Shown here piece after piece: positions 1 through 64,000 of a stretch of DNA of 64,000 bases. The position numbers were made by a program, and so were the translations under genes. The notes below the pieces were generated by a model, which had not been told where the DNA came from, made no database searches, and worked only from the letters and a program-made list of their open reading frames with translations. Origin of the DNA: Candidatus Latescibacterota bacterium. Lineage in GTDB: Bacteria; Latescibacterota; UBA2968; GCA-2709665. Location of the stretch: the NCBI GenBank assembly GCA_965222075.1, contig OZ244937.1, forward strand, positions 5,248,001 to 5,312,000, read 5' to 3'. Each line of letters opens with the position of its first letter. Positions within the stretch are counted from its first letter, which is position 1.

Positions 1-1459
1 TCAGTCTGACACTGGACAGATTCAACCAGCCGACGCCACCGACCACCCGTTACCCGACCAATCCGCCGGAGTCTGGTTCACCGACCCGCCCTATTACGAT
101 GCCATTGCCTACGCAGATCTATCTGATTTCTTCTTTATCTGGCTTAAACGTGTCCTCCCACGGGATGACCCCTTGTTGCAGAATCCGTCTAACCCGAAAA
201 ATCCTCTGTCTCCCAAACAAGAGGAAGTAATTCAGGACCCTGCTCGTTTCGTCAATGGCGCGGCCAAAGACCAGGGCTTCTATGAATCGAGAATAGCGAA
301 GGCCTTTGCGGAGGGCTGCCGTGTTCTCCAAGAGGACGGCGTTGGCTCCGTCGTCTTCGCTCACAAAACGACCGAAGGCTGGGAGGCGCTGCTCTCCGGC
401 ATGATCCAGGGCGGCTGGACCATCACCGGCTCCTGGCCGATTGCGACCGAGATGGGGTCCAGACTCAACGCACGCGACACCGCATCCCTCGCCACCAGCA
501 TCCACCTGATCTGTCGCCCGCGTCCAGAAAATGCGTCGGTTGGCGATTGGGCCGATGTGCTGCGGGAACTGCCGGTCCGCGTCGGTGATTGGATGGAACG
601 GTTGCAGAGTGAAGGGATTCGAGGTGCGGATCTGGTGTTCGCCTGCATCGGGCCGGCGCTGGAGATTTTCAGCCGCTACCGCGCAGTGGAGACTGCCGAA
701 AGTGATACGGTCGGCCTGTCTGAATATCTGGAGAAGGTCTGGGAGGTGGTCGGCCGCGCCGCGTTGCAACAGGTGCTGGGCACGGCACAGGCCTGCCTGT
801 CTGCCGACGAGGCAGGTGCGCTGGAAGAGGATGCCCGGCTGACCGCGCTCTTCCTCTGGACGCTCCAGAGCACGGACACCGTTGCAGAGAATCAGGAACA
901 AGCGGACGAGGTAGGCGAGGAAGCCGTCGCCAAAGTAGCGTCGAAGGGGTTCAGCCTGCCCTTTGACGTGGTACGCCGCTTTGCCCAACCCATGGGCATT
1001 GACCTGGATACATGGAAGGACCGTATCATCGGCCAGGAAAAGGGCGTGGTGCGCCTGTTGCCAGTGGCCGAGCGGGCCGGGGAACTCTTCGGCGAGGATG
1101 GCGCTGCCGCCGCGGCTGACTGGATCGAGAGCGACCCGCATGCCGACGTGCAGCAGACGCTTTTTTCCGACTGGCAGGACAGCGCGCCTGCAATCGTCCG
1201 GGAGCCGCGGCCGCGATACGGCGAAGCATCCGACGAATACCCCGCTTCGACTCTTGGCGACACCACCCTCGACCGCGTCCACACCGCCATGCTGTTCCAG
1301 GCCAGCGGTCACGCCAATGCGCTGCGGAAGCTGATTGGCACCGAGCAGGATCGCGGCCCTGACTTCCTGCGGCTTGCCAACGCGCTATCGGCCCTCTATC
1401 CTCAAGGGTCCAACGAGAAACGCCTGCTCGACGCCATGCTCCTGGCGGTACCGAGGTGA
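1..1459 (+). CDS. DUF1156-family adenine-specific DNA methyltransferase, 5'-truncated by the window edge
   Basis: Frame is open from position 2 (QSDTGQIQPADATDHPLPDQSAGVWFTDPPYYDAIAYADLSDFFFIWLKR). It has the N6-MTase DPPY motif, VFAHKTTEGWE and SWPIATEM motifs, and a DUF499 gene downstream. Confidence 0.9.
   Translation, partial: QSDTGQIQPADATDHPLPDQSAGVWFTDPPYYDAIAYADLSDFFFIWLKRVLPRDDPLLQNPSNPKNPLSPKQEEVIQDPARFVNGAAKDQGFYESRIAKAFAEGCRVLQEDGVGSVVFAHKTTEGWEALLSGMIQGGWTITGSWPIATEMGSRLNARDTASLATSIHLICRPRPENASVGDWADVLRELPVRVGDWMERLQSEGIRGADLVFACIGPALEIFSRYRAVETAESDTVGLSEYLEKVWEVVGRAALQQVLGTAQACLSADEAGALEEDARLTALFLWTLQSTDTVAENQEQADEVGEEAVAKVASKGFSLPFDVVRRFAQPMGIDLDTWKDRIIGQEKGVVRLLPVAERAGELFGEDGAAAAADWIESDPHADVQQTLFSDWQDSAPAIVREPRPRYGEASDEYPASTLGDTTLDRVHTAMLFQASGHANALRKLIGTEQDRGPDFLRLANALSALYPQGSNEKRLLDAMLLAVPR
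1344..1459 (+). repeat. Methylase 3'-end direct repeat, copy 1
   Basis: Encodes QDRGPDFLRLANALSALYPQGSNEKRLLDAMLLAVPR*; recurs at 2166-2281 and ~3735-3802. Confidence 0.95.
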
Positions 1460-1505
1460 GGACATGCGACAGACGTGAACAACGTGTGAAGTTGATTCGA
1501 GACCG

Positions 1506-1817
1506 ATGCATATAGTCCCATCAAAGAACGACGTTTCAATCAGGTTGACCGAAGAGAGGTGGCGTCATGTTGCGGAGCGCCATCCCGAGATGAAGAAGCA
1601 CCGGGCGGAGGTTCTCGAGACGATTGCGGAACCGGACGTCATTCAACAGGGTGACTTCGGCGTCTTGTTGGCAGCACGTCTGTACCCCCGGACAGCGCTC
1701 ACCAGCAAGTATGTCATAGTGGCCTATCGAGAACGTGGGGAAACGGACGGCTTTGTGCTAACCGCATACTTGACCAGCCGGCCGACATCAAGGAGGAGAA
1801 TCCTATGGAAACGCTGA
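1506..1817 (+). CDS. Putative RelE/BrnT-like (PBECR2-type) ribonuclease toxin
   Basis: 103 aa with IRLTEERWRHV..RHPEM and FVLTAY motifs; overlaps the DUF2283 gene. Confidence 0.65.
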   Translation: MHIVPSKNDVSIRLTEERWRHVAERHPEMKKHRAEVLETIAEPDVIQQGDFGVLLAARLYPRTALTSKYVIVAYRERGETDGFVLTAYLTSRPTSRRRILWKR

Positions 1818-2032
1818 AGATTCTGGAAAGCAAGCAGAGCCTGAACTGGGACTACGACGGCGAGGCGGATGTGCTGTACATCTCTGTCGCGTCACCGAAA
1901 CCCGCGGTGGGCATCGACGTTGGGGAGGGCGTGATCGTTCGCTACGACGAGATGCACAAGGAAGTCGTCGGTCTCTCAATCGTCGGTCTTCGCGAGAAAA
2001 TGCTGCGCGAGCTGTCGACCCGCGCGCGCTGA
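1805..2032 (+). CDS. DUF2283 domain protein, putative antitoxin
   Basis: YDGEADVLYI...GVIVRYD...VVGLSI signature; AGGAGG RBS. Confidence 0.85.
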   Translation: METLKILESKQSLNWDYDGEADVLYISVASPKPAVGIDVGEGVIVRYDEMHKEVVGLSIVGLREKMLRELSTRAR

Positions 2033-2077
2033 GGTAGGGCCGCCGGGCCTTCGGAGCCTGGAACACTGTAGGAAGAT

Positions 2078-2281
2078 ATGAATGAAGAGAATGGCCAGCA
2101 GGAACAGGAAGACGAGGCCGACCTGCCTGCCAGGAAGTCTCTCGCAGGCGAGGAAGCGGTCGCCAAGCAGGATCGCGGCCCCGATTTCCTACGGCTTGCC
2201 AACGTGCTATCGGCCCTCTATCCACAGGGCTGCAACGAGAACCGCCTGCTTGACGCCATGCTGTTGGCGGTGCCGAGGTGA
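2078..2281 (+). pseudogene. Internally deleted duplicate of the methylase C-terminus (repeat copy 2)
   Basis: A segment matching 887-934 (ENQEQ..DE..GEEAVAK) is joined in frame to a segment matching 1344-1459. Confidence 0.85.
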
Positions 2282-2328
2282 TGCTTGATCCAGTACTTAG
2301 GTGTGCAACAAAGGTTTGCCGAAAAAGG

Positions 2329-2358
2329 TTGACACGAAGCGAAAATCCCGGTTAAATA
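2329..2358 (+). promoter_or_regulatory. Possible sigma70 promoter for the serine protease gene
   Basis: Perfect TTGACA at 2329; weak AT-rich -10 (TTAAAT/TAAATA) 17-18 bp downstream. Confidence 0.35.
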
Positions 2359-2422
2359 CACAAATCCCGAGTCATACGAGGAGACAACATGCGTCGAATT
2401 CCAGCGGGGAGGGGTACACTCT

Positions 2423-3316
2423 ATGGCCGATGATAGGACCGCGCAACCTGCGCCACAAAAAAATCCAGCTACGAGCGATTCAATCGCGGTCGAGTGGCTT
2501 CGTTCCAAGCTCGCTGAAATTGAGAAGCATACCTGTATGGATGCGCTGACAATTTTCGGTCCGATCATGGGGTCAGTCGATCACCGCGTCAGGTTGGCGA
2601 TCGAAAGCGTGCCGGAACGCCGCGAAGGTTCGCTCGTGATCATTGATACAATTGGTGGAATCGTCGAGGTCGCCGAACGCATTGTAACCACGCTCAGGCA
2701 TTACTATAAAGAGGTGAAGTTTCTCATTCCCGATAGGGCGATGTCGGCGGGGACGGTACTCGTGATGTCTGGGGACGCAATTTTGATGGATCACTTTTCT
2801 TGTTTGGGGCCGGTTGATCCCCAGTTGGATATAGAAGGCAAACCAATCCCGATATCAGTTCTTTCTTATCTTGAACAATACGAACGCTTCGTTAAAAAAG
2901 CCGAAGAAGGCACCCTGACAAGTGCGGACTTGGTACTGCTTCAGAAACTTGATGCCGCTGATTTGCGGCAGTACGAACTGGCGGCCAAGCTATCGGTTCG
3001 ACTCATTCAAGATTGGCTTGTGACGTACAAATTCAAGGATTGGTCAACACACGGTTCTACAAAGAAAACTGTTACCCAAAAAGAAAAGGAGAAGCGTGCG
3101 GAAGAGATCGCCCAAGCACTTAACGATCAAGAAAGATGGGGCACTCATGGACGTGGAATTAATCGGGATGTTCTTGCTGAATTGAAGCTCAAAATTGATG
3201 ATTTGGAAGCCGATCCTACATTGAGCAACTTGATCAAGGAGTACTTCTGGTTTTTCAGGGATTTTGCGTTCAAGACAGAAGCGATTAGCCTAGTCCATAA
3301 CCGTTATTACTTTTGA
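2423..3316 (+). CDS. SDH-family Clp-fold serine protease (peptidase S49-like)
   Basis: IDTIGG, AMSAGTVL and LGPVDPQ motifs; visibly more AT-rich than its flanks. Confidence 0.85.
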   Translation: MADDRTAQPAPQKNPATSDSIAVEWLRSKLAEIEKHTCMDALTIFGPIMGSVDHRVRLAIESVPERREGSLVIIDTIGGIVEVAERIVTTLRHYYKEVKFLIPDRAMSAGTVLVMSGDAILMDHFSCLGPVDPQLDIEGKPIPISVLSYLEQYERFVKKAEEGTLTSADLVLLQKLDAADLRQYELAAKLSVRLIQDWLVTYKFKDWSTHGSTKKTVTQKEKEKRAEEIAQALNDQERWGTHGRGINRDVLAELKLKIDDLEADPTLSNLIKEYFWFFRDFAFKTEAISLVHNRYYF

Positions 3317-3327
3317 AAGGAGTCCCC

Positions 3328-3549
3328 ATGCTAAAGGAACACCAACTAATGCTAACCGAAGAGCAGATCGCGAAGAATCCAGCGATCGATCCCAAGATCG
3401 TCAAAGAGGCCCTGCAAATGCGCCGAGAACTCGAAAAACTGGGAGTGTGGGAAGATAGCGGTAGTCGAGTGAGAAACCCCTTTGAAATCAAGCCTGCCTT
3501 GAATCCACGGGGACAAAGCGGGAATCGGCTCATCACGCAGAACCGATAA
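3328..3549 (+). CDS. Small hypothetical protein
   Basis: AAGGAG RBS before ATG 3328; lies directly after the protease gene. Confidence 0.5.
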   Translation: MLKEHQLMLTEEQIAKNPAIDPKIVKEALQMRRELEKLGVWEDSGSRVRNPFEIKPALNPRGQSGNRLITQNR

Positions 3550-3734
3550 TTCCTATTGATGCCTAAAGCGCTCAGAAGGCACATGACCTCTTGGAAAAGG
3601 CTTTCCTTCCCACACTGCGAGATTCGTGGAAACTGTTCCTTCAACCCGACAAACTCAACCGTCCTTCGCCGACACTGATCGTCTCTGAGCAAACCTTGGT
3701 CCCGAATTCCCACATTTTGCCAAACTCCCTAACC

Positions 3735-3802
3735 GCCCTCTATCCTCAAGGGTGCAACGAGAAACGCCTGCTCGACGCCATGCTGCTGGCGGTACCGAGG
3801 TG
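3735..3802 (+). repeat. Methylase 3'-end direct repeat, copy 3
   Basis: GCCCTCTATCCTCAAGGGTGCAACGAGAAACGCCTGCTCGACGCCATGCTGCTGGCGGTACCGAGGTG is nearly identical to 1391-1458. Confidence 0.95.
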
Positions 3803-3805
3803 GCC

Positions 3806-5488
3806 ATGATCCGGTGCGTTACGATCAAGAATTTCAAGCGCTTCCGCAAGCAGTCGTTCGAGCTGGCGGATTCAGTCGTCCTCGCCGGGCCGAACAACGC
3901 CGGGAAGTCCACGTTGCTCCAGGCGATTGCGACCTGGAAGTTCGGGCTCGACCGATGGGTCGCTCAGCGGGTGGGGGGCAGGGCCGTTACGCGGTCCGGG
4001 ATCGCGATCCCACGCGCCGACATCACTGCGGTGCCGCTTCGGGAGATGAATCTCCTCTGGGAGGATCGCAGAGTCACCGGCCCGCGCGGCATGTCCGGGA
4101 CGCGGCGGCTGATCGAGATCGTCGTGGAAGGGCAAGCGAACGGGGAGCCCTGGACGTGTGGGATCGAACTCCAGTACGCCAATCCCGAGCTGGCGTACGT
4201 ACGGCCTCGGGATGCGAAGAGTCTGGATCGCGAAGCCTTGCGGGATTTTCCGCCGGAGGCGGCACAGCAACTCAATATCGTCCATGTCCCCCCGCTCTCG
4301 GGTATTGAGCGCGATGAGCCTCGGCGCGACCGGGGTATGCAGGACCTGCTCGTCGGCCAGGGGCGACCAGGCGAGATCCTGCGCAATCTTCTGCTGGAGA
4401 TTGCCGAGAGCAAGGATGAAGAGAGTTGGTCGTTGCTTGCGCGGCACATCCAGGACCTCTTCGGGATAGAACTGCTCAAGCCCGCCTATTCGCCGGCCCA
4501 GCCGTACATTGTGTGCGAGTACCGCGAGCCGGGGCACACCCGGCCGCTCGACCTTTCCAACGCCGGGAGCGGAACCCTGCAAGTGCTTCTCCTGTTCGCC
4601 TTCTTGTACGCCCGACCCGCCACGGTGATCCTGCTCGACGAGCCTGACGCGCACCAGCACGTCATCCTGCAACGGCAGGTGTACGACCTGATCCGCAAGG
4701 TCGCCCGCGAGCGCGGCGGGCAGGTGATCGCGGCGACGCACTCCGAAGTCGTCCTCGATGCGACGGAGCCGGCCCGGGTGATCGGGCTCTTCGGCGAAGC
4801 CCCCCGTGCACTGGCTAGCGAGACCGAGCGCAATCAGCTTCGAGAGGCGCTCAAGCGCGTCACCACGACCGATCTGTTGCTGGCTCAGGAGGTCGGGGCC
4901 GTGCTCTACGTCGAGAGCGAAACGGACGAGAGGATACTGGCGGAGTGGGCGCGGATCCTCGATCATCCGGCGCGACGCTTCTTCGAGCGGCCTTTTGTCC
5001 ACTGGCTCAGTGGCAGGAGCCTGCGCGAAGTGAGAGCACATTTCTTCGCCATGCAGGCGGTCTTTCCCGGGATGCCCGCCCTTTGTCTGCTTGATGGGGA
5101 CAATCGCGATGAGCCGGACGTAGAGACGACGCATGCCGGTCTGGTCCTGCTGCGCTGGCGTCGCTACGAGATCGAGAACTACCTTCTGCAGCCGGAGGCG
5201 ATCAAGCGATTCGTCGATTTCCCGCTGATGCAGCCAGAAATTGACGCTGCATTCTGGAGCCAGGTGCCCCAGGGGACCGACCTCTTTGGGGATCACGTCT
5301 CGCTCGTGCGCGTCAAAGCAAGCGATGAGTTCCTGGTGCCGCTGTTGGAAAATCTCGGCAGCAACACCCCCAAGAGAGATCTATATCTGCTGGCAGCCGT
5401 TATGAACAAAGACGAGATCCACCCGGAGATCCACGAGAAACTCGACCGTATCGCAGAGTCGCTCAATCCTCACGAGCCAGGGGCGTAG
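3806..5488 (+). CDS. ABC/AAA ATPase with C-terminal TOPRIM-like domain (OLD-like ATP-dependent nuclease)
   Basis: IKNFKRF, Walker A GPNNAGKST, GSG signature, Walker B LLDEPDAH and ATHS; TOPRIM-like YVESETD, LLDGD and EIENYLL. Confidence 0.8.
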   Translation: MIRCVTIKNFKRFRKQSFELADSVVLAGPNNAGKSTLLQAIATWKFGLDRWVAQRVGGRAVTRSGIAIPRADITAVPLREMNLLWEDRRVTGPRGMSGTRRLIEIVVEGQANGEPWTCGIELQYANPELAYVRPRDAKSLDREALRDFPPEAAQQLNIVHVPPLSGIERDEPRRDRGMQDLLVGQGRPGEILRNLLLEIAESKDEESWSLLARHIQDLFGIELLKPAYSPAQPYIVCEYREPGHTRPLDLSNAGSGTLQVLLLFAFLYARPATVILLDEPDAHQHVILQRQVYDLIRKVARERGGQVIAATHSEVVLDATEPARVIGLFGEAPRALASETERNQLREALKRVTTTDLLLAQEVGAVLYVESETDERILAEWARILDHPARRFFERPFVHWLSGRSLREVRAHFFAMQAVFPGMPALCLLDGDNRDEPDVETTHAGLVLLRWRRYEIENYLLQPEAIKRFVDFPLMQPEIDAAFWSQVPQGTDLFGDHVSLVRVKASDEFLVPLLENLGSNTPKRDLYLLAAVMNKDEIHPEIHEKLDRIAESLNPHEPGA

Positions 5489-5546
5489 CGATGCAAGTAA
5501 GGTGACGACCAATGGTCCCCTGGTACAGATCGAGGAGAGGTACAGA

Positions 5547-8348
5547 ATGGCGCTTGAGCCCTGGTATAAAATCGTAACGCTCCGCAAGGAAGTGCGGGAA
5601 GGCCGTTCGTTCAGCCCGGACGAGTTCGCCATCGCGATGGAACAGGTGGTCGCCAGGACCGCGCCGGAGGACTACAGCGATCCGGCGCAGTTCTTTTCGC
5701 GCACGTGCTTCACGCGTGCGTTGAAGGAGCATGCCGGTATGGTTCTTCGGCGGCTTTCCGGCAAGACCGGGAACACGGCGCCGGTTCTGACGCTGATCAC
5801 CCAATTCGGCGGTGGCAAGACGCACACCCTCACCGCGCTTTATCACCTCGCCAACGCTGGCGCGGAGGCGTCCAGGTTCCCCGGTGTGGCCGATCTGCTG
5901 ACTGAGGCCGGGATAGCAGAAGTACCCTCTGCCCGCGTGGGCGTCTTTGTGGGCAATGCCTGGGACCCGGCGGAGGGGCGGGAGACGCCCTGGATTGATC
6001 TGGCTCGCCAGCTGGCGGGCGAGCAGGGTGTTGCCGCGCTTGGCGCTGCTGCGCGGACCACACCGCCGGGAACCGAGGCACTGGCCAGGGTGTTCGCGGC
6101 TGCGGAGGCGCCCGTGTTGCTGCTGTTCGACGAGGTGCTCAACTTTGTCAACCGCCACCGGGGCATGGCCGAGGGCTTCCACGCCTTCCTTCAGAACCTG
6201 ACCGTCGCCGTCACCGGTACGACCCGGGCGGCTGCGATTATCAGCCTGCCGCGCAGCCAGGTGGAAATGACCGATTGGGATCAGCAGTGGCAGGACCGGA
6301 TTACCAAGGTGGTCCGCCGCGTCGCGCGCGACCTGATCGCCAATGACGAATCCGAGATCAGCGAGGTGGTGCGCCGGCGGCTGTTCGAGGATCTCGGCAA
6401 AGCGCGCATTCGCAAGAGAGTCGCCAGGATCTACGCGGACTGGTGCTTTGAACGGACCGCCCGCCTGCCCTCCGAGTGGCTGGCGGTGGATACCGCGACG
6501 ACGGAGGGCAGGGCGAGAGAGTTTCTGCGGGGCCGATTCGAGGCGTGCTATCCGTTCCATCCTGCGACCCTTTCGGTTTTTCAGCGGAAGTGGCGCGCGC
6601 TACCCCAGTTTCAGCAGACCCGGGGCGCGCTGGCCATGCTGGCGCAATGGATCTCCTGGGCCGCGCACGAGCAGTTTAAGAAGGCGCGCACGGAGCCGCT
6701 GATTACGCTGGGGTCGGCGCCGCTGGACGTTTCCGAGTTTCGTGCCGTGGTCCTGGGCCAGTTGGGTGAATCCAGGCTGGATGCGGCGATTGATGCCGAT
6801 CTCGCGGGGCCGATGGCGCATGCCAGATCCCTGGATGTGGACGCTAAGGGGGCTCTGCGCGATATCCACCGCCGCGTGGGCACGGCGATCCTGTTCGAGT
6901 CCTCCGGTGGACAGGTGGACAAGGTGGCCCACCTGCCGGAGTTGCGCTTCGCGCTTGGCGAGCCCGAGGTCGATACGACGACGATTGACAATGCTGCGAC
7001 GGACCTGGAAAGGTCCGGGTTCTTCATCCGCAGGGTCGGGACGGACGGCTATCGCATCCATCACCAGGCGACCTTGAAGAAGGTCGTCAGTGACCGGCAG
7101 GCATCGCTCGATGAAGACACGGAGATCAGGCCGGCGATCCGCAAGCTCATCGAGGATGCGTTCAAATCCGGCGCAACCCTTCCGGTTGTTTGCTTCCCGG
7201 GGGATAGCACCGAGGTCCAGGATTCGCCGAGTCTAAAGCTGATCGTCCTCGACCCCGAGACCGGGTGGACGCCCGTCAGCCAGGTGAGCGAGCGCATCGG
7301 CAATTGGACCACGGAGCGGGGCAATTCGCCACGGCTTTACCCGGGTTCGCTGGTCTGGTGTGCGAGAAAACCGGGGCGGGAGCTTCGCCAGAAGGTTGAG
7401 TTGTGGCTCGCGTGGCAGCGCGTGGCTGGCGAGGTGGCCGAGGGCGTTCTCGGCGCGGAATTCGACCGCGCGGATCGTGTGGGAGTTCAAGCACAGGTCA
7501 GAGACGCGCATGAAGCGGCCAGGGACGAAGTATGGGCGAGCTATCGCTTCGCAGTGCTGGGGGACAGCCAGGAGGAGCATGGGCTCAAGACCATTGACCT
7601 CGGCGCCGGCCACGCAAGTACAGGTGAGACCCTGTGCGGACGGATTATCGGCGCGTTGAAGGCCGAGGCCCTGCTCAACGAGTCCGTTGGGGCGGGCTAT
7701 ATTGACCGACATTGGCCGCCGGCGTTAAAGGAATCCGGGGCCTGGCCTCTCACCAGCCTGCGTCAAAGCTTCCTGAATGGATCGCTCACACGGCTGATTG
7801 ACCCGGACGCGATCCTTCGCCGCAAGATCGTTGAGTTCGTGGGAAGTGGAGATTTCGGCCTGGCATCCGGTGCGAAGGATGACGGTCAATATGAGCGGCT
7901 GTGGCATGCGGAGTCAATCGGGGTCGAGGAAGTGGCGTTTGAGGCCCGTGTGTTTTTGTTGACCAAAGCCAAAGCCGAGGAACTCAAAACGACACCTGAA
8001 GATCCGCCACAGCCGCAACCGGAGCCTGCGCCAGGTCCAGTCCCGGAACCCGAGCCGGAGCCTGAACCGGGAGCCGGTCCCGAGCCGAGTCCGGGCACTC
8101 AGAAAACAACACTTCGGCTTTCCGGCACCGTTCCCCCCGAGGTCTGGAACCGGCTTGGAACCAGGCTATTGCCCAAGCTGCGCTCCGGGGACGACCTCAG
8201 CGTGGGTATTGACTTCTGCGTGAGTGTCGGCTCGGCGTCCGCCAGGAACCTGGAGGAAGAGCTGCAGCAGATTCTGGATGATCTCAGGCTGGGCGACCGG
8301 GTTCGTGTCGAAAGATCCGAAACGAAAGGGTCGAGAAATAACGAATGA
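5547..8348 (+). CDS. DUF499 ATPase
   Basis: LEPWYK..LRKEV, TQFGGGKTH, LLFDE, YPFHP and FQQTRG motifs; Pro/Glu linker near the C-terminus. Confidence 0.9.
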   Translation: MALEPWYKIVTLRKEVREGRSFSPDEFAIAMEQVVARTAPEDYSDPAQFFSRTCFTRALKEHAGMVLRRLSGKTGNTAPVLTLITQFGGGKTHTLTALYHLANAGAEASRFPGVADLLTEAGIAEVPSARVGVFVGNAWDPAEGRETPWIDLARQLAGEQGVAALGAAARTTPPGTEALARVFAAAEAPVLLLFDEVLNFVNRHRGMAEGFHAFLQNLTVAVTGTTRAAAIISLPRSQVEMTDWDQQWQDRITKVVRRVARDLIANDESEISEVVRRRLFEDLGKARIRKRVARIYADWCFERTARLPSEWLAVDTATTEGRAREFLRGRFEACYPFHPATLSVFQRKWRALPQFQQTRGALAMLAQWISWAAHEQFKKARTEPLITLGSAPLDVSEFRAVVLGQLGESRLDAAIDADLAGPMAHARSLDVDAKGALRDIHRRVGTAILFESSGGQVDKVAHLPELRFALGEPEVDTTTIDNAATDLERSGFFIRRVGTDGYRIHHQATLKKVVSDRQASLDEDTEIRPAIRKLIEDAFKSGATLPVVCFPGDSTEVQDSPSLKLIVLDPETGWTPVSQVSERIGNWTTERGNSPRLYPGSLVWCARKPGRELRQKVELWLAWQRVAGEVAEGVLGAEFDRADRVGVQAQVRDAHEAARDEVWASYRFAVLGDSQEEHGLKTIDLGAGHASTGETLCGRIIGALKAEALLNESVGAGYIDRHWPPALKESGAWPLTSLRQSFLNGSLTRLIDPDAILRRKIVEFVGSGDFGLASGAKDDGQYERLWHAESIGVEEVAFEARVFLLTKAKAEELKTTPEDPPQPQPEPAPGPVPEPEPEPEPGAGPEPSPGTQKTTLRLSGTVPPEVWNRLGTRLLPKLRSGDDLSVGIDFCVSVGSASARNLEEELQQILDDLRLGDRVRVERSETKGSRNNE

Positions 8349-8401
8349 CGCGATAGCAAGGAGCAAGCCGTTGTTATCCTTTCTAAACAGGAGGTTACCG
8401 G

Positions 8402-9394
8402 ATGCCCAAACCGCTTTATCAACTGGACTGGCAGCGCCAGGAGCAGCCGGTTCTTTCGGCGATGACGACCGATGAGGACTGGTGTAACGTACAGCTCTAC
8501 AACCCCACGGTGGTGCGACACGGGAATCGGTACCTGATGTGGTACGTTGGCAACAGCAGCGCCGCGCGGGTAAGCGACATGGAGATCGGACTGGCCGAGT
8601 CGGACGACGGCATCCACTTCACGCCCCATCCGGGCAACCCGATCCTCAGGCAGGAGGATCTGCCGGCGGGGACGTGTTGGCAGACACCCCACGTGATGTT
8701 CGATCCTGACGAGGACCGCTTCAAGATGTGGTTCATCATGTCCGCTGGCGAGTGGGATCCGGAAACGGGCGGGGTCACCATTGACATGCATGACCTGGGG
8801 TTTGCGACCAGCTCCGACGGTCTGGCATGGGAGGTCCACCCGGAGCCGCTCTACGCCGGGGGGCGCCGGCCCTGCGTTATCAAGGATGGGCCCGGGGCCT
8901 ACCGGATGTGGATGGGAGCGGCGCCGGACTGGAAGGACGCGGAGGTGACCGATGCGGTGTTCCGGTTCGTGTCGACGGATGGGCTGGCCTGGAAACGGGA
9001 TCCGGAGCCGGTGATAACGGCTGAGGATGACGACCGGATCGGAAGCGTGGTATACCCCTTCGTATTGCAAACCGAGGATGGTTATGTGATGTGGTACAGC
9101 TGCCACGTGGCCGGTGGAATATTCGAAGTCTTTGCGTCGACGTCTGACGACGGCCTGGCGTGGACGCATCATCTGGACACGCCCGCTCTGCCAGCCACGC
9201 GGGACCGCAACGATTACGACGGGCGGTATACCTCTACGCCGTGTGTGCTGGATGACGGGGACCGGTACCTGATGTATTACTGCACGCGGGACTGGGGCAA
9301 TCTCTACCGGACGGGCGACGGGACGATCAGGACTGACAGCGAGGGTATCTACCGTCACATCGGCGTGGCTACTGTGGCAAAGGACCGGTTGTAG
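8402..9394 (+). CDS. Five-bladed beta-propeller glycosidase-like protein (GH32/43/130 clan-like)
   Basis: Repeated P.V....(Y/F).MW(Y/F)...A.S.DG..W blades. Confidence 0.7.
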   Translation: MPKPLYQLDWQRQEQPVLSAMTTDEDWCNVQLYNPTVVRHGNRYLMWYVGNSSAARVSDMEIGLAESDDGIHFTPHPGNPILRQEDLPAGTCWQTPHVMFDPDEDRFKMWFIMSAGEWDPETGGVTIDMHDLGFATSSDGLAWEVHPEPLYAGGRRPCVIKDGPGAYRMWMGAAPDWKDAEVTDAVFRFVSTDGLAWKRDPEPVITAEDDDRIGSVVYPFVLQTEDGYVMWYSCHVAGGIFEVFASTSDDGLAWTHHLDTPALPATRDRNDYDGRYTSTPCVLDDGDRYLMYYCTRDWGNLYRTGDGTIRTDSEGIYRHIGVATVAKDRL

Positions 9395-9430
9395 GGATAA
9401 GCTTCTGCTACGAGGCAGAGGAGGTCGCTT

Positions 9431-9652
9431 TTGCCGGATGGGTCTCAAAGGGAAGGCCTGCAGGATCGGGCCGTTCTTGAGGAACGCGGCCTGTCGGATG
9501 TGGAGGAGGCTGCGCGGGATGGGCTGACGCTTCGAGCATTCCTGATCGGGCTTGGGCTGTGCGCCTTCCTGGCGGTTGCGCTGGTCTACAATCGGATGGT
9601 GGGTGGTGGTGGATTTTTTACAGGGATGGTGGGGAATAGGGTCTATTTTTGA
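9431..9652 (+). pseudogene. N-terminal remnant of a DUF6785 paralog
   Basis: RDGLTLRAFLIGLGLCAFLAVALVYNRMV matches the start of 9806-11791, then similarity stops. Confidence 0.75.
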
Positions 9653-9675
9653 GCGAGACAACAGCTTTGTACGGT

Positions 9676-9713
9676 AAGAAATGACAGCGGTTTCAGGCTG
9701 TCATTTCTTTTAT
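9676..9713. terminator. Intrinsic, probably bidirectional terminator
   Basis: AAGAAATGACAGC-N8-GCTGTCATTTCTT stem followed by a T run. Confidence 0.75.
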
Positions 9714-9805
9714 TGATTTCGTATGAAAATTGTTGCATATAGTTTCAATTCACGGTGTTTCGGTTTTTAACATCTCCAGCGACCTGGGTGTGCAAGGGAT
9801 CTGAG

Positions 9806-11791
9806 ATGAATGGCTTTCAACTGCGGGATCGGACGGACCCCGTGCCGGAGGCGGCCTCCCCGCGGGACGGGCTGACGCTCCGGGCGTTTCTGGTCGGGCT
9901 TGTGCTGTGCGTCTTCCTGGGGCTGGCGCTTACCTATAACCGGATGGTGATCCAGGGCTCTTTTATGGCGGCCTATTTTATGGACCGGGGGGCGCTTTTT
10001 ATTTTTTTCTGCCTTGTCCTGCTCGTCAATCCTGTTCTGGCCTCCCTGAAGCGCCGCTACGCCCTGGGCCGGGGCGAGATGCTGGCGATCTACGTGATGT
10101 TCCTGGTGCTCCTGCCTGCCTGGATGATGACCAAGCCGTTGATCTCCTACCAGACCGGTATGACCTACTACGCTTCTCCGGAGAGGCGCGACCTGGAGGC
10201 GGTGCTGCCCTACAGCCTTCCCTGGCTGGCGCCTGAGAATAACGAAGTGGTGCGGGGACTATACGAGGGGCTGCCGGAGGAGGTCCGCCCGCCCTGGGAG
10301 GCGTGGTTTGTGCCTCTGGTGAGCTGGGGGGTCTTCCTGATGGTGCTGTTCGGGGTGCTGATCTGTCTGGCTGTGATTATGCGGAGGCAGTGGGAGGAGT
10401 ACGAGCGGTTCCCGTTTCCGATTATGCAGGTGCCGCTGGAGATGAGCGAGACGGGGGGGGGGAAGGTCGGGCCGCTGTTCAAGAGCCGGCTGATGTGGGC
10501 GGGGTTTGCGATCCCGTTTCTGATCGGTTCGATCAACGGGCTGCACAACTATTACCATGCGCTGCCATCGATCGATCTGGGGACACAGGTTCGGATTTTC
10601 CGGCAGACGACGCCCCTGCCCTTCAGGCTGCACTTCGCTATTTTAGGATACACTTATTTTGTGGATTTAGACGTGAGTTTGAGCATCTGGCTTTTCAACG
10701 TGATTTCGAGGGTGATCCGTGGGGTTCTTGCCATTTTCGGAGCGGAGTATACCGATGTGTCCGGGATGGTGGGTCGGTTCAGTTCGAGGGGATCGGCGGT
10801 TCTGGCATTGATGGGTATGGGGTATATGCTGGCGCTGGCGGGATACAGCCTCTGGGTGGCCAGAGGGCACCTGAAGGGGGTGTTTACAAAAGCGCTGGGG
10901 AGGCCGTCGCGGGCCGACGATTCGGGAGAGGTGATGTCCTACCGGACGGCGGTGCTCGGGATTGGAGGGGGCACGCTGTACCTGGGATGCTGGCTGTATC
11001 AGGCAGGGATGTCGCCGCCGCTGATCCTGTTCCTGTTTGCCGCCTGTTTTGTGGTGTTCCTGGTGATGGCGCGGATTGTGAGCGAGACGGGGTTTGTGAC
11101 CACGTACTCGCCGATTAATCCGGCAGATTTTGTGGTGTGTGTAACGGGCTCCTCCGCGTTTAGCCCGACCGGCCTGGTGACGTTGGGATTCAGCTATGCA
11201 TGGACGATGACGCGGATGAACAATTTGATGCCGCACGCGCAGGGGGCGTTGCGGCTGACCCGGGAGATCAAGCGGAAGCGGGGACTGGTCTGGGCGATGG
11301 GATCGGCCATGGCCATCGGGCTGATTACCGCAGGTTATATGACCCTGGACCTGGGCTATACGCACGGCGGGCTCAACCTGGACCGGTTCTTTCAGGACTA
11401 TGCGATCATCCCGTTCGACGTGTTCGTGGGACGCCGGCTGTTAGAGCCAAGCCCGATTTACACCAGGGGATTTTACTATACCGGGATAGGGATGGGGATC
11501 GCAGCGCTTCTGATGCTGCTGCGCACCCGGTTTGTGTGGTGGCCGCTGCACCCGGTGGCGCTGCCGCTGAGCACGATCTGGTTTACGGATACGTTCTTTT
11601 TCAGTGTGTTTTTGGCATGGGGGATCAAGGCGGTGGTGTTGAAGTTCGGTGGCGCGAACCTCTACAGGACGACCCGACTCTTTTTTATGGGGATTATTAT
11701 CGGAGAGGTGGTCTGTTCGGGGGTGTGGATTATCGTGGATTATTTTGTGGGGATGTTCGGGACGCTTCGGATGCCGCTTGGGTGTTGTTGA
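9806..11791 (+). CDS. DUF6785/DUF6784 polytopic membrane protein, putative transporter
   Basis: Many TM segments; PPWEAWFVPL, RRQWEEYERFPFP, WWPLHPV and FLAWGIKAVVLKFGG motifs. Confidence 0.8.
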   Translation: MNGFQLRDRTDPVPEAASPRDGLTLRAFLVGLVLCVFLGLALTYNRMVIQGSFMAAYFMDRGALFIFFCLVLLVNPVLASLKRRYALGRGEMLAIYVMFLVLLPAWMMTKPLISYQTGMTYYASPERRDLEAVLPYSLPWLAPENNEVVRGLYEGLPEEVRPPWEAWFVPLVSWGVFLMVLFGVLICLAVIMRRQWEEYERFPFPIMQVPLEMSETGGGKVGPLFKSRLMWAGFAIPFLIGSINGLHNYYHALPSIDLGTQVRIFRQTTPLPFRLHFAILGYTYFVDLDVSLSIWLFNVISRVIRGVLAIFGAEYTDVSGMVGRFSSRGSAVLALMGMGYMLALAGYSLWVARGHLKGVFTKALGRPSRADDSGEVMSYRTAVLGIGGGTLYLGCWLYQAGMSPPLILFLFAACFVVFLVMARIVSETGFVTTYSPINPADFVVCVTGSSAFSPTGLVTLGFSYAWTMTRMNNLMPHAQGALRLTREIKRKRGLVWAMGSAMAIGLITAGYMTLDLGYTHGGLNLDRFFQDYAIIPFDVFVGRRLLEPSPIYTRGFYYTGIGMGIAALLMLLRTRFVWWPLHPVALPLSTIWFTDTFFFSVFLAWGIKAVVLKFGGANLYRTTRLFFMGIIIGEVVCSGVWIIVDYFVGMFGTLRMPLGCC

Positions 11792-11828
11792 TCTTTTCTT
11801 TTGCCGCGGAGGACGCGGAGGGGTTAAA

Positions 11829-13121
11829 ATGAAAACGGTTGAACCTGCTGCGGTGTGGGATGTCCGGCCCTGGGGGTGCCCGGCTTTTAGGGTTGGTGAC
11901 TTTAACGGGGACGGCAGGAACGAGGTGCTGTTTGTTCAGACGGCCGGGGCGCACGCCAACGAGGCGTTTGATCCGCGCTTTCCGGAGGTTCAGGGGTACA
12001 AGACGGGGGTTGAAGACCAGGAGCTGTTCTGTTTGACACTGACGGATGGGGAGGGGAATATCCTGTGGCAGGTGGGAGAGCCGTGGGCGCTGGAGCGGCC
12101 CTTTTCGTGGAATGGGAGCAATTTTTGTGAGGTTGTGGACTTAGACGGAGATGGACAGGTGGAGGTTATGTTTGTCCACAAGGCCGAGTTGATGGTCTAC
12201 AAGGGGGCGACCGGTGCGCTTTGCCGGCACCATAAGCTGCCTCATTCGGGTTTTTATTTTGCCCGGGCGGTTAAGACCGATCACTCGGGCCGGTATCACA
12301 TTTTCACAAAGAGTGTGACAACGTCGGCCACGCACAGCTACGGGAATCCCAGTCTGTTGCTGGACCACGATTTCAATGTGGTGTGGGAGCAGGAGGTGGA
12401 GGGGGCCGGACATGGGGGCGACACTGCCGATGTGGACGGGGACGGGCTGGACGAGCTGCTGATTGGGTTCAGTCTGTTCGACCACGACGGCACGCCGCTG
12501 TGGTCCCATTCGCCGATGTCGGAGAACGATCATTTAGACGATTCCGTGATTGCGGATATCGACGGGGACGGGCGCTTCGAGTTCGCCCTGGCGCACGACG
12601 GGCACGATGCGGTTGTGCACAATGCGGATGGGACGGAGCGGTTCCGCGTTGCGATGCACCATTGTCAGAATATTTGGTCGGGGGAGTTTTTCGAGGCCGA
12701 ACCGGGGCTGCAGCTGGCGTTTGTTGACAAGGCGATCGGGAAGGCGGAGGACCGGGCGGCGGCGGTTGTGAGCGCAGACGGGCGGGAGCTGTCCCGGCAT
12801 CGGACGATGGGTTACTATTCGGTAATCGGCTGGCCGACCGACCTGGGGACGCAGAGCCTGATCCGTTTGGAGTGGCCGGTTGAACCCGACGCGGACCGCC
12901 GCGTGCTGTGGGTGGATCCCACCGGCCGGGAGCTGGCGCGGCTGAAGGTGCGGGAGAATTTTTACGATCGGTTCCGGAAGTACGGGCTGGATACCTTCCC
13001 CGGAAGGGGCCGCTACTTCGGGACGTGCCATACGGCCGCGGTGGGGGACCTGGACGGGGATGGCCGCGACGAGTTCCTGGTTACGGATCGGGAGAGGGTA
13101 TGGATTTTCCAGCAGCCATGA
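11829..13121 (+). CDS. FG-GAP / PL11 rhamnogalacturonan-lyase-like beta-propeller protein
   Basis: Multiple DxDGDGxxE Ca-binding motifs; close paralog at 34895-36169. Confidence 0.7.
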   Translation: MKTVEPAAVWDVRPWGCPAFRVGDFNGDGRNEVLFVQTAGAHANEAFDPRFPEVQGYKTGVEDQELFCLTLTDGEGNILWQVGEPWALERPFSWNGSNFCEVVDLDGDGQVEVMFVHKAELMVYKGATGALCRHHKLPHSGFYFARAVKTDHSGRYHIFTKSVTTSATHSYGNPSLLLDHDFNVVWEQEVEGAGHGGDTADVDGDGLDELLIGFSLFDHDGTPLWSHSPMSENDHLDDSVIADIDGDGRFEFALAHDGHDAVVHNADGTERFRVAMHHCQNIWSGEFFEAEPGLQLAFVDKAIGKAEDRAAAVVSADGRELSRHRTMGYYSVIGWPTDLGTQSLIRLEWPVEPDADRRVLWVDPTGRELARLKVRENFYDRFRKYGLDTFPGRGRYFGTCHTAAVGDLDGDGRDEFLVTDRERVWIFQQP

Positions 13122-13131
13122 GGAGGCGACT

Positions 13132-13803
13132 ATGGGGCAGGAGGAGGTTCTGTTTCAGGAGCCATTCACAAATCTGGACCACTGGCATTTAGAGGGGAGC
13201 AAGACGGTGTCCATTTCGGAACCGGGGACGATGCGGCTGGAGTGTATTGGGAGCCAACAGGGGAGCGTGGGGTGCCACGCGTTTTGCCGGGAGGATTTTG
13301 CGGATGGGATCGCGGTTGAGTACGATTTGCTCGTGCGCGAGAGCAACGGTCTGGTGATTACGTTTGTGGCGATACGAGGGTTGAACGGGGAGGATATGAT
13401 CCAGGATCTGCCTGCCCGGGAGGGGGTGTTCAGGGATTATGTGGGGGAGGATGCGCTTCTGCGGTCCTACCATACCTCGGTGAGCCGGTACAATGACAAG
13501 GGAGAACACACGGGGGTGAGCAACTGGCGGCGGAATCCGGGGCTACACCTGGTGGGGCAGGGAGAGGATCTGTGCGAGGAGATCGGCCGCAGGTACGCGA
13601 TTCGGATCGAGAAGGACGGTGGGCGCTGCGCGCAGTTCGTGGACGGGAAGGCCGGGCCTGCGTTTACCGATCCGGATGAACTGCCCGACGAGATTCCTTC
13701 GTCCGGGAGGGTGGGGTTCCGGGCGATCGGGTCGCGGGTGATCGCCGATGTTTCCAATTTCAGGGTGCTGCGTCTGGCAGGAGGGACGGCCGGTGAAGGG
13801 TGA
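13132..13803 (+). CDS. DUF1961 (YesU-like) protein
   Basis: WHLEG, YHTSVSR, RRNPG and GRVGFR motifs. Confidence 0.7.
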   Translation: MGQEEVLFQEPFTNLDHWHLEGSKTVSISEPGTMRLECIGSQQGSVGCHAFCREDFADGIAVEYDLLVRESNGLVITFVAIRGLNGEDMIQDLPAREGVFRDYVGEDALLRSYHTSVSRYNDKGEHTGVSNWRRNPGLHLVGQGEDLCEEIGRRYAIRIEKDGGRCAQFVDGKAGPAFTDPDELPDEIPSSGRVGFRAIGSRVIADVSNFRVLRLAGGTAGEG

Positions 13804-15211
13804 GGCGATTCTGGAGAAGGTCTGTGGTTCGATTGACGTGTTGGTGGAGGCGGGGAAGGCATACGAGGGGTTGTTTCCTTCGTTGCTGGATCTGGAGACG
13901 CACGAGATGTTAAAGGAACTGCCTCCGCCGATTGAGGGGCAGCGGATGCACGACCGGGCGCACCCGGGATGCAACCCGATGCACGACCACCCCACGCTGA
14001 AGGCGATGTACGGGTTGAGCCGGGCGCTGGACCGGGTCGATTATTCGGAGGCGGCGGACCGGTACTTGCGCCGGTTTGCGACCCACTGTACGGAGACGGT
14101 TACGGGCCTGTTCCCGTGGGGAGAGCACGCGTTTTGGGATTTTGAGAAGGATTGCGTGGGAGACAGCCATCGGTTCGGCGATCCCGCGGTGATGGCAAAC
14201 CAGCACTGGGACGGCACCGCGCTGCACGACCATTTGCGGCAGGCGCCGGTGTGGCTGTGGGAGAAGCTGTATGAATTCAACCCCCAATGTGTCGAGCGGT
14301 TTGCCGAGGGACTGGATTACCACTACAAGGCGGTGGAGCCGCGCCGGTATATGCGCCATGCCTATATCGAGGTGAAGGCTCGCCACAAACCCTGGCCGAG
14401 GTCCCAGGACTATCCGCGGCACGGGGGGTTCTACATCTTAGACTGGGGCTGCGCGTATGTCAAAACGGGTCGTGAGGACTTTTTGAGGCAGATCGACGAG
14501 ATGGTGGATTATGCATGGCCGCGACGAGAAGGGGGTGCTTCTGCAGCACGTTGTGCCCGAGGATGCGCACGATTACAATGTGAACGCGGTGGCGCAGACT
14601 CTGTCGTTGGCCGCAAGCCTGCTGGAGTCCGCGGTTCTGCTGGAGGATCGGGAGCCGGGGCTGGCGCAGCGGATGCGGGAGCGGGCCGGGGTGTACATCG
14701 GGGGATTCCTGGGGGCGCCGCACGACCTGAATAACTTTATTGTGAGTACCGTCAGGCGAGGGACCGGCGAGCCTCTGGGGAATGCGCCGATCTGGGGCAG
14801 CGTGTACGGGCTGTGGCCTGCGGCATACGTGGCGCTGATGTGCCTGTGCGCTTACCGGCTGGCGGAGGACGAAAGGCTGCGTGTGTGGGCGGAAGGCGTG
14901 GGGCGTTGCTATATGAAAACGGCGTTTCCCGAAGGGGTCGCCATACCCGCGATGGACCCCGGTTTGGGAATCGAGCTGCTGGGGGATCTCTACGATCTGA
15001 CCGGCGATGTCTCCTGAAAGGGGGATTGACGCTGGCGGAGCAGATGATCGGGATCTATATGGACGGAACGCTGGTGCGCGGGGCAGCGGGCATTGACTGG
15101 TATGAGTCTCAGATGGTGCCAGGGGATCTGTTGCACGGGCTGGCCAGGCTGGCGCTGGTTGCTGTTGATCAGGAAAATTGTCCGATGGAGGCGAATTATT
15201 CGGGCAGGTAA
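13793..15211 (+). pseudogene. Doubly frameshifted paralog of 15368-16777
   Basis: Three ORF pieces align collinearly with the intact copy; small deletions near 14521 (~5 bp) and 15015 (~4-5 bp). Confidence 0.85.
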
Positions 15212-15250
15212 ACGCCTGGTTAACCTGAAAAATTGAAAACCGTCACATAA

Positions 15251-15299
15251 ATTCGAGTATGAAGGCAAGTTATTCGAGTATGAAGGCAAGTTATTCGAG
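15251..15299 (+). repeat. 21-bp tandem repeat, about 2.3 copies
   Basis: ATTCGAGTATGAAGGCAAGTT twice, plus ATTCGAG. Confidence 0.9.
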
Positions 15300-15367
15300 G
15301 GGATTTGCGACCTTCAAATTGTCCAAAGCGCTGGTATGAATGGTTCAGATTGAAAGAAAGGGAATCT

Positions 15368-16777
15368 ATGACTCCTGAAGCGATTCTGGAGAAGGTTTGC
15401 GATTCGATCGACGTGTTGGTGGAGGCGGGGAAGGCATACGAGGGGTTGTTTCCTTCGTTGCTGGATCTGGAGACGCATGAGATGTTAAAGGAACTGCCTC
15501 CGCCGATTGAGGGGCAGCGGATGGGAGACCGCGCCTTTTTGGGAAGCAATCTGATGCACGACCAGCATGTGCTCAAGACCATGTATGCGCTGGACCGGAG
15601 AGGCTATAAGGAAGCGGCGGACCGGTACTTGCGCCGGTTTGCGACCCACTGTACGGAGACGGTTACGGGCCTGTTCCCGTGGGGAGAGCACGCATACTGG
15701 CACCTGGAAGAGGACCGGGTGGGGGACAGCCACCGCCTGGGCAGTCCCGAGAAGGAGCCGGGCACCACGCTGCACGACCATTTGCGGCAGGCGCCGGTGT
15801 GGCTGTGGGAGAAGCTGTATGAATTCAACCCCCAATGTGTCGAGCGGTTTGCCGAGGGGCTGGACTACCACTACAAGGAGGGGGAGCCGAGGGAGTATAT
15901 CCGGCATGCCCACATCGAGCGGAAGGCGCGGCTCGAACGGGGGCCGAAGTCTGCGGATTTTCCGCGTCACGGGGGATTTTACATTCTGGACTGGTCGTTT
16001 GCCTATGTGAAGACGGGGCGCGAGGATTTTCTGAGACAGATTGAGATTATGGTGGATTACTGGTGGCCGCACCGGGACGAGAAGGGCCTGTTGCTGGTTC
16101 ATACGCAGTGCCCTGAAGAGGTTGCGCACCAGTACAATGTGAACACCATGTCACAGACGGTTTCCCTGGCGGCCAGCTTGCTGGAGTCGGCGGTTCTGCT
16201 CGACGGAAGTGCGCCGGAACTGGTCGATCGGATGCGGGAGCGGGGTGGGGTCTATACCGGCGGTTTTCTGGCGGCGCCGCACAATCCGGAGGCAGGCGTT
16301 TTTGTGTATGCATGCCAGCGTCGGACGGATGAGATCTTGAGTACGATGTCCATCTGGGGCAGCGAGTACGGCCAGTGGCCGGTGGCTTATGTGGCTTTGA
16401 TCGCCCTGTGTATTTATCGGTTGACGGAAGATGAACGGCTGCTGAGCTGGGCAGAAGGTGCGGGGCGCTGGTATTTGAAAACCCCCTTCCCGGAAGGGGT
16501 TTCGGTTCCGGCGATGGACGCTGGGCTGGGCGTCGAGCTGCTGGCGGACCTTTACGATCTGACCGGCGACGCTTCCTGGTTGGAACGGGGATTTGAACTG
16601 ACAGAGACGCTGATCTCCATTTATATGGACGGGGATCTGATACGGGGCGCGGCGGGCATCGACTGGTACGAGTCTCAGATGGTGCCGGGGGACCTGCTGC
16701 ACGGGTTGGCCAGGCTGGCGCTGTTGGCCCTGGACCGGGATGGATGTCCGCTGAGGACGAATTATACCGCAAAGTGA
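15368..16777 (+). CDS. Uncharacterised helical-barrel-type enzyme, possibly glycan lyase/epimerase-like
   Basis: TGLFPWGEH and DFPRHGGF motifs, helical repeats, no signal peptide; fold is inferred. Confidence 0.55.
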   Translation: MTPEAILEKVCDSIDVLVEAGKAYEGLFPSLLDLETHEMLKELPPPIEGQRMGDRAFLGSNLMHDQHVLKTMYALDRRGYKEAADRYLRRFATHCTETVTGLFPWGEHAYWHLEEDRVGDSHRLGSPEKEPGTTLHDHLRQAPVWLWEKLYEFNPQCVERFAEGLDYHYKEGEPREYIRHAHIERKARLERGPKSADFPRHGGFYILDWSFAYVKTGREDFLRQIEIMVDYWWPHRDEKGLLLVHTQCPEEVAHQYNVNTMSQTVSLAASLLESAVLLDGSAPELVDRMRERGGVYTGGFLAAPHNPEAGVFVYACQRRTDEILSTMSIWGSEYGQWPVAYVALIALCIYRLTEDERLLSWAEGAGRWYLKTPFPEGVSVPAMDAGLGVELLADLYDLTGDASWLERGFELTETLISIYMDGDLIRGAAGIDWYESQMVPGDLLHGLARLALLALDRDGCPLRTNYTAK

Positions 16778-16791
16778 GGCGTGAAGTGAGC

Positions 16792-17835
16792 ATGAAGACG
16801 TTCAAACTGTGGGCGGGAGGGGATGCGCATGTGGGTACGGATCTGGCGCGAGACAACCGCCGGAGTCTGGCGGAGGCGATCCTGCAGGCGGAACAGGGCG
16901 GCGCCGGGGGTGGACCTCCGTTCGAGTGGGATATTATGCTGGATATCGGGGATCTGTCGGGGTCGCAGACGCCGCCCGAGGACGAGGAAGGGGAAGAGGT
17001 GGTCAGGCAGTACAGCGTATCGACCAGACACCCCCGGGAAGATTTCTACAATATCGTGGGCAACCACGACGCCAGCGGCCCGGACGAGCCGTGCCAGTGG
17101 TGGTTCCGAAAATGGGTGGACCCCACCGGGAAGAATACCGAATATTCCGGAGTTCACGCCGACCGACGGCCGTATCCGGTCGAGGGGAGCTGGGAGCGGT
17201 ATTCGTTTCAGGTAGGGAATATCCTGTTTCTGGCGATGGGGGACCGCAACGACGGGGGGCCTCCGGTGGGTCGGGGCGAGAGGGGAGGATTTCCTGCAGG
17301 GGCGGTGACACTGGAGACGTTCGAGTGGTGGAAAGAGAAGGTGGAGGCGCATCAGGATAAGATTATTGTGACGGCGCACCACCACATGTTGAAGGAGACG
17401 ACGGTGGCGTCGGGCCCCTGGGAGGGGGTGGACGGAGGGTATCACGGCCGGTTTGAGGACGGGGCGCCGATTGGCGCATCTTACGTCTATTTTGTGGGGG
17501 GAGAGCCAGATACGGGGGCGTTCGAGTCGTATTTGGAAGCGCATCCGGGCGCGATCGATTTATGGCTGGGGGGACATACGCATACGAATCCGGACGATAC
17601 GCACGGTGGACGGTCTCACGTGGAGCAAAAGTGGGGGGTGACGTTTATCAATGTGGCGGCGATTTCGAGGTATCACGGCAAGAAGAATATTTCGATGAGC
17701 CGGCTGTTGACGTTTACGGAGGGGAAGGAGGAGGTGAATGTGAGGTGCTACCTCCACATGAGCGATTATGCGCCTCAGGGGTGGTACGATAAGGCGGAGC
17801 GGACGGTGCCGCTGCGGATGGCCTTTTCATTATGA
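16792..17835 (+). CDS. Calcineurin-like metallophosphoesterase
   Basis: DAH, GD, GNHD, HHH and GHTH motifs. Confidence 0.85.
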   Translation: MKTFKLWAGGDAHVGTDLARDNRRSLAEAILQAEQGGAGGGPPFEWDIMLDIGDLSGSQTPPEDEEGEEVVRQYSVSTRHPREDFYNIVGNHDASGPDEPCQWWFRKWVDPTGKNTEYSGVHADRRPYPVEGSWERYSFQVGNILFLAMGDRNDGGPPVGRGERGGFPAGAVTLETFEWWKEKVEAHQDKIIVTAHHHMLKETTVASGPWEGVDGGYHGRFEDGAPIGASYVYFVGGEPDTGAFESYLEAHPGAIDLWLGGHTHTNPDDTHGGRSHVEQKWGVTFINVAAISRYHGKKNISMSRLLTFTEGKEEVNVRCYLHMSDYAPQGWYDKAERTVPLRMAFSL

Positions 17836-19487
17836 ACGGCTCCCACCGCTTTATCCTGCTGGTCGATCTCCACCTGTCGGACTATTCACACACAGCGGCC
17901 TGGCACGCACTGCAGTGGGCTGTAGACTGCATCAACCGGGAGAAGCCGGACTTTCTGGCCGTGGGCGGAGATATAACGACTTTTGCTACGGCCGGGTCGA
18001 CTGTCCGATGCCTGGAGGCCTTCGAGCGGGTTGAGGTTCCCGTGTTCTTCACGCCGGGCAATGCGGAACTGCGCAGGCCGGACGCGCTGCCGTTGCTGAG
18101 AGACCTGCTTGCGCCCGAACGGCGGTTTACCGTGCGGGAGGATCTGCTGGTTCTTTTTCCCGATACGTCGACCGGAACGCTGTCCGGGGATGAGCGGGCA
18201 TGGTTAAACCGGGTTGTCGATTCTTCCGGCGTCGAGCGGCGGATCGTGATTACCCACTATCCGCCGGATAGGATGGATGAGGAGGCCCGGGCGTGGCTGA
18301 CGCGGTGGCTTTCACGGCATCGCGTGGAACTCCTCGCAGTGGGGCACAGCCACTTTCACCGGACGCGGCACGTCAACGGGTGTCTGGAGGTTGTCGTTCG
18401 GGGATTGGACCCGGACAAAGCGGTGGGAGACATGCCTGGAATCAGCATGTTTGAGAGTTCGAAACCGGGCGAATGGTCCGAGCGGTTCATTCCCTGGTCC
18501 CCCGCCATCCGATTGCTGCCGACAGACCTTCCGGATGGTGTTTCACCGGTGGGCTGGTCGATCCACGGCGATCCTGTGGACGCTGCCAGGGAGACCCTGA
18601 GTTTCGGGCTGGCCTGCCTGGAGCTCCGCCCGAGGGAGCTGGACTTTTCCCGGAAGGCGCTTGCAGGGGCGCTTCAAGCGCTACGAGATCGAGGTTCTCT
18701 TTTTCTCTCCTACCACCTGCCGAATCTGACGTGGAATGCGGAAGCCGGCCGGATCGAGAGGGAAGAGGCGGTCCGGGCGAACCTGGACTGCGCATTAGAA
18801 GCGGGTGTGGACAGCCTGACCGTACACGTTCCCCGCGCACGGACCTGCGAGATGGAGCGGTTGGAGGGGGACACACCACAGCCTACCGAATGTTATCAGG
18901 CGTTTGAGGAGGTCTACGCCCGGCTCTTCCGGGAGCCCGCCCGTTCGGGCGTCCGAATTGCCATTGAGAATATTCACAATCCGCAAGGGACGCCGGCGGA
19001 TTCGCCGGATCTGGAGTTTGCGACCCGGATCGACGAATACCTCCGCTGGATCGATGCGGTAGACCGGGGGATGGCCGATATTCCGAATGCGACCGTGGGC
19101 GCCCTGCTGGATGTGGGGCACGCGCGGAACAACGGGGGTGACTTAAATAACATGCAGCCTGTGGGGGACTGGTACGCCCGTCTCGGGCGGCGCGTCTTGG
19201 GGTATCACATCCATCAGGTGGATACCGATCCCGACACAGGCAGGCTTTCCAATCACCGGGAGATTCCCGGGTTTTTCAGCAGGCGGATTTCCTACGCAGG
19301 TTTTCTCTGGGCATGGTCCGCGCACCAGATTACCCGTGCCCCTCTGTTCATAGAGGTCCGGGATGACGAGGGTCGACGGAATACGGTGCGGCGTTTCAAG
19401 CAGCTTTTTGAGAATGCGCATCGCATCAGGGAGGCGGTGGAGCTGCCGGATAGGGGTGAGGGCGAAGTACGGAGAAGTCGGTTATGA
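17832..19487 (+). CDS. Metallophosphoesterase fused to a xylose-isomerase/AP-endonuclease-2 TIM barrel
   Basis: N-terminal DLH, GGD, PGNAE, GHSH; C-terminal YHLP, AIENIH, LDVGH, YHIH, FIE. Confidence 0.75.
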   Translation: MNGSHRFILLVDLHLSDYSHTAAWHALQWAVDCINREKPDFLAVGGDITTFATAGSTVRCLEAFERVEVPVFFTPGNAELRRPDALPLLRDLLAPERRFTVREDLLVLFPDTSTGTLSGDERAWLNRVVDSSGVERRIVITHYPPDRMDEEARAWLTRWLSRHRVELLAVGHSHFHRTRHVNGCLEVVVRGLDPDKAVGDMPGISMFESSKPGEWSERFIPWSPAIRLLPTDLPDGVSPVGWSIHGDPVDAARETLSFGLACLELRPRELDFSRKALAGALQALRDRGSLFLSYHLPNLTWNAEAGRIEREEAVRANLDCALEAGVDSLTVHVPRARTCEMERLEGDTPQPTECYQAFEEVYARLFREPARSGVRIAIENIHNPQGTPADSPDLEFATRIDEYLRWIDAVDRGMADIPNATVGALLDVGHARNNGGDLNNMQPVGDWYARLGRRVLGYHIHQVDTDPDTGRLSNHREIPGFFSRRISYAGFLWAWSAHQITRAPLFIEVRDDEGRRNTVRRFKQLFENAHRIREAVELPDRGEGEVRRSRL

Positions 19488-20446
19488 CATTTGAAATTGA
19501 AGGGCGGGACAAACAGGGGCCGATCCGGCTGCGGATTGAGGCCGACAATCCGTTTGCGGGAGGAGGACGCTGGGTTCGGGGTGGGCTTCACAGTCACGTG
19601 GCGCAGATGGGGGACCCCGAAGCGGTTTGCGCGCACTACCGGACGCTGGGGTTCGATTTTCTGGCGGCTACGGATTATCTGAGCATTACCCCACTGCCCG
19701 AGGCCACGGAGGCGTTTGTGACGCTGCCGGGGGCTGAGATTTTCTGCCCGGGGCAGGATGACTTGACGCATATTATCTGCCTGGGGCTGAAGGCGCTTCC
19801 CCGGCCGCTGGACGACACGCTGGAGGATGTTCCACGGCTGGTACGGGAGACGGAGGCGCAAGGGGGGGTGGCGGTGCTTGCGCATCCGGCATGGAGCGAC
19901 TACTCCTGGGAGAAGGCGTACGCGCTGGCGCGGTCCGGTGTCGTGGGATTTGAGGTGAGCAATCGGCTGACCTGGCAGATCAACGGGAAGGAGCGGTCTG
20001 AAGAACTCTGGCAGATGCTGCTGAATGCGGAGGTCCGGCTGGCTGCGATCGGCGTGGACGATGCGATTGTGCTGGACGACGGGGCGGTGACGGGCCGGAC
20101 CTGGACGGGGGTGCTGGTTCGGCGCCCCGGCGTGGAGGGGATATTGGAGGGGATTCGGGCGCACCGTACCTATGCGAGCGAGGGGCCGGAGATTCAGGAT
20201 ATTCGCATCGAGACACGGGGCGCGGTCGTGGTGGAATGCAGTCCATGCGTTGCCTGTCACGTCCGGTCGCGTGGGTTTGGGGTGCGCAGCGTGCAGGCGG
20301 AGTTGCCGTCGCAGCAGTTCGAGGTGGACCTTGCGGTGGACGGCTACCGCGTGCGAGACTGGATATTTGTGTGCGTGGAAGACGGGAACGGGCGCCGGGC
20401 GTGGTCCAGCTCCATTCCTGTCCGCGTTGATATAACACCCTTATAA
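19484..20446 (+). CDS. PHP-domain (CehA/McbA-like) metallohydrolase
   Basis: GGLHSH, AATD, AHP, FEVSN, TYASEGP and RAWS motifs. Confidence 0.75.
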   Translation: MTFEIEGRDKQGPIRLRIEADNPFAGGGRWVRGGLHSHVAQMGDPEAVCAHYRTLGFDFLAATDYLSITPLPEATEAFVTLPGAEIFCPGQDDLTHIICLGLKALPRPLDDTLEDVPRLVRETEAQGGVAVLAHPAWSDYSWEKAYALARSGVVGFEVSNRLTWQINGKERSEELWQMLLNAEVRLAAIGVDDAIVLDDGAVTGRTWTGVLVRRPGVEGILEGIRAHRTYASEGPEIQDIRIETRGAVVVECSPCVACHVRSRGFGVRSVQAELPSQQFEVDLAVDGYRVRDWIFVCVEDGNGRRAWSSSIPVRVDITPL

Positions 20447-20462
20447 GCAGGGGGGAAGCAGG

Positions 20463-22472
20463 ATGAAGCGGACGATTCGCAGGACGGCGATGCTGCATTT
20501 TGAGAAGGTGAGCTATTCTCGGGATTACGTCAAGTGGGTCAGTGAGGAGGGGTTTACCGATATCGGGTTGGGGCTGAAACCGGATGACAGGAAATTTGTC
20601 GGACAGGGATACGTATGGGAGCAGGTATGCCAGATGGGGGAGTGGGGCGCGGAGTTCGATCTGGGGCTGATCGTGTTTACGGGTTATATGAAGTACAGGG
20701 AGGAGTTCCTGAGGACCCACCCGGAACGGAGCCTGGTGTGTATTGGGGGCAGAGGTACGGCTCTCGACAGCGACAATATCGTGAGGACGAGGTGGCTCTG
20801 CCCGTTTCAGCCGGAGAACAAGGCGGAATACCTTGATCTGTTGAACAGGGTGATACAGCTGCCGTCGCTGCGGGAGATCCATCTGAACGATGAGGCGGAG
20901 ATCGGGTTTTCCAACGGGGACATCGGCTGTTATTGTGACCATTGTGTGTCGGAATACGAACGCGAATTCGGAGTTCCGCCGCCCCGGCAGGTCGACTGGG
21001 CATCGGAAGAATGGTGGGGGTGGGTGCAGCACCGGATGAAGGCCTGGACGGAGGTGCACGCCTATTTTCGAGCGGAGATCAAGAAGTCGCGTCCGGATGT
21101 TTCCGTAGGCATCCAGCATTCGCCCAAGGTGGTGTCGTTTGCAGAGAATCCCTGGCTGTCGGGGATTGACCTGTGCCGGGATGCGGTGGCCATGGATGTG
21201 CTGTGTACCGATCCATACCACCACATCCACTATCCGCACTTTACCTATCGTCCGATGCGACGGATTCTGGGAGAGGCGACCCGCGCGATGGCGGGGGCGA
21301 CCATCGCGCGTTCGCTGTTTATCTATCCCCAGGGTTTCATGCCGCCTTCAGGGAGCCTGGAGATAACGCACCGGGATGGATTTATGGCGGGGACGGTTCC
21401 TTTCGCGCTGGGCGCGGAGACGATCTCGCCCTATACGTTCGATCTGTGCCGGATTGTTCCCGGTTTCTATGAAGGACTGCAGGAGGCCAGGCGGCTGATC
21501 CCCTATTTTGAGAAGACCCGGCCCTATAGCGCTGTTACTGTGGTCAAACCCTCGCAGACGGAAATCTACGGGTACCCGGAGAAGCGCTGGGGACGGGAGG
21601 CGATCGCCGGCTGGCCGGATGTGATGAACCAGGTGGGGCTGCCCTGGCGGTGGGTGTTCGACCGACGGCTTCCCGATGCGAATGGAGCGCTGAGCGGTGC
21701 GGTGATTCTGCCGGAGACCCACTGTTTGACCCGGGAGCAGCGGGAAGCCTTAGACGCACACGCCGGGAACGGGCTGCTGTGGGTAGGGCGGACGCCGGTT
21801 GAGGACTGGTCCGGCGAAGGCGCCTGTCCGCCGCCGGAGGGAGAGACCGCCGGGCCTTCGGAGTTGAAGCCGGTCCGTTCCGACCATCCTTTGCTGGAAG
21901 GCGTTGCGCTTCCGATTATGCTGGGGTCGGCGTTTTCAGAGCCGGGGATTGAAGGGGAGACGATCGCCGAAGTGGAGGGGCGTCCGGGGCTGGTGGTGAG
22001 GGCGTCCAACGGTCGACGGGAGGTCTGGCTTGCAGGAACTCCGGTGTTCAATTACGTGGAGCCCGGAGATCACGGAGCAGTGCGTACTCCAACGGGTGGG
22101 ATGGCGCTGCTGCGCAACGCGCTGGGCTGGTTGTCGAACGAAGCTCCCAAGGCGCGGCTGTGGCCATACCCGCCGCACAACGATTATGGGGATGTGCGTC
22201 CCTGGGATCGGAGGGATGTGCCGACCATGGAGCTGTTTCCGATGGTGGGAGATGGCTGTCTGGTCTGTTTGATTTTCAACTATCTGGGGCTGGTCTACGA
22301 GACGAATCTGGTGATGCGTGTACCCCAGGGCGCGAGGGTCACGGCTCTGGTGGATATCTATACCGGAGAGGCTCTGTTGCATTCTGCACAGGTTGAGGGG
22401 CAGGAGGTCAGGCTGCCGGTGCAGATGCCGGGCGACAAGGAATTTTTGGCCGTTGAACTGCGGTGGGAATAA
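20463..22472 (+). CDS. Putative glycoside hydrolase (GH42-like TIM barrel plus trimerisation-like domain)
   Basis: LNDE, CYCDHC, TDPY and VILP motifs. Confidence 0.55.
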   Translation: MKRTIRRTAMLHFEKVSYSRDYVKWVSEEGFTDIGLGLKPDDRKFVGQGYVWEQVCQMGEWGAEFDLGLIVFTGYMKYREEFLRTHPERSLVCIGGRGTALDSDNIVRTRWLCPFQPENKAEYLDLLNRVIQLPSLREIHLNDEAEIGFSNGDIGCYCDHCVSEYEREFGVPPPRQVDWASEEWWGWVQHRMKAWTEVHAYFRAEIKKSRPDVSVGIQHSPKVVSFAENPWLSGIDLCRDAVAMDVLCTDPYHHIHYPHFTYRPMRRILGEATRAMAGATIARSLFIYPQGFMPPSGSLEITHRDGFMAGTVPFALGAETISPYTFDLCRIVPGFYEGLQEARRLIPYFEKTRPYSAVTVVKPSQTEIYGYPEKRWGREAIAGWPDVMNQVGLPWRWVFDRRLPDANGALSGAVILPETHCLTREQREALDAHAGNGLLWVGRTPVEDWSGEGACPPPEGETAGPSELKPVRSDHPLLEGVALPIMLGSAFSEPGIEGETIAEVEGRPGLVVRASNGRREVWLAGTPVFNYVEPGDHGAVRTPTGGMALLRNALGWLSNEAPKARLWPYPPHNDYGDVRPWDRRDVPTMELFPMVGDGCLVCLIFNYLGLVYETNLVMRVPQGARVTALVDIYTGEALLHSAQVEGQEVRLPVQMPGDKEFLAVELRWE

Positions 22473-22502
22473 CCGCTGGTTTCAGAAGGAAGGGATAGAT
22501 CC

Positions 22503-23348
22503 ATGTCCGAACGAGCCGATGCGCATATTCATCTGTTTGAGGGTGGGTACCAGGATTCCTTTGTGAAACGACTGGGCCGGCCGATCGATGAGGCGGTATG
22601 TTATGCTTCGCTGGCGGAGGATCACGGGGTAAAGGCCGCGCTTGTGGTTGCGTACGCTGACGTCCCCTGGGCAGCAGAGAATAACCGCTATCTGGCCCGG
22701 ATGGTGGCCCAGTACGATTGGGTTCGCCCCGTGGCCTATTACGATCCTGGAGAGCCGCCCACAACGGATGATCTGGAGCGGTTGAAGTCCGAGGGGTTTG
22801 TCGGGTTGAGCTTTTACATTTTCGGGCAGGAGCGGGTGGATGCGCTTCTGAGCATTTCGGACGAGGTCTGGTCGTGGCTGACTTCCAGGCAATGGCTGGT
22901 AAGTGTGAATTCAAAGGGGGGGGACTGGACTGCCTGGCAGACGATCCTGCAGCAGCATGGGGAATTGCGTCTGGTTGTGTCCCACCTGGGTCTGCCGCCA
23001 AAGGTGAGCGAACCGCCTACCGAAGCCGGGGCGAGAGAGGCGATGGCCAGTGTGCTGGCGCTGGCCGGGTTTCCACAGTCACGGGTGAAGCTGAGCGGTT
23101 TCTACGCGATGACCGATCCGGGTCACGATTATCCGCATCGGGCGACGTGGCCTTATGTGGAAGCCCTGATGGAGGCGTTTGGTGTTGAGCGTTTGCTCTG
23201 GGCGTCGGATTTCTCGCCGTGTCTGGACTGGCTGACGTTTCCGCAGACTTTCGGGCTGTTTTCCAGGATGCCGTTTTTGAGTGAGGCGGATCGGGAACGG
23301 ATCGAGGGGTCCAACCTTCTGGCGTTGCTGGATGAGGTTGTGGTGTGA
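22503..23348 (+). CDS. Amidohydrolase_2 family protein
   Basis: DAHIH, SHLGLP, VKLSG and RLLWASDF motifs. Confidence 0.85.
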   Translation: MSERADAHIHLFEGGYQDSFVKRLGRPIDEAVCYASLAEDHGVKAALVVAYADVPWAAENNRYLARMVAQYDWVRPVAYYDPGEPPTTDDLERLKSEGFVGLSFYIFGQERVDALLSISDEVWSWLTSRQWLVSVNSKGGDWTAWQTILQQHGELRLVVSHLGLPPKVSEPPTEAGAREAMASVLALAGFPQSRVKLSGFYAMTDPGHDYPHRATWPYVEALMEAFGVERLLWASDFSPCLDWLTFPQTFGLFSRMPFLSEADRERIEGSNLLALLDEVVV

Positions 23349-24694
23349 TCGTCAAGGAAGGAGCGTTTGAGATGAGCAGCGATTTGCGGCAGGCGCGGCT
23401 GTTGTGGGAAGTGGACGTGGATGGATTCGGCGGGGATGAGCTTTTTGTGACGGATCTGAACGGCGATGGGGAGCCGGAGCTCCTCATGCGACAAAGTGCG
23501 GGAGGCGGACGAGCAGAATTCGTGTTCCGGAGGTTTGGGCCGAGGGGTATGTACACCGAAGAAGAGAGACATTTGAACTGTATCTCAGCCGTTGACCTGA
23601 AGGGAAATCTGCTCTGGCAGGTGGGAGAAGCCCACCAGGGAGAACATCCCTACTTCTGCCACGGGAGCGCCGGTTTTGCGTTTGCCTGTCTGGAGGGAGA
23701 TGCGCTGCCCGACGTTCTGGCCGTGGTGTGGGATGTGCTGACCGTTCTGGATGGGCGCTCCGGAGCGGTGAAGGCCGAGTTGAAGGTGCCCACGGACAAT
23801 TTCAACACTATCGTGTCTGTGAACCTTCGGGGTGATCCGACCCGCCAGCAGTTGCTGGTGAAAGCCGGAGGACGTGCGTACCCGCCCTACAGACCGGGGA
23901 ATCCGACCTTCGTGCTGGACAGTGACCTGTCGGAGCTGTGGGTGGAGACGGACTACCCGTGCGTGGGTTGCCGTCCGGTTGTTCTGGATCTGGACAATGA
24001 CGGGTGTGAGGAGATTCTGGTCGGAAGCTGCCTGGTGGACCACGACGGCCAGCGCCTCTGGACGCTTTTGGGGGTGGATCCCGAGAAGGAGCATGTGGAC
24101 CATGTCAATCCCGTGGGTTTGAAGGGAGACGGACAGATTCAGCTCGCCTACGCCGTCGACGGCGGCGATTTTTTGCTCGTTGATACACAGGGAGAAGAGA
24201 TCTGGAGACGGGAACACCGGCATTCCCAGAGTTCGATCGCCGGCCGGTTCCGAAGCGATGTGGAAGGATTGGCCATTGTTCTGACCGAGAAGTGGATCGG
24301 AATGACATGCTACACGCCGGAAGGACACAGGCTGTGGAACAAGGAGGGCGTGGGATACGGCCGGCGAACGGTGTTGGGCTGGGGCGAGGACGGGCTGGAT
24401 CTGATTCTTTACGAGCCGCATTTGCTCAAGGGGAGGGATGCGTGTCCTTACCACAGCGTGCCGGAGGAGACCCGCAACTTCTGGCCCTACCTGATTGATG
24501 GGGAAGGAAACCGGGTGATGGAGCTGCCCTGGAAGGAAGACTACGTCCAGCCCAGACAGCTTATCCGGGGTTTTCGGGCATACGATTACGGCATTGTGTT
24601 CCACAACCAGGTGATGGACCTGGACGGGGACGGCCGGGATGAGGTGGTTGTGTGGGACCGGCGGCGGGTGATGGCGTTCGGGGCGCCTGATTGA
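23345..24694 (+). CDS. FG-GAP / PL11-like beta-propeller protein, distant paralog
   Basis: DLNGDGEPE, LLWQVGE, DLDNDGCEE, HVD and DLDGDGRDE motifs. Confidence 0.65.
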   Translation: MIVKEGAFEMSSDLRQARLLWEVDVDGFGGDELFVTDLNGDGEPELLMRQSAGGGRAEFVFRRFGPRGMYTEEERHLNCISAVDLKGNLLWQVGEAHQGEHPYFCHGSAGFAFACLEGDALPDVLAVVWDVLTVLDGRSGAVKAELKVPTDNFNTIVSVNLRGDPTRQQLLVKAGGRAYPPYRPGNPTFVLDSDLSELWVETDYPCVGCRPVVLDLDNDGCEEILVGSCLVDHDGQRLWTLLGVDPEKEHVDHVNPVGLKGDGQIQLAYAVDGGDFLLVDTQGEEIWRREHRHSQSSIAGRFRSDVEGLAIVLTEKWIGMTCYTPEGHRLWNKEGVGYGRRTVLGWGEDGLDLILYEPHLLKGRDACPYHSVPEETRNFWPYLIDGEGNRVMELPWKEDYVQPRQLIRGFRAYDYGIVFHNQVMDLDGDGRDEVVVWDRRRVMAFGAPD

Positions 24695-24706
24695 AGGGAG
24701 GGTTTT

Positions 24707-25564
24707 ATGGTTAAACTCGTCTGCCTGACGCTGCCCTATGTGAGGGAGAAGCTCCCGCTGGAGCGGGCGGTTGAGGGAATCGCCGGTGCGGGCTACCGGT
24801 ACATCGGCGTCGGCTGGGAGCGTCGGAGCGAAGATGTCCTGGGGCACGATCCCGAAGCGCGCGTGATGAGCCGCTGCCGCGAACTGTGCGGGGAAGCCGG
24901 ACTCACGCCTCTGGTGGTCTCGGGTACCGGGATTGGACCGCCGGGTCGGGTGCAGAAGCTGAAGGGGCGGATTGATGTTGCAAAGGCTCTTGGCGCCGAA
25001 GTGATCCAGATGGCTGGCGTGGGGTCCTACAAGAGGTTTCCAGACAAGCTCCTGGACTCCTCGGAATTCCAGGAGGCCCACCGGGCCTACGTCGCCGACC
25101 TGAAAGCGGTCGGCCCCCACGCCGAGCAGGCGGGGGTTGTGCTGGCCCTCAAACCCCACACCGGGAATACGGCCACGGCGAAACACCTCGCACAGCTCCT
25201 GCCTGAAATCGACTCCCCCGCTGTCCGGGCCTGCTACGATCCGGGAAATGTCCACTTCTACGAGGGCATCTCGCCTGAGGAGGATTTTCCCCTGATTGCA
25301 GATCAAACTTACGAAATCGTCGCCAAAGACCACAGGGGCGCCCGTGCAGAAAGTGATTTTCCAGTGCCCGGAGAGGGGGATGTGGATTTCAACCGGATTT
25401 TTACCACGGCCCGCCAGGCGGGTTTCAGTGGCCCGGTGATTGTTGAGCGGGCCGACGGGACCGGTGGGTCTTTCAGCCCCGAAGAGGTAGACGCCCGCAT
25501 CTTACAGGCCCGACGCAGCCTGGAGAAAATGCTCAGAGAATCCGGTCTGGAAGTAGAGGCATAA
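24707..25564 (+). CDS. Sugar phosphate isomerase/epimerase
   Basis: KPH, YDPGN, AKD, PGEGDVDF and VER motifs. Confidence 0.8.
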   Translation: MVKLVCLTLPYVREKLPLERAVEGIAGAGYRYIGVGWERRSEDVLGHDPEARVMSRCRELCGEAGLTPLVVSGTGIGPPGRVQKLKGRIDVAKALGAEVIQMAGVGSYKRFPDKLLDSSEFQEAHRAYVADLKAVGPHAEQAGVVLALKPHTGNTATAKHLAQLLPEIDSPAVRACYDPGNVHFYEGISPEEDFPLIADQTYEIVAKDHRGARAESDFPVPGEGDVDFNRIFTTARQAGFSGPVIVERADGTGGSFSPEEVDARILQARRSLEKMLRESGLEVEA

Positions 25565-25592
25565 TGGAAACGACTCCAGGAACGAGGTGACC

Positions 25593-26594
25593 ATGGCGAA
25601 TGACAAAATTCTGAGGGCAGGTCTCGTCGGTTGTGGTGGGCTGGGCAGGCGCCATGCGAAGAACGCCGACGGGATAGAAGGCGTGCAGGTTGCCGCAGTC
25701 TGCGATTTTTACCAGGCATCTGCCCAGGAGTTGGCAGCCGGGCTGACCTCGAAACCGGCTGCGTACTCGGATCACCGAAAGATGCTGGCGGAGCAGGACC
25801 TGGACGCTGTTCTTGTCGTGACCCCTAACTACACCCACAGCGAAATCACCATTGACGCTGCGAACGCCGGCGTCCACGTTTTCTGCGAAAAACCGATGGC
25901 CCTCACCGTTGAAGACTGCGACGCCATGATCGACGCGGCCGAACGGGCCGGGGTCTTCCTGATGATCGGGTACGTGCTGCGCTTCTATGCGGCCAACAAA
26001 GAGATGAAGCGGCAGATCGATTCCGGAGCGATCGGTGAAGTGCGCATGGCGCACGCCCTCCGCCTGGGCACCGGACCTCCCGGGGGCGTACAGGGCTGGC
26101 AGAAAAAGCGGGACCAGTACGGGGGCCTCTTCTCACTTTACAGCCACCAGCTGGATCTGCTTGCGTGGATGGCAGGGGAGATTGCGTCCGTCAGCGCGGT
26201 GATGCGCTACGGTGATGATCCGGAAAATGAAATCGAAGAGAACATCTTTATCGGGCTTGAGTTCGCAAACGGCGCGGTGGGGACCCTGGGGTGCAGTCGG
26301 ATTTATCCGGTCGGCGGTGGGGAATTCGGCGTGGCCGGTACGGAGGGTGCCATCAAAAGCGCGGGTTCCGGAGGACCTGTTATTTCAACGAAAAAGGGCG
26401 AGTCGGTTGCAATTGAGGTTCCCCGGAACGACGGCCTTCTGGACGAACTGGTCTGTTTTTTCGGCTGTATCCGCGAGGGCAGAAAACCCGAATCGGACGG
26501 GATCGCCGGCCGCCGCGTGATCGCCGTGGCCCTGGCCGCACACGAGTCCGCCAGGACGGGCAGGCGGGTCGAGGTACCGCATCCGAGACCATGA
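25593..26594 (+). CDS. Gfo/Idh/MocA oxidoreductase
   Basis: GCGGLG, TPNYTH, CEKPMA and HQLD motifs. Confidence 0.9.
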   Translation: MANDKILRAGLVGCGGLGRRHAKNADGIEGVQVAAVCDFYQASAQELAAGLTSKPAAYSDHRKMLAEQDLDAVLVVTPNYTHSEITIDAANAGVHVFCEKPMALTVEDCDAMIDAAERAGVFLMIGYVLRFYAANKEMKRQIDSGAIGEVRMAHALRLGTGPPGGVQGWQKKRDQYGGLFSLYSHQLDLLAWMAGEIASVSAVMRYGDDPENEIEENIFIGLEFANGAVGTLGCSRIYPVGGGEFGVAGTEGAIKSAGSGGPVISTKKGESVAIEVPRNDGLLDELVCFFGCIREGRKPESDGIAGRRVIAVALAAHESARTGRRVEVPHPRP

Positions 26595-26663
26595 GGTCCG
26601 GTATCCGGTATTCTGTTACACGCCGCCAAAGGCGGCTCAACGACACGCATAAGAGGATATCCT

Positions 26664-27620
26664 ATGGAAGTCGCACCCGGCATCCACCGCATCGAGGTTC
26701 CCTTAGGCGACCGCTTCGTCTGCTTCTATCTGCTTGTCGGCGATCTGTGTGCCCTGCTCGTTGACACCGGCCTGGACGACTCCCCGAGGGCGTATCTGGC
26801 GCCCTATCTTGACAGAATCGGCCTGGCGCCGGAAAAGATCCGTTATGTAGTCAACACCCACGCCGACTTCGACCACACGGCCGGCAACGCCTCCGTGCGT
26901 GAGCTGGCTCCCGGCGCCTGTTTCATGTGTCACGGTCTGGACCGGACCATGGTGGAAGATGTCGAGCGTATGATCTCTGATCGCTACGGGGAGTTCGCAA
27001 AGGACCACGGCATTGCCGACAGTGACGAGACCAGGGACTTCATCCGTTCCTCGACGCGCCACATCCCGATTGACGTTACCCTCTCCGGGGGCGAGGCGAT
27101 CCGCCTGGGCGCCGACTGGCGCGTCGAAGTCTGGCATACGCCCGGCCATTCTTGGGGCCACCTGAGTCTCTACGATCCGCGCGGCCACAACTTGATCATC
27201 GCCGACGCCACCCTCTACAATGCCGTGCTGCGCGCCGACGGCGGCCAGGCCTTCCCGCCCACCTACCGCTATGTGGACACCTATGTCGCCTCCATGCAAC
27301 GGTTTATGGGTGTCAGGCCCAATTTGCTGCTCACCAGCCACTACCCGGTCTACACGGGCGCCGGCATTGCCGAGTTTCTGCACGAGAGCCGCGCGTACGT
27401 GGATCGTGTCAACCAGGTTCTGTGCGACTCGCTTGAGGGTGAGCCGTGCACCCTGAAGGAACTTACCGAGATTCTCGGTCCCGAACTGGGTGAGTGGCCC
27501 GCCGAGGCCCATACCTACCTTTGTTTCCCGCTGATGGGCCATCTGGAGCGTCTGGTCCAGTACGGCGCTGTAGAGATGGGACGACGAGACGGGCTGGTGA
27601 CATATAGACTGAAAGACTGA
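26664..27620 (+). CDS. MBL-fold metallohydrolase
   Basis: VDTG, THADFDH, TPGHSWGH and TSH motifs. Confidence 0.85.
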   Translation: MEVAPGIHRIEVPLGDRFVCFYLLVGDLCALLVDTGLDDSPRAYLAPYLDRIGLAPEKIRYVVNTHADFDHTAGNASVRELAPGACFMCHGLDRTMVEDVERMISDRYGEFAKDHGIADSDETRDFIRSSTRHIPIDVTLSGGEAIRLGADWRVEVWHTPGHSWGHLSLYDPRGHNLIIADATLYNAVLRADGGQAFPPTYRYVDTYVASMQRFMGVRPNLLLTSHYPVYTGAGIAEFLHESRAYVDRVNQVLCDSLEGEPCTLKELTEILGPELGEWPAEAHTYLCFPLMGHLERLVQYGAVEMGRRDGLVTYRLKD

Positions 27621-27648
27621 AAAGGCGGATAAGAGGGGACAGGAGGGA

Positions 27649-28512
27649 ATGTTGCGTCGGTTCAAGGTCGGCCTGCTTCAGGGGGTGTTCCGGAGTGCGT
27701 TTAAGGAGACGATTCCGGAGGTCGCACGGGTTGCGCGCCCACAGGCAAAGATGGGTCCGGAGGATTTTCGGTACAACCACGGGCTGTTGATTTCGCTGGC
27801 CCGGGAGGCAGCCGGTAAGGGGGCGGATCTGGTCCTGGGGCCGGAGAGTTACCTGGACGGCTGGTCCGCGCGTCCCGATCTCTTACAGGCGGTTGCCACG
27901 ACGATTCCGGGACCGGAGGTGGACGAGCTCTGCGCGACCGCCGAGGCGCTGGGAGTCTGGATGTGCGCAGGGCTGTTCGAGCGGAAGGGGCGAGATATTT
28001 ACAACTCGGTGGTGCTGCTGTCGTCCGGAGGAAGGATCGAAGGGATTTACCGCAAGACGCATGAGACGGCGGGCGTTCTGGAGGATATGCCCTACACGCT
28101 GGGCGATGCGCTGCCGGTATTCGAGACACCCTGGGGGACGCTGGGCATCCTGGTGTGCCACGACCGATGGTACCCCGAGGCGGTGCGTACGCTTCGGGGC
28201 AAGGGGGCCGGGGTGGTTCTCAACCCGGTTGCCGCTGCTGCGTTTTCACCCTATCATCCCTACTCGGATATCCATCGGTGCGTCCTGCGGGCACACGCCT
28301 ACCAGAACGCGCTGTTCTGGATCAGTTGCAATGGTGCGAACCACGGCGGACACAGCCTGGTTGTGGCGCCGGACGGACGCCTTGTAGCGGAGGCTTCGGG
28401 CGAACAGGAGGTTCCGGTTGTCGATCTGGATCCCGACGCCTATGGGGGGTACGATTTCGTGTCGAATCTGAGGGTGGATCTCTATGCTTTCCCACAGAGA
28501 CGGGAGCGCTGA
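27649..28512 (+). CDS. Carbon-nitrogen hydrolase (nitrilase superfamily)
   Basis: E-K-C triad: GPES, YRKTH, LVCHDRWYPE. Confidence 0.85.
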   Translation: MLRRFKVGLLQGVFRSAFKETIPEVARVARPQAKMGPEDFRYNHGLLISLAREAAGKGADLVLGPESYLDGWSARPDLLQAVATTIPGPEVDELCATAEALGVWMCAGLFERKGRDIYNSVVLLSSGGRIEGIYRKTHETAGVLEDMPYTLGDALPVFETPWGTLGILVCHDRWYPEAVRTLRGKGAGVVLNPVAAAAFSPYHPYSDIHRCVLRAHAYQNALFWISCNGANHGGHSLVVAPDGRLVAEASGEQEVPVVDLDPDAYGGYDFVSNLRVDLYAFPQRRER

Positions 28513-28626
28513 GCCACTGGAGGTGCGGCTGCCGGGCCAGTACTGCGGAGACTGCGACCGTCGTGCGCCGCGACGCCCTGGGAGGAGGTTGTTCCGGCGA
28601 GCCTGCCCAAAGGTAAAGAGGAGGGG

Positions 28627-28695
28627 ATGGCCCGGCGTATTGAGATCAAGCTTGAGAAACGGGGTGTGCGCTGCGCTTCGGAAGCGACGGTCTGA
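28627..28695 (+). pseudogene. N-terminal remnant of a DUF3830 paralog
   Basis: MARRIEIKLEKRGVRC* with a GAGG RBS matches MARCIEIKFEKRGVSC at 29860. Confidence 0.7.
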
Positions 28696-28735
28696 AAACG
28701 GCTGTAGAGAGAAGGACAGAACACGGGAGAGAGCG

Positions 28736-29810
28736 ATGATTGCGGAATTTGAGGTGAAGGGAGCGCCCTTCCAGCGGGGCGAACAGATCGGGCGTCGGTT
28801 CAAGGCGCAGATACAGGGCACGCTTGTCCAACTGTCTGAGGATGAGGAAATTCGGAGGCGTCAGATCCCCCTGTTAGAGGCGATGCGCGGCTATTTGGAA
28901 GAGGCGTTCCCGGAGATCCCCGAACAGATACGGGGCATCGCCAGGGGTGCGGAGATTTCGGATGATGCCGCGTTTTTGAAAAACACGTACAATGCCGTGG
29001 GGCCTGCGCTGCGTGATGATCTCGCATGCAGCAGCGTGGCCTTTGCGACCAGCGACGTGGGGCCCTATCCTCGGGAAGACCGACGACGGGGGATTTCGCC
29101 CGGGACAGAATCGTTCGGACGGGTTGACGATTCTGACGATTCGTTCGGATGAGGGATACGATGTGCTCTGCGTGAACCAGGTCGGGACGGTGTGGTCGGA
29201 GTGCGGGGTGAACGAGAAGGGGCTGTGCATGGGAACGAATTCGGGGCATCCAACCATGCGGGGGCAGGACGGACGCGGTGTGCCCCAGCACATTGTACCC
29301 CGGCTTGTGTTACGCCGGTGCGCAAATGTGAAGGAGGGCGTCGATTTTCTCAAGTGTACGCCTTTGACAGGCAAGGGGATCAATATTGTGCTGGCCGATG
29401 CGGAGGGGAATGCGGCTGCCACGGAGAATGCCTGTACCATGCACGGGGTACGGGAGCCGGAGGATGGGGTTGTGTTCTCGACGAACCATTATTTCGCCGA
29501 GGAGATGCAGGCGGAGGCGTGGAGATGGGATCCGAAGTTTATCCGTTCGCGATACTTTCAGAACTCTCTGAACCGGATCGCGCACCTTTACGGACGATTT
29601 GGAGATGGTAAGAGAAGGCTGACGTTTCAGGATATGAAGGCGGTTCTGATGGATGAACACAATCCAGGCGGGCTGTGCCAGCGTCCTGAGAATAACGAGT
29701 CGAATATGGCCACGAATTTTGGCGTGATTCTGGTGTGTCGCGAGCGCGAGATGTGGCTGAATGAAGGGCCGCCGTCCCTGGACCGGTTCGAGCGGTACGG
29801 GTTGAGTTGA
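28736..29810 (+). pseudogene. Peptidase C45 (acyltransferase-like Ntn hydrolase) split by a +1 frameshift
   Basis: ACSSVAFATSDVG continues as PILGKTDD and GVNEKGL in another frame. There is one extra G in GTGGGGCCC at ~29059-29062, which may be a sequencing error. Confidence 0.75.
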
Positions 29811-29859
29811 GGCGCTGGTTAGCGCGGTAAGCGTAATCGTATTGACGAGGGGGACCCAG

Positions 29860-30336
29860 ATGGCTCGATGTATTGAGATAAAGTTCGAGAAGCGCGGTGT
29901 GAGTTGCGTTGCGGAATTGCTGGATGATCTCGCGCCCAGGACGTGTGAAGCGATATGGCAGTCCCTGCCGCAGGGAGACCAGGCCTATCACGCCAGGTTT
30001 GCACAACACGAGGTCTACACCCTGGTACGTCCCTTTGCAGAGGCAGAGCCAGGCGTTGAAAACCCGTGTATTATTCCGATCCCGGGCGACGTGCTCTATT
30101 TCTTTTTTCCACCCGGCGTGGTTTACGTACAGGAGGCCGCCTGCAGCACGGGGGTGGTGGACCTTGCGGTTTTCTACGGACGGGACAACTTCCTCTTCTC
30201 GCCTATTACCGGTCCCTGCCCCGGCAACCGCTTTGCAACGATTACGGAGAATTTCGAGGAGATGGCGCAGGCCTGCGATAACGTCTGGCGCGAGGGGTTC
30301 GCAGGTGAGAAGCTGATTTTCAGCCGTGTGGAATAG
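29860..30336 (+). CDS. DUF3830 family (cyclophilin-like fold) protein
   Basis: LLDDLAPRTC, HAR, ENP..IPIPGD and DLAVFYGR motifs. Confidence 0.8.
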   Translation: MARCIEIKFEKRGVSCVAELLDDLAPRTCEAIWQSLPQGDQAYHARFAQHEVYTLVRPFAEAEPGVENPCIIPIPGDVLYFFFPPGVVYVQEAACSTGVVDLAVFYGRDNFLFSPITGPCPGNRFATITENFEEMAQACDNVWREGFAGEKLIFSRVE

Positions 30337-30382
30337 AAAAACCGGCACGCTGGATTGCTCTTGCCGGGGTTGGCAATCCGGA

Positions 30383-31135
30383 TCAGTCCGGTAAGGGCAG
30401 CTGCATCAACTGCCCCATGCCGGGAATGTCGTCTGAAATCCCCGACAGGCGGAGGGCATGCCACATGGTGGCCTGGTTCGCGGCTATGACAGGAGCGCCC
30501 AGGTCTCTTTCGAGGAGCTCAATCAGATCCAGGTCGAAAAAGTCCGTACAGGGGACGACGACTCCTTCCGCACCCGGAGACCACGCGCGTTTCACCAGGG
30601 AGTACTGAGTTTCTCGATCCACTCGAGCCACCAGGGGAAACATGTCGGCTTCTGAAAACTCCAGGGCTTCAAGACGGAGCACTTCAGCTTTGTGCACGGT
30701 CAAGAATTCGACGAGAGGATCGTTGACATCGTCCCTGTAGGGACTGGCCACCACCACACGGGTGAGGCGCAATGCGGTCAGTGCGGCCAGGATGGCGGTA
30801 GAGGTGGTGGAGGCGGGCACGCCGGCGGCTTTTGACATGGCGGATACCTGGGCCTGATCGCCGCCGGACCCGAACAGAAAGCTGCCGGAGGTGTCGGCCC
30901 AGGTGACACACGAGGGGCCCACGCCGGCCAGCAGGCGCGCTGCATGCTCCAGGTTGGAAGTTTCGCTCATGCTTTTTATATCGTCTGCCGTGCCGGTTCC
31001 GACCCACACGACCCGATATATGTGAACGGATACTCCCGGGGGGGCCATCCGGTAAAAGTCATGGTCCTTCAGGCCGGTACTGGGGTAAATGATACCGATC
31101 CGGGCTCTCCAGCCATACATATTATTTATCCTCAT
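30383..31135 (-). CDS. Maleate isomerase / arylmalonate decarboxylase-like (Asp/Glu racemase superfamily)
   Basis: GWRARIGIIYPS, ADTSGSF, ASPY, VPCTD and ANQATMW motifs. Confidence 0.8.
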   Translation of the reverse strand: MRINNMYGWRARIGIIYPSTGLKDHDFYRMAPPGVSVHIYRVVWVGTGTADDIKSMSETSNLEHAARLLAGVGPSCVTWADTSGSFLFGSGGDQAQVSAMSKAAGVPASTTSTAILAALTALRLTRVVVASPYRDDVNDPLVEFLTVHKAEVLRLEALEFSEADMFPLVARVDRETQYSLVKRAWSPGAEGVVVPCTDFFDLDLIELLERDLGAPVIAANQATMWHALRLSGISDDIPGMGQLMQLPLPD

Positions 31136-31227
31136 TCCGTAAGGTTGTCATTTCTGGTGGACCGCCCTAATTTACCTTCGTCTGGTGCGGTGATCAAGGG
31201 AAATTACATACAGGAAGGAGAATCGCC

Positions 31228-32190
31228 ATGACACTGCGTGAACTCTACGAGACGGCCATCCAGCTGGGTATGGCGCTCGATTTTCGGGGTGAAGCAGCGC
31301 TCAAACAGGAGCTGGAGCGCCGGCGGGAGGAACACGAGGCTCTGCCGGAGTGGAGAAAGCCCTATCTTGACCAGGAGCGGCTGAGGAATCCGTATGCGGA
31401 TTGCCGCATCGTGAACGGGCCGGAGGATGTAGAGCTGAATACGGTTTTATTGGGCATCAATATCCAGATGCCCGAGTTCCTGCTGGCGGACCATCTGCGC
31501 AGTAAGGGCACGCAGATCGATGCGCTGGTGGCCCACCACACCACAGGCACCGGTGTGGGGCGTTCGCACGTTTACGACATTATGTCGGCGAATATCGATA
31601 TATTCGAGCGGGAAGGGGTCCCGCGGGCGGAGGCGGAGCGGATTTATCGTCCGCTTATGGAACAGGCGTGGAAGGACTACGACGATATCCCGAACCGCAT
31701 GGCGCCGGATATGGCGAGGTTTTTCGGTTTCCCGATGGTCCAGATCCACGCCCCGACCGACCTGTATCACGGGAAAGGGATCGATGATCTCTTTGCTGAT
31801 ACCCGGCCGGAGACGCTTGAAGATATCCTTCGTGTGCTTCTGACGATTCCGGAGATGCAGAGCGCTGCACGGATCGGGGCGGAACCAAGGATTGTTGTGG
31901 GAGAAAAAGACCAGGCGGCCGGCCGCATTTTACACCAGGATTTAGGCGGGTGGGGGTGGCCTGCGGACGCGTACCCGCTGCTGGCCGAGGCGGGGGTGGA
32001 CACGGTTGTGCGGATCGGCGCCGAGTCGAGAGTTCTGGAGGTGATTCGGGAAGCGGGCATGGGCGCGGTGCGCATTCCGCATGCTGCGGTGGACAACCTG
32101 GGGATCAACCTGTTTTTCGACGAGGTGGAACGGCGGTTTGGGCCGCTGAATATCATTCCATGCAATTATTTTGAGCGCATCAAAAGGTAA
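31228..32190 (+). CDS. NIF3-like (NGG1p interacting factor) protein
   Basis: LRNPYAD, AHH, IHAPTD and HAAVDNLGINL motifs. Confidence 0.7.
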   Translation: MTLRELYETAIQLGMALDFRGEAALKQELERRREEHEALPEWRKPYLDQERLRNPYADCRIVNGPEDVELNTVLLGINIQMPEFLLADHLRSKGTQIDALVAHHTTGTGVGRSHVYDIMSANIDIFEREGVPRAEAERIYRPLMEQAWKDYDDIPNRMAPDMARFFGFPMVQIHAPTDLYHGKGIDDLFADTRPETLEDILRVLLTIPEMQSAARIGAEPRIVVGEKDQAAGRILHQDLGGWGWPADAYPLLAEAGVDTVVRIGAESRVLEVIREAGMGAVRIPHAAVDNLGINLFFDEVERRFGPLNIIPCNYFERIKR

Positions 32191-32222
32191 GGCCGGATGC
32201 CCAGATCCTCAAAGGCACCGCG

Positions 32223-32553
32223 ATGAAACGGGTGAAGGGGGCAGCCATTGTCAACGTGTCTTCGCGCAATGCCCTGTCGAGCCCAGCCCACGCGCGGCCA
32301 CTTACGACGCCGCCAAGGCCGCGCTGCTGGCCCTGACGCGCACGCTGGCCGTGGAGCTGGGCGGGGATGGTATCCGGGTGAATGCGGTGCTGCCGGGGTT
32401 TATCGATACGCCCATTCACGGGGATCTGCTCAAGGACCGGGTCTTTGTGAGGAACTACCTCAAGCTGATTCCGCTCAACCGCATCGGGAAGCCGGAGGAT
32501 ATCGCCAATATCATCTTTTTTCTGGCTTCGGACGGGGCTGCTTTTATTACCGG
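32223..32553 (+). pseudogene. C-terminal fragment of an SDR oxidoreductase
   Basis: AIVNVSS, then after a frameshift YDAAKAA...GIRVNAVLPGFIDT...FITG; no Rossmann N-terminus. Confidence 0.8.
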
Positions 32554-32714
32554 CCCCCCGCACCAAACCGGAGGAGTCGCAGAGGCGAGAGGCGTGAGGG
32601 GGCGTGGACGGACGGCGAAGGTTACAGTGCCGACCTGGACGCAATCGCGTGATATGGAGCGAATAGCGGACGAAGTGGTACACAGAGTAGAGGCCTGGGA
32701 CAAGGAGGTGTGCT

Positions 32715-34898
32715 GTGGCGATTGAGGTTCGAGGGAGGGTGATGGAAGACCCGTCCGGACGCGGCCTGGACGGCGTTTCCGTTTCCAACGGGGAGCGGAT
32801 TGTGCAGACGGACGGTGAGGGTCGGTACGCGCTTGAGGTGCAACCGGAGGCGCACCGGTTCGTGTTTGTGACGGTTCCGGACGGTTTTCGGGCTCCGTCG
32901 GGGTTCTATCGGTCTGCGCTGGATTGGACGGACGCGCAGGAGGGGGTGGATTTCGGGCTTGAGCCTGCGCCTGAGCGGGCCGGACGGCGGTTCAGGCTTG
33001 CGCAGATTACCGATACGCACGTTGTGACGGAAGGGGAGGCGCACAGTTCCGGAGAGGTGCTTGCGGAGGCGCTGCAGCAGCTTGTGCGGGAGGCTGAGCC
33101 GGACCTGATTGTGGTGAGCGGGGATCTGACGGACTGGGGGAGGCTGCCCGAGTTGACCCGTTTTCGTGAGGCGGTTGAGACGGTTTCGACGCCGGTTTTT
33201 CCGCTGTTCGGCGGACACGACGGGAACGAAGAGCGTTACGGAGGTATTTCGGTGGATGCATATCTGAGGATGAGTGTGACGCCGAATAACCCGAAGCTGA
33301 AGGAGATTGTGGAGAAGCACGCGGGCAGGACGTTGACCCGGCACTTTGAAGCGGTGCTCGGTCCTTCGTATTACAGTTTTGACTGGGGGGGACGCCACTT
33401 TGCGTTTTATCCGAACGAACAGTCGTTCTTTTCGCCGGCGGACCGGGAGCGGAAGGAGAGGTGGTTCCGGGCTGATCTGGGGCTGCAGCCGGCGGACCGG
33501 GAGATTGTGGTGGTGGTGCACACGCCGCCGCCGGTTTCGTTTCTGGAGGCGCTGGGCCGGTACAACGTCCGGCTTGTGCTGCACGGACATTGGCATTCCA
33601 GCAAGGTGTTCTCTTACGGGGATATGGTCGTGGCCGCGGCTCCACCGGTCTGTTTCGGGGGGATCGACACGTCGCCAAAGGGCTACCGCCTGGTGCGGTT
33701 TGGAGAGGAGGATGCGGCGGTGGAGATGAGGGAGCTTCAATCCGCAGGCGTCTCGCCGCCACCGGGGGGTGCGCCGCCGGAGATTTCGCTTGAGGGGGAG
33801 GTGCTGCGGCTTTGCTGGGAGCAGCGTCTGCCGGGAGGGCTCCACCGGGCAGCGCCCGTGCCGGCGGGGGACCGGCTGCTGCTGAGTCTGCGGGATGAGG
33901 GCGATCCCGGACGCAGCGGGATTTGCTGTGTTGAGGCCCGCAGCGGAGACCTGGTGTGGCATGCGCGTACGGTTGCGGCGGTTAAGAACAGCGCCGCTGT
34001 TTCCGGCGATGTGTGCGCGGCGGTATCGGTAACCGGACGGGTGTACGCGCTGGAGGTGGCGTCGGGAGAGGTGCTGTGGCAGGCGGACCTGCCCGGGTAT
34101 CCGGAGCGCTGGATTTACACCTCTCCGGTTATTGGAGACGGGAGAGTGTACGCGGGGGCAAAGGCCGGTTACGCGGCCTACGATCTGAAGACAGGAGGGC
34201 AGCAGTGGTATACGCCTGTGGAAGGCAGCGATAACTGGGCTTGCTACGCAAGCCCTCAAATCTGCGGCAACCTGCTTCTCCTGTTTGTCCAGCGGCGGGG
34301 GCTGATGGCGCTGGACCGGGAGACCGGGGACGTGGTGTGGGAACAGCCGGTGGGGTTCGAGTTCCCGTATGCAACCCCGGTTGTGGCCGGAGACCTGCTG
34401 GTGAGTGGAGGTGGAGGTGGTTCGTCCAATCTTCACCATTTCTCGGGGGAGGCGTCGCCACTCATCGCGCTGCGGACGGATTCGGGCGAGGGGGTCTGGA
34501 GCCGTCCCGTGCTGCCGTCCAGCTATCCGACCGGACTGCTCGTGCGGGACGGACGGATTTTCGCCACAACAACCGAGGCAGGGGCGCTCTGTTTCGATTT
34601 GGATTCCGGGGCGCGGTTGTGGCGGTTTCAGACGGGGGACGATCTGCTGGATATGGTTCCCTACCGGAGAGGGCTCCGTTCCATCCTGGCCGCGCCGGTG
34701 GTCTTTGAGGATCGTCTTCTCATTTGCGGGTGCGACGGGTGTCTGTACGTCCTTGACGCTGCTTCGGGCGAATGCCGGGGCCGCACGGCCTTTGGCTCGC
34801 CGATTACGGCACCTCCGTGTGCGGTGGAAGGTGGGCTGGTTGTGGGGACGTACGATGGGCGGGTTTTTTGTTTTGAACCATCGGAGGAAAAAAAATGA
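32715..34898 (+). CDS. Metallophosphoesterase with C-terminal PQQ-type beta-propeller
   Basis: GVSVSNG, TDTH, SGD, GGHD and HGHWH motifs; repeated ALD..SG..LW blades. Confidence 0.8.
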   Translation: MAIEVRGRVMEDPSGRGLDGVSVSNGERIVQTDGEGRYALEVQPEAHRFVFVTVPDGFRAPSGFYRSALDWTDAQEGVDFGLEPAPERAGRRFRLAQITDTHVVTEGEAHSSGEVLAEALQQLVREAEPDLIVVSGDLTDWGRLPELTRFREAVETVSTPVFPLFGGHDGNEERYGGISVDAYLRMSVTPNNPKLKEIVEKHAGRTLTRHFEAVLGPSYYSFDWGGRHFAFYPNEQSFFSPADRERKERWFRADLGLQPADREIVVVVHTPPPVSFLEALGRYNVRLVLHGHWHSSKVFSYGDMVVAAAPPVCFGGIDTSPKGYRLVRFGEEDAAVEMRELQSAGVSPPPGGAPPEISLEGEVLRLCWEQRLPGGLHRAAPVPAGDRLLLSLRDEGDPGRSGICCVEARSGDLVWHARTVAAVKNSAAVSGDVCAAVSVTGRVYALEVASGEVLWQADLPGYPERWIYTSPVIGDGRVYAGAKAGYAAYDLKTGGQQWYTPVEGSDNWACYASPQICGNLLLLFVQRRGLMALDRETGDVVWEQPVGFEFPYATPVVAGDLLVSGGGGGSSNLHHFSGEASPLIALRTDSGEGVWSRPVLPSSYPTGLLVRDGRIFATTTEAGALCFDLDSGARLWRFQTGDDLLDMVPYRRGLRSILAAPVVFEDRLLICGCDGCLYVLDAASGECRGRTAFGSPITAPPCAVEGGLVVGTYDGRVFCFEPSEEKK

Positions 34899-36169
34899 AG
34901 ACAGTAGACCCTGTTGCGGTCTGGGATGTGCGGCCGTGGGGATGCGATACGTTCTGTGTTGACGATTTTAACGGGGACGGCAAGCATGAGGTGCTTTTTC
35001 TGCAGACGTCGGGATGCCATGCCGACAGGCGGCACGATCCGAGGTTTCCGGCGTTCAAAGGCTACAAGACCGGCATCGAGGAGCAGGAGCTGTTCTGTAT
35101 GACGCTGGCGGATGGGGAGGGGAATATCCTGTGGCAGGTGGGAGAACCATGGGCGCTGGAGAGGCCCTTTTCGTGGAACGGGCACTGGAACGAGTTCTGC
35201 CATGTGGTGGATTTCGACGGCGACGGGCAGGTGGAGATTCTGTTCGTGTACAAGGACGACGTGCGGGTCTACGACGGGGCGACCGGGGCGCTGCGCCATC
35301 AGAGAGAGATGCCCCACCCGGGGGCGTATTACACCCGTGCGGTCAGGGCCGATCATTCGGGGCAGTACCATATTTTTGCGCATGTAGATCCCTGTTTTCT
35401 GCTAAGTCCAAATTTCGACGTGGTCTGGGAAAGAGATGCGCCCGGGGCGCGGCCCGGACATTTCGGGAGTTTTGCGGATGTGGACGGGGACGGGCTGGAC
35501 GAGTTGCTGGCCGGGTTCAGCCTGTTGGCCCACGACGGCACGCCGCTGTGGGCCCATCCGCCGGCATCGGAGGGGGACCACTTAGACGACGCTCGCATCG
35601 CGGATATCGACGGGGACGGCCGGCTGGAAATCGCCTTAGCGCACGACGGGCACGACGCGGTGGTTCACAACGACGACGGTGCCGAGCGGTTCCGCGTGAA
35701 GATGCACCACTGCCAGAATATCCTGATCGGGAAGTTTTTTGCCGATACGCCCGGGCTGCAGCTGGTTTTGATGGATAAGACAATCGGTCCGGCCGGGGAT
35801 AGGGAAGGGGTGGCTGTGGACGCCGAGGGAAGAGAGCTATCTCGTCATCGCAATCTGGGGTACTATTCGACGATCAACTGGGCGACCGATGTGGGGCCTT
35901 TGAGTTTGATCCGCGTGGAACGGCCGGTGGAACCGGATGGAGAGCACCGGGTGATGTGGGTTGCGCCCACGGGCGAGGAGCTGGCCAGTTTCAAGGTGCG
36001 TTCGAGTTTTTATGACCGGATCCAACGGCACGGGCTGGACAGGTTTCCCGGACGGGGCCGGTACTACGGCACGACCCACAGCCCGGCAATCGGCGATGTG
36101 GACGGGGATGGGTGCGATGAATTGCTGGTGACGGATCGGGAGAGGGTGTGGGTTTTTGAGAGGCCGTGA
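34895..36169 (+). CDS. FG-GAP / PL11-like beta-propeller protein, close paralog of 11829-13121
   Basis: Collinear similarity from MKTV.P.AVWDVRPWGC to LVTDRERVW.F. Confidence 0.75.
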   Translation: MKTVDPVAVWDVRPWGCDTFCVDDFNGDGKHEVLFLQTSGCHADRRHDPRFPAFKGYKTGIEEQELFCMTLADGEGNILWQVGEPWALERPFSWNGHWNEFCHVVDFDGDGQVEILFVYKDDVRVYDGATGALRHQREMPHPGAYYTRAVRADHSGQYHIFAHVDPCFLLSPNFDVVWERDAPGARPGHFGSFADVDGDGLDELLAGFSLLAHDGTPLWAHPPASEGDHLDDARIADIDGDGRLEIALAHDGHDAVVHNDDGAERFRVKMHHCQNILIGKFFADTPGLQLVLMDKTIGPAGDREGVAVDAEGRELSRHRNLGYYSTINWATDVGPLSLIRVERPVEPDGEHRVMWVAPTGEELASFKVRSSFYDRIQRHGLDRFPGRGRYYGTTHSPAIGDVDGDGCDELLVTDRERVWVFERP

Positions 36170-36214
36170 GGTAGGCGAAGACCCTCAGGAGTGGAAGCCG
36201 GAGGAGATTGCCGT

Positions 36215-39200
36215 ATGAAACTGCTTCGCCGGGTCGGGATGGTCCTCACGATGGTTTTTATCCTCTTTCCGCTCTTTGTGGGCCTGTCCGATTTCGACCG
36301 GGTTCAGGAATTTTTGAATGCGCTGCAGGGGGTTACGCCCGCCCGCCCGCTGCCTCCGGTAGCTGACACCGAAGTTCAGAGGGTTGTGGAACAGGTGCTC
36401 AACACAGTTTCCGAAGCAGACGTGCGGAGACACATGGCCCGCTTTACGCAGAATGGTTCCCGCGTGTGCGGCTATCCCGGGCACGAAGCCGCAGCCCGTT
36501 TTATTCGGGATGAATTTGAACGCATCGGTCTTCGGAACGTTGCGCTTGAACCCTTCGACGTTACTTCTCCTGTGGACAAAGGGTGCCGTCTCACCCTCCT
36601 GAGGAGCGGTGCCTCCTTCCCCATTTATGCGGTGTGGCCCAACCTGGCGAAGACCTCCACACTTCCACGGTCGGGGGTGCGCACCCGGCTCATCTACGGT
36701 GGGGACGGCGAGTTTCGGGATTTTGAGGGCCACGACATTGAGAACGCCGCAGTGCTGATGGAATTCAACAGCGGGAACAACTGGCTTAAGGCGGCGATGC
36801 TGGGGGTCTCGCAGGTTATTTTTATCGAGCCGGACGCCACCTTTACCAGGCAGGCCGAGCAGAAGTTTCTCCAGGTTCCCAACGGTGTGGAGCGGTTTTG
36901 GATCGATCGGGAGTCCGGACGGGCATTGGAGCGGACACTGGCCGTAGAGGGAGAACTCGAGGTTGAACTCCGGGCGCGGATGGACTGGGAGAAGAAGACG
37001 GCGTACAATATCCTGGGATCGGCGCCGGGGACCGATCCGGAGTTGAAAGATCAGATTGTGGTGATCAACGCGTATTATGACGCTATGTCCGTGGTGCCGG
37101 CCTTAGCGCCGGGTGCGGAGATGGCCTGTGGTATTGTGGCGCTGATGGAGCTGGTGGACTACTTTAAGCGTTACCCGCCCGGGCGCACGGTTCTCTTTCT
37201 GGCCAGTTCGGCGCACCACCTGGGGTTTCGGGGAATCTGCGATTTTCTGAGGCGGCACGCCCGGAAAGAAGAACATTTTGCGGCGTTGATGACCGATCCG
37301 ATCGATGTGCGCCTGTTTATTGGGCTGGATCTGACCAGTCAGACCGACGAGATCGGCATCTGGCACAACAGCCGATCCCTTCTTCACAGCCGTTTCTTCT
37401 CCTCTTTCGGGAAGAAGTTCGTCCGGATTTTCGAAATGTTCGCCGGGATCTTAGGGCCCGATTCGGCCGGGACAATGGTGAATGGCATCACCCCTGCCAA
37501 GGGCATGACCTGGGATATGTACATTCCAGGGAAAAATTTGAAGACCGACGGCGAGGTTGTTTTCGAGGCCGGTCTCCCTGCGATTTCTCTGGTGACGGTG
37601 AACGACGCCCGGTTCCGGGTGGATACGCCCTTAGACCTGCCCGAGCGTGTGAACTACGAAAACCTGACCGGACAGATCCGAATTCTGGCCGGGGTGCTTG
37701 CGCTGGCTCTGGATGATTCCGACCTCATTCCTGACTTCCGGCAGATTAAATTCGACGACCGGATGCGGGGGCTAAAGGGGTTTGTACGGACCTTCCCCAG
37801 GCGAAGCATTGTGCCCGACCGCCCCAAGCCGGGGGCGGTGGCCGCGCTGCGGATGGGTGTCGATAAGTCGGTTAAGGGGGTGCGCCGGATCTATTATGAC
37901 ATAGCCGACGAGAAGGGGGAGTTCTATATGCCCGGCATCGCCGAGCGCCGGGTGGCTGTGTCGGCCTACTATCTTGACGTCCAGACCGGAGAGGTTTCCT
38001 ACGCGCCCAATTTCGGGCAGCAGGCGCGGATCTACGCGAGTGAGTTCGATATGGACTGGTGGATTTCCAAGCGCACGCTGATTCTTTTTCCATGTATCGC
38101 CACGGATTTCTACGATACGGTGGACCCCAGGTATCTGACCAAGCTGTCCCAGATCAGCATTTACGGGGAGGGTCATACGGCCCCTCAGGAGTACGGATAT
38201 GCAATCGGGTTTGGACCGACCGAGCCGGTGGGGACAATTTTCACGCATCCGGGAGAGAAGGTGAAAATTGTGATGCGCTCGGGTGCCATCGGGGTTCGCT
38301 TTCTGCTGCTCAATTCTCTGGGGGTGGAGAGCAAGGAGGCGGCCCGGGGCGCGGGGTTCCAGACACTGACACAGGGGGCGTTTGTGCGCACGTCTTTCCA
38401 GGCGGCCAAAGATATGTGGATGTTGAATGAGGCGCGGATTCGGGAGCTGGAGCGGTATGCGATTGAGAACCAGCGGCTGAACGTGCTGCATGCGGATGCG
38501 GCGGTCCACATCCAGCGGGCCGAGGAGGCGATGGCGGAGAAGCGCTGGGACGCGTTTATGATGCACACGCGGGCGGCGCTGGGAATCGAGTCGCGGGCGT
38601 ATCCGGATGTGAAGTCGACGCAGAACGACGTGGTCCGGGGGATCATCTTTTTTATGGCGCTGGTGATTCCCTGCGCTTTTTTTGCAGAGCGCCTGATTTT
38701 TTCCGCTGCGGACATCCGCTGGCAGATCGCCGGGTTCGCCGGGATTTTTGCAGTGATCTGGTTTTTTCTTTCCACGGTTCATCCGGCGTTTGAGCTCTCC
38801 AATCCGATTGTCATCCTCCTGGCTTTCGTGATTTTAGCGCTTGCGGTTTTTGTGATTTGGCTCGTATTTTCCCGGTTTAACGAAAATATGCGCCGGCTGC
38901 GAGTGTCCGGGACGCTTTTGCACGAGACCGATGTGGGCCGCATCAGCGCCTCCCTGGCCGCCTTCTATTTGGGCATTGCCAATATGAAGCGGCGTAAGCT
39001 GCGCACCTGGCTGACTTTTATCACCCTGGCGCTCCTGACGTTTACGGTGCTGTCTTTTACGTCGATCAAGTCGATTCTCCGGTTCTACCGGCTTCCCCGG
39101 GAGGCGACGGACGCTTACCCCGGCATTCTGATCCGCAGCAAGTTCTGGGGTGCCCTGGAGGAGTCGGCCTACGACTATGCAAAGGTCAATTTCGAGAGCA

Positions 39201-40726
39201 TCGGCGCCGTTGTCCCGCGGAGCTGGTACTTCACACGGGACAAGAAAAAGATTCCTGTCGCGTCCGATCAGGCGACGACCAGGGCGCTGGGTGTGCTGGG
39301 GGTTACCCCACAGGAGCCCCGGGTGACCGGGCTTGACCGCTGCCTTAAAGTGGGACGTTGGTTCCGGCCCGGGGAACTGGCCTGTATCCTGTCTGAGGAG
39401 ATGGCCGGCCGCCTCGGGGTTATGCCGGGTGACCTCGACCGCAAACGTGTCCGAATTTTTGGAGAGCAGCTGACTGTGGTCGGGGTGATTGATTCGGAAA
39501 AATTCAAAGAGATCAAGGATTTAGACGGTGAAATTCTCAGTCCGGCTGATTTTAAAGTGACAGATGATGATGTCGTCAACCAGATGGTCTCCCGGGTACA
39601 GCTGGAGAAACAGGGTCTCGAGCTTCCCCAGGCTGCGGTTCTTCCTTTCACACATATTGACCCTGAAAATATCCTCATCATTCCTTACCACCTGCTGCGG
39701 GAGGTGGGCAGTCCGCTGCAATCGGTGGCCGTTCGGTTCTTCCCGGGGGTGAATGTAAAGGCGCAGGTGGAGGCTTTTCTTTCCCGACTTTCTATGGTTC
39801 TCTTCGCCGGTATTCCCGACGGTGAGGGACGGATTCAGGTCTCGGTTTACAGCTCTCTGGGCAATATTTCCTTTCGGGGGCTGGGTAACCTTTTTATTCC
39901 GATTTTGATCGCCGCGCTGATCGTGCTGAATACAATGATGGGGTCGGTGTATGAACGCTTCAAGGAGATTGGGATCTATTCGGCCGTGGGGCTGGCGCCG
40001 GTGCACGTCGCATTTCTCTTCATCGCGGAAGCCTGCGTTTACGCGGTTCTGGGCACCGTGTGCGGTTATCTGCTGGGGCAGGGGGTGGCCAAGGCGCTCC
40101 TGGCGCAGGGCTGGCTTGCGGGAGTCACGCTCAATTATTCCGCGCTTTCGACGGTTTACGCGGCTGCACTGGTGATGGCGGTGGTGATGCTTTCGGCTCT
40201 TTTTCCGGCGCAGAAGGCTTCTCTTATTGCGGGGCGGAACGTGACCCGCCGCTGGAAATTGCCCAACCCTGAGGGGAATTGCTGGCGGTTCGAGTTTCCA
40301 TTTACCGTAGGCAGTAGTGAGGCCCTGGGCCTGTTCGTTTTTCTAACCGATTATTTCGCATCTCACAACGACGAGTCGATGGGCGTTTTTTACACCAACG
40401 GCGCGAAACCGGGGGCGGTTCAGACCGAAACGGGCGAGGGGTACACCATCGATACGACAGTCTGGCTGGCGCCCTACGACGTGGGGGTGAGTGAGCGGAT
40501 CCACTTTGAGGCGGTGCCCACCGGAGAACACAATATCCACGCCCTGTTGCTTCGCATCGATCGGATCTCCGGAGATAACGCCTCGTGGCGCCGTGTGAAC
40601 CAGAGGTTTATGAAAACCCTGCGCAAACAGTTCCTCATCTGGCGCACCGTGGACCCTTCCACAAAGGCCGCTTACCGGGAGAGAGGTCTCAAGGAGGTGT
40701 TTGAAACGCAGGAAGGGGCTGTCTAA
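36215..40726 (+). CDS. Large membrane protein: degenerate M28-peptidase-like ectodomain fused to an FtsX/MacB-type permease
   Basis: SRVCGYPG, AYNILG and NAYYD motifs; TM blocks; ANMKRRKLRT and ERFKEIGIYSAVG permease motifs. Confidence 0.8.
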   Translation: MKLLRRVGMVLTMVFILFPLFVGLSDFDRVQEFLNALQGVTPARPLPPVADTEVQRVVEQVLNTVSEADVRRHMARFTQNGSRVCGYPGHEAAARFIRDEFERIGLRNVALEPFDVTSPVDKGCRLTLLRSGASFPIYAVWPNLAKTSTLPRSGVRTRLIYGGDGEFRDFEGHDIENAAVLMEFNSGNNWLKAAMLGVSQVIFIEPDATFTRQAEQKFLQVPNGVERFWIDRESGRALERTLAVEGELEVELRARMDWEKKTAYNILGSAPGTDPELKDQIVVINAYYDAMSVVPALAPGAEMACGIVALMELVDYFKRYPPGRTVLFLASSAHHLGFRGICDFLRRHARKEEHFAALMTDPIDVRLFIGLDLTSQTDEIGIWHNSRSLLHSRFFSSFGKKFVRIFEMFAGILGPDSAGTMVNGITPAKGMTWDMYIPGKNLKTDGEVVFEAGLPAISLVTVNDARFRVDTPLDLPERVNYENLTGQIRILAGVLALALDDSDLIPDFRQIKFDDRMRGLKGFVRTFPRRSIVPDRPKPGAVAALRMGVDKSVKGVRRIYYDIADEKGEFYMPGIAERRVAVSAYYLDVQTGEVSYAPNFGQQARIYASEFDMDWWISKRTLILFPCIATDFYDTVDPRYLTKLSQISIYGEGHTAPQEYGYAIGFGPTEPVGTIFTHPGEKVKIVMRSGAIGVRFLLLNSLGVESKEAARGAGFQTLTQGAFVRTSFQAAKDMWMLNEARIRELERYAIENQRLNVLHADAAVHIQRAEEAMAEKRWDAFMMHTRAALGIESRAYPDVKSTQNDVVRGIIFFMALVIPCAFFAERLIFSAADIRWQIAGFAGIFAVIWFFLSTVHPAFELSNPIVILLAFVILALAVFVIWLVFSRFNENMRRLRVSGTLLHETDVGRISASLAAFYLGIANMKRRKLRTWLTFITLALLTFTVLSFTSIKSILRFYRLPREATDAYPGILIRSKFWGALEESAYDYAKVNFESIGAVVPRSWYFTRDKKKIPVASDQATTRALGVLGVTPQEPRVTGLDRCLKVGRWFRPGELACILSEEMAGRLGVMPGDLDRKRVRIFGEQLTVVGVIDSEKFKEIKDLDGEILSPADFKVTDDDVVNQMVSRVQLEKQGLELPQAAVLPFTHIDPENILIIPYHLLREVGSPLQSVAVRFFPGVNVKAQVEAFLSRLSMVLFAGIPDGEGRIQVSVYSSLGNISFRGLGNLFIPILIAALIVLNTMMGSVYERFKEIGIYSAVGLAPVHVAFLFIAEACVYAVLGTVCGYLLGQGVAKALLAQGWLAGVTLNYSALSTVYAAALVMAVVMLSALFPAQKASLIAGRNVTRRWKLPNPEGNCWRFEFPFTVGSSEALGLFVFLTDYFASHNDESMGVFYTNGAKPGAVQTETGEGYTIDTTVWLAPYDVGVSERIHFEAVPTGEHNIHALLLRIDRISGDNASWRRVNQRFMKTLRKQFLIWRTVDPSTKAAYRERGLKEVFETQEGAV

Positions 40727-40750
40727 GGGAGATGGAAAAAGGAGTATGGG

Positions 40751-41929
40751 ATGCAACCGTTCTTTTCTTTTACGCGTATGGATCAACTTCTTGAAACGGC
40801 CGACATGGAGGCGGTGCTTTTCTGCCGTCCGTCTTCTTTTTTCTACTTTACGACACTGCCCTGGTATGAGAGGATGCACTTCTCCGAGATGCCGGGACAA
40901 TATATTGTGCCGATAGCCGGTTATGTGCGCGGCCGCCCGGAGCAGGCTTTTGCCACAGCGTCACCCCAGATGGATTTCCCCGATTTTGAGGCGCAGAATA
41001 TCTGGATTTCCGATATTCGCCCGATGATGTTGGCGGTTCCATACGAGAGGCAGGCCGAGCTTATCGTTCAGATCCTTGACGAAAAGGGGGTTCGATCGGG
41101 GCAGGTGGGCATAGAACGAGGCATGCTTCCCCACGATTTAATCGCGGCACTTGATGGTCTTGCTCCTGATATCCGCTGGGCAGAGAGCCGGGACGTGCTT
41201 TTCAAACTCCAGGAGTTCAAGTCCAAGGAGGAGCTGGACAGGCTCAGGACGGCCTGCCGGATAACCGAAAAGGGGATGATGCGAGTTTTTGACAGACTGA
41301 CGGCCGATGTGACGCCCGAGGACTTGATGGACGTTTTTATAAAGTCTACGGCAGGGCTCTATATAGAGCGGTTTGGACATTTTTTTTCGGTTCACTTCAA
41401 GGACTTCCATTTTACAGGCCAGGAGTTGAAGCGTCCGCTCCTGAAACCGGAGACGCTGATTCATATCGATGTGTCTTCAATCTATAAGGGACTGATTTCG
41501 GATATTGGCAGAAATTTCTATTTCGGCTCTCCGGTTCCACCCGAAGTGGAGAGGTGTAGTCTGGCCTGTACAAAAACAATGCAGGTCGTTTTCAACCGTC
41601 TGAAACCCGGGATCTCCTGCGCCGAGGTGGACAGCTTGTCGAAGGAGGTTCTTTTTAATACGCTGGGCGATTCAACAGGTCTTAATGTGGGATTTCATTC
41701 GCACGGGATCGGCTGGATTCTGTACAGCTATCCCTGCATTTCTCCCGAACCGGAAGGGGAAATCCTCCCGGGCCATGCGTTCACGCTGGAGTACAAGGTG
41801 AAATACCCGGGTATTGGACATTTCAAGTGCGAAGACACATTTGCCATGCACGAAGATGGACCGGAGTGTCTCTGCGGGCTTGAGCGCAAACTTTTTGTGA
41901 AGTCGGGTACATCCCCGGAGGGAGCATGA
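40751..41929 (+). CDS. M24 Xaa-Pro peptidase family protein
   Basis: KSKEE, HID...SDIGR, HGIG, TLE and CEDT metal ligands. Confidence 0.8.
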   Translation: MQPFFSFTRMDQLLETADMEAVLFCRPSSFFYFTTLPWYERMHFSEMPGQYIVPIAGYVRGRPEQAFATASPQMDFPDFEAQNIWISDIRPMMLAVPYERQAELIVQILDEKGVRSGQVGIERGMLPHDLIAALDGLAPDIRWAESRDVLFKLQEFKSKEELDRLRTACRITEKGMMRVFDRLTADVTPEDLMDVFIKSTAGLYIERFGHFFSVHFKDFHFTGQELKRPLLKPETLIHIDVSSIYKGLISDIGRNFYFGSPVPPEVERCSLACTKTMQVVFNRLKPGISCAEVDSLSKEVLFNTLGDSTGLNVGFHSHGIGWILYSYPCISPEPEGEILPGHAFTLEYKVKYPGIGHFKCEDTFAMHEDGPECLCGLERKLFVKSGTSPEGA

Positions 41930-42942
41930 TAGAGAAAGACGGCCTGAACGTTGAAGCGGATGGCGTTCCGACGGATGCATGGAATCTGGATCTGCCGCAG
42001 ATGCCGGTAGGGGTGCACGGGTGTTTTGCCGTTTCGGACGGGAAGTGGATCTGCGTTGTGGGGGGGACGTCTGAGACGGGGCATACGGATGTCGTCCAGC
42101 GCTTCGATATCAGAAACGGATCGTGGCAAACGGCTTCGGTTCTCGCCTGGCAGGGACGGCTTATGGTGGGTGGGCTTCTGGACGCAGGGCTTGTCGTGGT
42201 GTTCGGAGGGGCGTTTTGCGTCTACCATCCCGATACAGGATCGGTTGATGGTCCCATTCCGTTGCAGACTTTGAGGCCGTATCGGAATGCGGGAAAAGGG
42301 GTTGTTTTTGAAGATTGTCTGATCGTTGTCGGGGGAACATGGGAGGGGGTCGACGCAGGGTGTTTCAGCAATCAGGCCGTTGAGCTGAATCCGGTTGACG
42401 GGACAGAGCGCCCGCTTTCTCCGATGCGCATCGGCCGGGCGCTGTTCGAGGCCGTAGCGTACGGAGGTGCGATCTACGTTTTTGGTGGAAAGGTCGACGA
42501 TTCGGGTGAGAGGCTGACGCGGAGCGTGACCGATACGATCGAACGCTACGATGTCAAGTCGGATACGTGGACGTTGCTGGATGTGCGGATGCCGCTTCCC
42601 CGGATGGTGTCGGCGGCGGTTCGCATCGACCGGTGGGCGCTGCTTTTTGACGGCCAGCCGAGAAACGATGCGCTTCAAATGTCTTCGGTGTGGGTGTTTG
42701 ACCTGGAGAGAGAGGTGTTTGTACAGAACACCTGGATTTCGCCCTATGCAGCCTGGTCCGGGGGCGCGGTTCTTGTGGGAGATACCGTCTATCTTGCGGG
42801 GGGTAACCAGCTCGTGTACCGAAAAGACCGCCCCGGTACGTTTACCATGCAGCATACGATTGTCAACCGGTTTATCTCTTTTCATCCCTCTCTTCCACCC
42901 GGGATGGACGCTGGAGAGGATGTTCCACGGAGGGTTTATTAG
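41926..42942 (+). CDS. Kelch-repeat protein
   Basis: VVGG, IYVFGG, ERYDVKSDTW and VYLAGG motifs. Confidence 0.8.
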   Translation: MIEKDGLNVEADGVPTDAWNLDLPQMPVGVHGCFAVSDGKWICVVGGTSETGHTDVVQRFDIRNGSWQTASVLAWQGRLMVGGLLDAGLVVVFGGAFCVYHPDTGSVDGPIPLQTLRPYRNAGKGVVFEDCLIVVGGTWEGVDAGCFSNQAVELNPVDGTERPLSPMRIGRALFEAVAYGGAIYVFGGKVDDSGERLTRSVTDTIERYDVKSDTWTLLDVRMPLPRMVSAAVRIDRWALLFDGQPRNDALQMSSVWVFDLEREVFVQNTWISPYAAWSGGAVLVGDTVYLAGGNQLVYRKDRPGTFTMQHTIVNRFISFHPSLPPGMDAGEDVPRRVY

Positions 42943-42963
42943 AGGAGAACGAGAGGTTCAGAG

Positions 42964-44394
42964 ATGGATCAACCGATTTTGTACGCAGGTGCGGCCCGGC
43001 GAGTGATCACACCGCCGGTGGGGGTGTCGATGTCCGGATGGAACCCCCGGGCGGCGGGGGATATTCAGGCGCGTTATGTGCACGATGATCTTTACGCCAA
43101 GGCGCTCGTTTTGCAGCGGGGGAATCGGGCATGGGCTCTGGTTGCGGTCGATCTGACGGGTGTGGATGCGGTTGCCACGGCGCAGATCCGGCAGGGTGCG
43201 GCAGAACAGACCGGGCTGGCTCCCGATGCGATCATGGTCTGTGCGACTCACACGCATTCGGGGCCGGCGTTATGTCCTGTGGCGACGACGTACAGCCCGG
43301 AGGATATGGCGCGTCACACGATAAGGGGGGATGGGTCTGCGCCTGCGTCTATGGGCGAGGTGACAACGGTCTCGTCCTCGGCAAGCTGGGTGGGTGAGAC
43401 GGACATGGAATGGAAGGCGTGGTTTGTGACCCGGGCGATAGAGGCGGTGGTGGAGGCATGGGGGGCGCTGAGGCCGGCGGCGGTGGGGTTCGGACAGGCC
43501 GAGGTCGAGGGGGTGGCGAGTTCGAGGCGGGTGTTGATGTCGGACGGGAGTTGGGGCGATCCGAGGCGGGAGCCGGTTGCGGGGGGTGACGTGGTTTCGC
43601 GTACGGAGATCGATCCCCTGGTGCGGGTGTTCACGGTGAGGGAGCAGGAGACGGAGGTTGCGCTGGCAGCCGTGATCAACTACGGCTCGCACCCATGGAT
43701 CTTCTGCGGGTCGGGCATCTCGGCGGAGGTCGCCGGCGCAACGGCGGATCGGGTTGCAGAGGAGTGGGCGTCTGCGGAGGCAGAGCAGCCGGTTGTTCTG
43801 TATACTTCCGGACCCGAGGGGGATGTGAGTCTGATCTGGAATATCGATATCGAGCAGGTGTGGAAGACCCGGCCGGGGGAGCACCCGCAGGAGAGCCTGA
43901 CCAGGCGGGAGCAGGGGTTTGGGCGGGAGCTGGCGCGTCTGAGCAGGCGGCTGGCGGACGGGGTGATGGCGGCGATTGCGGGGGTGGAACGCTGGGATGC
44001 AGCGCCCGGGATGTGGGCCCGCCGGCAGGAGGTGGCGCTGCCTTTGAAGGAGGGATACCGCCCGGTGGACGAAGTGCTGCTGGCCGAGTGGCAGCAGGCG
44101 GCGCCGGAATCTTACCACCTGACGGAGGTGCAGGCGCTGGGGGCGGGCGAAGGCGCCTTCCTCGGGCTTCCGGGGGAGCCGTTCGCTTCTCTGGGGAGGG
44201 CAATTCAGGTCCAGTCGCGGTTCCAGCACCTGCTGATCTCTGCGCTGACCAATGAGTTCGGCGCGATCAGCTATATCGGCGACCGGGAGGCGTACGATCT
44301 GGGAGGGTACGAGACTGCGTTCACGCCGGTTGGTCCGGGCGCGGGAGAGGTGCTGGTGGACCGGGCAGTGGCTCTGTTGAGCGCGTGTGAGTGA
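42964..44394 (+). CDS. Neutral/alkaline ceramidase-like amidohydrolase
   Basis: ITPP, HDDLYAKAL, ATHTHSGP, NYGSHP, LPGEPF and GGYE motifs. Confidence 0.8.
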   Translation: MDQPILYAGAARRVITPPVGVSMSGWNPRAAGDIQARYVHDDLYAKALVLQRGNRAWALVAVDLTGVDAVATAQIRQGAAEQTGLAPDAIMVCATHTHSGPALCPVATTYSPEDMARHTIRGDGSAPASMGEVTTVSSSASWVGETDMEWKAWFVTRAIEAVVEAWGALRPAAVGFGQAEVEGVASSRRVLMSDGSWGDPRREPVAGGDVVSRTEIDPLVRVFTVREQETEVALAAVINYGSHPWIFCGSGISAEVAGATADRVAEEWASAEAEQPVVLYTSGPEGDVSLIWNIDIEQVWKTRPGEHPQESLTRREQGFGRELARLSRRLADGVMAAIAGVERWDAAPGMWARRQEVALPLKEGYRPVDEVLLAEWQQAAPESYHLTEVQALGAGEGAFLGLPGEPFASLGRAIQVQSRFQHLLISALTNEFGAISYIGDREAYDLGGYETAFTPVGPGAGEVLVDRAVALLSACE

Positions 44395-44407
44395 AGCAGA
44401 GGTCACA

Positions 44408-44536
44408 ATGATGGCGAAGCGGAAGAAGCTTTTTATTACGGGGGCCGGGGGGATCGTGGGGACGGCGCTGCGGAAACAGCTGCGAGAACGCTACGATTTG
44501 CGGCTGCTGTTCTATCCCGGGCCTGCGCCACATTGA
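44408..44536 (+). pseudogene. N-terminal remnant of an NAD-dependent epimerase/dehydrogenase
   Basis: MMAKRKKLFITGAGGIVGTALRKQLRERYDLRLL, then a stop after 42 aa; GAGG RBS. Confidence 0.75.
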
Positions 44537-44569
44537 TGCGAAAGCTTTTTCTGCGGTGGGAGAGAAAAC

Positions 44570-45622
44570 GTGATCCATCTGAACAATTCAGGGTCGGCTT
44601 ATGATATTGGTCTGCAGCACGGGCGTTCCTGCCCTGCCGCCGTTGGCATGGCGTATGAGGCCTGGGTGCAACTTGAGGGGGTTGATCCTTCGTGGGTCGA
44701 GGGCGGCATTCGATTTGTGGAGGACAGGCTGAAACGGAGCTTTCCGGAGGTATTGCGTGAGATGCGGGGTATCGCCGACGGCTCCGGCGTGCTGTACGAG
44801 AATATCTTGACCCTGAACTGTCTGGATGCGATTCTTCCTGCCGGAAAAGGGTGGCCCCGCTGCTCGAACATCGGATTCAAGGATTCGGACGCAGGGGTGC
44901 TGTTGGGTAAGACGGCCGACTGGGAGGCCACGGGATCGGAGAATTTTGCGGCCTGGCAGCGGTACCAGCCCGAGGCCGATCAGGGGTATGCGTTTATCCA
45001 CTACGGCTGCGCCGGGACCCTCTGGAGCGAGGGTGGGCTGAACGAAGCCGGTCTGGGGATGGTCCTCAACGGCCTGCCCGGCTCGGGGGCTGGACCGGAC
45101 AGCGTGCACTGGTTGTGCCTGACCCGGGGGGTGCTGCAACATTGCCGAAGTGTGCAGGATGCGCTGGATTTCCTGGGCCGATACGATGTGATGTACTGGG
45201 GGGTGAACCTGACGCTGGCCGATGTGAGTGGGGATATGGCCTTTGTGGAGGTCGTGCCGGGCGCCCGGGCCGTTCGCAGGCCGGAGGGAGATTATCTGAT
45301 TCACACCAACCACTGTGTCTGCCCGGAAACGCTGGAACGGCAGCCCGAGAAGGACGTGCCCTCCGCCTTCGGAGTCGCGGGCTTGCGGGAGAACAGCCGG
45401 GCCCGGTATAAGACGCTGGAACGGATCGTGCCGGGGGCCCCCCGGACCGTGGCAGGGATGCAAGCGTTGCTTCGCGACCGGTCCATGCCAGGGCCCATCA
45501 GCCAGAGCGGCGAAGCGGGGATGCGGACGGTCTACGCCATGGTTGTCGCCCCTGCGCAGGGGAAGATGTGGGGCGTGGAAGGGTTTCCGCCGGATATGTC
45601 CTTTGCCGCATATCAGATTTAG
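44570..45622 (+). CDS. Peptidase C45 family Ntn hydrolase
   Basis: IGLQHG, EMRGIADG, RCS nucleophile, GLNEAGL and HTNH motifs. Confidence 0.8.
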   Translation: MIHLNNSGSAYDIGLQHGRSCPAAVGMAYEAWVQLEGVDPSWVEGGIRFVEDRLKRSFPEVLREMRGIADGSGVLYENILTLNCLDAILPAGKGWPRCSNIGFKDSDAGVLLGKTADWEATGSENFAAWQRYQPEADQGYAFIHYGCAGTLWSEGGLNEAGLGMVLNGLPGSGAGPDSVHWLCLTRGVLQHCRSVQDALDFLGRYDVMYWGVNLTLADVSGDMAFVEVVPGARAVRRPEGDYLIHTNHCVCPETLERQPEKDVPSAFGVAGLRENSRARYKTLERIVPGAPRTVAGMQALLRDRSMPGPISQSGEAGMRTVYAMVVAPAQGKMWGVEGFPPDMSFAAYQI

Positions 45623-45755
45623 GGTAAAGTTCGCCACTGGCGGTATGCTGCATTGCTTGATTCTGAATTGAAAACCAGCTGTATTCTCCTATGCAGAGAA
45701 AGCTCCTTGCGGATACGGCCAACGTTTCCGCCGGCTGTGAACCTGCGCAGCAGGC

Positions 45756-46006
45756 GCGGCGACCCAGTGATTATAATAGCGTGTGCCATCGTCGGGAGTC
45801 CCGCGTTCTGCAGCCGCCTTTAACTCGTCTGCGAGTGCTGTGGCCCACTCCTTCCAGGTGAAGTGACCCTGTTCAGAGAGCTTCACGGCCAGGGCGAATG
45901 CGTGGGCTTGCCAAGGTTCGGCGAAAATCGGCCCCTCCTCGTCTTGAGGCAAGGGTGGCAGAGCCTCAATTCGTTTGGCATCAAGGTTAGTGTCAGGCTG
46001 GCTCAA
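45756..46006 (-). pseudogene. Truncated nitrile hydratase accessory protein
   Basis: PIFAEPWQAHAFALAVKL..GHFTWKEW...YYNHWVAA, then similarity ends. Confidence 0.8.
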
Positions 46007-46290
46007 GGTATTCCTCCCATAGATCAATGTAGACGATATCCCGTGGTGAGGCTCGTTCTCCCCAAAGTTCCTGAGAATCGAAGCGCACCGTGTATACGTG
46101 CTGCGGGAAGTTACCGAGCCGCTGGCCGTTCTCGTCGGTGTCCTGGAGAGCCCAGACGCCATTGTCTCTCAAAACGGTCCCTCGTTTTCCCCGGGCGTAT
46201 CGAGGTACACGTGTATGACCCCGCGGATGCAGGTTGCGGACACGGACCTCGTCGTCGACGCTGAAGCTCGGAGCAGGTGTAGGGGGGGCA
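45993..46290 (-). pseudogene. nthB: C-terminal fragment of nitrile hydratase beta subunit
   Basis: GHTRVPRYARGKRG...HVYTVRF...ELWG...IDLWEEYLEPA. Confidence 0.8.
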
Positions 46291-46324
46291 GGCTTATTGC
46301 CCTCCGGAGGAGGAAGGAGCGTCG

Positions 46325-46477
46325 GCAGTGGCTGGCCCGGTCTCCAGGGCTGTCGTCGACGTGCTTTGAGAACAAGCAGCGGGGGCAGTGGTTTCGATAG
46401 CTCCCGTTGACCAAAGGATACACTTCCGCATGACAGAATTCGCAAACGAATCCGGTGTTCTCATCTTTCCTGTCCAT
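46325..46477 (-). pseudogene. Truncated RNHCP zinc-binding domain protein
   Basis: FVCEFC...SYRNHCPRCLFSKHVDDSPGDRASHC. Confidence 0.8.
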
Positions 46478-46656
46478 GCCCCTTCTCTATTCAGATGAAT
46501 CAATCATCTCTCCTTTTACTATGCAAATATGGATTCCCTGCATGGCGTCTAATGTCTCACGGTTTGCTGATTCCGATATTCCGTTGCCAGGATTCCATAC
46601 TCGTGACAGACCGCCATGGCCGTTCATACCCGCATGCATCGCGAGAGAGATTCCGC

Positions 46657-47031
46657 TCAAACCCCTTCCCGGAAACGCGTGACGATGGATCGCGCACCGC
46701 TGATCAAGAATTCGTCATCGGTTCCGATTGCAAGAAATCGGAACCCTTGCTCGATGTATCTGAACGCCGAATCGGCATCCGCCGTGTACGCGACTCCGGG
46801 GACCACTCCGTGGCGCTCGCAGGCGTTGAGAACCTTTTGAAATGCCCGCTGCAGGTCGGGATTGTCGAAGTCGAGGTGGCTACCATCGACGGATGTGCTG
46901 CCGATATGCTCAATTTCGAGGGCTGCATCCCCGAAGACAGCGAGAAGTCCTCTCTTCTCAGCATCGTATTTGTGTCGCCACTTCGGGTCGAATTCTGACA
47001 ACTCCCATATGACTGTCTCATCCACTGGCAT
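46657..47031 (-). pseudogene. In-frame chimera: GrpB N-terminus plus HpcH/HpaI aldolase C-terminus
   Basis: FDPKW...IEHIGSTSV joined to FDNPDLQRAFQKVLNACERHG..PG...YIEQGFRFLAIGTD. Confidence 0.7.
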
Positions 47032-47085
47032 TTCTCACTGTCTGCGAATGTACGGAGATCGCTGAATCATTCGTCACCCAATTTC

Positions 47086-47177
47086 AGGTAACGTTCTCGC
47101 GGTTTGCGAACGCCGACAGGCGTTGCCGCAGGCCAAGGCGCCTGAAAGGCGGCGCAGCGAAAACCGTGCTGTTATCG
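47086..47177 (-). other. attC-like site 7
   Basis: AGGTAAC...GGTTTGCG...CGAAAACC...GTTATCG imperfect hairpin. Confidence 0.8.
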
Positions 47178-47190
47178 GAAGTAGACTCCA

Positions 47191-47958
47191 TTAGGCCTGC
47201 GCCGTCACAACTGGTTGAAAATAGCCAGACTGCTCAGGCGCATGCCAGACGATTTTCGTAAATCCGGCTGACTCCAGGGCCGAAGTGAGCTCGTTGCGTC
47301 TTATTGCCCTGTAGCGAGTCCTGGCCTCCTTCACTCGCCATCCACTCGATGCTTGGCTCATTATGAAAAGCCGGACTCGATAGGTATCTGATTCCTTGGA
47401 CCAGTCCCAGATCTGAAATGTTATTGCTCCTCGCTCGGGTACACCATCGAGATTCGGAGCCATAAACGATGGTCTTTCGGCGAGTAACCGATCGTAATCG
47501 CGAATACTGGCAACAAACCGTCCTTTGTCAGTCAGTACGTGCCGGATGCTTCGGAGAGCGAGAGTTAAATCTTCGTCAGTCAAAAGGTGCGGTAAGGAAT
47601 TGTCACAGCTGATCACGACATCGAATTTCTGGCCGAATACACATTCCAGCTCACGAACATCGGCAACAGCGAACCGTATGTTCAGCCCTCGCTTAGCTGC
47701 TTCTGATTTCGCCCTGGCAATCGCCTTCGGGCTAAGATCGGACGCGAAGACTTCGTATCCTCGTTGCGCCAAGCCAATTGCCTGGGTGCCTATTCCGCAT
47801 GAACAGTCCAGGACAACCGATGCATTCGCTGAAGACTCACATTGAATCAACTGATCCAGTGCATACGACTGCCGTTCGATTGCCGATTCCCAGTCCGCGT
47901 AAACGTGATGGTAATCAGCAGCTAAATCATCGTAAAAGCGTTTGACGGATTCGCTCAC
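47191..47958 (-). CDS. Class I SAM methyltransferase (cassette 7)
   Basis: VLDCSCGIG and DNSLPH motifs; GTG start at 47958. Confidence 0.85.
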   Translation of the reverse strand: MSESVKRFYDDLAADYHHVYADWESAIERQSYALDQLIQCESSANASVVLDCSCGIGTQAIGLAQRGYEVFASDLSPKAIARAKSEAAKRGLNIRFAVADVRELECVFGQKFDVVISCDNSLPHLLTDEDLTLALRSIRHVLTDKGRFVASIRDYDRLLAERPSFMAPNLDGVPERGAITFQIWDWSKESDTYRVRLFIMSQASSGWRVKEARTRYRAIRRNELTSALESAGFTKIVWHAPEQSGYFQPVVTAQA

Positions 47959-47987
47959 GTTGATGACTCTCTCAACGAGTCCATTTC

Positions 47988-48128
47988 CGATAACGTTCCC
48001 GGTGTGTGCGAACCTGCCGAGCGGGCGCGGCGGTTGCAACAGGGGTTTCGATTAGCAAGCGCCGTGACCGCGAAGGAAGGTTGGGCGATGGGGCGAATGC
48101 CCCAAAGCCGCAGCCGGTCGTATTAGCC
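47988..48128 (-). other. attC-like site 6 (long, degenerate core)
   Basis: CGATAAC...ATTAGCC with an inner CCGG..TGCG/CGCA.CCGG stem. Confidence 0.65.
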
Positions 48129-48186
48129 GTCCGAGCAGCCCACAGACTGCCCTTGCCAGGGTCGGCAAGGCCATCGTCTTTGACCT

Positions 48187-48744
48187 TCACGCTCTTCGAG
48201 TCTGTTTCATATCATGAGCGAATGGGTATAGTTCCCCGAAGTCCGCAGATTCTGGGCCAAATAGCTCTGCCGCTTGTCTGAAATGGACGGCCCGAACTTC
48301 CACAATCCTGCTATTCGGATCCGGATCAGCTCTGTCCTCGGTTTTTCGAACCACATCAGCCCACGATACGACTCGCACATGCTCTGGGTGCGGGAAGTGG
48401 GGCAACCTGGGGCGGTCGTTTCGAGAGACGCAGTAGTACATCCCTATCGGATGAAGTTCCCCCAGATTGCTTCTCGTTTCCTCCAATAGCTCGCGACGAC
48501 CAGCCTCCTCCCAATTCTCGTTGGGTTCGAGGGTGCCTCCCGGCAAGACCCATTTCCCGTTGGACCGCTTGGTCACGAGACAATGACTGTCGGAGACGAA
48601 AGGAATGATATAAGAGGAGCCACAAATAGTCGAAGCCAGTTCATTTTCGAATTTGCGGAAGTGGACATTGGGACGTAGTTGCCCATGCTCCTCACTCAGG
48701 GTGGGGTATTTCGAGATGAGCTTGTCGAACTGCGTACGGTCCAT
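48187..48744 (-). CDS. NUDIX hydrolase (cassette 6)
   Basis: LPGGTLEPNENWEEAGRRELLEET Nudix box. Confidence 0.85.
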   Translation of the reverse strand: MDRTQFDKLISKYPTLSEEHGQLRPNVHFRKFENELASTICGSSYIIPFVSDSHCLVTKRSNGKWVLPGGTLEPNENWEEAGRRELLEETRSNLGELHPIGMYYCVSRNDRPRLPHFPHPEHVRVVSWADVVRKTEDRADPDPNSRIVEVRAVHFRQAAELFGPESADFGELYPFAHDMKQTRRA

Positions 48745-48811
48745 GTTAAAGGCTACGTGTGGTTTTCTGGCGGCGCGTCCTGCGCCGCCCCTGTCTTGCG
48801 GGCTGCTTCGC

Positions 48812-48892
48812 GGCTAACGTATCGCCGTGCCCGAGCCGCGCAGCGGTTGCGCGAAGGGCGTAAGCCCGAAGCCGGGCACGGACGTGTTAGCC
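48812..48892 (-). other. attC-like site 5
   Basis: GGCTAAC..CCGTGCCCG...CGGGCACGG..GTTAGCC; very similar to 52200-52283. Confidence 0.85.
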
Positions 48893-48903
48893 GAAGTATG
48901 AAT

Positions 48904-49569
48904 TCACTTGAGGTTGCGTATTGTGCTCGGCAACTCGTCAAGATCGTCAACAACCGCATCCACAATCTCAGGCACCTCCCAGTACTCATCTCGCTTCCAA
49001 ATCGCTTTCATCCCGAAGGACTTGGCGCCCCGAACGTCGGCCTCCGGGTTGTCGCCAATCATGATAGCCTGATCTGGTGAGACGCCCAGGTTGTCGGTCG
49101 CACGACGGAAGATCTCCGCATCCGGTTTTGCGACCCCTTCTGCTTCCGAGATCAACATTGTGTCGAAATAGCGAGAGATTCCCAAACCATCAATCTTCGG
49201 CTGCTGCGAATCAACTCGCCCGTTCGTAACGAGCCCCATCTTTAAACCTTGTTGCCTGAGTATGGTAAGAGTCTGATGTGCCTTAGGAAACGGAACGCAT
49301 ATATGGGGAAAGTATGTCAGGAAGTCCTCCAGCAACCTCTGCCAAATACCGGGTGAGAGAGCAAAGTCGCGTTCAATGCTCCTAAACAGCCCCTCCTTCT
49401 CGGCGTGGCCATGTGCGTCCAACTCAATGACTCGCTCCATGTATTCGGCAAATGGAAGAGATTGAAGATCATTTGCTAGTCGTTCGACCTGAATATGCAG
49501 GTACACTCTAAGGCTACTGATCCGATCCAATAGCGTTCCGTCAAGATCGAAGAGCGCTGCTTGAAACAT
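48904..49569 (-). CDS. HAD-family hydrolase (cassette 5)
   Basis: FDLDGTL, VTNG, KPD and IGDNPEAD motifs. Confidence 0.9.
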   Translation of the reverse strand: MFQAALFDLDGTLLDRISSLRVYLHIQVERLANDLQSLPFAEYMERVIELDAHGHAEKEGLFRSIERDFALSPGIWQRLLEDFLTYFPHICVPFPKAHQTLTILRQQGLKMGLVTNGRVDSQQPKIDGLGISRYFDTMLISEAEGVAKPDAEIFRRATDNLGVSPDQAIMIGDNPEADVRGAKSFGMKAIWKRDEYWEVPEIVDAVVDDLDELPSTIRNLK

Positions 49570-49595
49570 TTGTACCTCCAGTCGGACTCCATTTC

Positions 49596-49665
49596 GGCTA
49601 ACGGTCTCGCGGGCTGCGAACCCGCGCAGCGGGTTGGTGCGGAGGCGCAGCCCGACGTGTTAGGT
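49596..49665 (-). other. attC-like site 4
   Basis: GGCTAAC..CGGGCTGCG...CGCAGCCCG..GTTAGGT. Confidence 0.85.
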
Positions 49666-49691
49666 GCAGTGGCATTCAGATTCGTGTCTGG

Positions 49692-50138
49692 CTATTTCAG
49701 GCTCTTCCGAAAGAAGACCTCACTTGCAGGACCCGTGGGAGTCCCTGTCAGAATACCGCAGTCTTCGAAACCCATATGGCGGTGCCATTTCTGAGGGTCC
49801 AATTCATCCAGCTGAGAGGAACTAAGTAGATATGTGAATCCCTTCTCTCGGAGATAACATTCTAGAAAACCAAGCATAGACCGCCCCACACCCTGTCTTT
49901 GATACTTCTTCAAGACTATGATCCCGCTGATGTAGGGCGCGCTATAGTGATGGCCCTGCCAGATGAACTGAAATTCCAGGACACCAACCGGCTCTCCATC
50001 CAATTCCGCAACGATAAACTCCTTTAGCCGGATCTTCGTTTCCACTACATCCACGGTTTCTATTGAAAGCGTATGCTTGCACCATTTGGCGTCCTCGTCC
50101 TTCGCAAACCTCACGACCGTGTCACTAGACCTTGTCAT
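49692..50138 (-). CDS. GNAT acetyltransferase (cassette 4)
   Basis: YQRQGVG and WHRHMGF motifs. Confidence 0.8.
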   Translation of the reverse strand: MTRSSDTVVRFAKDEDAKWCKHTLSIETVDVVETKIRLKEFIVAELDGEPVGVLEFQFIWQGHHYSAPYISGIIVLKKYQRQGVGRSMLGFLECYLREKGFTYLLSSSQLDELDPQKWHRHMGFEDCGILTGTPTGPASEVFFRKSLK

Positions 50139-50200
50139 GAAAGTACCAGCCTTTGTAAGAGATGGAGGACTTCGCCGAGAGGTCGAGACTGCGCCATTGC

Positions 50201-50298
50201 GCCTAACGTTCCCGCCACTTGCGAGCCCCGAGCTTGTCGAGGGGTTGCCGACAGGACAAGGCGCCGTAGGCGACGCAGCGCAAAACGCTGTGTTGGGC
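50201..50298 (-). other. attC-like site 3
   Basis: GCCTAAC...TTGCG...CGCAA...GTTGGGC. Confidence 0.75.
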
Positions 50299-50326
50299 GA
50301 AGGAGCACGTCTTTTAGGGTATCATC

Positions 50327-50551
50327 CTATGCTTCGAGAAACTCCTCTGTTGTTACCCCAGCTTGCTTCAAGATTGCAGACAAGGTTCCTTCCGGTAAAT
50401 CCCCAGGATGGTTGGGGATCGTCGTTCGGCACCGGGTAGCAGGATTCCACCAGATTTCATGGCTCCCTCGTGCATGCCGATCAAACTCAAATCCCAACCG
50501 TCTCAGTTTTCCAGTTATTTGTCGATAGGTGAAACCTGCAAGACGTCCCAT
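50327..50551 (-). CDS. hicA: HicA toxin
   Basis: LGFEFDRHARGSHEIW...IPNHPGDLPEGTLSAILKQAG. Confidence 0.9.
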   Translation of the reverse strand: MGRLAGFTYRQITGKLRRLGFEFDRHARGSHEIWWNPATRCRTTIPNHPGDLPEGTLSAILKQAGVTTEEFLEA

Positions 50552-50796
50552 CAGGCTCCTACCAGTATGTCCAGTTCAACAACCTCAGTATCCAGCGTTT
50601 GCAATCCTTCTGGGAGAGGATCACCGTGTTCACGGTAGGATTCAATCAGTTTTCGTGCCACATCCTGTGCAATCTCAGTTGTTTCGGCCACTGTTCTGCC
50701 TTGAGCAACTAAACCAGGAAAGCTATCCGAAGTAGCTAAAAATTGGCCGTTTTCAACTTTCTGCACTTGAAGATGCAATCTATATTCTTCTGACAC
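50551..50796 (-). CDS. hicB: HicB-like antitoxin
   Basis: FPGLVAQGRTVAET...EHGDPLP; translationally coupled to hicA. Confidence 0.85.
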   Translation of the reverse strand: MSEEYRLHLQVQKVENGQFLATSDSFPGLVAQGRTVAETTEIAQDVARKLIESYREHGDPLPEGLQTLDTEVVELDILVGA

Positions 50797-50863
50797 GGCT
50801 CATGCTCCTGTTTGGTGAATAAGGTTAGCTTTTTCGCGTCAACAAACCCTGAGAATATTGACG

Positions 50864-51259
50864 TTAAGTTTTTCTATGCATAACTACCTGTTGAGTAACC
50901 CGAAATTTGCAACTTTTATAGAGAGAGGTCAATTCGGGGTCACAAAATAAAGAGACGATATCGATATCAGCTAGTTCCTCAAGAAGTCGCCTGAGCACAG
51001 CTTTTGCAATACCTGTACGATGATCGGGGTGTACTGTTACATCTTCTATATAAGCACGGAAATGCCCGTCTAGCACCGCGCGCGCAAATCCGATCAAGTC
51101 CTCTTCCTTCCAAGCACCCACTGCAGGATTACGGTTAAGAACGTCAGTAATATCCTGTAGAGAACGCTCCGGACACCACTCATTGGCAGCATAAAGACGA
51201 CGTACAGCATCTGCCGGTATAGGATGCTCTTGATGAGTGCGAATCACGTAATTTACCAT
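50864..51259 (-). CDS. GNAT acetyltransferase (cassette 3)
   Basis: LIGFARA, AYIEDVTVHP and GIAK motifs. Confidence 0.8.
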   Translation of the reverse strand: MVNYVIRTHQEHPIPADAVRRLYAANEWCPERSLQDITDVLNRNPAVGAWKEEDLIGFARAVLDGHFRAYIEDVTVHPDHRTGIAKAVLRRLLEELADIDIVSLFCDPELTSLYKSCKFRVTQQVVMHRKT

Positions 51260-51314
51260 TTCAGCGCAGGTATTAATGGAAACCATGGTTGAACAAATAT
51301 TGGTTTGCTCTTTC

Positions 51315-51400
51315 GCCCAACGTTTCCGCGGGCTGCGAACCTGCGAACCAGGTTGGGTCGGAGGTGCGAATGCGCCGCAGTGCAAACTGATGTGTTAGCC
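51315..51400 (-). other. attC-like site 2
   Basis: GCCCAAC...CTGCG...CGCAG...GTTAGCC. Confidence 0.75.
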
Positions 51401-51421
51401 GAAGTCGATCTATTTCCAAGG

Positions 51422-52159
51422 TTACATTTTTCTGACTATGAAGTATGCACGTCTGCCCAGCTCATAGGGCTCGCAATCCAGTGACGAAAAAGTATCGCAC
51501 ACCTCGAAACCCACCTCGGAAAAGAGAAATGTCAACTCTCGAAACCCGTAGACCCGCATAGAGCTTATCTTCGTCTCGGAAATTCCGTTCGCAACCAAAG
51601 TCCATTCAGTATCGATCCGGCTCTCCACGTGTCGGTAGTTCGTGTCCTCCAGGACAACTGTTTCACCTGCTTTGCTCCAACCGCGGAACCGGAGTCTTGG
51701 GAGTATTGTTTCAGCGACGTTGGGAATATCCAGAGCAAACCTCGAACCAGTCTTGAGCGCTCGATGCACTGCCTCAAGGAATCGCCTATTTCCGTCGTCG
51801 TCGAAGTATCCGAAACTTCCCCAAAAACAGAATGCCGCATCGAATGTCTCAATCCAGGACAGATCCCTCATATCCGTCTCGACAAGCTCAAGATCAAGAT
51901 TCGCTTCTTGTGAAGCGGATTGCGCCTCTTGAAGAAGGACTGTCGTGATGTCAACGCCAGTTACTTTATAGCCTCTCTCAGCCAGCGGAATCGCCAATCT
52001 ACCATTGCCACACGGCACATCGAGAACCCGACACCCTGGCTTCAAATTGAGCGCGCGCACGAGAAAGTCTACCTCTTCTGAAGTACGCCCTGCTCGCGAG
52101 TTTCTTTGAACGTCGAGCCAGTTTCCCGCAAAAAAAGTGGTCCACCACTCAGTACTCAC
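51422..52159 (-). CDS. Class I SAM methyltransferase (cassette 2)
   Basis: VLDVPCGNGR and SFGYF motifs; GGAGG RBS before GTG. Confidence 0.85.
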   Translation of the reverse strand: MSTEWWTTFFAGNWLDVQRNSRAGRTSEEVDFLVRALNLKPGCRVLDVPCGNGRLAIPLAERGYKVTGVDITTVLLQEAQSASQEANLDLELVETDMRDLSWIETFDAAFCFWGSFGYFDDDGNRRFLEAVHRALKTGSRFALDIPNVAETILPRLRFRGWSKAGETVVLEDTNYRHVESRIDTEWTLVANGISETKISSMRVYGFRELTFLFSEVGFEVCDTFSSLDCEPYELGRRAYFIVRKM

Positions 52160-52199
52160 GTTTAACCTCCAATCTCGGGTCACTCCAACATTCGATTTC

Positions 52200-52283
52200 A
52201 GCTAACGTTTTCGCCGTGCCCGAACCGCGAAGCGGTTGGGCGAAGGGCCGTATGGCCCGTAGCCGGACACGGACGTGTTAACC
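52200..52283 (-). other. attC-like site 1
   Basis: AGCTAAC..CCGTGCCCG...CGGACACGG..GTTAACC. Confidence 0.85.
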
Positions 52284-52370
52284 GCAGTGGGCATGACACC
52301 AATGAAGCTCGCAAATCAAAATGAGTGCCAAACAGAAAACACGCCAAGAAACTACCCTGGAGATATTGCT

Positions 52371-52889
52371 TCACAAGGTAAAGGAAGTATGCTTTCTCCA
52401 CTTGCCGTTGCGCTCCATCATAAGCCAAACCTCTTCTGCGCGACTCTTCATCGGCAGGTATGATTCAGCATTCGATTGAAATTTCTCGACGATTGCTTCC
52501 AACGCAACTGCATCATCCGCATGTGCTACGGTAAGGTGAGGGTTGACGGAAGAATAAGCCCCTTTGTAGGGTGGGTGGTCCGGAAATTGATTTACCAGAG
52601 CTTGAGTCATTCTTTTGAACTCATTATCGGGCTCCGGATGCAAATAGAGGACACCTGGAAACCTACGCACCTCGACAAGGAAAAAGTCGAACGGATGGAA
52701 ACTCTGAATCACCTCCCGGACTTCAATGACACTGTTTCTGGTGATGGCCTCTCGATCCAGAAACGGATAGAGTAGAGTGATATGGGCAGGGATCCCCGCC
52801 TTGGCTGCGGGATCGTATCTACTTCGATACGCCCCAACCAATTTCTCCGCCTTGGGCACCGGAATTAGGATTGCCGATTCGTCTGGCAT
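52371..52889 (-). CDS. 2'-5' RNA ligase family (2H phosphoesterase) protein (cassette 1)
   Basis: Two HxT motifs: AHITL and PHLTV. Confidence 0.85.
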   Translation of the reverse strand: MPDESAILIPVPKAEKLVGAYRSRYDPAAKAGIPAHITLLYPFLDREAITRNSVIEVREVIQSFHPFDFFLVEVRRFPGVLYLHPEPDNEFKRMTQALVNQFPDHPPYKGAYSSVNPHLTVAHADDAVALEAIVEKFQSNAESYLPMKSRAEEVWLMMERNGKWRKHTSFTL

Positions 52890-52927
52890 TTTGCGAAATC
52901 ACTGGATGGAAACATCTTACCCATTGC

Positions 52928-52965
52928 GGTTAACTACGGGATTACCGAACAGTTACGGTAATACG
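52928..52965 (-). other. attI-like site
   Basis: On the minus strand, ...GTTCGGTAATCCCGTA-GTTAACC opens cassette 1 with no attC hairpin upstream; it lies next to the integrase remnant. Confidence 0.6.
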
Positions 52966-53014
52966 CGCCAGATCTGAGGATTTCCGAACGTTCGGGAACA
53001 TTTTGTTAATATTG

Positions 53015-53399
53015 GTTTTTGCAAGCCCGGTCAAACGCTTTCTGTACCGACCGCCCGGTCACCCGGTCTGGCGCCCGGGAACAGCCATGTTCGGGGTTGA
53101 TATTGGCGCCTGTAGTCTTGAACCGCCTTCTGTGCGACTGTGGAGAGCATCGTGTAACGATCCTTCCGGTGCTTGCCCTGGCGGATATGGAGCAGTTTTC
53201 GATCCCCGTCGATGTCTTCGACCTTCAACCGGACCACTTCACCCAGCCGAAGGCCTCCGGAATAGGTCAACAGCATGATCGCCTGGTGCTTCAGGTTTTC
53301 TACTGCATCCAGTAACCGAAGCACTTCTGCCCGGCTCAACACAGTGGGCAATTTGTGCTCCTTTTTCGGACGGGGCAGGTTTTCAAGAGGATATTCCAT
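53015..53399 (-). pseudogene. intI: Integron-type/XerD-like tyrosine recombinase remnant
   Basis: RPKKEHKLPTVLS, YSGGLRLGE, GKHRKDR and WLFPG, then frameshifted RSVQKAFDRAC. The N-terminal domain and the HxLRH/Tyr region are missing. Confidence 0.8.
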
Positions 53400-53880
53400 T
53401 GAGGTCTTCTCTCGGCATTGCGGCTGAAAAAAGTGGATTGGCTTTGCTTTCAAACAAATCCCGTGCCGTAGAGACCGCTAACGGAGAACAATAAATGAAC
53501 CTGTTGTGAAATTAGTGTCAGATGGGAGAATATCCTTTTTTAAACAGACCTTTCAGGTTGCTGATTTGTTTCAAAACAGACCGTTCAACGCATTCAGAAA
53601 GTACCATATCCGAAGCGCTGAGAACGTGAACCTATTGTATTTTCAGGTCGTCGTATTGCCCCAATAAGGCGCTCACGGGATGGCGGAAGAGGGGCTGTGG
53701 GCGCGTTATCAAGCGCAGACGGTGATACAGGCGGCTCCGGCGGGTGTAGAGGCGTAAGCGCTGACTGAAGTAAAGGGTTGACCGGGGGTGCCCTGCAATA
53801 TATATTTTTCATGACCCCCGTGTTGAGGAACGGTGTCAGTCCGGCGATAATGAACCGATAGCACGCAGAAGGAGCCACCA

Positions 53881-54711
53881 ATGAATGCGAACAAGCCCCC
53901 GCAGACGTCCACGCCCACCTACACCATGGGGTACAGCGACGAGTTTCAGGAGATGCTCAAACACCGCAGCGCGGGCACCCATGCCGCGCACCTGCTCCCA
54001 TACCTCAAGCCCGGTCTCCGCGTTCTCGACTTCGGGTGTGGGCCCGGTACGATTTCGGTGGGGCTCGCACAGGCGGTGGACCCCGGGGAATTGCACGGCA
54101 TCGATATGGAAGCGTCGCAGATCGAGATGGCCCGAACTGCGGCGGCGGCGGGCGGGCACGACAACGCGGTATTCCATACCGGTGATGTGACCGATCTGCC
54201 CTTTGCCAACGACTCGTTCGATGTCGCCCACTGCCACGCCGTGCTCACACACGTTCCGGATACGCAGGCCACCCTGGCCGAGGCGAAGCGGGTGTTGAAA
54301 CCCGGGGGGCTCATCTCCAGCCGGGAACTGATTGGCGCCGCGTCGTTCGTCGATCCCGACCCCGGCGACCGCGGCGAGATGTGGGCGACGTTCTTGAAAC
54401 TGCTCGCGGGCAACGGGGGCCATCCCCAGATGGGGAAGGAACTCAAGCGGGCGTTTCTCGACGCCGGATTCTCGGATATCCGTGCAAGTGCTTCATTCGA
54501 TTCCTACGGCACGACCAGTGACATCGACAGGTTTTATGGGGTCGCCATCGGCTGGTTCTTCGCCCCCGATACTGTGGAAGCGGCCACGAAACACGGGCTG
54601 GCATCTCACGAGCAGTTCGATGACTGGCGCCGGATGCTCGACCAGTGGAAGGATGCCCCTGGTGCATTCGCCACCGTCGCCTGGGGAGAGGCGATCGGAC
54701 GTAAGCCGTAG
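53881..54711 (+). CDS. UbiE-like SAM methyltransferase
   Basis: VLDFGCGPG, LPFANDSFD and RVLKPGG motifs. Confidence 0.9.
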   Translation: MNANKPPQTSTPTYTMGYSDEFQEMLKHRSAGTHAAHLLPYLKPGLRVLDFGCGPGTISVGLAQAVDPGELHGIDMEASQIEMARTAAAAGGHDNAVFHTGDVTDLPFANDSFDVAHCHAVLTHVPDTQATLAEAKRVLKPGGLISSRELIGAASFVDPDPGDRGEMWATFLKLLAGNGGHPQMGKELKRAFLDAGFSDIRASASFDSYGTTSDIDRFYGVAIGWFFAPDTVEAATKHGLASHEQFDDWRRMLDQWKDAPGAFATVAWGEAIGRKP

Positions 54712-55058
54712 CCGCTCGGGTTACTGAAGCTTTCAACTGCGCCCTCTGGGGTGCCTTGAGCATCCTCGATGAAGAACGCGCCCGCCTGCTCCGCGCCTGA
54801 CTCGTGCTGCGCCAGCGCCAGTACGCCGCCGCCCAGGTCCGCCTCGTGGTCGAAAAAAATTCCCGTCTCGATGTAGAGCGCGAAACTCTCCCGATTGCCT
54901 CAGCGCCACGCTTTTCGCGTCTTGCGCTTCGGTTTCCCCTTCAGTGCAACGGCCACTTGTGGCGCGATTGCCGCCCAGTCTATTTCCGCTGGGGAGACAT
55001 GGGCTGCATCATCGGCAAATTCAAGCGGGCAGCATTCAACAGAGAAAGGAGTGGACCG

Positions 55059-55466
55059 ATGAGCGGTGAAACAGTGAAGTGGCCGATTGTAGAGCGGTGG
55101 GACAGCCATCCCCTGGACCTGAAGGATCCCCTGGAGCGTTTCAAGCGCTCGGAGTGGAACTACTTTTTGGTTGACCAGGAGTCGGGGGTGCTGATGGGCT
55201 ACTGGCTGGCGGAGGAGGGAGCCGAAGATTTGGGCGGAGACGAGTTCGACGAGGTGATGCACGTTATCGAAGGGAAGCTTTACGTGACCTGTGAGGGAGA
55301 GGCGTATACCGCCGGGCCGGGGGATACGATCGTGGTGCGTCCCGGCCGTCCGACCCGGATCGCCGCACGGGAGTTGACCCGGGCGTTCTTCGTCTGCTAC
55401 TCGATGTCGGACCCGGAGGCGTTCGAGGCGAGGATGCATAAAAGGATGGCGGAGAAGGGGCTGTAG
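55059..55466 (+). CDS. Cupin (EutQ/DUF861-like) protein
   Basis: MGYW, DEVMHVIEG and AGPGD motifs; AGGAG RBS. Confidence 0.75.
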   Translation: MSGETVKWPIVERWDSHPLDLKDPLERFKRSEWNYFLVDQESGVLMGYWLAEEGAEDLGGDEFDEVMHVIEGKLYVTCEGEAYTAGPGDTIVVRPGRPTRIAARELTRAFFVCYSMSDPEAFEARMHKRMAEKGL

Positions 55467-55620
55467 ACCCGTTCTCAGTGTGACATCCAGCGCGAATATA
55501 GGCCCAGAAATCGCCGCATCGCTGAAGTTAATTTTTCTACGATTTAGGGGGGGGTATAAGCCTTTGTTTTTAATGAGACTATGCGCCCCCATTTTTACGA
55601 TGATCCAGGCTGAAAAAAGC

Positions 55621-55670
55621 TTGACAGGATAGGCGAAGCTGTTTATCTTTAGTAGTGAGAGATTGTCACT
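55621..55670 (+). promoter_or_regulatory. Sigma70 promoter with a possible operator
   Basis: TTGACA-17 bp-TATCTT; inverted repeat AGTGA-N7-TCACT at 55654-55670. Confidence 0.65.
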
Positions 55671-55831
55671 TGTACGAATCATCCCGTCAACACTGAAAGG
55701 GGTGGTGCTTGCCGAGTAGATGGCTAAGGTCGTGAGGCACTGAATCGGAGGTGAAGAGGTGTCTGATCCAGAGCCTCGATCTGACGATAGGGTTCAAAAG
55801 TAGCCGGGGTTTCTCACCAGGAGGTTGTAGT

Positions 55832-58800
55832 ATGAGACGTGTATACTTGTTGTTTGGCATTGTTCTGAGCCTCTGCCTGCTGGCCGGTCCGGTGTGGTCG
55901 CAGACGACCGGTAAGATCACCGGTAAGATGACCGATCCAAACGGTGAGCCTCTGCCGGGCGCCAACGTGGTGATCGAGGGCACCCGCTTTGGGGCGACGA
56001 CCGACGCGGAGGGCATCTACGTGATCCTGGGCGTAGAGCCGGGCTTCTACGAATTGAAGGCTTCGATGGTCGGTTACGAGGCAGTGATCCGCACGAACGT
56101 GCAGGTGGCTGCGTACCGGACCACGGAGGCGGATTTCACGCTGCGGGAGTCGGCGATCGAGGCGGCGGAGATCGTGGTGACGGCGGGGCGGCCGCTCATC
56201 GAGGTGGACCGGACCGGGAGCGAGGCGAAGATCTCGGAGAAGGAGATCGAGCAGCTCCCGATCCTCCGGGAGACGAGGGATCACCTCCACTATGTGGCGG
56301 GGGTGGATCCGGTGAGGAATAGTGGTATTAATGGGGTGATCATCCGGCGCTCAGATAACTTTCGGATTCAGCAGTTACAGGCCTGGACGTTTGACGGCAT
56401 CGAATTGACGCTCCTGGACAACGGGACCTCGGGGTCGCTTCTGTGGGGTCAACAGTACAACAACACGAATGTGACGGCTATCGGCGAGATGGCCGTTGTG
56501 AGAGGGGGACAATCCGCCTCGCAGGCCCAAAATGCCTTCGGTGTGGTGAACATCATCACCCGCGAGGGGACGCGGGTTCTCCACGGCGGCCTCGACGTCC
56601 GGATCGAGCCGTCGGGCAAGCGGCACCACGGGCCGAACGTCTACGACGCCACCCCCGGGCAGCAGGGGGGTGCGAACGGGATGTGGCGGGACAAGCTGAA
56701 GTGGAACGATCCGGACTGGGTGAACGAGGCCGACCCGGTCACCGGGAAGCAGATCCACGTGAAGCAGGACTACGAGGGCGCTGTCGGACACTTAGTGGAG
56801 GGGTGGCTCACCGGGTCGCTGGGTGAGAACGCCACGTTCGTCTTGAGTGCCAGAACCGGCCGGTCCAAGCAGACCTTCCCGGCTCCGCAGAGGACCAGCC
56901 TGCGCCAGCGGCACATCTTCGGGAAGCTCAGTTTCACGCCGTCCGACAACCTCAAGTTGAAGTTCGGCTACCACGACTCGTATGAGCCCACCTGGGGTCG
57001 AGGTGACCAGAGAGGGGTGAACAGCAACCTCTTCCTGGTCCGGGACCGGGGGCATACGGGGTATGAGAGGCGGTGGAAGAACCGGATCGTCTACCTGACG
57101 GCCACCCACACGCTCGGCCCGAAGACGTTCCACGAATTCCAGATCGGGTTCTACGGGACGAACGTCGATACAACAGAGGAGACCGACGGGGCGACGAGTT
57201 CCTGGCGGAGGGACGAGAGCGGGAACTTCAACGTGGATCGGAAGATTCGGAATCTGCAGGTTGACCACAACCGGCGCTACAACTTCCGCTACGCCATCAC
57301 CAGCCAGATGAGCCGGTGGAACCTGGTCAAGACCGGGTTTACCCATCAGATCTTCCACAACGCCAACTGGCATTTACAACAGGGGAGCCCGAGCGGTGCC
57401 ACGATCTGGGTCATGGGCAAGGACGGCGTGCCGGGCACGCGGTATGTCGTCCACCGGTTTGCGTGGTACGCCGAGGACAAGATCGAGTTCCGGGGCATGG
57501 TCGTGAACGTGGGGCTCCGCTACGACGCGATGTGGGGCGGGCCCAGGAAGACGCTGGCGGGGTTTTACAAGGCGACGCCGCAGCATCGGACGTACAAGGC
57601 ATTCCTGACGCGCACGCCCCGGGCGCAGGGGAAGGCGCTGGCCTACTGGTCGCCCCGGGTCGGCGTTTCACACCCGATCACGGCCAGGTCGGCCATCCGG
57701 TTCTCGTTCGGCCGCTACTACAAGCCGACGTCGTTCGGGCAGATATATTCCGAGTCGTGGGCCACCAACGACTTGCTCAACCACCCCAACCTGGACGGTA
57801 CCTGGGGAAATGGGGGCAAAGCGGGCGGGGGCTGGTATCTGGACCATATAAACCGCAGCCCGTCGGGGAGCCCGAATTTGACTGAGTTCGAGGTGTCCGG
57901 GGCCTGGAACTTTTTGAGCAACTACGTCTTAGACATGGCCACCTACTACCGGCGGACGGAGCGCGCGACCGGCGGGAATAACCGCTATTACGTGGACCCG
58001 GTACGGGGACAGGGTCAAGAACGGACGCAGGGGCCTTTTGCCCGTGCGGAGTCCAAGGGCTTCGAAATGGCGGTCTACAAGCCCCTGTCCCAGAACTTCG
58101 CCTTCCGGTTCTCGGTGGACGTGGGCTGGTCTTTCTACTATTTCACGGGCGCCGCCCCGGTCCTCACCCACATCTACCCCGACTCCACCTACATCGCCGG
58201 CCCGAACTACTTCTTAGTGGATACGAACGACGACCCGGTGCTGTTGACGGACACACAGATCCGCGATCTCGGCCACAAGGCCAACGAGACCATCCGGAAG
58301 GTGCGGGAGCAGTTGACCAGGCAGGAGCAGGTCACGGATATCTTGACGCCGCTTAAGCCCCTCTCGGAGTGGCCGGGCATAAGCGGCGAGGATCGGAGTC
58401 GGCCCGAAATCCAGGGCCTCTGGTATTCATCCACCTGGAGATCGCTCAAGAACGCTGCGTGGGGTCCGCCCGCGCCGACCACACAGGCGACGTTCCAGTT
58501 CCTCTGGTCCACCCCGTCCGACTGGGGGCCGGGGCCGACTGTGGGCGGGTCGAAGCTGTTGGGCGGCATCCAGGCGAACCTGGTCTGGCGGTTCAACAGC
58601 GGGGTCAACTTTGCGCATACGCCGCCGGACAACCCGAAGGTGGTCGATGCCTTCCGCTCTGGACCGATGTTCGTCCGGGCGGACCTCAACTTCCAGAAGA
58701 CGTTCGAGGCGGGTACGGGCCGGCCCACGCTCTACGTTGAGGTCTTCAACCTTTTCAATACCTATCTGGACCAAACCCGCAACGCCAACTACGTCCGGTG

Positions 58801-58915
58801 GGGGCTTAAACTGCCGACGCCGAACGATTCGAACTACAACAGGTACGGCGACCCGAGCCCATTTCGGGGCGGCACGCCGCGCTACGTGAACCTCGGGGTG
58901 CGGGTCAGGTTCTGA
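55832..58915 (+). CDS. TonB-dependent receptor with carboxypeptidase-regulatory-like N-domain
   Basis: Signal peptide, TTGKITG..GEPLPGANV, GVVNIITREG, NVGLRYD and SPRVGVSHP motifs; C-terminal F. Confidence 0.9.
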   Translation: MRRVYLLFGIVLSLCLLAGPVWSQTTGKITGKMTDPNGEPLPGANVVIEGTRFGATTDAEGIYVILGVEPGFYELKASMVGYEAVIRTNVQVAAYRTTEADFTLRESAIEAAEIVVTAGRPLIEVDRTGSEAKISEKEIEQLPILRETRDHLHYVAGVDPVRNSGINGVIIRRSDNFRIQQLQAWTFDGIELTLLDNGTSGSLLWGQQYNNTNVTAIGEMAVVRGGQSASQAQNAFGVVNIITREGTRVLHGGLDVRIEPSGKRHHGPNVYDATPGQQGGANGMWRDKLKWNDPDWVNEADPVTGKQIHVKQDYEGAVGHLVEGWLTGSLGENATFVLSARTGRSKQTFPAPQRTSLRQRHIFGKLSFTPSDNLKLKFGYHDSYEPTWGRGDQRGVNSNLFLVRDRGHTGYERRWKNRIVYLTATHTLGPKTFHEFQIGFYGTNVDTTEETDGATSSWRRDESGNFNVDRKIRNLQVDHNRRYNFRYAITSQMSRWNLVKTGFTHQIFHNANWHLQQGSPSGATIWVMGKDGVPGTRYVVHRFAWYAEDKIEFRGMVVNVGLRYDAMWGGPRKTLAGFYKATPQHRTYKAFLTRTPRAQGKALAYWSPRVGVSHPITARSAIRFSFGRYYKPTSFGQIYSESWATNDLLNHPNLDGTWGNGGKAGGGWYLDHINRSPSGSPNLTEFEVSGAWNFLSNYVLDMATYYRRTERATGGNNRYYVDPVRGQGQERTQGPFARAESKGFEMAVYKPLSQNFAFRFSVDVGWSFYYFTGAAPVLTHIYPDSTYIAGPNYFLVDTNDDPVLLTDTQIRDLGHKANETIRKVREQLTRQEQVTDILTPLKPLSEWPGISGEDRSRPEIQGLWYSSTWRSLKNAAWGPPAPTTQATFQFLWSTPSDWGPGPTVGGSKLLGGIQANLVWRFNSGVNFAHTPPDNPKVVDAFRSGPMFVRADLNFQKTFEAGTGRPTLYVEVFNLFNTYLDQTRNANYVRWGLKLPTPNDSNYNRYGDPSPFRGGTPRYVNLGVRVRF

Positions 58916-58919
58916 GCAA

Positions 58920-58948
58920 GTAGGGGCGAGTCATCGACTCGTCCCTAT
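58920..58948. repeat. GTAG-type REP-like palindrome
   Basis: GTAGGGGCGAGTC-ATC-GACTCGTCCCTAT, intergenic. Confidence 0.6.
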
Positions 58949-58971
58949 ACTACAATCGGGAGAGGTTCGAT

Positions 58972-61503
58972 ATGCGTATGAGAGCCATTTTAGGCGTAGC
59001 CCTGCTCCTCGCGCCGGGGGCGCTGTGTGCCCCCGCAGAGGCGCAGCAGATGACTGTTGGAGGGACGGCCAATATTGCGCTTCCTCCCCGGCAGTTGACC
59101 CGGGGCAAGCTCTGGCAGAGCTTCATCAACACCGGCGCCGAGGGGGCGCGGCTGGTGGAGATCAACTACGGCGGCCTCTACGCCGACGTGGCCTATCCGG
59201 GCATGATCATCGCCGGCGGAAACGACTACGTCGAACACTACGGGGGGGCCACCGATTGGACGGACTTCCAGACCGATTTGATGACGCATCAGGGCCGGGG
59301 GCACGGGTGGTATATCGCTGCAAAGGTGGACGGCACCCCGGCCGTCAGCTTTGGCGACGCCCTGATCAAGGGCAAGGAGGAGAGCGACGATATCATCGCG
59401 ATGGCGTTCGATCCGACGGTTGACCTGGGGGGCCGCTTTGCGAACTTAGGGAACGAAGTGATCAATCCCAGATCGGGCCGGTCGATGGGCAACTGGTGGC
59501 CCGGCACGACCATCCCTCTGGACGCAAGCGAGCCGAGGGAGATCCTGAACTACAGGATCGGGCAGTATACTGACGCCTCCGTGGACAACTTTCCGGAAGA
59601 TATCATCCTGAGCAAGTGGACGACGAAGACGGGCATCACCGGAAACAAGGCGGCCTACGCCTGGAACCATCCGGACTACGACGACTTTATCATCGTGGAG
59701 TGGGTGTTTGAGAACACCGGGGATACGGACGGGGACCGTGCCGCCGACCTGCCGGGCGGGGGTCACAACTTGGAGAACGTGTTTTTCGCCTTTCACCACC
59801 GCTTTATGACCTCCGGCGCGGGGACCTCCCGGAGCAGCTACGTGGCCTACTACTGGGACTGGGGGCCGTTAGATGGGTGCGTCAGCATCTTTGGGGCTAA
59901 CGTGGACAACGGCCAGGACGACAAGATCAAGTATACCGAGTCGCCCAACTACGATGGTCCGACCGATGCCAGGGGGCTGAAGCTGACCTACCAGTACGAC
60001 TGGGACAACTTCTGCTACACCGGCTCGTTTGCCGACGACGTGGGCGACCCGTTTCGGGTCGGAAACCGATCACGTTCTGTGTCACCGCCTGCGATCACCC
60101 AAGACGGCGACCTCCTGTCGCCGGCCTGGATCGGGTGGACGGAGATCGACGTAGATCCGACGGATGGGTTCATCGGGGATAACGAGGTGTATGTGGCCCC
60201 GGATGTGGTGCAGCAGCCGTTTGCGCACAACCTGTTCCACTTCCAGTATCGGCAGCAAAACGTCCAGGTGCACAGCGACCTGCGGGGGGAGGAACCGAAT
60301 CCGACCGAGATGAGCGACGAGACGATGTACCAGATGCTCACCCGGTCGCCTGACCCATCCTACTTTGAGCCGTTGAACAGCCATGCCGCTGCCACCACGC
60401 GTCCCACCCGGGCGTCGGGCGACCCGAACTTAGGTGTACCCCTGCTGCCGCTGCCCGACAACCCGACCGGGCCGATGCCCTATGTGCCCGACCCCGAGTG
60501 GGAGTGGGTGGGCCGGAACGGGGTCGCTGCGGCGTATACGCCGATGGACACCTACGGGCCTTACGACATGGCGCCGGGCGACAAGGTGAAGTTAGTGTTC
60601 GCCTACGTGGCGGGTGCGCCGGTCACAGAAAACGTCCGGAAGTGGCAGAGGGCGGGGGACAACAGCGAGCTGCGGAAGGAAGAGAACGGGGCGGCGTGGG
60701 CGAACCTGGTCAACCACGTGAAGAGGGCGAAGGAGGCCTACGCCCTCGGCTACGACCTCCCGAACCAGCCGCCCGACGTGGATGTGAAGCTCGAGTCCTC
60801 GACCAACGCTCAGGTCCTGGCCACCTGGAAGGGCGACCTGGAGAAATCGAACAACCCGGATGCGGGCCAGCCCGATGTGGCGGGCTACCGGGTCTACCGG
60901 GCGGAGACGATTCCCGACGAGTGGGTGCTGGCGGGCGACGTCAAGGCGAACGGCTCGGCGACCTACGAGTTTGAGGATCCGCAGTCGCTGGCGGGCTTCC
61001 GGTATTATTACAGCGTGCGGAGCTATCAGGGGAGCGCGAATACGGGATTTGTGAGCCGTGTCACGGGCCAGACCGTGGCGGGGGGGGTGTCTGCGTATGA
61101 ATCGGGGGCGGGCGACCCTTCGACGTTCTACCTTGCCCCCACAGGGATGACGCCGTTCAGTCCGGCGCAGGTGGCCTCGACCGAGGCGGACCGGCTGGAG
61201 AAGGATATCCTGATCGTGCCCAACCCCTACATCGAAGACGGTCTGCACACCTACGAAGCTTCGACCAAGATTCGTATCCTGAACATTCCGAGGAGATGCA
61301 AGATCCGGATCTACAACTTCGCCGGGGATCTGGTGGCGGAGGTGGACCACGACTCGGCGACGGAGGGCGAGGCGGCCTACTTCCAGCTCAACCGGACGGC
61401 CACCTCTCCGTTGATCTTCGGCACCTATCTTGTGGCGGTGGAGTCCCTGATGCCGGAGAGCCGGGGCCAGGTTAAACGTGGTGCCTTCGTCGTTATTCGT
61501 TAA
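58972..61503 (+). CDS. Large secreted protein with FN3-like and T9SS-CTD/FlgD-Ig-like C-terminal domains
   Basis: Signal peptide; GYRVYR...YYYSV; IVPNPY...IRIYNFAGDLV...GTY...FVVIR. Confidence 0.75.
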   Translation: MRMRAILGVALLLAPGALCAPAEAQQMTVGGTANIALPPRQLTRGKLWQSFINTGAEGARLVEINYGGLYADVAYPGMIIAGGNDYVEHYGGATDWTDFQTDLMTHQGRGHGWYIAAKVDGTPAVSFGDALIKGKEESDDIIAMAFDPTVDLGGRFANLGNEVINPRSGRSMGNWWPGTTIPLDASEPREILNYRIGQYTDASVDNFPEDIILSKWTTKTGITGNKAAYAWNHPDYDDFIIVEWVFENTGDTDGDRAADLPGGGHNLENVFFAFHHRFMTSGAGTSRSSYVAYYWDWGPLDGCVSIFGANVDNGQDDKIKYTESPNYDGPTDARGLKLTYQYDWDNFCYTGSFADDVGDPFRVGNRSRSVSPPAITQDGDLLSPAWIGWTEIDVDPTDGFIGDNEVYVAPDVVQQPFAHNLFHFQYRQQNVQVHSDLRGEEPNPTEMSDETMYQMLTRSPDPSYFEPLNSHAAATTRPTRASGDPNLGVPLLPLPDNPTGPMPYVPDPEWEWVGRNGVAAAYTPMDTYGPYDMAPGDKVKLVFAYVAGAPVTENVRKWQRAGDNSELRKEENGAAWANLVNHVKRAKEAYALGYDLPNQPPDVDVKLESSTNAQVLATWKGDLEKSNNPDAGQPDVAGYRVYRAETIPDEWVLAGDVKANGSATYEFEDPQSLAGFRYYYSVRSYQGSANTGFVSRVTGQTVAGGVSAYESGAGDPSTFYLAPTGMTPFSPAQVASTEADRLEKDILIVPNPYIEDGLHTYEASTKIRILNIPRRCKIRIYNFAGDLVAEVDHDSATEGEAAYFQLNRTATSPLIFGTYLVAVESLMPESRGQVKRGAFVVIR

Positions 61504-61513
61504 GGAGATCGCT

Positions 61514-62506
61514 ATGCGGAGCACCTATTCGATCGGATTAGCGGCGGTGTTTGCCGGACTCGTCCTCTCCGCCCCCCCGGCGCTGGCCGACATCGAGGAC
61601 ACGGGCGGCATCTCGAATCAGACGCCGGTGGGCGAGACCTACGTCACCTTCTTAGAGGTGGTGCAGGGGGCGCGCGGTGCCGGGATGGGCGACGCCTTTG
61701 TGGGCGTGGTGGACGACATCAGCGCCGTGTTCTGGAACCCGGCCGGGCTGACGGCCATGCCGAAGAACCGGCTCCAGTTCACGTTCACCAACACGCAGTG
61801 GTTCGTGGATTCGCAGTTCAACTCCGGGGCCGTGGGCGTGAACACCGATTACGGGTCGTTCGCCTTCAGCGTGGTGACGGTCCAACCGCCTGACATGTTG
61901 GAGACAACGATCCTCCAGCCCGCGGGAACGGGACGCACCATAGATTCCGGGAGCTGGGCGGTCGGCGGGGCCTACGCCAAGCAGTTCACGGACCTGTTCT
62001 CCTTAGGCGTCCAGTTCCGGGTGGTCCAGGAAAGGCTGGACACGGGCTTCGACTTCCGGGTGTTTGACATGGCGATCGGGACGAAGTATTACACCGGCTT
62101 CCGGAACCTCCGGGTGGCCATGTCGATACGAAACTTCGGGAGGGATAAGGTCCTGTTTGACAACGGGAGGATCCGGGGCAAGATGCCCGTCATTTTTAGC
62201 GTCGCAACGGCTGCGGAGGTGATCGGAGAGAAGGAGGACCCGGCCTACCTCACAGGCGCCTTCGAGTACCTCTACTCTGTCAGCGTTGAGAGGCGGCTCC
62301 ATTTCGGGGGAGAACTCTGGCTCCGAAACCTCCTGGCGCTGCGAGGGGGGTACAAGTGGAACTACGACGTGCAGGACTTCACGGCCGGGGCTGGGGTAAA
62401 GCTCCAGCGGGGCGTGCACTACATTCGGGTCGATTTCGGCTGGCAAAACATCAAAAACAATCAGTTTGACCCTCCTCTGAGGTTCTCCGTTACGGGGTCG
62501 TTCTGA
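61514..62506 (+). CDS. PorV/PorQ family outer-membrane beta-barrel
   Basis: FLE...GARGAGMGDA, FWNPAGL and LALRGGY motifs; C-terminal F. Confidence 0.85.
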   Translation: MRSTYSIGLAAVFAGLVLSAPPALADIEDTGGISNQTPVGETYVTFLEVVQGARGAGMGDAFVGVVDDISAVFWNPAGLTAMPKNRLQFTFTNTQWFVDSQFNSGAVGVNTDYGSFAFSVVTVQPPDMLETTILQPAGTGRTIDSGSWAVGGAYAKQFTDLFSLGVQFRVVQERLDTGFDFRVFDMAIGTKYYTGFRNLRVAMSIRNFGRDKVLFDNGRIRGKMPVIFSVATAAEVIGEKEDPAYLTGAFEYLYSVSVERRLHFGGELWLRNLLALRGGYKWNYDVQDFTAGAGVKLQRGVHYIRVDFGWQNIKNNQFDPPLRFSVTGSF

Positions 62507-62553
62507 CGTTACGGGTGCGGGAGGGGGGAGTGGTACGCTCTGAGATGAACCCG

Positions 62554-62595
62554 ATAGGCGGCTTTTGTTGATTTCGACAGGCCGCCTATTTACTT
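62554..62595 (+). terminator. Intrinsic terminator
   Basis: ATAGGCGGC...GCCGCCTAT stem followed by TTACTT. Confidence 0.6.
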
Positions 62596-62660
62596 ATGTT
62601 AATCTTTTAGATGTCGTTTTCCGCAGTTTACCCGTTTCACACCAAAGGAAGTGATGGTAT

Positions 62661-64000
62661 ATGGTCGATCGGATATCGGTTTTGCGATGGACGGTGGGAG
62701 GCGTCCTGTGCGCTGTTGTTTTGGGCCTGTGGACGGGGACAGATCTGGCGGCTGAGCGGTTGTCCCCGGCGGCCATTGATTCGCTTTACAGCCGGGCGAA
62801 ATATCTGGATGCCCGGGGCGTTCGTGCGCTGGCGAGGAGACTGGAAGGCGCCGTACCCTACTACCCCGAGAGTGCGGGCCTGCTGACCCGGATCGGGATG
62901 CTCTATTTGCGGGTGGGAGAGGCCGGCAGCGCGCGCTCGGCGTTTCAGCGGGCGATCGAGAAAGATCCCGGGCGGGCGACTGCACACTGTGGATTGGGGC
63001 GCATCCACCTGGAACTGGAGGACGATCCCAGGGGGGCGCTGCCCCACCTGCAGGCGGCTGTGGCGGCCGATTCCACGTATACCTGGCCCCCCTATTTCCT
63101 GGCACGGGCGCTGGCGCAGATCGGTCAAGGCCACCTGCAAGAAGGAGCGGCCGACAGCGCACGCTCGACGTTCCAACAGGCGGTCGGGTACGATCCGAAG
63201 CTAACTGCTACGCACTTCGGCTTAGGACGCGTCTACTTAGAGCTGGAGGAGGACCCGAAGGGGGCGCTGCCCCACCTGCAGGCGGCTGTGGCGGCCGATT
63301 CCACAAATGCCGACGCGCACTACTTTCTGGCCCGGGCCTACCGGGAGATTGGGCGGCCGGAGGCGAGGAAGGCGGCGGACCGGGCGATCCGGTACGACCC
63401 GATGTATGCGCCGGCTTATCTGCTGCTGGCCCAGTCGTATCAGGAGGAGGACAACCGGCTGGCGATGATGGTCTACTATAAAAAATACCTGGATCTGTTC
63501 CCGAAGGACCAGGAACCGGCGTATGCGTTTGCCCTGGATCTGATGCAGAAGAGGCGGTTCAAGGAGTTGGAAGAGATCACCTCTCTGATGATGGACAGGC
63601 GAGCGCTGCCCCTGCTGGCGCAGGCGCTGATGCGGCGGGGGGACTACGAAGGGGCGGTGCGGGCGTTTGGACACTACGTTGAGACTTTAGATCCGAAGGA
63701 GCAGGAGCTCTACGACGATATTTCGCTGGTGGGGCTGCCCCACGAGGTCGAGGCCTACAAGGCGGCGCCTCCGGAGAAGCGGGAGGCGTTTCTGCGGCAA
63801 TTCTGGCTGCGCCACGATCCGTTCAAGGCCTCCGGAGGGGCCTTGCGCCGTGCAGAGCACTACCGGCGGGTCTGGCACGCCCGGACCTATTACGGGAAGG
63901 TGAAGTCCCCGTGGGATCGCCGCGGAGAGGTCTACACCCGCTACGGGGAGCCCGACTACCGCTCCTCTTCGGAGGATATGAATGCCAAGATCCCCCCCGC
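62661..64000 (+). CDS. TPR-repeat GWxTD-domain protein, 3'-truncated by the window edge
   Basis: Manual translation from ATG 62661 gives a signal-like N-terminus, TPRs and FWLRHDP...EHYRRV...WDRRGEVYTRYGEPD. It is absent from the ORF track because there is no stop in the window. Confidence 0.85.
   Translation, partial: MVDRISVLRWTVGGVLCAVVLGLWTGTDLAAERLSPAAIDSLYSRAKYLDARGVRALARRLEGAVPYYPESAGLLTRIGMLYLRVGEAGSARSAFQRAIEKDPGRATAHCGLGRIHLELEDDPRGALPHLQAAVAADSTYTWPPYFLARALAQIGQGHLQEGAADSARSTFQQAVGYDPKLTATHFGLGRVYLELEEDPKGALPHLQAAVAADSTNADAHYFLARAYREIGRPEARKAADRAIRYDPMYAPAYLLLAQSYQEEDNRLAMMVYYKKYLDLFPKDQEPAYAFALDLMQKRRFKELEEITSLMMDRRALPLLAQALMRRGDYEGAVRAFGHYVETLDPKEQELYDDISLVGLPHEVEAYKAAPPEKREAFLRQFWLRHDPFKASGGALRRAEHYRRVWHARTYYGKVKSPWDRRGEVYTRYGEPDYRSSSEDMNAKIPP

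Follow-up and report, generated by a model that had tools for sequence, protein, structure and literature searches.

The window (the whole stretch of DNA analysed, 64,000 nucleotides) contains at 47080-52290 seven hairpin sites on the + strand between nine small - strand genes, which make up seven cassettes. A preliminary description made from the sequence of the window had pointed out seven AAC...GTT hairpins between small - strand genes, and all seven are recovered by R2, one of two covariance models of hairpin sites (R1 and R2; R2 was built from related sites), which scores six of them at 65-77 bits. The first cassette gene (52371..52889, - strand, as are all cassette genes below) encodes a 2H phosphoesterase of the 2'-5' RNA ligase superfamily (Pfam 2_5_RNA_ligase2, 9.9e-25). 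The attC-like site s7 (52194..52290, + strand, as are all sites below; R2 76.6 bits; fold) separates it from a SAM-dependent methyltransferase gene (51422..52183; Pfam Methyltransf_25, 1.9e-19), beyond which lie site s6 (51309..51407; R2 70.1 bits) and a GNAT acetyltransferase gene (50864..51385; Pfam Acetyltransf_1, 1.2e-9). The listed start of this gene overlaps s6, and the actual start is probably further in. The next two genes are an 81-aa ORF (50551-50796) and, downstream of it, the gene for a HicA toxin (50327-50551; Pfam HicA_toxin, 3.6e-18). From its position, we take the ORF to encode a putative HicB-like antitoxin; Pfam and NCBIfam profile searches gave no family match for it. Because the site model finds no attC-like site between the HicB-like ORF and the GNAT gene (50797-50863), hicA, this ORF and the GNAT gene form a single cassette.

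Site s5 (50195..50305; R2 72.7 bits) is followed by a second GNAT acetyltransferase gene (49692..50138; Pfam Acetyltransf_1, 1e-12), site s4 (49590..49672; R2 73.2 bits; fold), a HAD hydrolase gene (48904..49569; Pfam Hydrolase, 1.2e-27), site s3 (48806..48899; R2 65.4 bits; fold) and a NUDIX hydrolase gene (48187..48744; Pfam NUDIX, 2.8e-14). Site s2 (47982..48135) has a long variable loop and scores 38.6 bits under R2 (E 1.9e-7). A second SAM-dependent methyltransferase gene (47191..48039; Pfam Methyltransf_25, 1.4e-19), whose actual start is probably downstream of the listed TTG, and site s1 (47080..47184; R1 87 bits, R2 71.2 bits; fold) complete the series. The cassette products named in the preliminary description thus stand by Pfam match for the 2H phosphoesterase, both methyltransferases, both GNAT proteins, HicA, HAD and NUDIX, and HicB is the one without a family match. 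A decayed distal cassette region on the - strand (45689..47031; NCBIfam partial matches) carries fragments of a nitrile hydratase accessory protein gene, the C-terminal half of a beta subunit and a C-terminal piece of an HpaI/GarL-type aldolase. At this decayed end of the array, beyond the range of the preliminary description, lies a truncated eighth site on the + strand that retains the 5' arm only (45723..45758; direct-repeat family D2; 7.9 bits, model positions 13-91). The stretch is a genuine gene-cassette array, chromosomal and integron-like, comprising the head and the first seven cassettes.

The first-cassette junction reads GGTTAA|C (52928-52934) and is located in an attI-like region (52922..53003, - strand) that is 86% identical to the post-gene region in the related genome G018 and 81% identical to that in G047. 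The region includes an inverted repeat (52941-52962) and a palindromic box (52984-52995), and has lost by deletion a third conserved box that other copies have. Across 8 copies from 5 genomes, conservation covers the 80 nt right of the junction, up to GTAGTTA, and gives way to divergence beyond; a second attI-like copy in the window's own genome (3535494-3535573) heads another array. The two ends of the first cassette are complementary at 15 of 18 positions; in 5 of 7 adjacent pairs the row maximum is the same-cassette pair, with 13-16 of 18. This complementarity and the 80-nt conservation bear out the attI-like junction proposed earlier at ~52934. The putative attI adjoins a recombinase gene and has its cassette junction at GTT, as in integrons.

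That gene is a remnant of what we call a type I recombinase gene (53003..53395, ORF 53031-53453, - strand), located at the array head and pointing into the array. It matches residues ~175-309 of a 376-aa homologue with 87-90% amino-acid identity to intact homologues and has two internal deletions (DNA alignment to the homologue loci L020/L021). It no longer has the HARP-like and SAM-like domains or the C-terminal 68 residues, which include HxxR, H and the catalytic Tyr. Through the two deletions the gene has lost both ends, and, judged from its sequence, the window copy is catalytically dead. The remnant is an in-place gene, flanked by the attI region and by a conserved upstream region (53440..53685, - strand) that has homology to the upstream region in G047 and G002 and is probably a promoter or regulatory region. 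In proteobacteria, intI is usually divergent from the array, and the I2 helix insertion of IntI is used to recombine folded attC. In the remnant, KDR and WLFPG are spaced by 24 residues, which leaves no room for an IntI-type insertion; the orientation and the spacing agree with the preliminary description of a co-oriented remnant with no extra segment. The genome holds 48-55 sites in at least six arrays and four recombinase remnants. A genome search found no intact type I copy and no IntI, and there is no intact recombinase of any kind beside the array or elsewhere in the genome; the window array is therefore probably a frozen relic and operationally a CALIN.

The R box of the sites pairs TAACG with TGTTA, followed by a long covarying stem with a variable loop and a 4-nt bulge in the 5' arm only. 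In 62 sites from relatives, 89.4% of stem cells are paired as against 73.5% after shuffling, and double changes number 214 as against 84; none of 500 shuffles reaches the observed pairing. In 68 sites from other phyla, the corresponding values are 90.6% and 70.7% for paired cells and 295 and 101 for double changes. Nothing relevant to the hairpin sites was found in Rfam. Each hairpin is located directly past a stop codon, the place of a terminator, so that the hairpins might be read as a family of repeated extragenic palindromes or terminators beside small accessory genes, not as recombination sites. We regard this as highly improbable, since the sites keep one strand polarity across whole arrays, the TAAC/GTTA boxes are conserved and common to attC, and a cassette's ends complement each other. 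Further evidence against it comes from near-identical cassettes (96-99%) in arrays of different genera and from the strict, oriented linkage to one recombinase family described below. In metagenome contigs and shared cassettes, similarity stops at the R boxes, which by itself does not fix which hairpin travels with which gene.

Intact type I proteins are ~370 aa long, with a HARP-like domain at the N-terminus, a core-binding domain of SAM-like type and a catalytic domain; alignments A4 and A5 show no variation in the catalytic residues R, K, HxxR, H and Y. Homologues match the Phage_integrase family PF00589 at 1e-43, and the window copy matches only positions 2-100 of the 172 of this profile. 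The best relative of solved structure for type I proteins is VchIntIA (2a3v), and the alignment to it is split, 25 residues of the query standing against 67 in the chain (~42 missing). The IntI-specific profile TIGR02249 likewise matches in two stretches, skipping approximately profile positions 175-235, and two intact homologues score 214 bits, below the cut-off of 265 (window fragment, 72 bits; best in its own genome, 93 bits). The spacing from KDR to W[LVI]F is 29 residues in 50 of 80 loci of a broad survey (the pattern is unmatched in 22). The lack of the I2 insertion that was predicted from the remnant thus extends to its intact homologues. In a tree from a quick search, whose base is unresolved, IntI, type I and IS91-type recombinases fall into one clade to which Xer does not belong (SH-aLRT 100), and array-linked members are scattered throughout type I. 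By these comparisons, type I proteins are the closest relatives of IntI and have no I2/additional domain. The HARP-like assignment draws on PF07443, which at E<=1 finds 25 of the 34 N-terminal domains (best 2.1e-5), with scores below the Pfam cut-off of 25 bits (18.3 bits for member 1). It also draws on a profile of the N-terminal domain, whose sole significant match in the PDB is the SMARCAL1 HARP domain (4o66, E 8.4e-5); Foldseek with the HARP-like domain gave no match at E<=0.001 and weak ones to 4o66 (E 0.076) and XPB (0.041). HARP homologues recognise DNA structure.

In 61 related genomes, the 85 R2 matches (E<=0.01) all lie within 20 of the 24 loci of type I homologues, and the controls in these genomes, 20 Xer loci and 10 IntI locus pieces, have none; control loci gave no model match in 400 kb. 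The gene points at opposite-strand sites in 18 of the 20 match-bearing loci. The broad survey took in 80 loci across many phyla, Bacillota, Bacteroidota and Archaea among them. All 84 of its matches lie on the opposite strand, downstream of the gene: 84 in 311,878 downstream bases and 0 in 534,032 upstream. Of the 41 broad loci whose downstream DNA extends to 1.5 kb or more, 30 have matches and 11 have none. On a complete Desulfitobacterium chromosome, 12 ORFs in the same orientation come after the gene, and 11 sites are interspersed among them. The linkage of homologues to hairpin arrays that was anticipated earlier is therefore conserved in both sets, and the notion of a separate integron-like class gains support from homologues that have no I2 insertion and show oriented linkage to the same hairpin family.

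The window could instead be an ordinary CALIN, built by a canonical IntI that was later lost, with the remnant a bystander that has no role in cassettes. The lack of any intact recombinase in the genome would fit this, as would the R box, which is the same as that of class 1 attC, and the fact that recombinase-free arrays are common in relatives, 26 of the 42 related genomes with no family match holding at least one site. This reading is quite unlikely because an IntI that scores above the cut-off is found in just 6 of the 61 relatives and four of these 6 hold 0-1 such sites, and because the site matches fall at homologue loci and not at IntI locus pieces. In addition, the attI-like region is conserved along with the type I gene, and in distant phyla every match is downstream of that gene.

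The type I gene might also belong to a site-targeting mobile module, akin to IS91-associated recombinases, that inserts one-way at GTTA boxes of existing arrays and moves no cassettes. IS91-type units occur in this family, with six near-identical copies of 2.5 kb in G007 and three copies in G004, each with a recombinase gene followed by a Y2 transposase gene; among the genomes this arrangement is found only in these two, and an IS91-type unit ends ...CGTTA directly before a cassette. Genomes hold several decayed copies each, some copies (L061, L067, L062) have sites on both sides, and extra fragments of attI plus gene end occur inside arrays (G018b, G047b). In close relatives, most recombinase copies are truncated and several are inside arrays (G020, G007, G003), which also fits a mobile module. 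We nevertheless consider this explanation unlikely. The IS91 transposase is absent from the window's own genome, from the loci of other relatives and from all 80 broad loci (tblastn with the G007 transposase found no Y2 (HUH) transposase in the window, its genome or the broad loci). No upstream site occurs in the broad set, which is not as expected from insertion into array interiors; type I ORFs are intact and full-length in most broad loci, and the IS91-type proteins, which lack the HARP-like domain, make up a single derived clade.

The interpretation that we favour, and hold to be probable, is that the window contains the head of an integron-like array whose integrase belonged to a distinct lineage of type I tyrosine recombinases, the system being dead here. 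Intact relatives at the head of similar arrays, in numerous groups of bacteria and archaea, point to a second, apparently overlooked kind of integron. We found in the literature no published description of an insertion-less subgroup linked to cassette arrays.

From linkage, we infer that the type I protein recombines cassettes at these sites. An intact system would consist of the recombinase gene, a conserved attI with several palindromic boxes and an array of co-oriented, mostly single-gene cassettes, each ending in a folded hairpin site. By analogy with integrons, the recombinase would bind the folded site and carry out a single-strand exchange between its TAA|C / G|TTA box and either attI or another site, thereby inserting or excising cassettes. 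The one-sided bulge may set the polarity, and the HARP-like domain could supply the structure-specific recognition that is the role of I2 in IntI.

We judge it to be an evenly balanced question whether HARP-domain tyrosine recombinases with no I2 act as integrases for a second integron lineage, one that is widespread (Bacillota, Bacteroidota, Nitrospirota, Spirochaetota, Gemmatimonadota-like bacteria and several groups of archaea) and either sister or ancestral to the IntI integrons. In that case, I2 would be dispensable for recombining cassettes at folded hairpins, and I2-free recombination either predates the I2 insertion or arose again via a structure-specific DNA-binding domain and a one-sided bulge in the site. 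IntI-only searching would then be the source, as an artefact, of some of the 'orphan' CALIN arrays and of the seeming rarity of integrons in Gram-positive bacteria.

Classical integrons (class 1, Vibrio chromosomal) likewise have co-oriented cassettes with no promoter and mostly one gene each, TA and acetyltransferase genes among them. There, too, every gene is followed by an imperfect hairpin that folds, with the same outer box (..TAACG / TGTTA..) and one strand polarity throughout, and a conserved attI lies beside the recombinase gene with the junction at GTTA. Type I proteins differ from IntI in lacking ~42 residues at the I2/additional domain, in scoring below the IntI cut-off and in their extra N-terminal HARP-like domain; IntI identity was rejected for them on the first two grounds. 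The sites have a one-arm 4-nt bulge, whereas folded class 1 attC has a symmetric internal loop, and R2 fails to recognise true class 1 attC sites (9.1 and 5.8 bits).

Co-orientation is present at this locus but is not new in itself, since an 'inverted integron-integrase group' with co-oriented integrase and cassettes is already described in Cury 2016 (PMC4889954). In the accounts of inverted ('reverse') integrons, for example in Treponema, and of archaeal integrons, the gene likewise points into the array and attI comes right after its 3' end (PMC4889954; Ghaly 2022, PMC9668308). The integrases treated there match the IntI-specific profile (PMC4889954, PMC9668308), in contrast to the proteins described here, which do not have that segment. 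A CALIN (at least two attC and no IntI nearby) fits the window operationally, with seven sites, if these count as attC, but a non-IntI recombinase remnant and attI still head the array, and intact versions exist in relatives.

The closest IntI homologues that have no insertion were described in IS91/IS3 elements as an 'Integron-like subgroup' in the account of Smyshlyaev, Barabas and Bateman (10.1101/542381). The IS91-type recombinases belong to the same clade as IntI, likewise have no insertion and share 45-51% identity with the array-linked proteins; they differ in their length of ~283 aa, in having no HARP-like domain and in the Y2 (IS91) transposase that comes after them. The six IS91-type units in G007 adjoin arrays, at array heads. 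Type I itself was rejected as an IS91-family accessory recombinase, as no Y2 transposase gene was found in the window, its genome or the 80 broad loci.

XerC and XerD, which act at dif, are likewise tyrosine recombinases with a SAM-like core-binding domain, and the archaeal XerA model scores near its cut-off. Xer identity was rejected for type I proteins, given the scores (XerC 194 against 335, XerD 186 against 330, XerA 218.6 against 220) and the separate clade. No such site occurs at the 20 housekeeping Xer loci of these genomes, and the sites described here are 80-160-nt hairpins with covarying stems, in contrast to 28-bp duplex sites.

The arrangement of a tyrosine recombinase gene, an attI and co-oriented cassettes, each with a polar hairpin at its end, is conserved across phyla, and the array-linked recombinases (type I) lack I2 and carry a HARP-like domain. 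The copy in the window (53003–53395, − strand) is dead. Its ORF (53031–53453) matches the Pfam Phage_integrase profile over only the first 100 of 172 positions, and DNA alignment with intact homologues in related genomes, which are 87–90% identical to the fragment, reveals two internal deletions: one has removed about the first 170 residues, and the other the last 68 residues together with 60–75 nt. The remnant is in its original place, because in the same alignment the flanks of the gene, its upstream sequence and 80 nt downstream, are kept. All four recombinase copies of the window's own genome (G000) are partial, the other three being at 697211–697616, 416072–416347 and 3408628–3408870, and no intact copy was found in that genome. 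It also contains no IntI, the best TIGR02249 score being 93 bits against a cut-off of 265.

Seven cassettes make up the array, in which nine − strand genes (47191–52889) are interspersed with seven + strand hairpin sites (s1–s7), one site terminating each cassette. The genes named in the preliminary description were borne out by Pfam (2H phosphoesterase, two methyltransferases, two GNATs, HicA, HAD and NUDIX); of its hicBA pair, HicA has a Pfam match, while the 81-aa ORF before HicA, a putative HicB by position, has no family match. Three genes (GNAT and the HicB-like/HicA pair) share the cassette between s6 and s5, and no internal site was found there in a search with R2, the broader of two covariance models of the sites. 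About 1.3 kb of gene fragments lie left of the first site (45689–47031, − strand; partial NCBIfam matches): the C-terminal half of nitrile hydratase beta, a nitrile hydratase accessory protein, and a C-terminal aldolase piece fused to another short match. Because these fragments end in a truncated eighth site (45723–45758, + strand; repeat search and R2), the far end of the array is decayed, and the fragment region represents either a cassette in decay or the scar of a deletion. Right of the remnant, a 34-nt direct repeat with 82% identity (53678–53711 and 55444–55477) encloses two + strand genes, a methyltransferase and a cupin-like ORF; neither repeat copy matches R2. An Rfam scan of 45000–54000 returned nothing relevant. 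In tblastx comparisons of the window flanks with the relatives, no conserved chromosomal position was found for the array, and the shared part was limited to the recombinase gene and the region upstream of it. By itself, the window is a modest matter: a defunct platform with seven accessory cassettes of ordinary kind.

The attI-like junction proposed earlier proved sound: the first cassette begins there, and the adjoining 80-nt region recurs. This downstream region (52922–53003) also heads another array of the window's genome (G000 3535494–3535573) and lies behind the recombinase gene in four other genomes (G018, G002, G044 and G047). Alignment of eight copies identifies three palindromic or inverted-repeat boxes, one of which is absent from the window copy, and conservation ends at GTAGTTA, beyond which the copies diverge. 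Directly at the junction, the first cassette opens with a 5′ leader and its gene, not with a hairpin; therefore, the hairpin comes after its gene, as in integrons.

The consensus of the sites, taken from an alignment of six, consists of an outer box ..TAACG paired with TGTTA.. (the R box), an unpaired stretch of four bases confined to the 5′ arm, and a long stem whose 3′ arm bulges by one base. R1, the model built from these six sites, gave 55 sites in the window's own genome (48–55 overall), in at least six arrays with one polarity per array; six arrays located by the site model lie on G000 C1 at 3447678–3471099, 4158602–4174897, 971933–982187, 3527388–3534991, 421331–422632 and 1747287–1750179. 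The pairing covaries in 62 sites from seven genomes (89.4% paired versus 73.5% in shuffles; 214 compensatory cells versus 84), and in the inner helix it does so in nine of nine pairs, with 0 of 500 shuffles as high as observed. Complementarity between the opposite ends of a cassette, compared over 18 nt, is 16, 15, 15, 13 and 13 of 18, and this same-cassette value is the row maximum in five of seven adjacent pairs. A generic attC scanner based on a regular expression and folding was dropped, having recovered one of the seven window sites and being uninformative on arrays beside the IntI genes of relatives.

Sites of this family occur in 43 of 61 related genomes, the recombinase family in 19, where score and identity set it apart from two housekeeping Xer genes, and an IntI above the TIGR02249 cut-off in six. 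Regions of ±10 kb were fetched around 24 family genes and 20 Xer genes of the same genomes, together with 10 pieces around IntI genes. All 85 R2 matches (E ≤ 0.01) fell within 20 of the 24 family loci, and none in the 20 Xer loci or the 10 IntI pieces. The gene is aimed at opposite-strand sites, as it is in the window, in 18 of the 20 site-bearing loci, the two exceptions being L044, which is divergent, and L062, which has same-strand sites on both sides.

Beyond the relatives, a protein search yielded at least 7362 matches at E ≤ 1e-40 among 8000 candidates scored, under generic database names such as 'tyrosine recombinase/integron integrase' and 'XerD'. A broad set of 80 loci (L097–L176), drawn from a scan of species-representative genomes, includes bacteria (Bacillota, Bacteroidota, Nitrospirota/Nitrospinota, Spirochaetota, Ignavibacteriota, Atribacterota, Gemmatimonadota and others) and Archaea (Micrarchaeota, Altarchaeum, Undinarchaeales and Methanosarcinales). 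R2, trained on the window's relatives only, gave 84 matches (E ≤ 0.1) in 31 of these loci, every one downstream of the recombinase gene and on the opposite strand: 84 in 311,878 downstream bases versus 0 in 534,032 upstream bases. The main rival explanation makes the gene part of a module that targets arrays, and it is weakened because upstream sites are completely absent from the broad set. A recombinase that acts on the array it heads is the most likely reading. Sixty-eight broad-set sites covary (90.6% paired versus 70.7% in shuffles), and one complete Desulfitobacterium chromosome carries, behind the gene, 12 ORFs in a common orientation with 11 sites interspersed. Where at least 1.5 kb of downstream sequence is present, 30 of 41 loci have matches. 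The other 39 of the 80 loci, which come from public assemblies, lie on contigs that stop less than 1.5 kb behind the gene; such ends would fit assembly breaks in repeat arrays, and these arrays are therefore probably under-assembled in MAGs. Three loci without matches were inspected by repeat search: repeats of TAAC/GTT-type sites with a different flavour occur in L173 and L164, so that R2 undercounts, and L105 has no more than two palindromes behind the gene.

The array-linked proteins are about 370 aa long, about 100 of these residues forming an additional N-terminal domain. Among solved structures, VchIntIA (2a3v) is their best relative both by sequence (E = 1.1e-41) and by fold (Foldseek rank 1). 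In the sequence match, which is split, 67 chain residues of 2a3v stand opposite 25 query residues, a stretch that we take to be the location of the I2 segment; the absence of the IntI insertion, read earlier from the remnant, accordingly holds in intact homologues. In NCBIfam, the homologues score just below XerA (218.6 bits; cut-off 220) and below IntI (214 bits; cut-off 265). The N-terminal domain has a beta-beta-alpha-beta-beta-alpha-beta fold. Of 34 members, 25 match Pfam HARP at E ≤ 1 (best 2.1e-5, under the curated cut-off), and the domain's own profile has one significant match in the PDB, the HARP substrate-recognition domain of SMARCAL1 (4o66; E = 8.4e-5); Foldseek matches to 4o66 and the N-terminal domain of XPB were weak, none at E ≤ 0.001. 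Going by the title of a PDB entry and a title in the reference list of PMC9371921, HARP domains recognise forked or structured DNA.

A quick maximum-likelihood phylogeny covering 103 rows (73 type I, four IS91-type or short forms, six IntI and 20 Xer; broad-set rows under 300 aa left out) separates an Xer clade from a clade of IntI, type I and the IS91 type (SH-aLRT 100 each). IntI is monophyletic (100), the IS91 type forms one derived clade inside type I (100), and array-linked members are dispersed throughout type I; at its base, this quick tree gives no resolved order of IntI and the early type I branches.

If the recombinase works on the array that it heads, a single-strand exchange would take place at the TAA|C box of a folded site, with attI or a second site as partner. 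The one-sided bulge would mark polarity and supply the central region, the HARP-like domain would sense DNA structure, and the cassettes might be transcribed from the recombinase side. Two cassettes of 1.4–1.5 kb are 96–99% identical across arrays of different genera (L053:4663–6191 and 7640–9058 in G000; also L040, L057 and L046; genomes G000, G018, G002 and G004). Because the platform gene is only about 88% identical, the comparison suggests that single cassettes were recently exchanged. Shared cassettes did not place the crossover: in L053 a deletion truncates the site, and in the L048/L057 pair (82% identical) the similarity begins at TAAC on the left, while on the right it continues for about 35 nt within the following site. 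Four metagenome runs, among those with parts of the window array that are labelled sponge and marine, contain short contigs with single cassettes or sites at 90–99% identity. Loose ends pile up at 48889 (27 contigs, all four runs) and at 52203 (14 contigs, two runs); one contig of 866 nt spans 48875–49603, another stops at 49602, and most joints join look-alike sites. The contigs show modularity at R boxes only, the exchanged unit and strand lying outside what they show.

IS91-type units, each comprising a 283-aa recombinase (45–51% identical to type I) and a Y2 transposase, occur as six near-identical 2.5-kb copies in G007 (L065–L070) and three copies in G004. They correspond to the 'Integron-like subgroup' of tyrosine recombinases in IS91/IS3 elements, which the preprint 10.1101/542381 reports as lacking the IntI insertion. 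Each G007 unit ends ...CGTTA and directly abuts a cassette array in the same orientation; these units may have inserted at a GTTA box or may act as array heads. The Y2 transposase was found neither in the window's own genome nor in the loci of other relatives, and an IS91 transposase in none of the 80 broad loci. In G004, a canonical IntI (464 bits) is followed directly by the IS91-type recombinase and then by the Y2 transposase (L030:505–3961); the recombinase–transposase pair occurs three times (L030, also L032 and L028), twice directly behind an IntI gene or fragment, and a repeat search after the unit revealed no array of either kind beside it.

IntegronFinder defines an integron through an IntI-specific profile. 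Already known are co-oriented integrases, CALINs (attC clusters without an integron integrase) and the insertion-less 'integron-like' recombinases of IS91 elements. Cury 2016 describes a few recombinases between IntI and Xer beside fewer than three attC, judged 'not IntI', and explicitly excludes insertion-less recombinases adjoining attC (PMC4889954); the supplementary tree and tables of that study, with 21 non-IntI recombinases adjoining attC, could bear on the priority of the type I linkage. Searches of open-access papers and bioRxiv preprints (main texts) found no description of insertion-less IntI relatives heading cassette arrays or of a HARP domain on a tyrosine recombinase. The archaeal IntIs of Ghaly 2022 do possess the IntI-specific domain, as reported there (PMC9668308). 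The gain of the I2 helix is presented in Escudero 2020 as the innovation that enabled an Xer-like recombinase to act on folded single-stranded attC, with a 'lack of intermediates' for study of the transition (PMC7790495). If the present reading is true, the I2 question becomes directly testable with a natural family that is IntI's nearest relative, lacks I2, is fused to a HARP-like domain and heads oriented hairpin-cassette arrays in many phyla. The known range of cassette platforms would then widen, including Gram-positive bacteria and more Archaea, and many CALINs could gain a cognate enzyme.

For comparison with ordinary attC, a reference class 1 integron was taken from a plasmid record. 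Two true attC sites of this integron received 9.1 and 5.8 bits from R2 (E = 0.32 and 1.9), which listed no match at the other cassette junctions; therefore, ordinary attC are not recognised by this model. The aligned boxes of class 1 attC and window-type sites are alike (CTAACG...TGTTAG). In a side-by-side folding, however, the class 1 attC has an internal loop, symmetric and about 9 × 9 nt in size, that separates its outer box from its stem, whereas window-type sites have no symmetric loop but a 4-nt bulge on one arm only.

Follow-up and report, generated by a model that had tools for sequence, protein, structure and literature searches.

The window analyzed here, a stretch of 64,000 nucleotides from a Candidatus Latescibacterota genome (contig OZ244937.1), carries an integron-type array of seven cassettes at 47.1 to 52.9 kb on the minus strand, with a possible eighth cassette unit to its left. 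All cassette genes lie on the minus strand. Seven attC sites of 70 to 141 nt were located (expected class: palindromes of about 57 to 141 nt, RYYYAAC...GTTRRRY). Each is given below for the plus strand, which is the bottom strand and runs from the AAC-ending box to the GTT-starting box, together with its score in the attC model R1.

Cassette A (52206..52933, minus) carries a 2'-5' RNA ligase-like gene and has its attC at 52200..52283 (plus; 85.8 bits); its arms, 52277-52291 and 52920-52934, pair over 15 bp with a G-T at position 11. Cassette B (51321..52205, minus) encodes a methyltransferase, with its attC at 51315..51400 (plus; 75 bits) and arms at 51394-51408 and 52192-52206 that pair over 15 bp with one mismatch (position 7) and G-T at 11. 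A GNAT gene, a HicA-like toxin gene, and a partner open reading frame (ORF) make up cassette C (50207..51320, minus; attC 50201..50298, plus, 67.5 bits), whose arms at 50292-50307 and 51306-51321 form 16 bp with G-T at 11. Cassette D (49602..50206, minus), with another GNAT gene, has its attC at 49596..49665 (plus; 59.3 bits) and 15-bp arms at 49659-49673 and 50193-50207 with G-T at both 7 and 11. The HAD hydrolase cassette E (48818..49601, minus; attC 48812..48892, plus, 79.1 bits) has arms of 12 bp at 48886-48897 and 49591-49602, again with G-T at 11. Cassette F (47994..48817, minus) is a NUDIX cassette with a long and degenerate attC at 47988..48128 (plus; 30 bits), in which ATT replaces GTT in the box, and with interrupted pairing between arms at about 48122-48140 and 48799-48818. 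Cassette G (47092..47993, minus) encodes a methyltransferase; its attC is at 47086..47177 (plus; 64 bits), and its arms at 47171-47188 and 47977-47994 pair over 18 bp with one mismatch and G-T at 11.

The first-pass annotation had listed six pairs of cassette ends. All 12 strings were located, the left ones starting at 52277, 51394, 50292, 49659, 48886, and 47171 and the right ones terminating, as claimed, at 52934, 52206, 51321, 50207, 49602, and 47994. In six of six pairs, position 11 of the GTT-side arm is a G on the plus strand, with T opposite. The NUDIX cassette had been called a longer, more degenerate version, and its pairing is indeed longer but interrupted. The end sequences are therefore real as cassette features, but the units measured from arm to arm omit the attC core, and the borders defined by the crossover differ from them. 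The 12-mer at 48886 occurs twice, being also the prefix of the string at 51394, and is the only repeated string of 12. A copy of cassette G with 83% identity is present in another array of a relative (G020), and the homology stops at the cassette borders. Between the two copies of this single shared cassette, arm positions 4 and 13 have changed, in neither case with a compensating change.

Next to the array, at 53031..53453 on the minus strand, lies the remnant of an IntI-like tyrosine recombinase gene that lacks the IntI-specific insertion and matches residues 132 to 268 of a 333-amino-acid relative. The remnant is frameshifted and 140 amino acids long, without the N-terminal part and without the C-terminal catalytic His-x-x-Arg, His, and Tyr. 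Since this gene is dead, nothing at the locus acts on the array now. The source genome has broken recombinase copies only, and its best match to the integrase model TIGR02249 scored 93 bits against a cut-off of 265 bits. The attI-like side of the first junction, at 52934..53004 (no strand assigned), comprises about 70 nt that are conserved in six other genomes. The distance from this junction to the 3' end of the recombinase gene is 131 to 146 nt in five genomes and 97 nt in the window; in G020 it is 287 nt, and the gene is truncated there. All seven first cassettes at the shared junction differ, and three copies within one genome (G007) have a common junction followed by three different first cassettes. 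A second conserved junction serves the divergent subclade.

To describe the cassette ends in a larger set, 185 candidate own-end pairs were collected from the source genome and 10 relatives, giving 172 unique pairs. In 104 of these adjacent pairs the first cassette bases complement the cassette's own R'' box at all 7 positions; the remainder includes pairs that span a probably undetected attC. The AAC and GTT triplets were exact in 131 of 165 attC sites of the relatives. The final set of 100 unique cassettes has a fully paired 7-nt box with exact GTT and AAC; it was thus selected on box pairing, and the related genomes are not independent samples.

The claim that the ends covary beyond the 7-bp R box was borne out in this set. 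The Watson-Crick frequencies at positions 9 to 17 were.86,.59,.02,.84,.79,.76,.74,.61, and.51 with the cassette's own end and.35,.31,.02,.49,.30,.36,.29,.27, and.27 with non-own partners. Over positions 9, 10, and 12 to 16, 519 of 700 pairs were Watson-Crick. Shuffled partners averaged 240 (maximum, 282), and none of 5,000 shuffles reached the observed value. The median own-end stem was 16 bp with one mismatch allowed. The fixed G-T at position 11 was also upheld, being present in 80 of 100 cassettes, with a Watson-Crick pair in 2 of 100. Both bases are individually conserved (G on the 3' arm in 83/100, T on the 5' arm in 95/100), and G-T occurred with 79% of non-own partners, so chimeric sites within the array have the wobble too. 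The stem therefore combines a G8-C8 pair and a position-11 G-T that are fixed in sequence with positions 9, 10, and 12 to 16 that are cassette specific and covary. In 88 of the 100 cassettes the longest ORF is a top-strand one, opposite the strand with the G-T, as the earlier placement of the wobble on the strand opposite the genes had stated.

In predicted folds, the bottom strand was more stable than the top strand in 93 of 100 cassettes (mean difference, 4.3 kcal/mol). Compared with the array context, the circular form gained stability in 99 of 100 (mean, 9.1 kcal/mol), in line with the outer stem proposed on the excised circle's bottom strand, a stem that arises only if the two ends of one cassette are joined. 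For the folded structure of attC, 88.2% of cells were paired, compared with 70.8% in shuffles, and none of 500 shuffles reached the observed value; 23 of 27 pairs had changed on both sides. In helix 2, an inner helix, changes on both sides were found for 10 of 11 pairs, and 92.9% of cells were paired (0 of 500 shuffles as high). The alignment behind these counts was fitted to the model and thus leans toward the structure. In the consensus fold, 4 nt bulge out of the 5' arm and 1 nt out of the 3' arm. These bulges alone, without the wobble, could be the source of strand asymmetry.

Contrary to the suggestion of the first-pass annotation, an extension of the pairing past the R box is not in itself a special trait of these arrays. 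Self-pairing past 7 nt, to 9 to 11 consecutive nucleotides, is described for most cassettes in Bouvier et al. 2009 (PMC2727003). The R1 model could not serve for our own comparison, as it yielded only 2 weak hits when applied to 840,162 bases flanking canonical IntI genes (63 sources), and a separate generic attC scanner was used. A version based on unconstrained folding was dropped: it missed the sites at 47086-47177 and 52200-52283, gave no correct prediction at 47988-48128 (the NUDIX site), set one boundary wrongly, and produced false matches. The replacement used a fold that forces the AAC-GTT pairing and still reported about one site per kilobase on either side of IntI genes. The comparison was therefore restricted to adjacent sites with complementary box positions 4 to 7, of which 49 were found against 1.4 expected. 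Canonical loci were scanned on both sides of the IntI gene, and most arrays lay downstream of it.

The 32 cassettes adjoining canonical IntI genes had a median stem of 11 bp, and two of four class 1 cassettes paired over 12 bp and two over 7. The extension is thus shared with classical cassettes, but the G-T at position 11 is rare in them (6%, n = 32). Canonical arrays also often have a second G-T, located just inside the box (17/32); wobbles near the R box are not unique to the present system. Like canonical attC sites, the sites studied here are imperfect palindromes between an AAC-ending and a GTT-starting box, and the crossover inside the R box makes the first bases of a cassette complementary to its own R'' box. 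They differ in the median stem of 16 bp, the fixed G-C at position 8, and the fixed G-T at position 11 (80% compared with 6%), and their model, R1, had no more than the 2 weak hits given above near canonical IntI genes.

The recombinase family associated with these arrays lacks the IntI-specific insertion, as had been proposed. It can be aligned over its full length to IntI1 and to a canonical IntI, and the catalytic residues (Arg, Lys, His-x-x-Arg, His, and Tyr) are all retained, but about 31 plus 10 residues of the insertion are missing from the array-linked family. At the N terminus, full-length relatives are extended by about 90 residues that are absent from IntI. The family scored below the cut-offs for IntI (TIGR02249, 214 to 241 against 265 bits; NF011946, 140 to 171 against 435) and for Xer (XerC, 173 to 194 against 335; XerD, 168 to 186 against 330); with XerA_Arch the scores of 215 to 219 were just below the cut-off of 220. 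In a quick tree, the recombinase grouped with IntI against the two Xer proteins of the genome and formed a separate group next to the sampled IntI rather than within them. More than 7,362 homologues were found at E ≤ 1e-40, including ones from Clostridia and Dehalococcoidia.

At 22 of 29 recombinase loci, an R1-type attC lay no more than about 6.5 kb away, its geometry being consistent; there was one further weak case, and no R1 attC was found at the other 6 of the 29. The recombinase lies at the array head beside the attI-like junction, in a co-directional or divergent geometry, and the arrays headed by it have up to tens of attC sites. Among 41 related genomes, R1 attC sites occurred in 28 and a canonical IntI above the curated cut-off in 2; 10 had arrays but no recombinase at E ≤ 1e-40. 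Arrays of a second family in the class had the G-T at position 11 in 12 of 16 cases. Three metagenome contigs of low GC content (30 to 39%) had stems of 15 to 19 bp downstream of recombinase homologues; read on the gene strand, position 11 is A-C in these stems. With our scanner, an array was found at only 3 of 32 metagenome recombinase loci, with weak R1 matches at 4, so most members of this very large family may do something else.

The wobble is probably a strand-choice or recognition feature of attC for an IntI-like integrase without the I2-containing insertion. The cassettes appear to have terminal inverted repeats at opposite ends because the crossover falls inside the R-box stem of their own attC; the two ends of a cassette are the two halves of that stem. 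The crossover lies within TAAC, by analogy between AA and C on the plus strand, and being inside the stem it moves the 5' half to the opposite end of the cassette upon integration. Once the bottom (plus) strand of the excised circle folds, the halves would pair in a stem of about 16 bp, compared with the 9 to 11 bp of canonical integrons, and this folded single strand is the likely substrate. The counterpart of the wobble on the top strand is a C-A mismatch, so the bottom-strand hairpin is favored. We propose that the wobble delimits, on the outer side, the R arm to which the recombinase binds and contributes to strand choice, and that the acting enzyme may be the IntI-like integrase without the insertion through which extrahelical bases are read by canonical IntI.

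Other explanations were weighed against this one. The bases at positions 8, 11, and 12 might be sequence contacts of the recombinase on double-stranded DNA, with the G-T of the hairpin having no function of its own. With each insertion, attI gains its R arm from the start of the incoming cassette, and the A of the R' arm and G of the R'' arm at position 11 would then reflect different arm roles, as with XerC and XerD arms. The individual conservation of the bases (T 95/100, G 83/100) and the 79% of non-own pairings with G-T agree with such contacts, and an enzyme without the structure-reading insertion fits a more sequence-specific, Xer-like mode. However, positions 9, 10, and 12 to 16 are unconserved and yet pair specifically with the own end (0/5,000), which is unexplained without folding; the inner helices covary too, and either purine would serve at position 11, yet the arms are biased oppositely. 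We consider this explanation unlikely.

Less likely again, the repeat and the wobble may be neutral relics of cassette birth or common ancestry that no enzyme uses, for example of a templated hairpin at cassette birth followed by biased C-to-T change. A cassette-specific complement of 5 to 9 bp arises more easily by templating than by selection on random sequence, many arrays are without an intact recombinase, and the origin of cassettes is called an unsolved question in Cury et al. 2016. Against neutrality, the wobble is kept by 80 of 100 cassettes whose genes are unrelated, by 12 of 16 in the second family, and on contigs of 30 to 39% GC, while the neighboring positions remain Watson-Crick; decay would not fix one position over that range. 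Finally, the top-strand A at position 11 could belong to an ATG start or a short upstream ORF, making the wobble a by-product of translation. An ATG does occupy top-strand positions 11 to 13 in 41 of 100 cassettes, and in cassette D it opens a 20-codon frame whose TGA overlaps the ATG of the gene. The main ORF begins at position 11 in only 6 of the 41, however, the frames that start there having mostly 2 to 38 codons, and A is found in 95 of 100 cassettes regardless of a following TG, with the G on the other arm unexplained. This very improbable explanation is largely refuted.

More tentatively, the arrays may be a separate and widespread class of integrons whose integrase never had or lost I2. 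A longer R arm with a more defined sequence would then compensate, its G-T at position 11 serving for identity and strand choice. By definition, the window array and most arrays of the relatives would be assigned to CALINs (at least two attC sites and no IntI nearby). They differ from the CALINs of Cury et al. 2016 in that an insertion-less recombinase stands, with a conserved junction, at the head of arrays that reach tens of sites. That study counted only four recombinases intermediate between IntI and Xer, each with fewer than three attC sites, and concluded that recombinases without the insertion near attC are not integron integrases. The IntI-specific insertion is considered necessary for attC recombination by Cury et al. 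2016 and, as cited by later authors, by Messier and Roy 2001.

The window differs from a complete integron in having no adjacent integrase with the IntI-specific domain. Integrons whose integrase is co-oriented with the cassettes (the "inverted" group) exist, and their enzyme is a canonical IntI. The window array likewise shares its strand with the recombinase gene and follows the 3' end of that gene, as do the arrays at most of the canonical IntI loci scanned.

R-box pairing beyond 7 nt is known already; the stem length and the fixed wobble are new. In the titles and abstracts searched, no fixed wobble outside the R box and no attC-linked integrase without the additional domain was described. 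Nor do the papers searched contain a non-Watson-Crick pair whose spacing from the crossover is fixed, or a link between such a pair and an insertion-less IntI-like recombinase, here present at array heads in several families of one phylum and on unrelated low-GC contigs. If the interpretation is true, a share of the many orphan attC clusters now counted as CALINs would in fact be whole integrons whose integrase has gone unrecognized, and the recombinase family would be a natural test of how single-strand recombination evolves from Xer-like enzymes. A working counter-example to the insertion requirement would alter the detection of integrons and CALINs and would supply a simpler pair of enzyme and site for the study of strand choice in structure-specific recombination.

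On the - strand of the window, between 46.5 and 53.5 kb, lie genes for a 2'-5' RNA ligase-like protein, two methyltransferases, two GNAT acetyltransferases, a HicA-like toxin with a partner ORF, a HAD hydrolase, and a NUDIX hydrolase. The genes are separated by imperfect palindromes of 70 to 141 nt, and in each of these, read on the + strand, the first box ends in AAC and the last box starts with GTT. A covariance model trained on six of the window's sites (R1) gave seven matches in the window and 56 in the whole 5.36-Mb genome, where they are grouped into several arrays. The feature in the window is an integron-type cassette array. The cassette at 47092-47993 is found again, at 83% identity, in another genome, where it belongs to a different array; the homology stops at the cassette borders.

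The first-pass annotation had quoted twelve cassette-end strings, all of which were present at the coordinates claimed, and had proposed that each cassette forms an outer stem on the bottom strand upon excision. The crossover falls inside the conserved TAAC and, by analogy with known integrons, was taken to lie between AA and C on the + strand. Hence one cassette comprises the attC core together with the arm on the GTT side, while the arm preceding the AAC box is part of the next cassette, so that a cassette's own two arms lie at its opposite ends and are joined only in the excised circle. Sites circularised in silico folded into a continuous outer stem for 7/7 window cassettes. The circularised form was also much more stable than the in-array form, as in cassette A (-36.9 and -22.9 kcal/mol, respectively). 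The observation behind the proposal is confirmed, and its interpretation is partly supported.

One cassette contains three ORFs between two attC sites: a GNAT gene and, at 50327-50796, the HicA-like toxin (65.9 bits in Pfam) together with the 81-aa ORF that overlaps it on the upstream side. Beyond the last detected attC, within 46500-47091, a 124-aa ORF (46657-47031, - strand) has a normal 5' arm at its upstream end, with T at position 11 (positions are base pairs of the own-end stem, of which the 7-nt R box takes 1 to 7). No attC of its own was found for this ORF by R1. A short degenerate AAT...GTT palindrome, seen by eye near 46545-46595, may be where the array ends in decayed form. In the largest array of the genome (G000:C1:3457526-3470103), sites and arms recur every 10,891 bp: several cassettes were duplicated together as one tandem segment rather than moved singly.

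To quantify own-end pairing, R1 sites were gathered from the window's genome and 20 stretches of 10 related genomes. The 185 candidate pairs of adjacent sites comprised 172 unique ones; all seven box positions were paired in 104, and 100 of these had exact GTT and AAC. The 68 pairs lacking full box pairing, which probably include missed sites as well as decayed ones, were excluded. Covariation past the 7-bp box, as suggested from the window alone, was borne out in the 100 cassettes: the Watson-Crick fractions at positions 9 to 17 were.86,.59,.02,.84,.79,.76,.74,.61, and.51 for own ends versus.35,.31,.02,.49,.30,.36,.29,.27, and.27 for non-own partners. None of 5000 partner shuffles attained the observed pairing at nonconserved positions. 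The own arms of a cassette pair and covary, which recognition purely by double-strand sequence does not explain. The inner attC helices showed strong covariation too, and the median stem length was 16 bp with one mismatch tolerated.

Position 8 was G-C in 96% of the 100 cassettes. The G-T pair noticed earlier at position 11 was fixed, being present in 80/100, with Watson-Crick pairs in 2 and other combinations in 18; taken individually, G occupied the GTT-side arm in 83/100 and T the opposite arm in 95/100. The pattern was the same in arrays from another family within that class: of 27 adjacent pairs, 16 were fully box-paired, and 12 of the 16 had G-T at position 11. Their conservation across GC contents of 30 to 65% makes it unlikely that these features are neutral leftovers from the birth of cassettes. 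A start-codon signal at position 11 was also considered and was rejected, as the main ORF starts there in only 6 of the 41 cassettes with ATG at this place.

The stem extension itself is already known in general terms. Bouvier et al. (2009, PMC2727003) describe self-pairing past the 7-nt boxes, over 9 to 11 consecutive nt, in most cassettes. For comparison, 80 loci with canonical IntI genes were searched with a purpose-made attC scanner, which gave 352 adjacent site pairs; box positions 4 to 7 were complementary in 49 of these versus 1.4 expected by chance. The 32 strictly adjacent pairs had Watson-Crick fractions of.94,.84,.56,.62,.50, and.22 at positions 8 to 13. In four class 1 cassettes taken from plasmid records, pairing covered 12 bp (aadA2 and aac(6')-Ib) or 7 bp (ereA2 and aac(6')-IIc). 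Thus, extension as such is ordinary in canonical cassettes too; the length seen here and the fixed wobble are not: the 32 canonical pairs had a median stem of 11 bp and G-T at position 11 in 6%. A second G-T pair just within the box was found in 90/100 sites here and in 17/32 canonical sites, indicating that it is not specific to the present system. In 99/100 cassettes, predicted folding was more stable for the excised circle than for the site within the array (mean difference, 9.1 kcal/mol); the corresponding figures for canonical cassettes were 19/32 and 1.7 kcal/mol. Predicted folding also favoured the bottom over the top strand in 93/100 (mean difference, 4.3 kcal/mol).

The recombinase ORF next to the array (53031-53453, - strand) is a remnant. 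It matched the Pfam catalytic domain over the first 100 positions only, runs on for a few residues in another frame, and ends before the catalytic His-x-x-Arg, His, and Tyr; the enzyme is dead in this genome. Four remnants of the insertion-less recombinase and no canonical IntI were found in the window's genome. The suggestion that the integrase lacks I2 held for the full-length relatives, which are IntI-like throughout, minus about 31 + 10 residues at the IntI-specific insertion. These relatives missed the curated cutoffs for IntI (214-241 versus 265) and XerA_Arch (215-219 versus 220) and fell far below those for XerC and XerD. In a quick tree with a narrow IntI sample, the family was placed beside the sampled IntI and was separate from the two Xer proteins of this genome (SH-aLRT support: family, 93; IntI, 99). 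Full-length relatives (P0001, P0002, P0029, and P0014) begin with about 90 additional residues that contain a conserved GRRW...P..K.W..P motif but match nothing in Pfam. This N-terminal stretch may be an extra DNA-binding domain; it is absent from the copies in genomes G018, G002, G003, and G007.

The family is very large, with more than 7362 homologues at E<=1e-40, named by their sources as tyrosine recombinase, XerD, or 'site-specific tyrosine recombinase/integron integrase'; one relative, at 97% identity, is of the full-length, 376-aa type. The recombinase was found in 29/168 genomes of the phylum as sampled. Among 41 related genomes, R1 sites were detected in 28, the recombinase (E<=1e-40) in 10, and canonical IntI above the cutoff in 2. 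Separately, 29 recombinase loci with flanks were examined: R1 sites lay in consistent geometry within about 6.5 kb at 22 of these, one more had a weak match, and six had none. Two geometries tracked protein subclades: the array either shares the gene's strand and lies past its 3' end, which is the arrangement in the window, or is divergent from it. In five genomes with longer gene copies, a conserved sequence follows the point of first-cassette joining, 131 to 146 nt from the recombinase 3' end. The same junction occurs at other distances in the window and in genome G020, in both of which the gene is truncated. The first cassette at this junction was different in each of seven genomes. In the divergent subclade, a separate junction is conserved 240 to 290 nt upstream of the gene, and first cassettes differ there again.

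A 12-bp perfect palindrome with AACGTT separates the attI-like junction of the window from its recombinase gene (within 52975-53004) and is also seen at loci L019, L122, L131, and L014. It is conserved in five genomes, perfect over 18 bp in some, and may serve as a terminator or as a binding site. Genome G007 (loci L007 and L123-L127) has six near-identical 314-aa recombinase copies, five of which adjoin arrays; in three, the junction sequence is identical and lies 1489 nt from the gene, yet each has a different first cassette. At locus L128/L030 (G004:C1:2492000-2510000), an insertion-less family gene lies about 370 nt downstream of a canonical IntI gene (464 bits). This tandem occurs twice in genome G004, and the second gene is present as three identical copies. 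The sole cassette pair found downstream at L128/L030 has a canonical-type stem of 9 bp, with a mismatch at position 10 and without G-T at position 11. In an Acidobacteriota MAG (L092, 14389-16955), an insertion-less family gene lies 3.5 kb past a canonical IntI gene, inside a unit flanked by two attC-like sites. Pairing between the ends of this unit covers 16 bp and includes G-T at position 11, the wobble being on the recombinase's own strand, and the recombinase gene itself may be in a cassette-like unit.

Beyond the phylum, 32 metagenome contigs carrying homologues of 38 to 55% identity were scanned. R1 gave four weak matches on these contigs, and the purpose-made attC scanner gave three own-end pairs versus 0.13 expected by chance. 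All three lay downstream of the recombinase gene, on contigs of 30 to 39% GC, with stems of 15 to 19 bp and the overall architecture of the window sites; their position 11 reads A-C on the gene strand, which corresponds to G-T on the bottom strand. Most of the 32 contigs had no hit with R1 or the scanner; the link between recombinase and array may therefore be restricted to part of the family, or the tools may be blind to other site types.

Against the literature searched, what is new is the fixed wobble, the longer stem, and the linkage of both to an insertion-less IntI-like integrase. The fixed G-C at position 8 and G-T at position 11, present with any partner, would supply a constant, longer R arm to the enzyme. 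On the top strand, the counterpart of the wobble is a C-A mismatch, which would aid correct strand choice by an enzyme without the I2 region. The bottom strand of the excised circle would be the preferred substrate, and with such a preference capture at attI would be favoured over excision.
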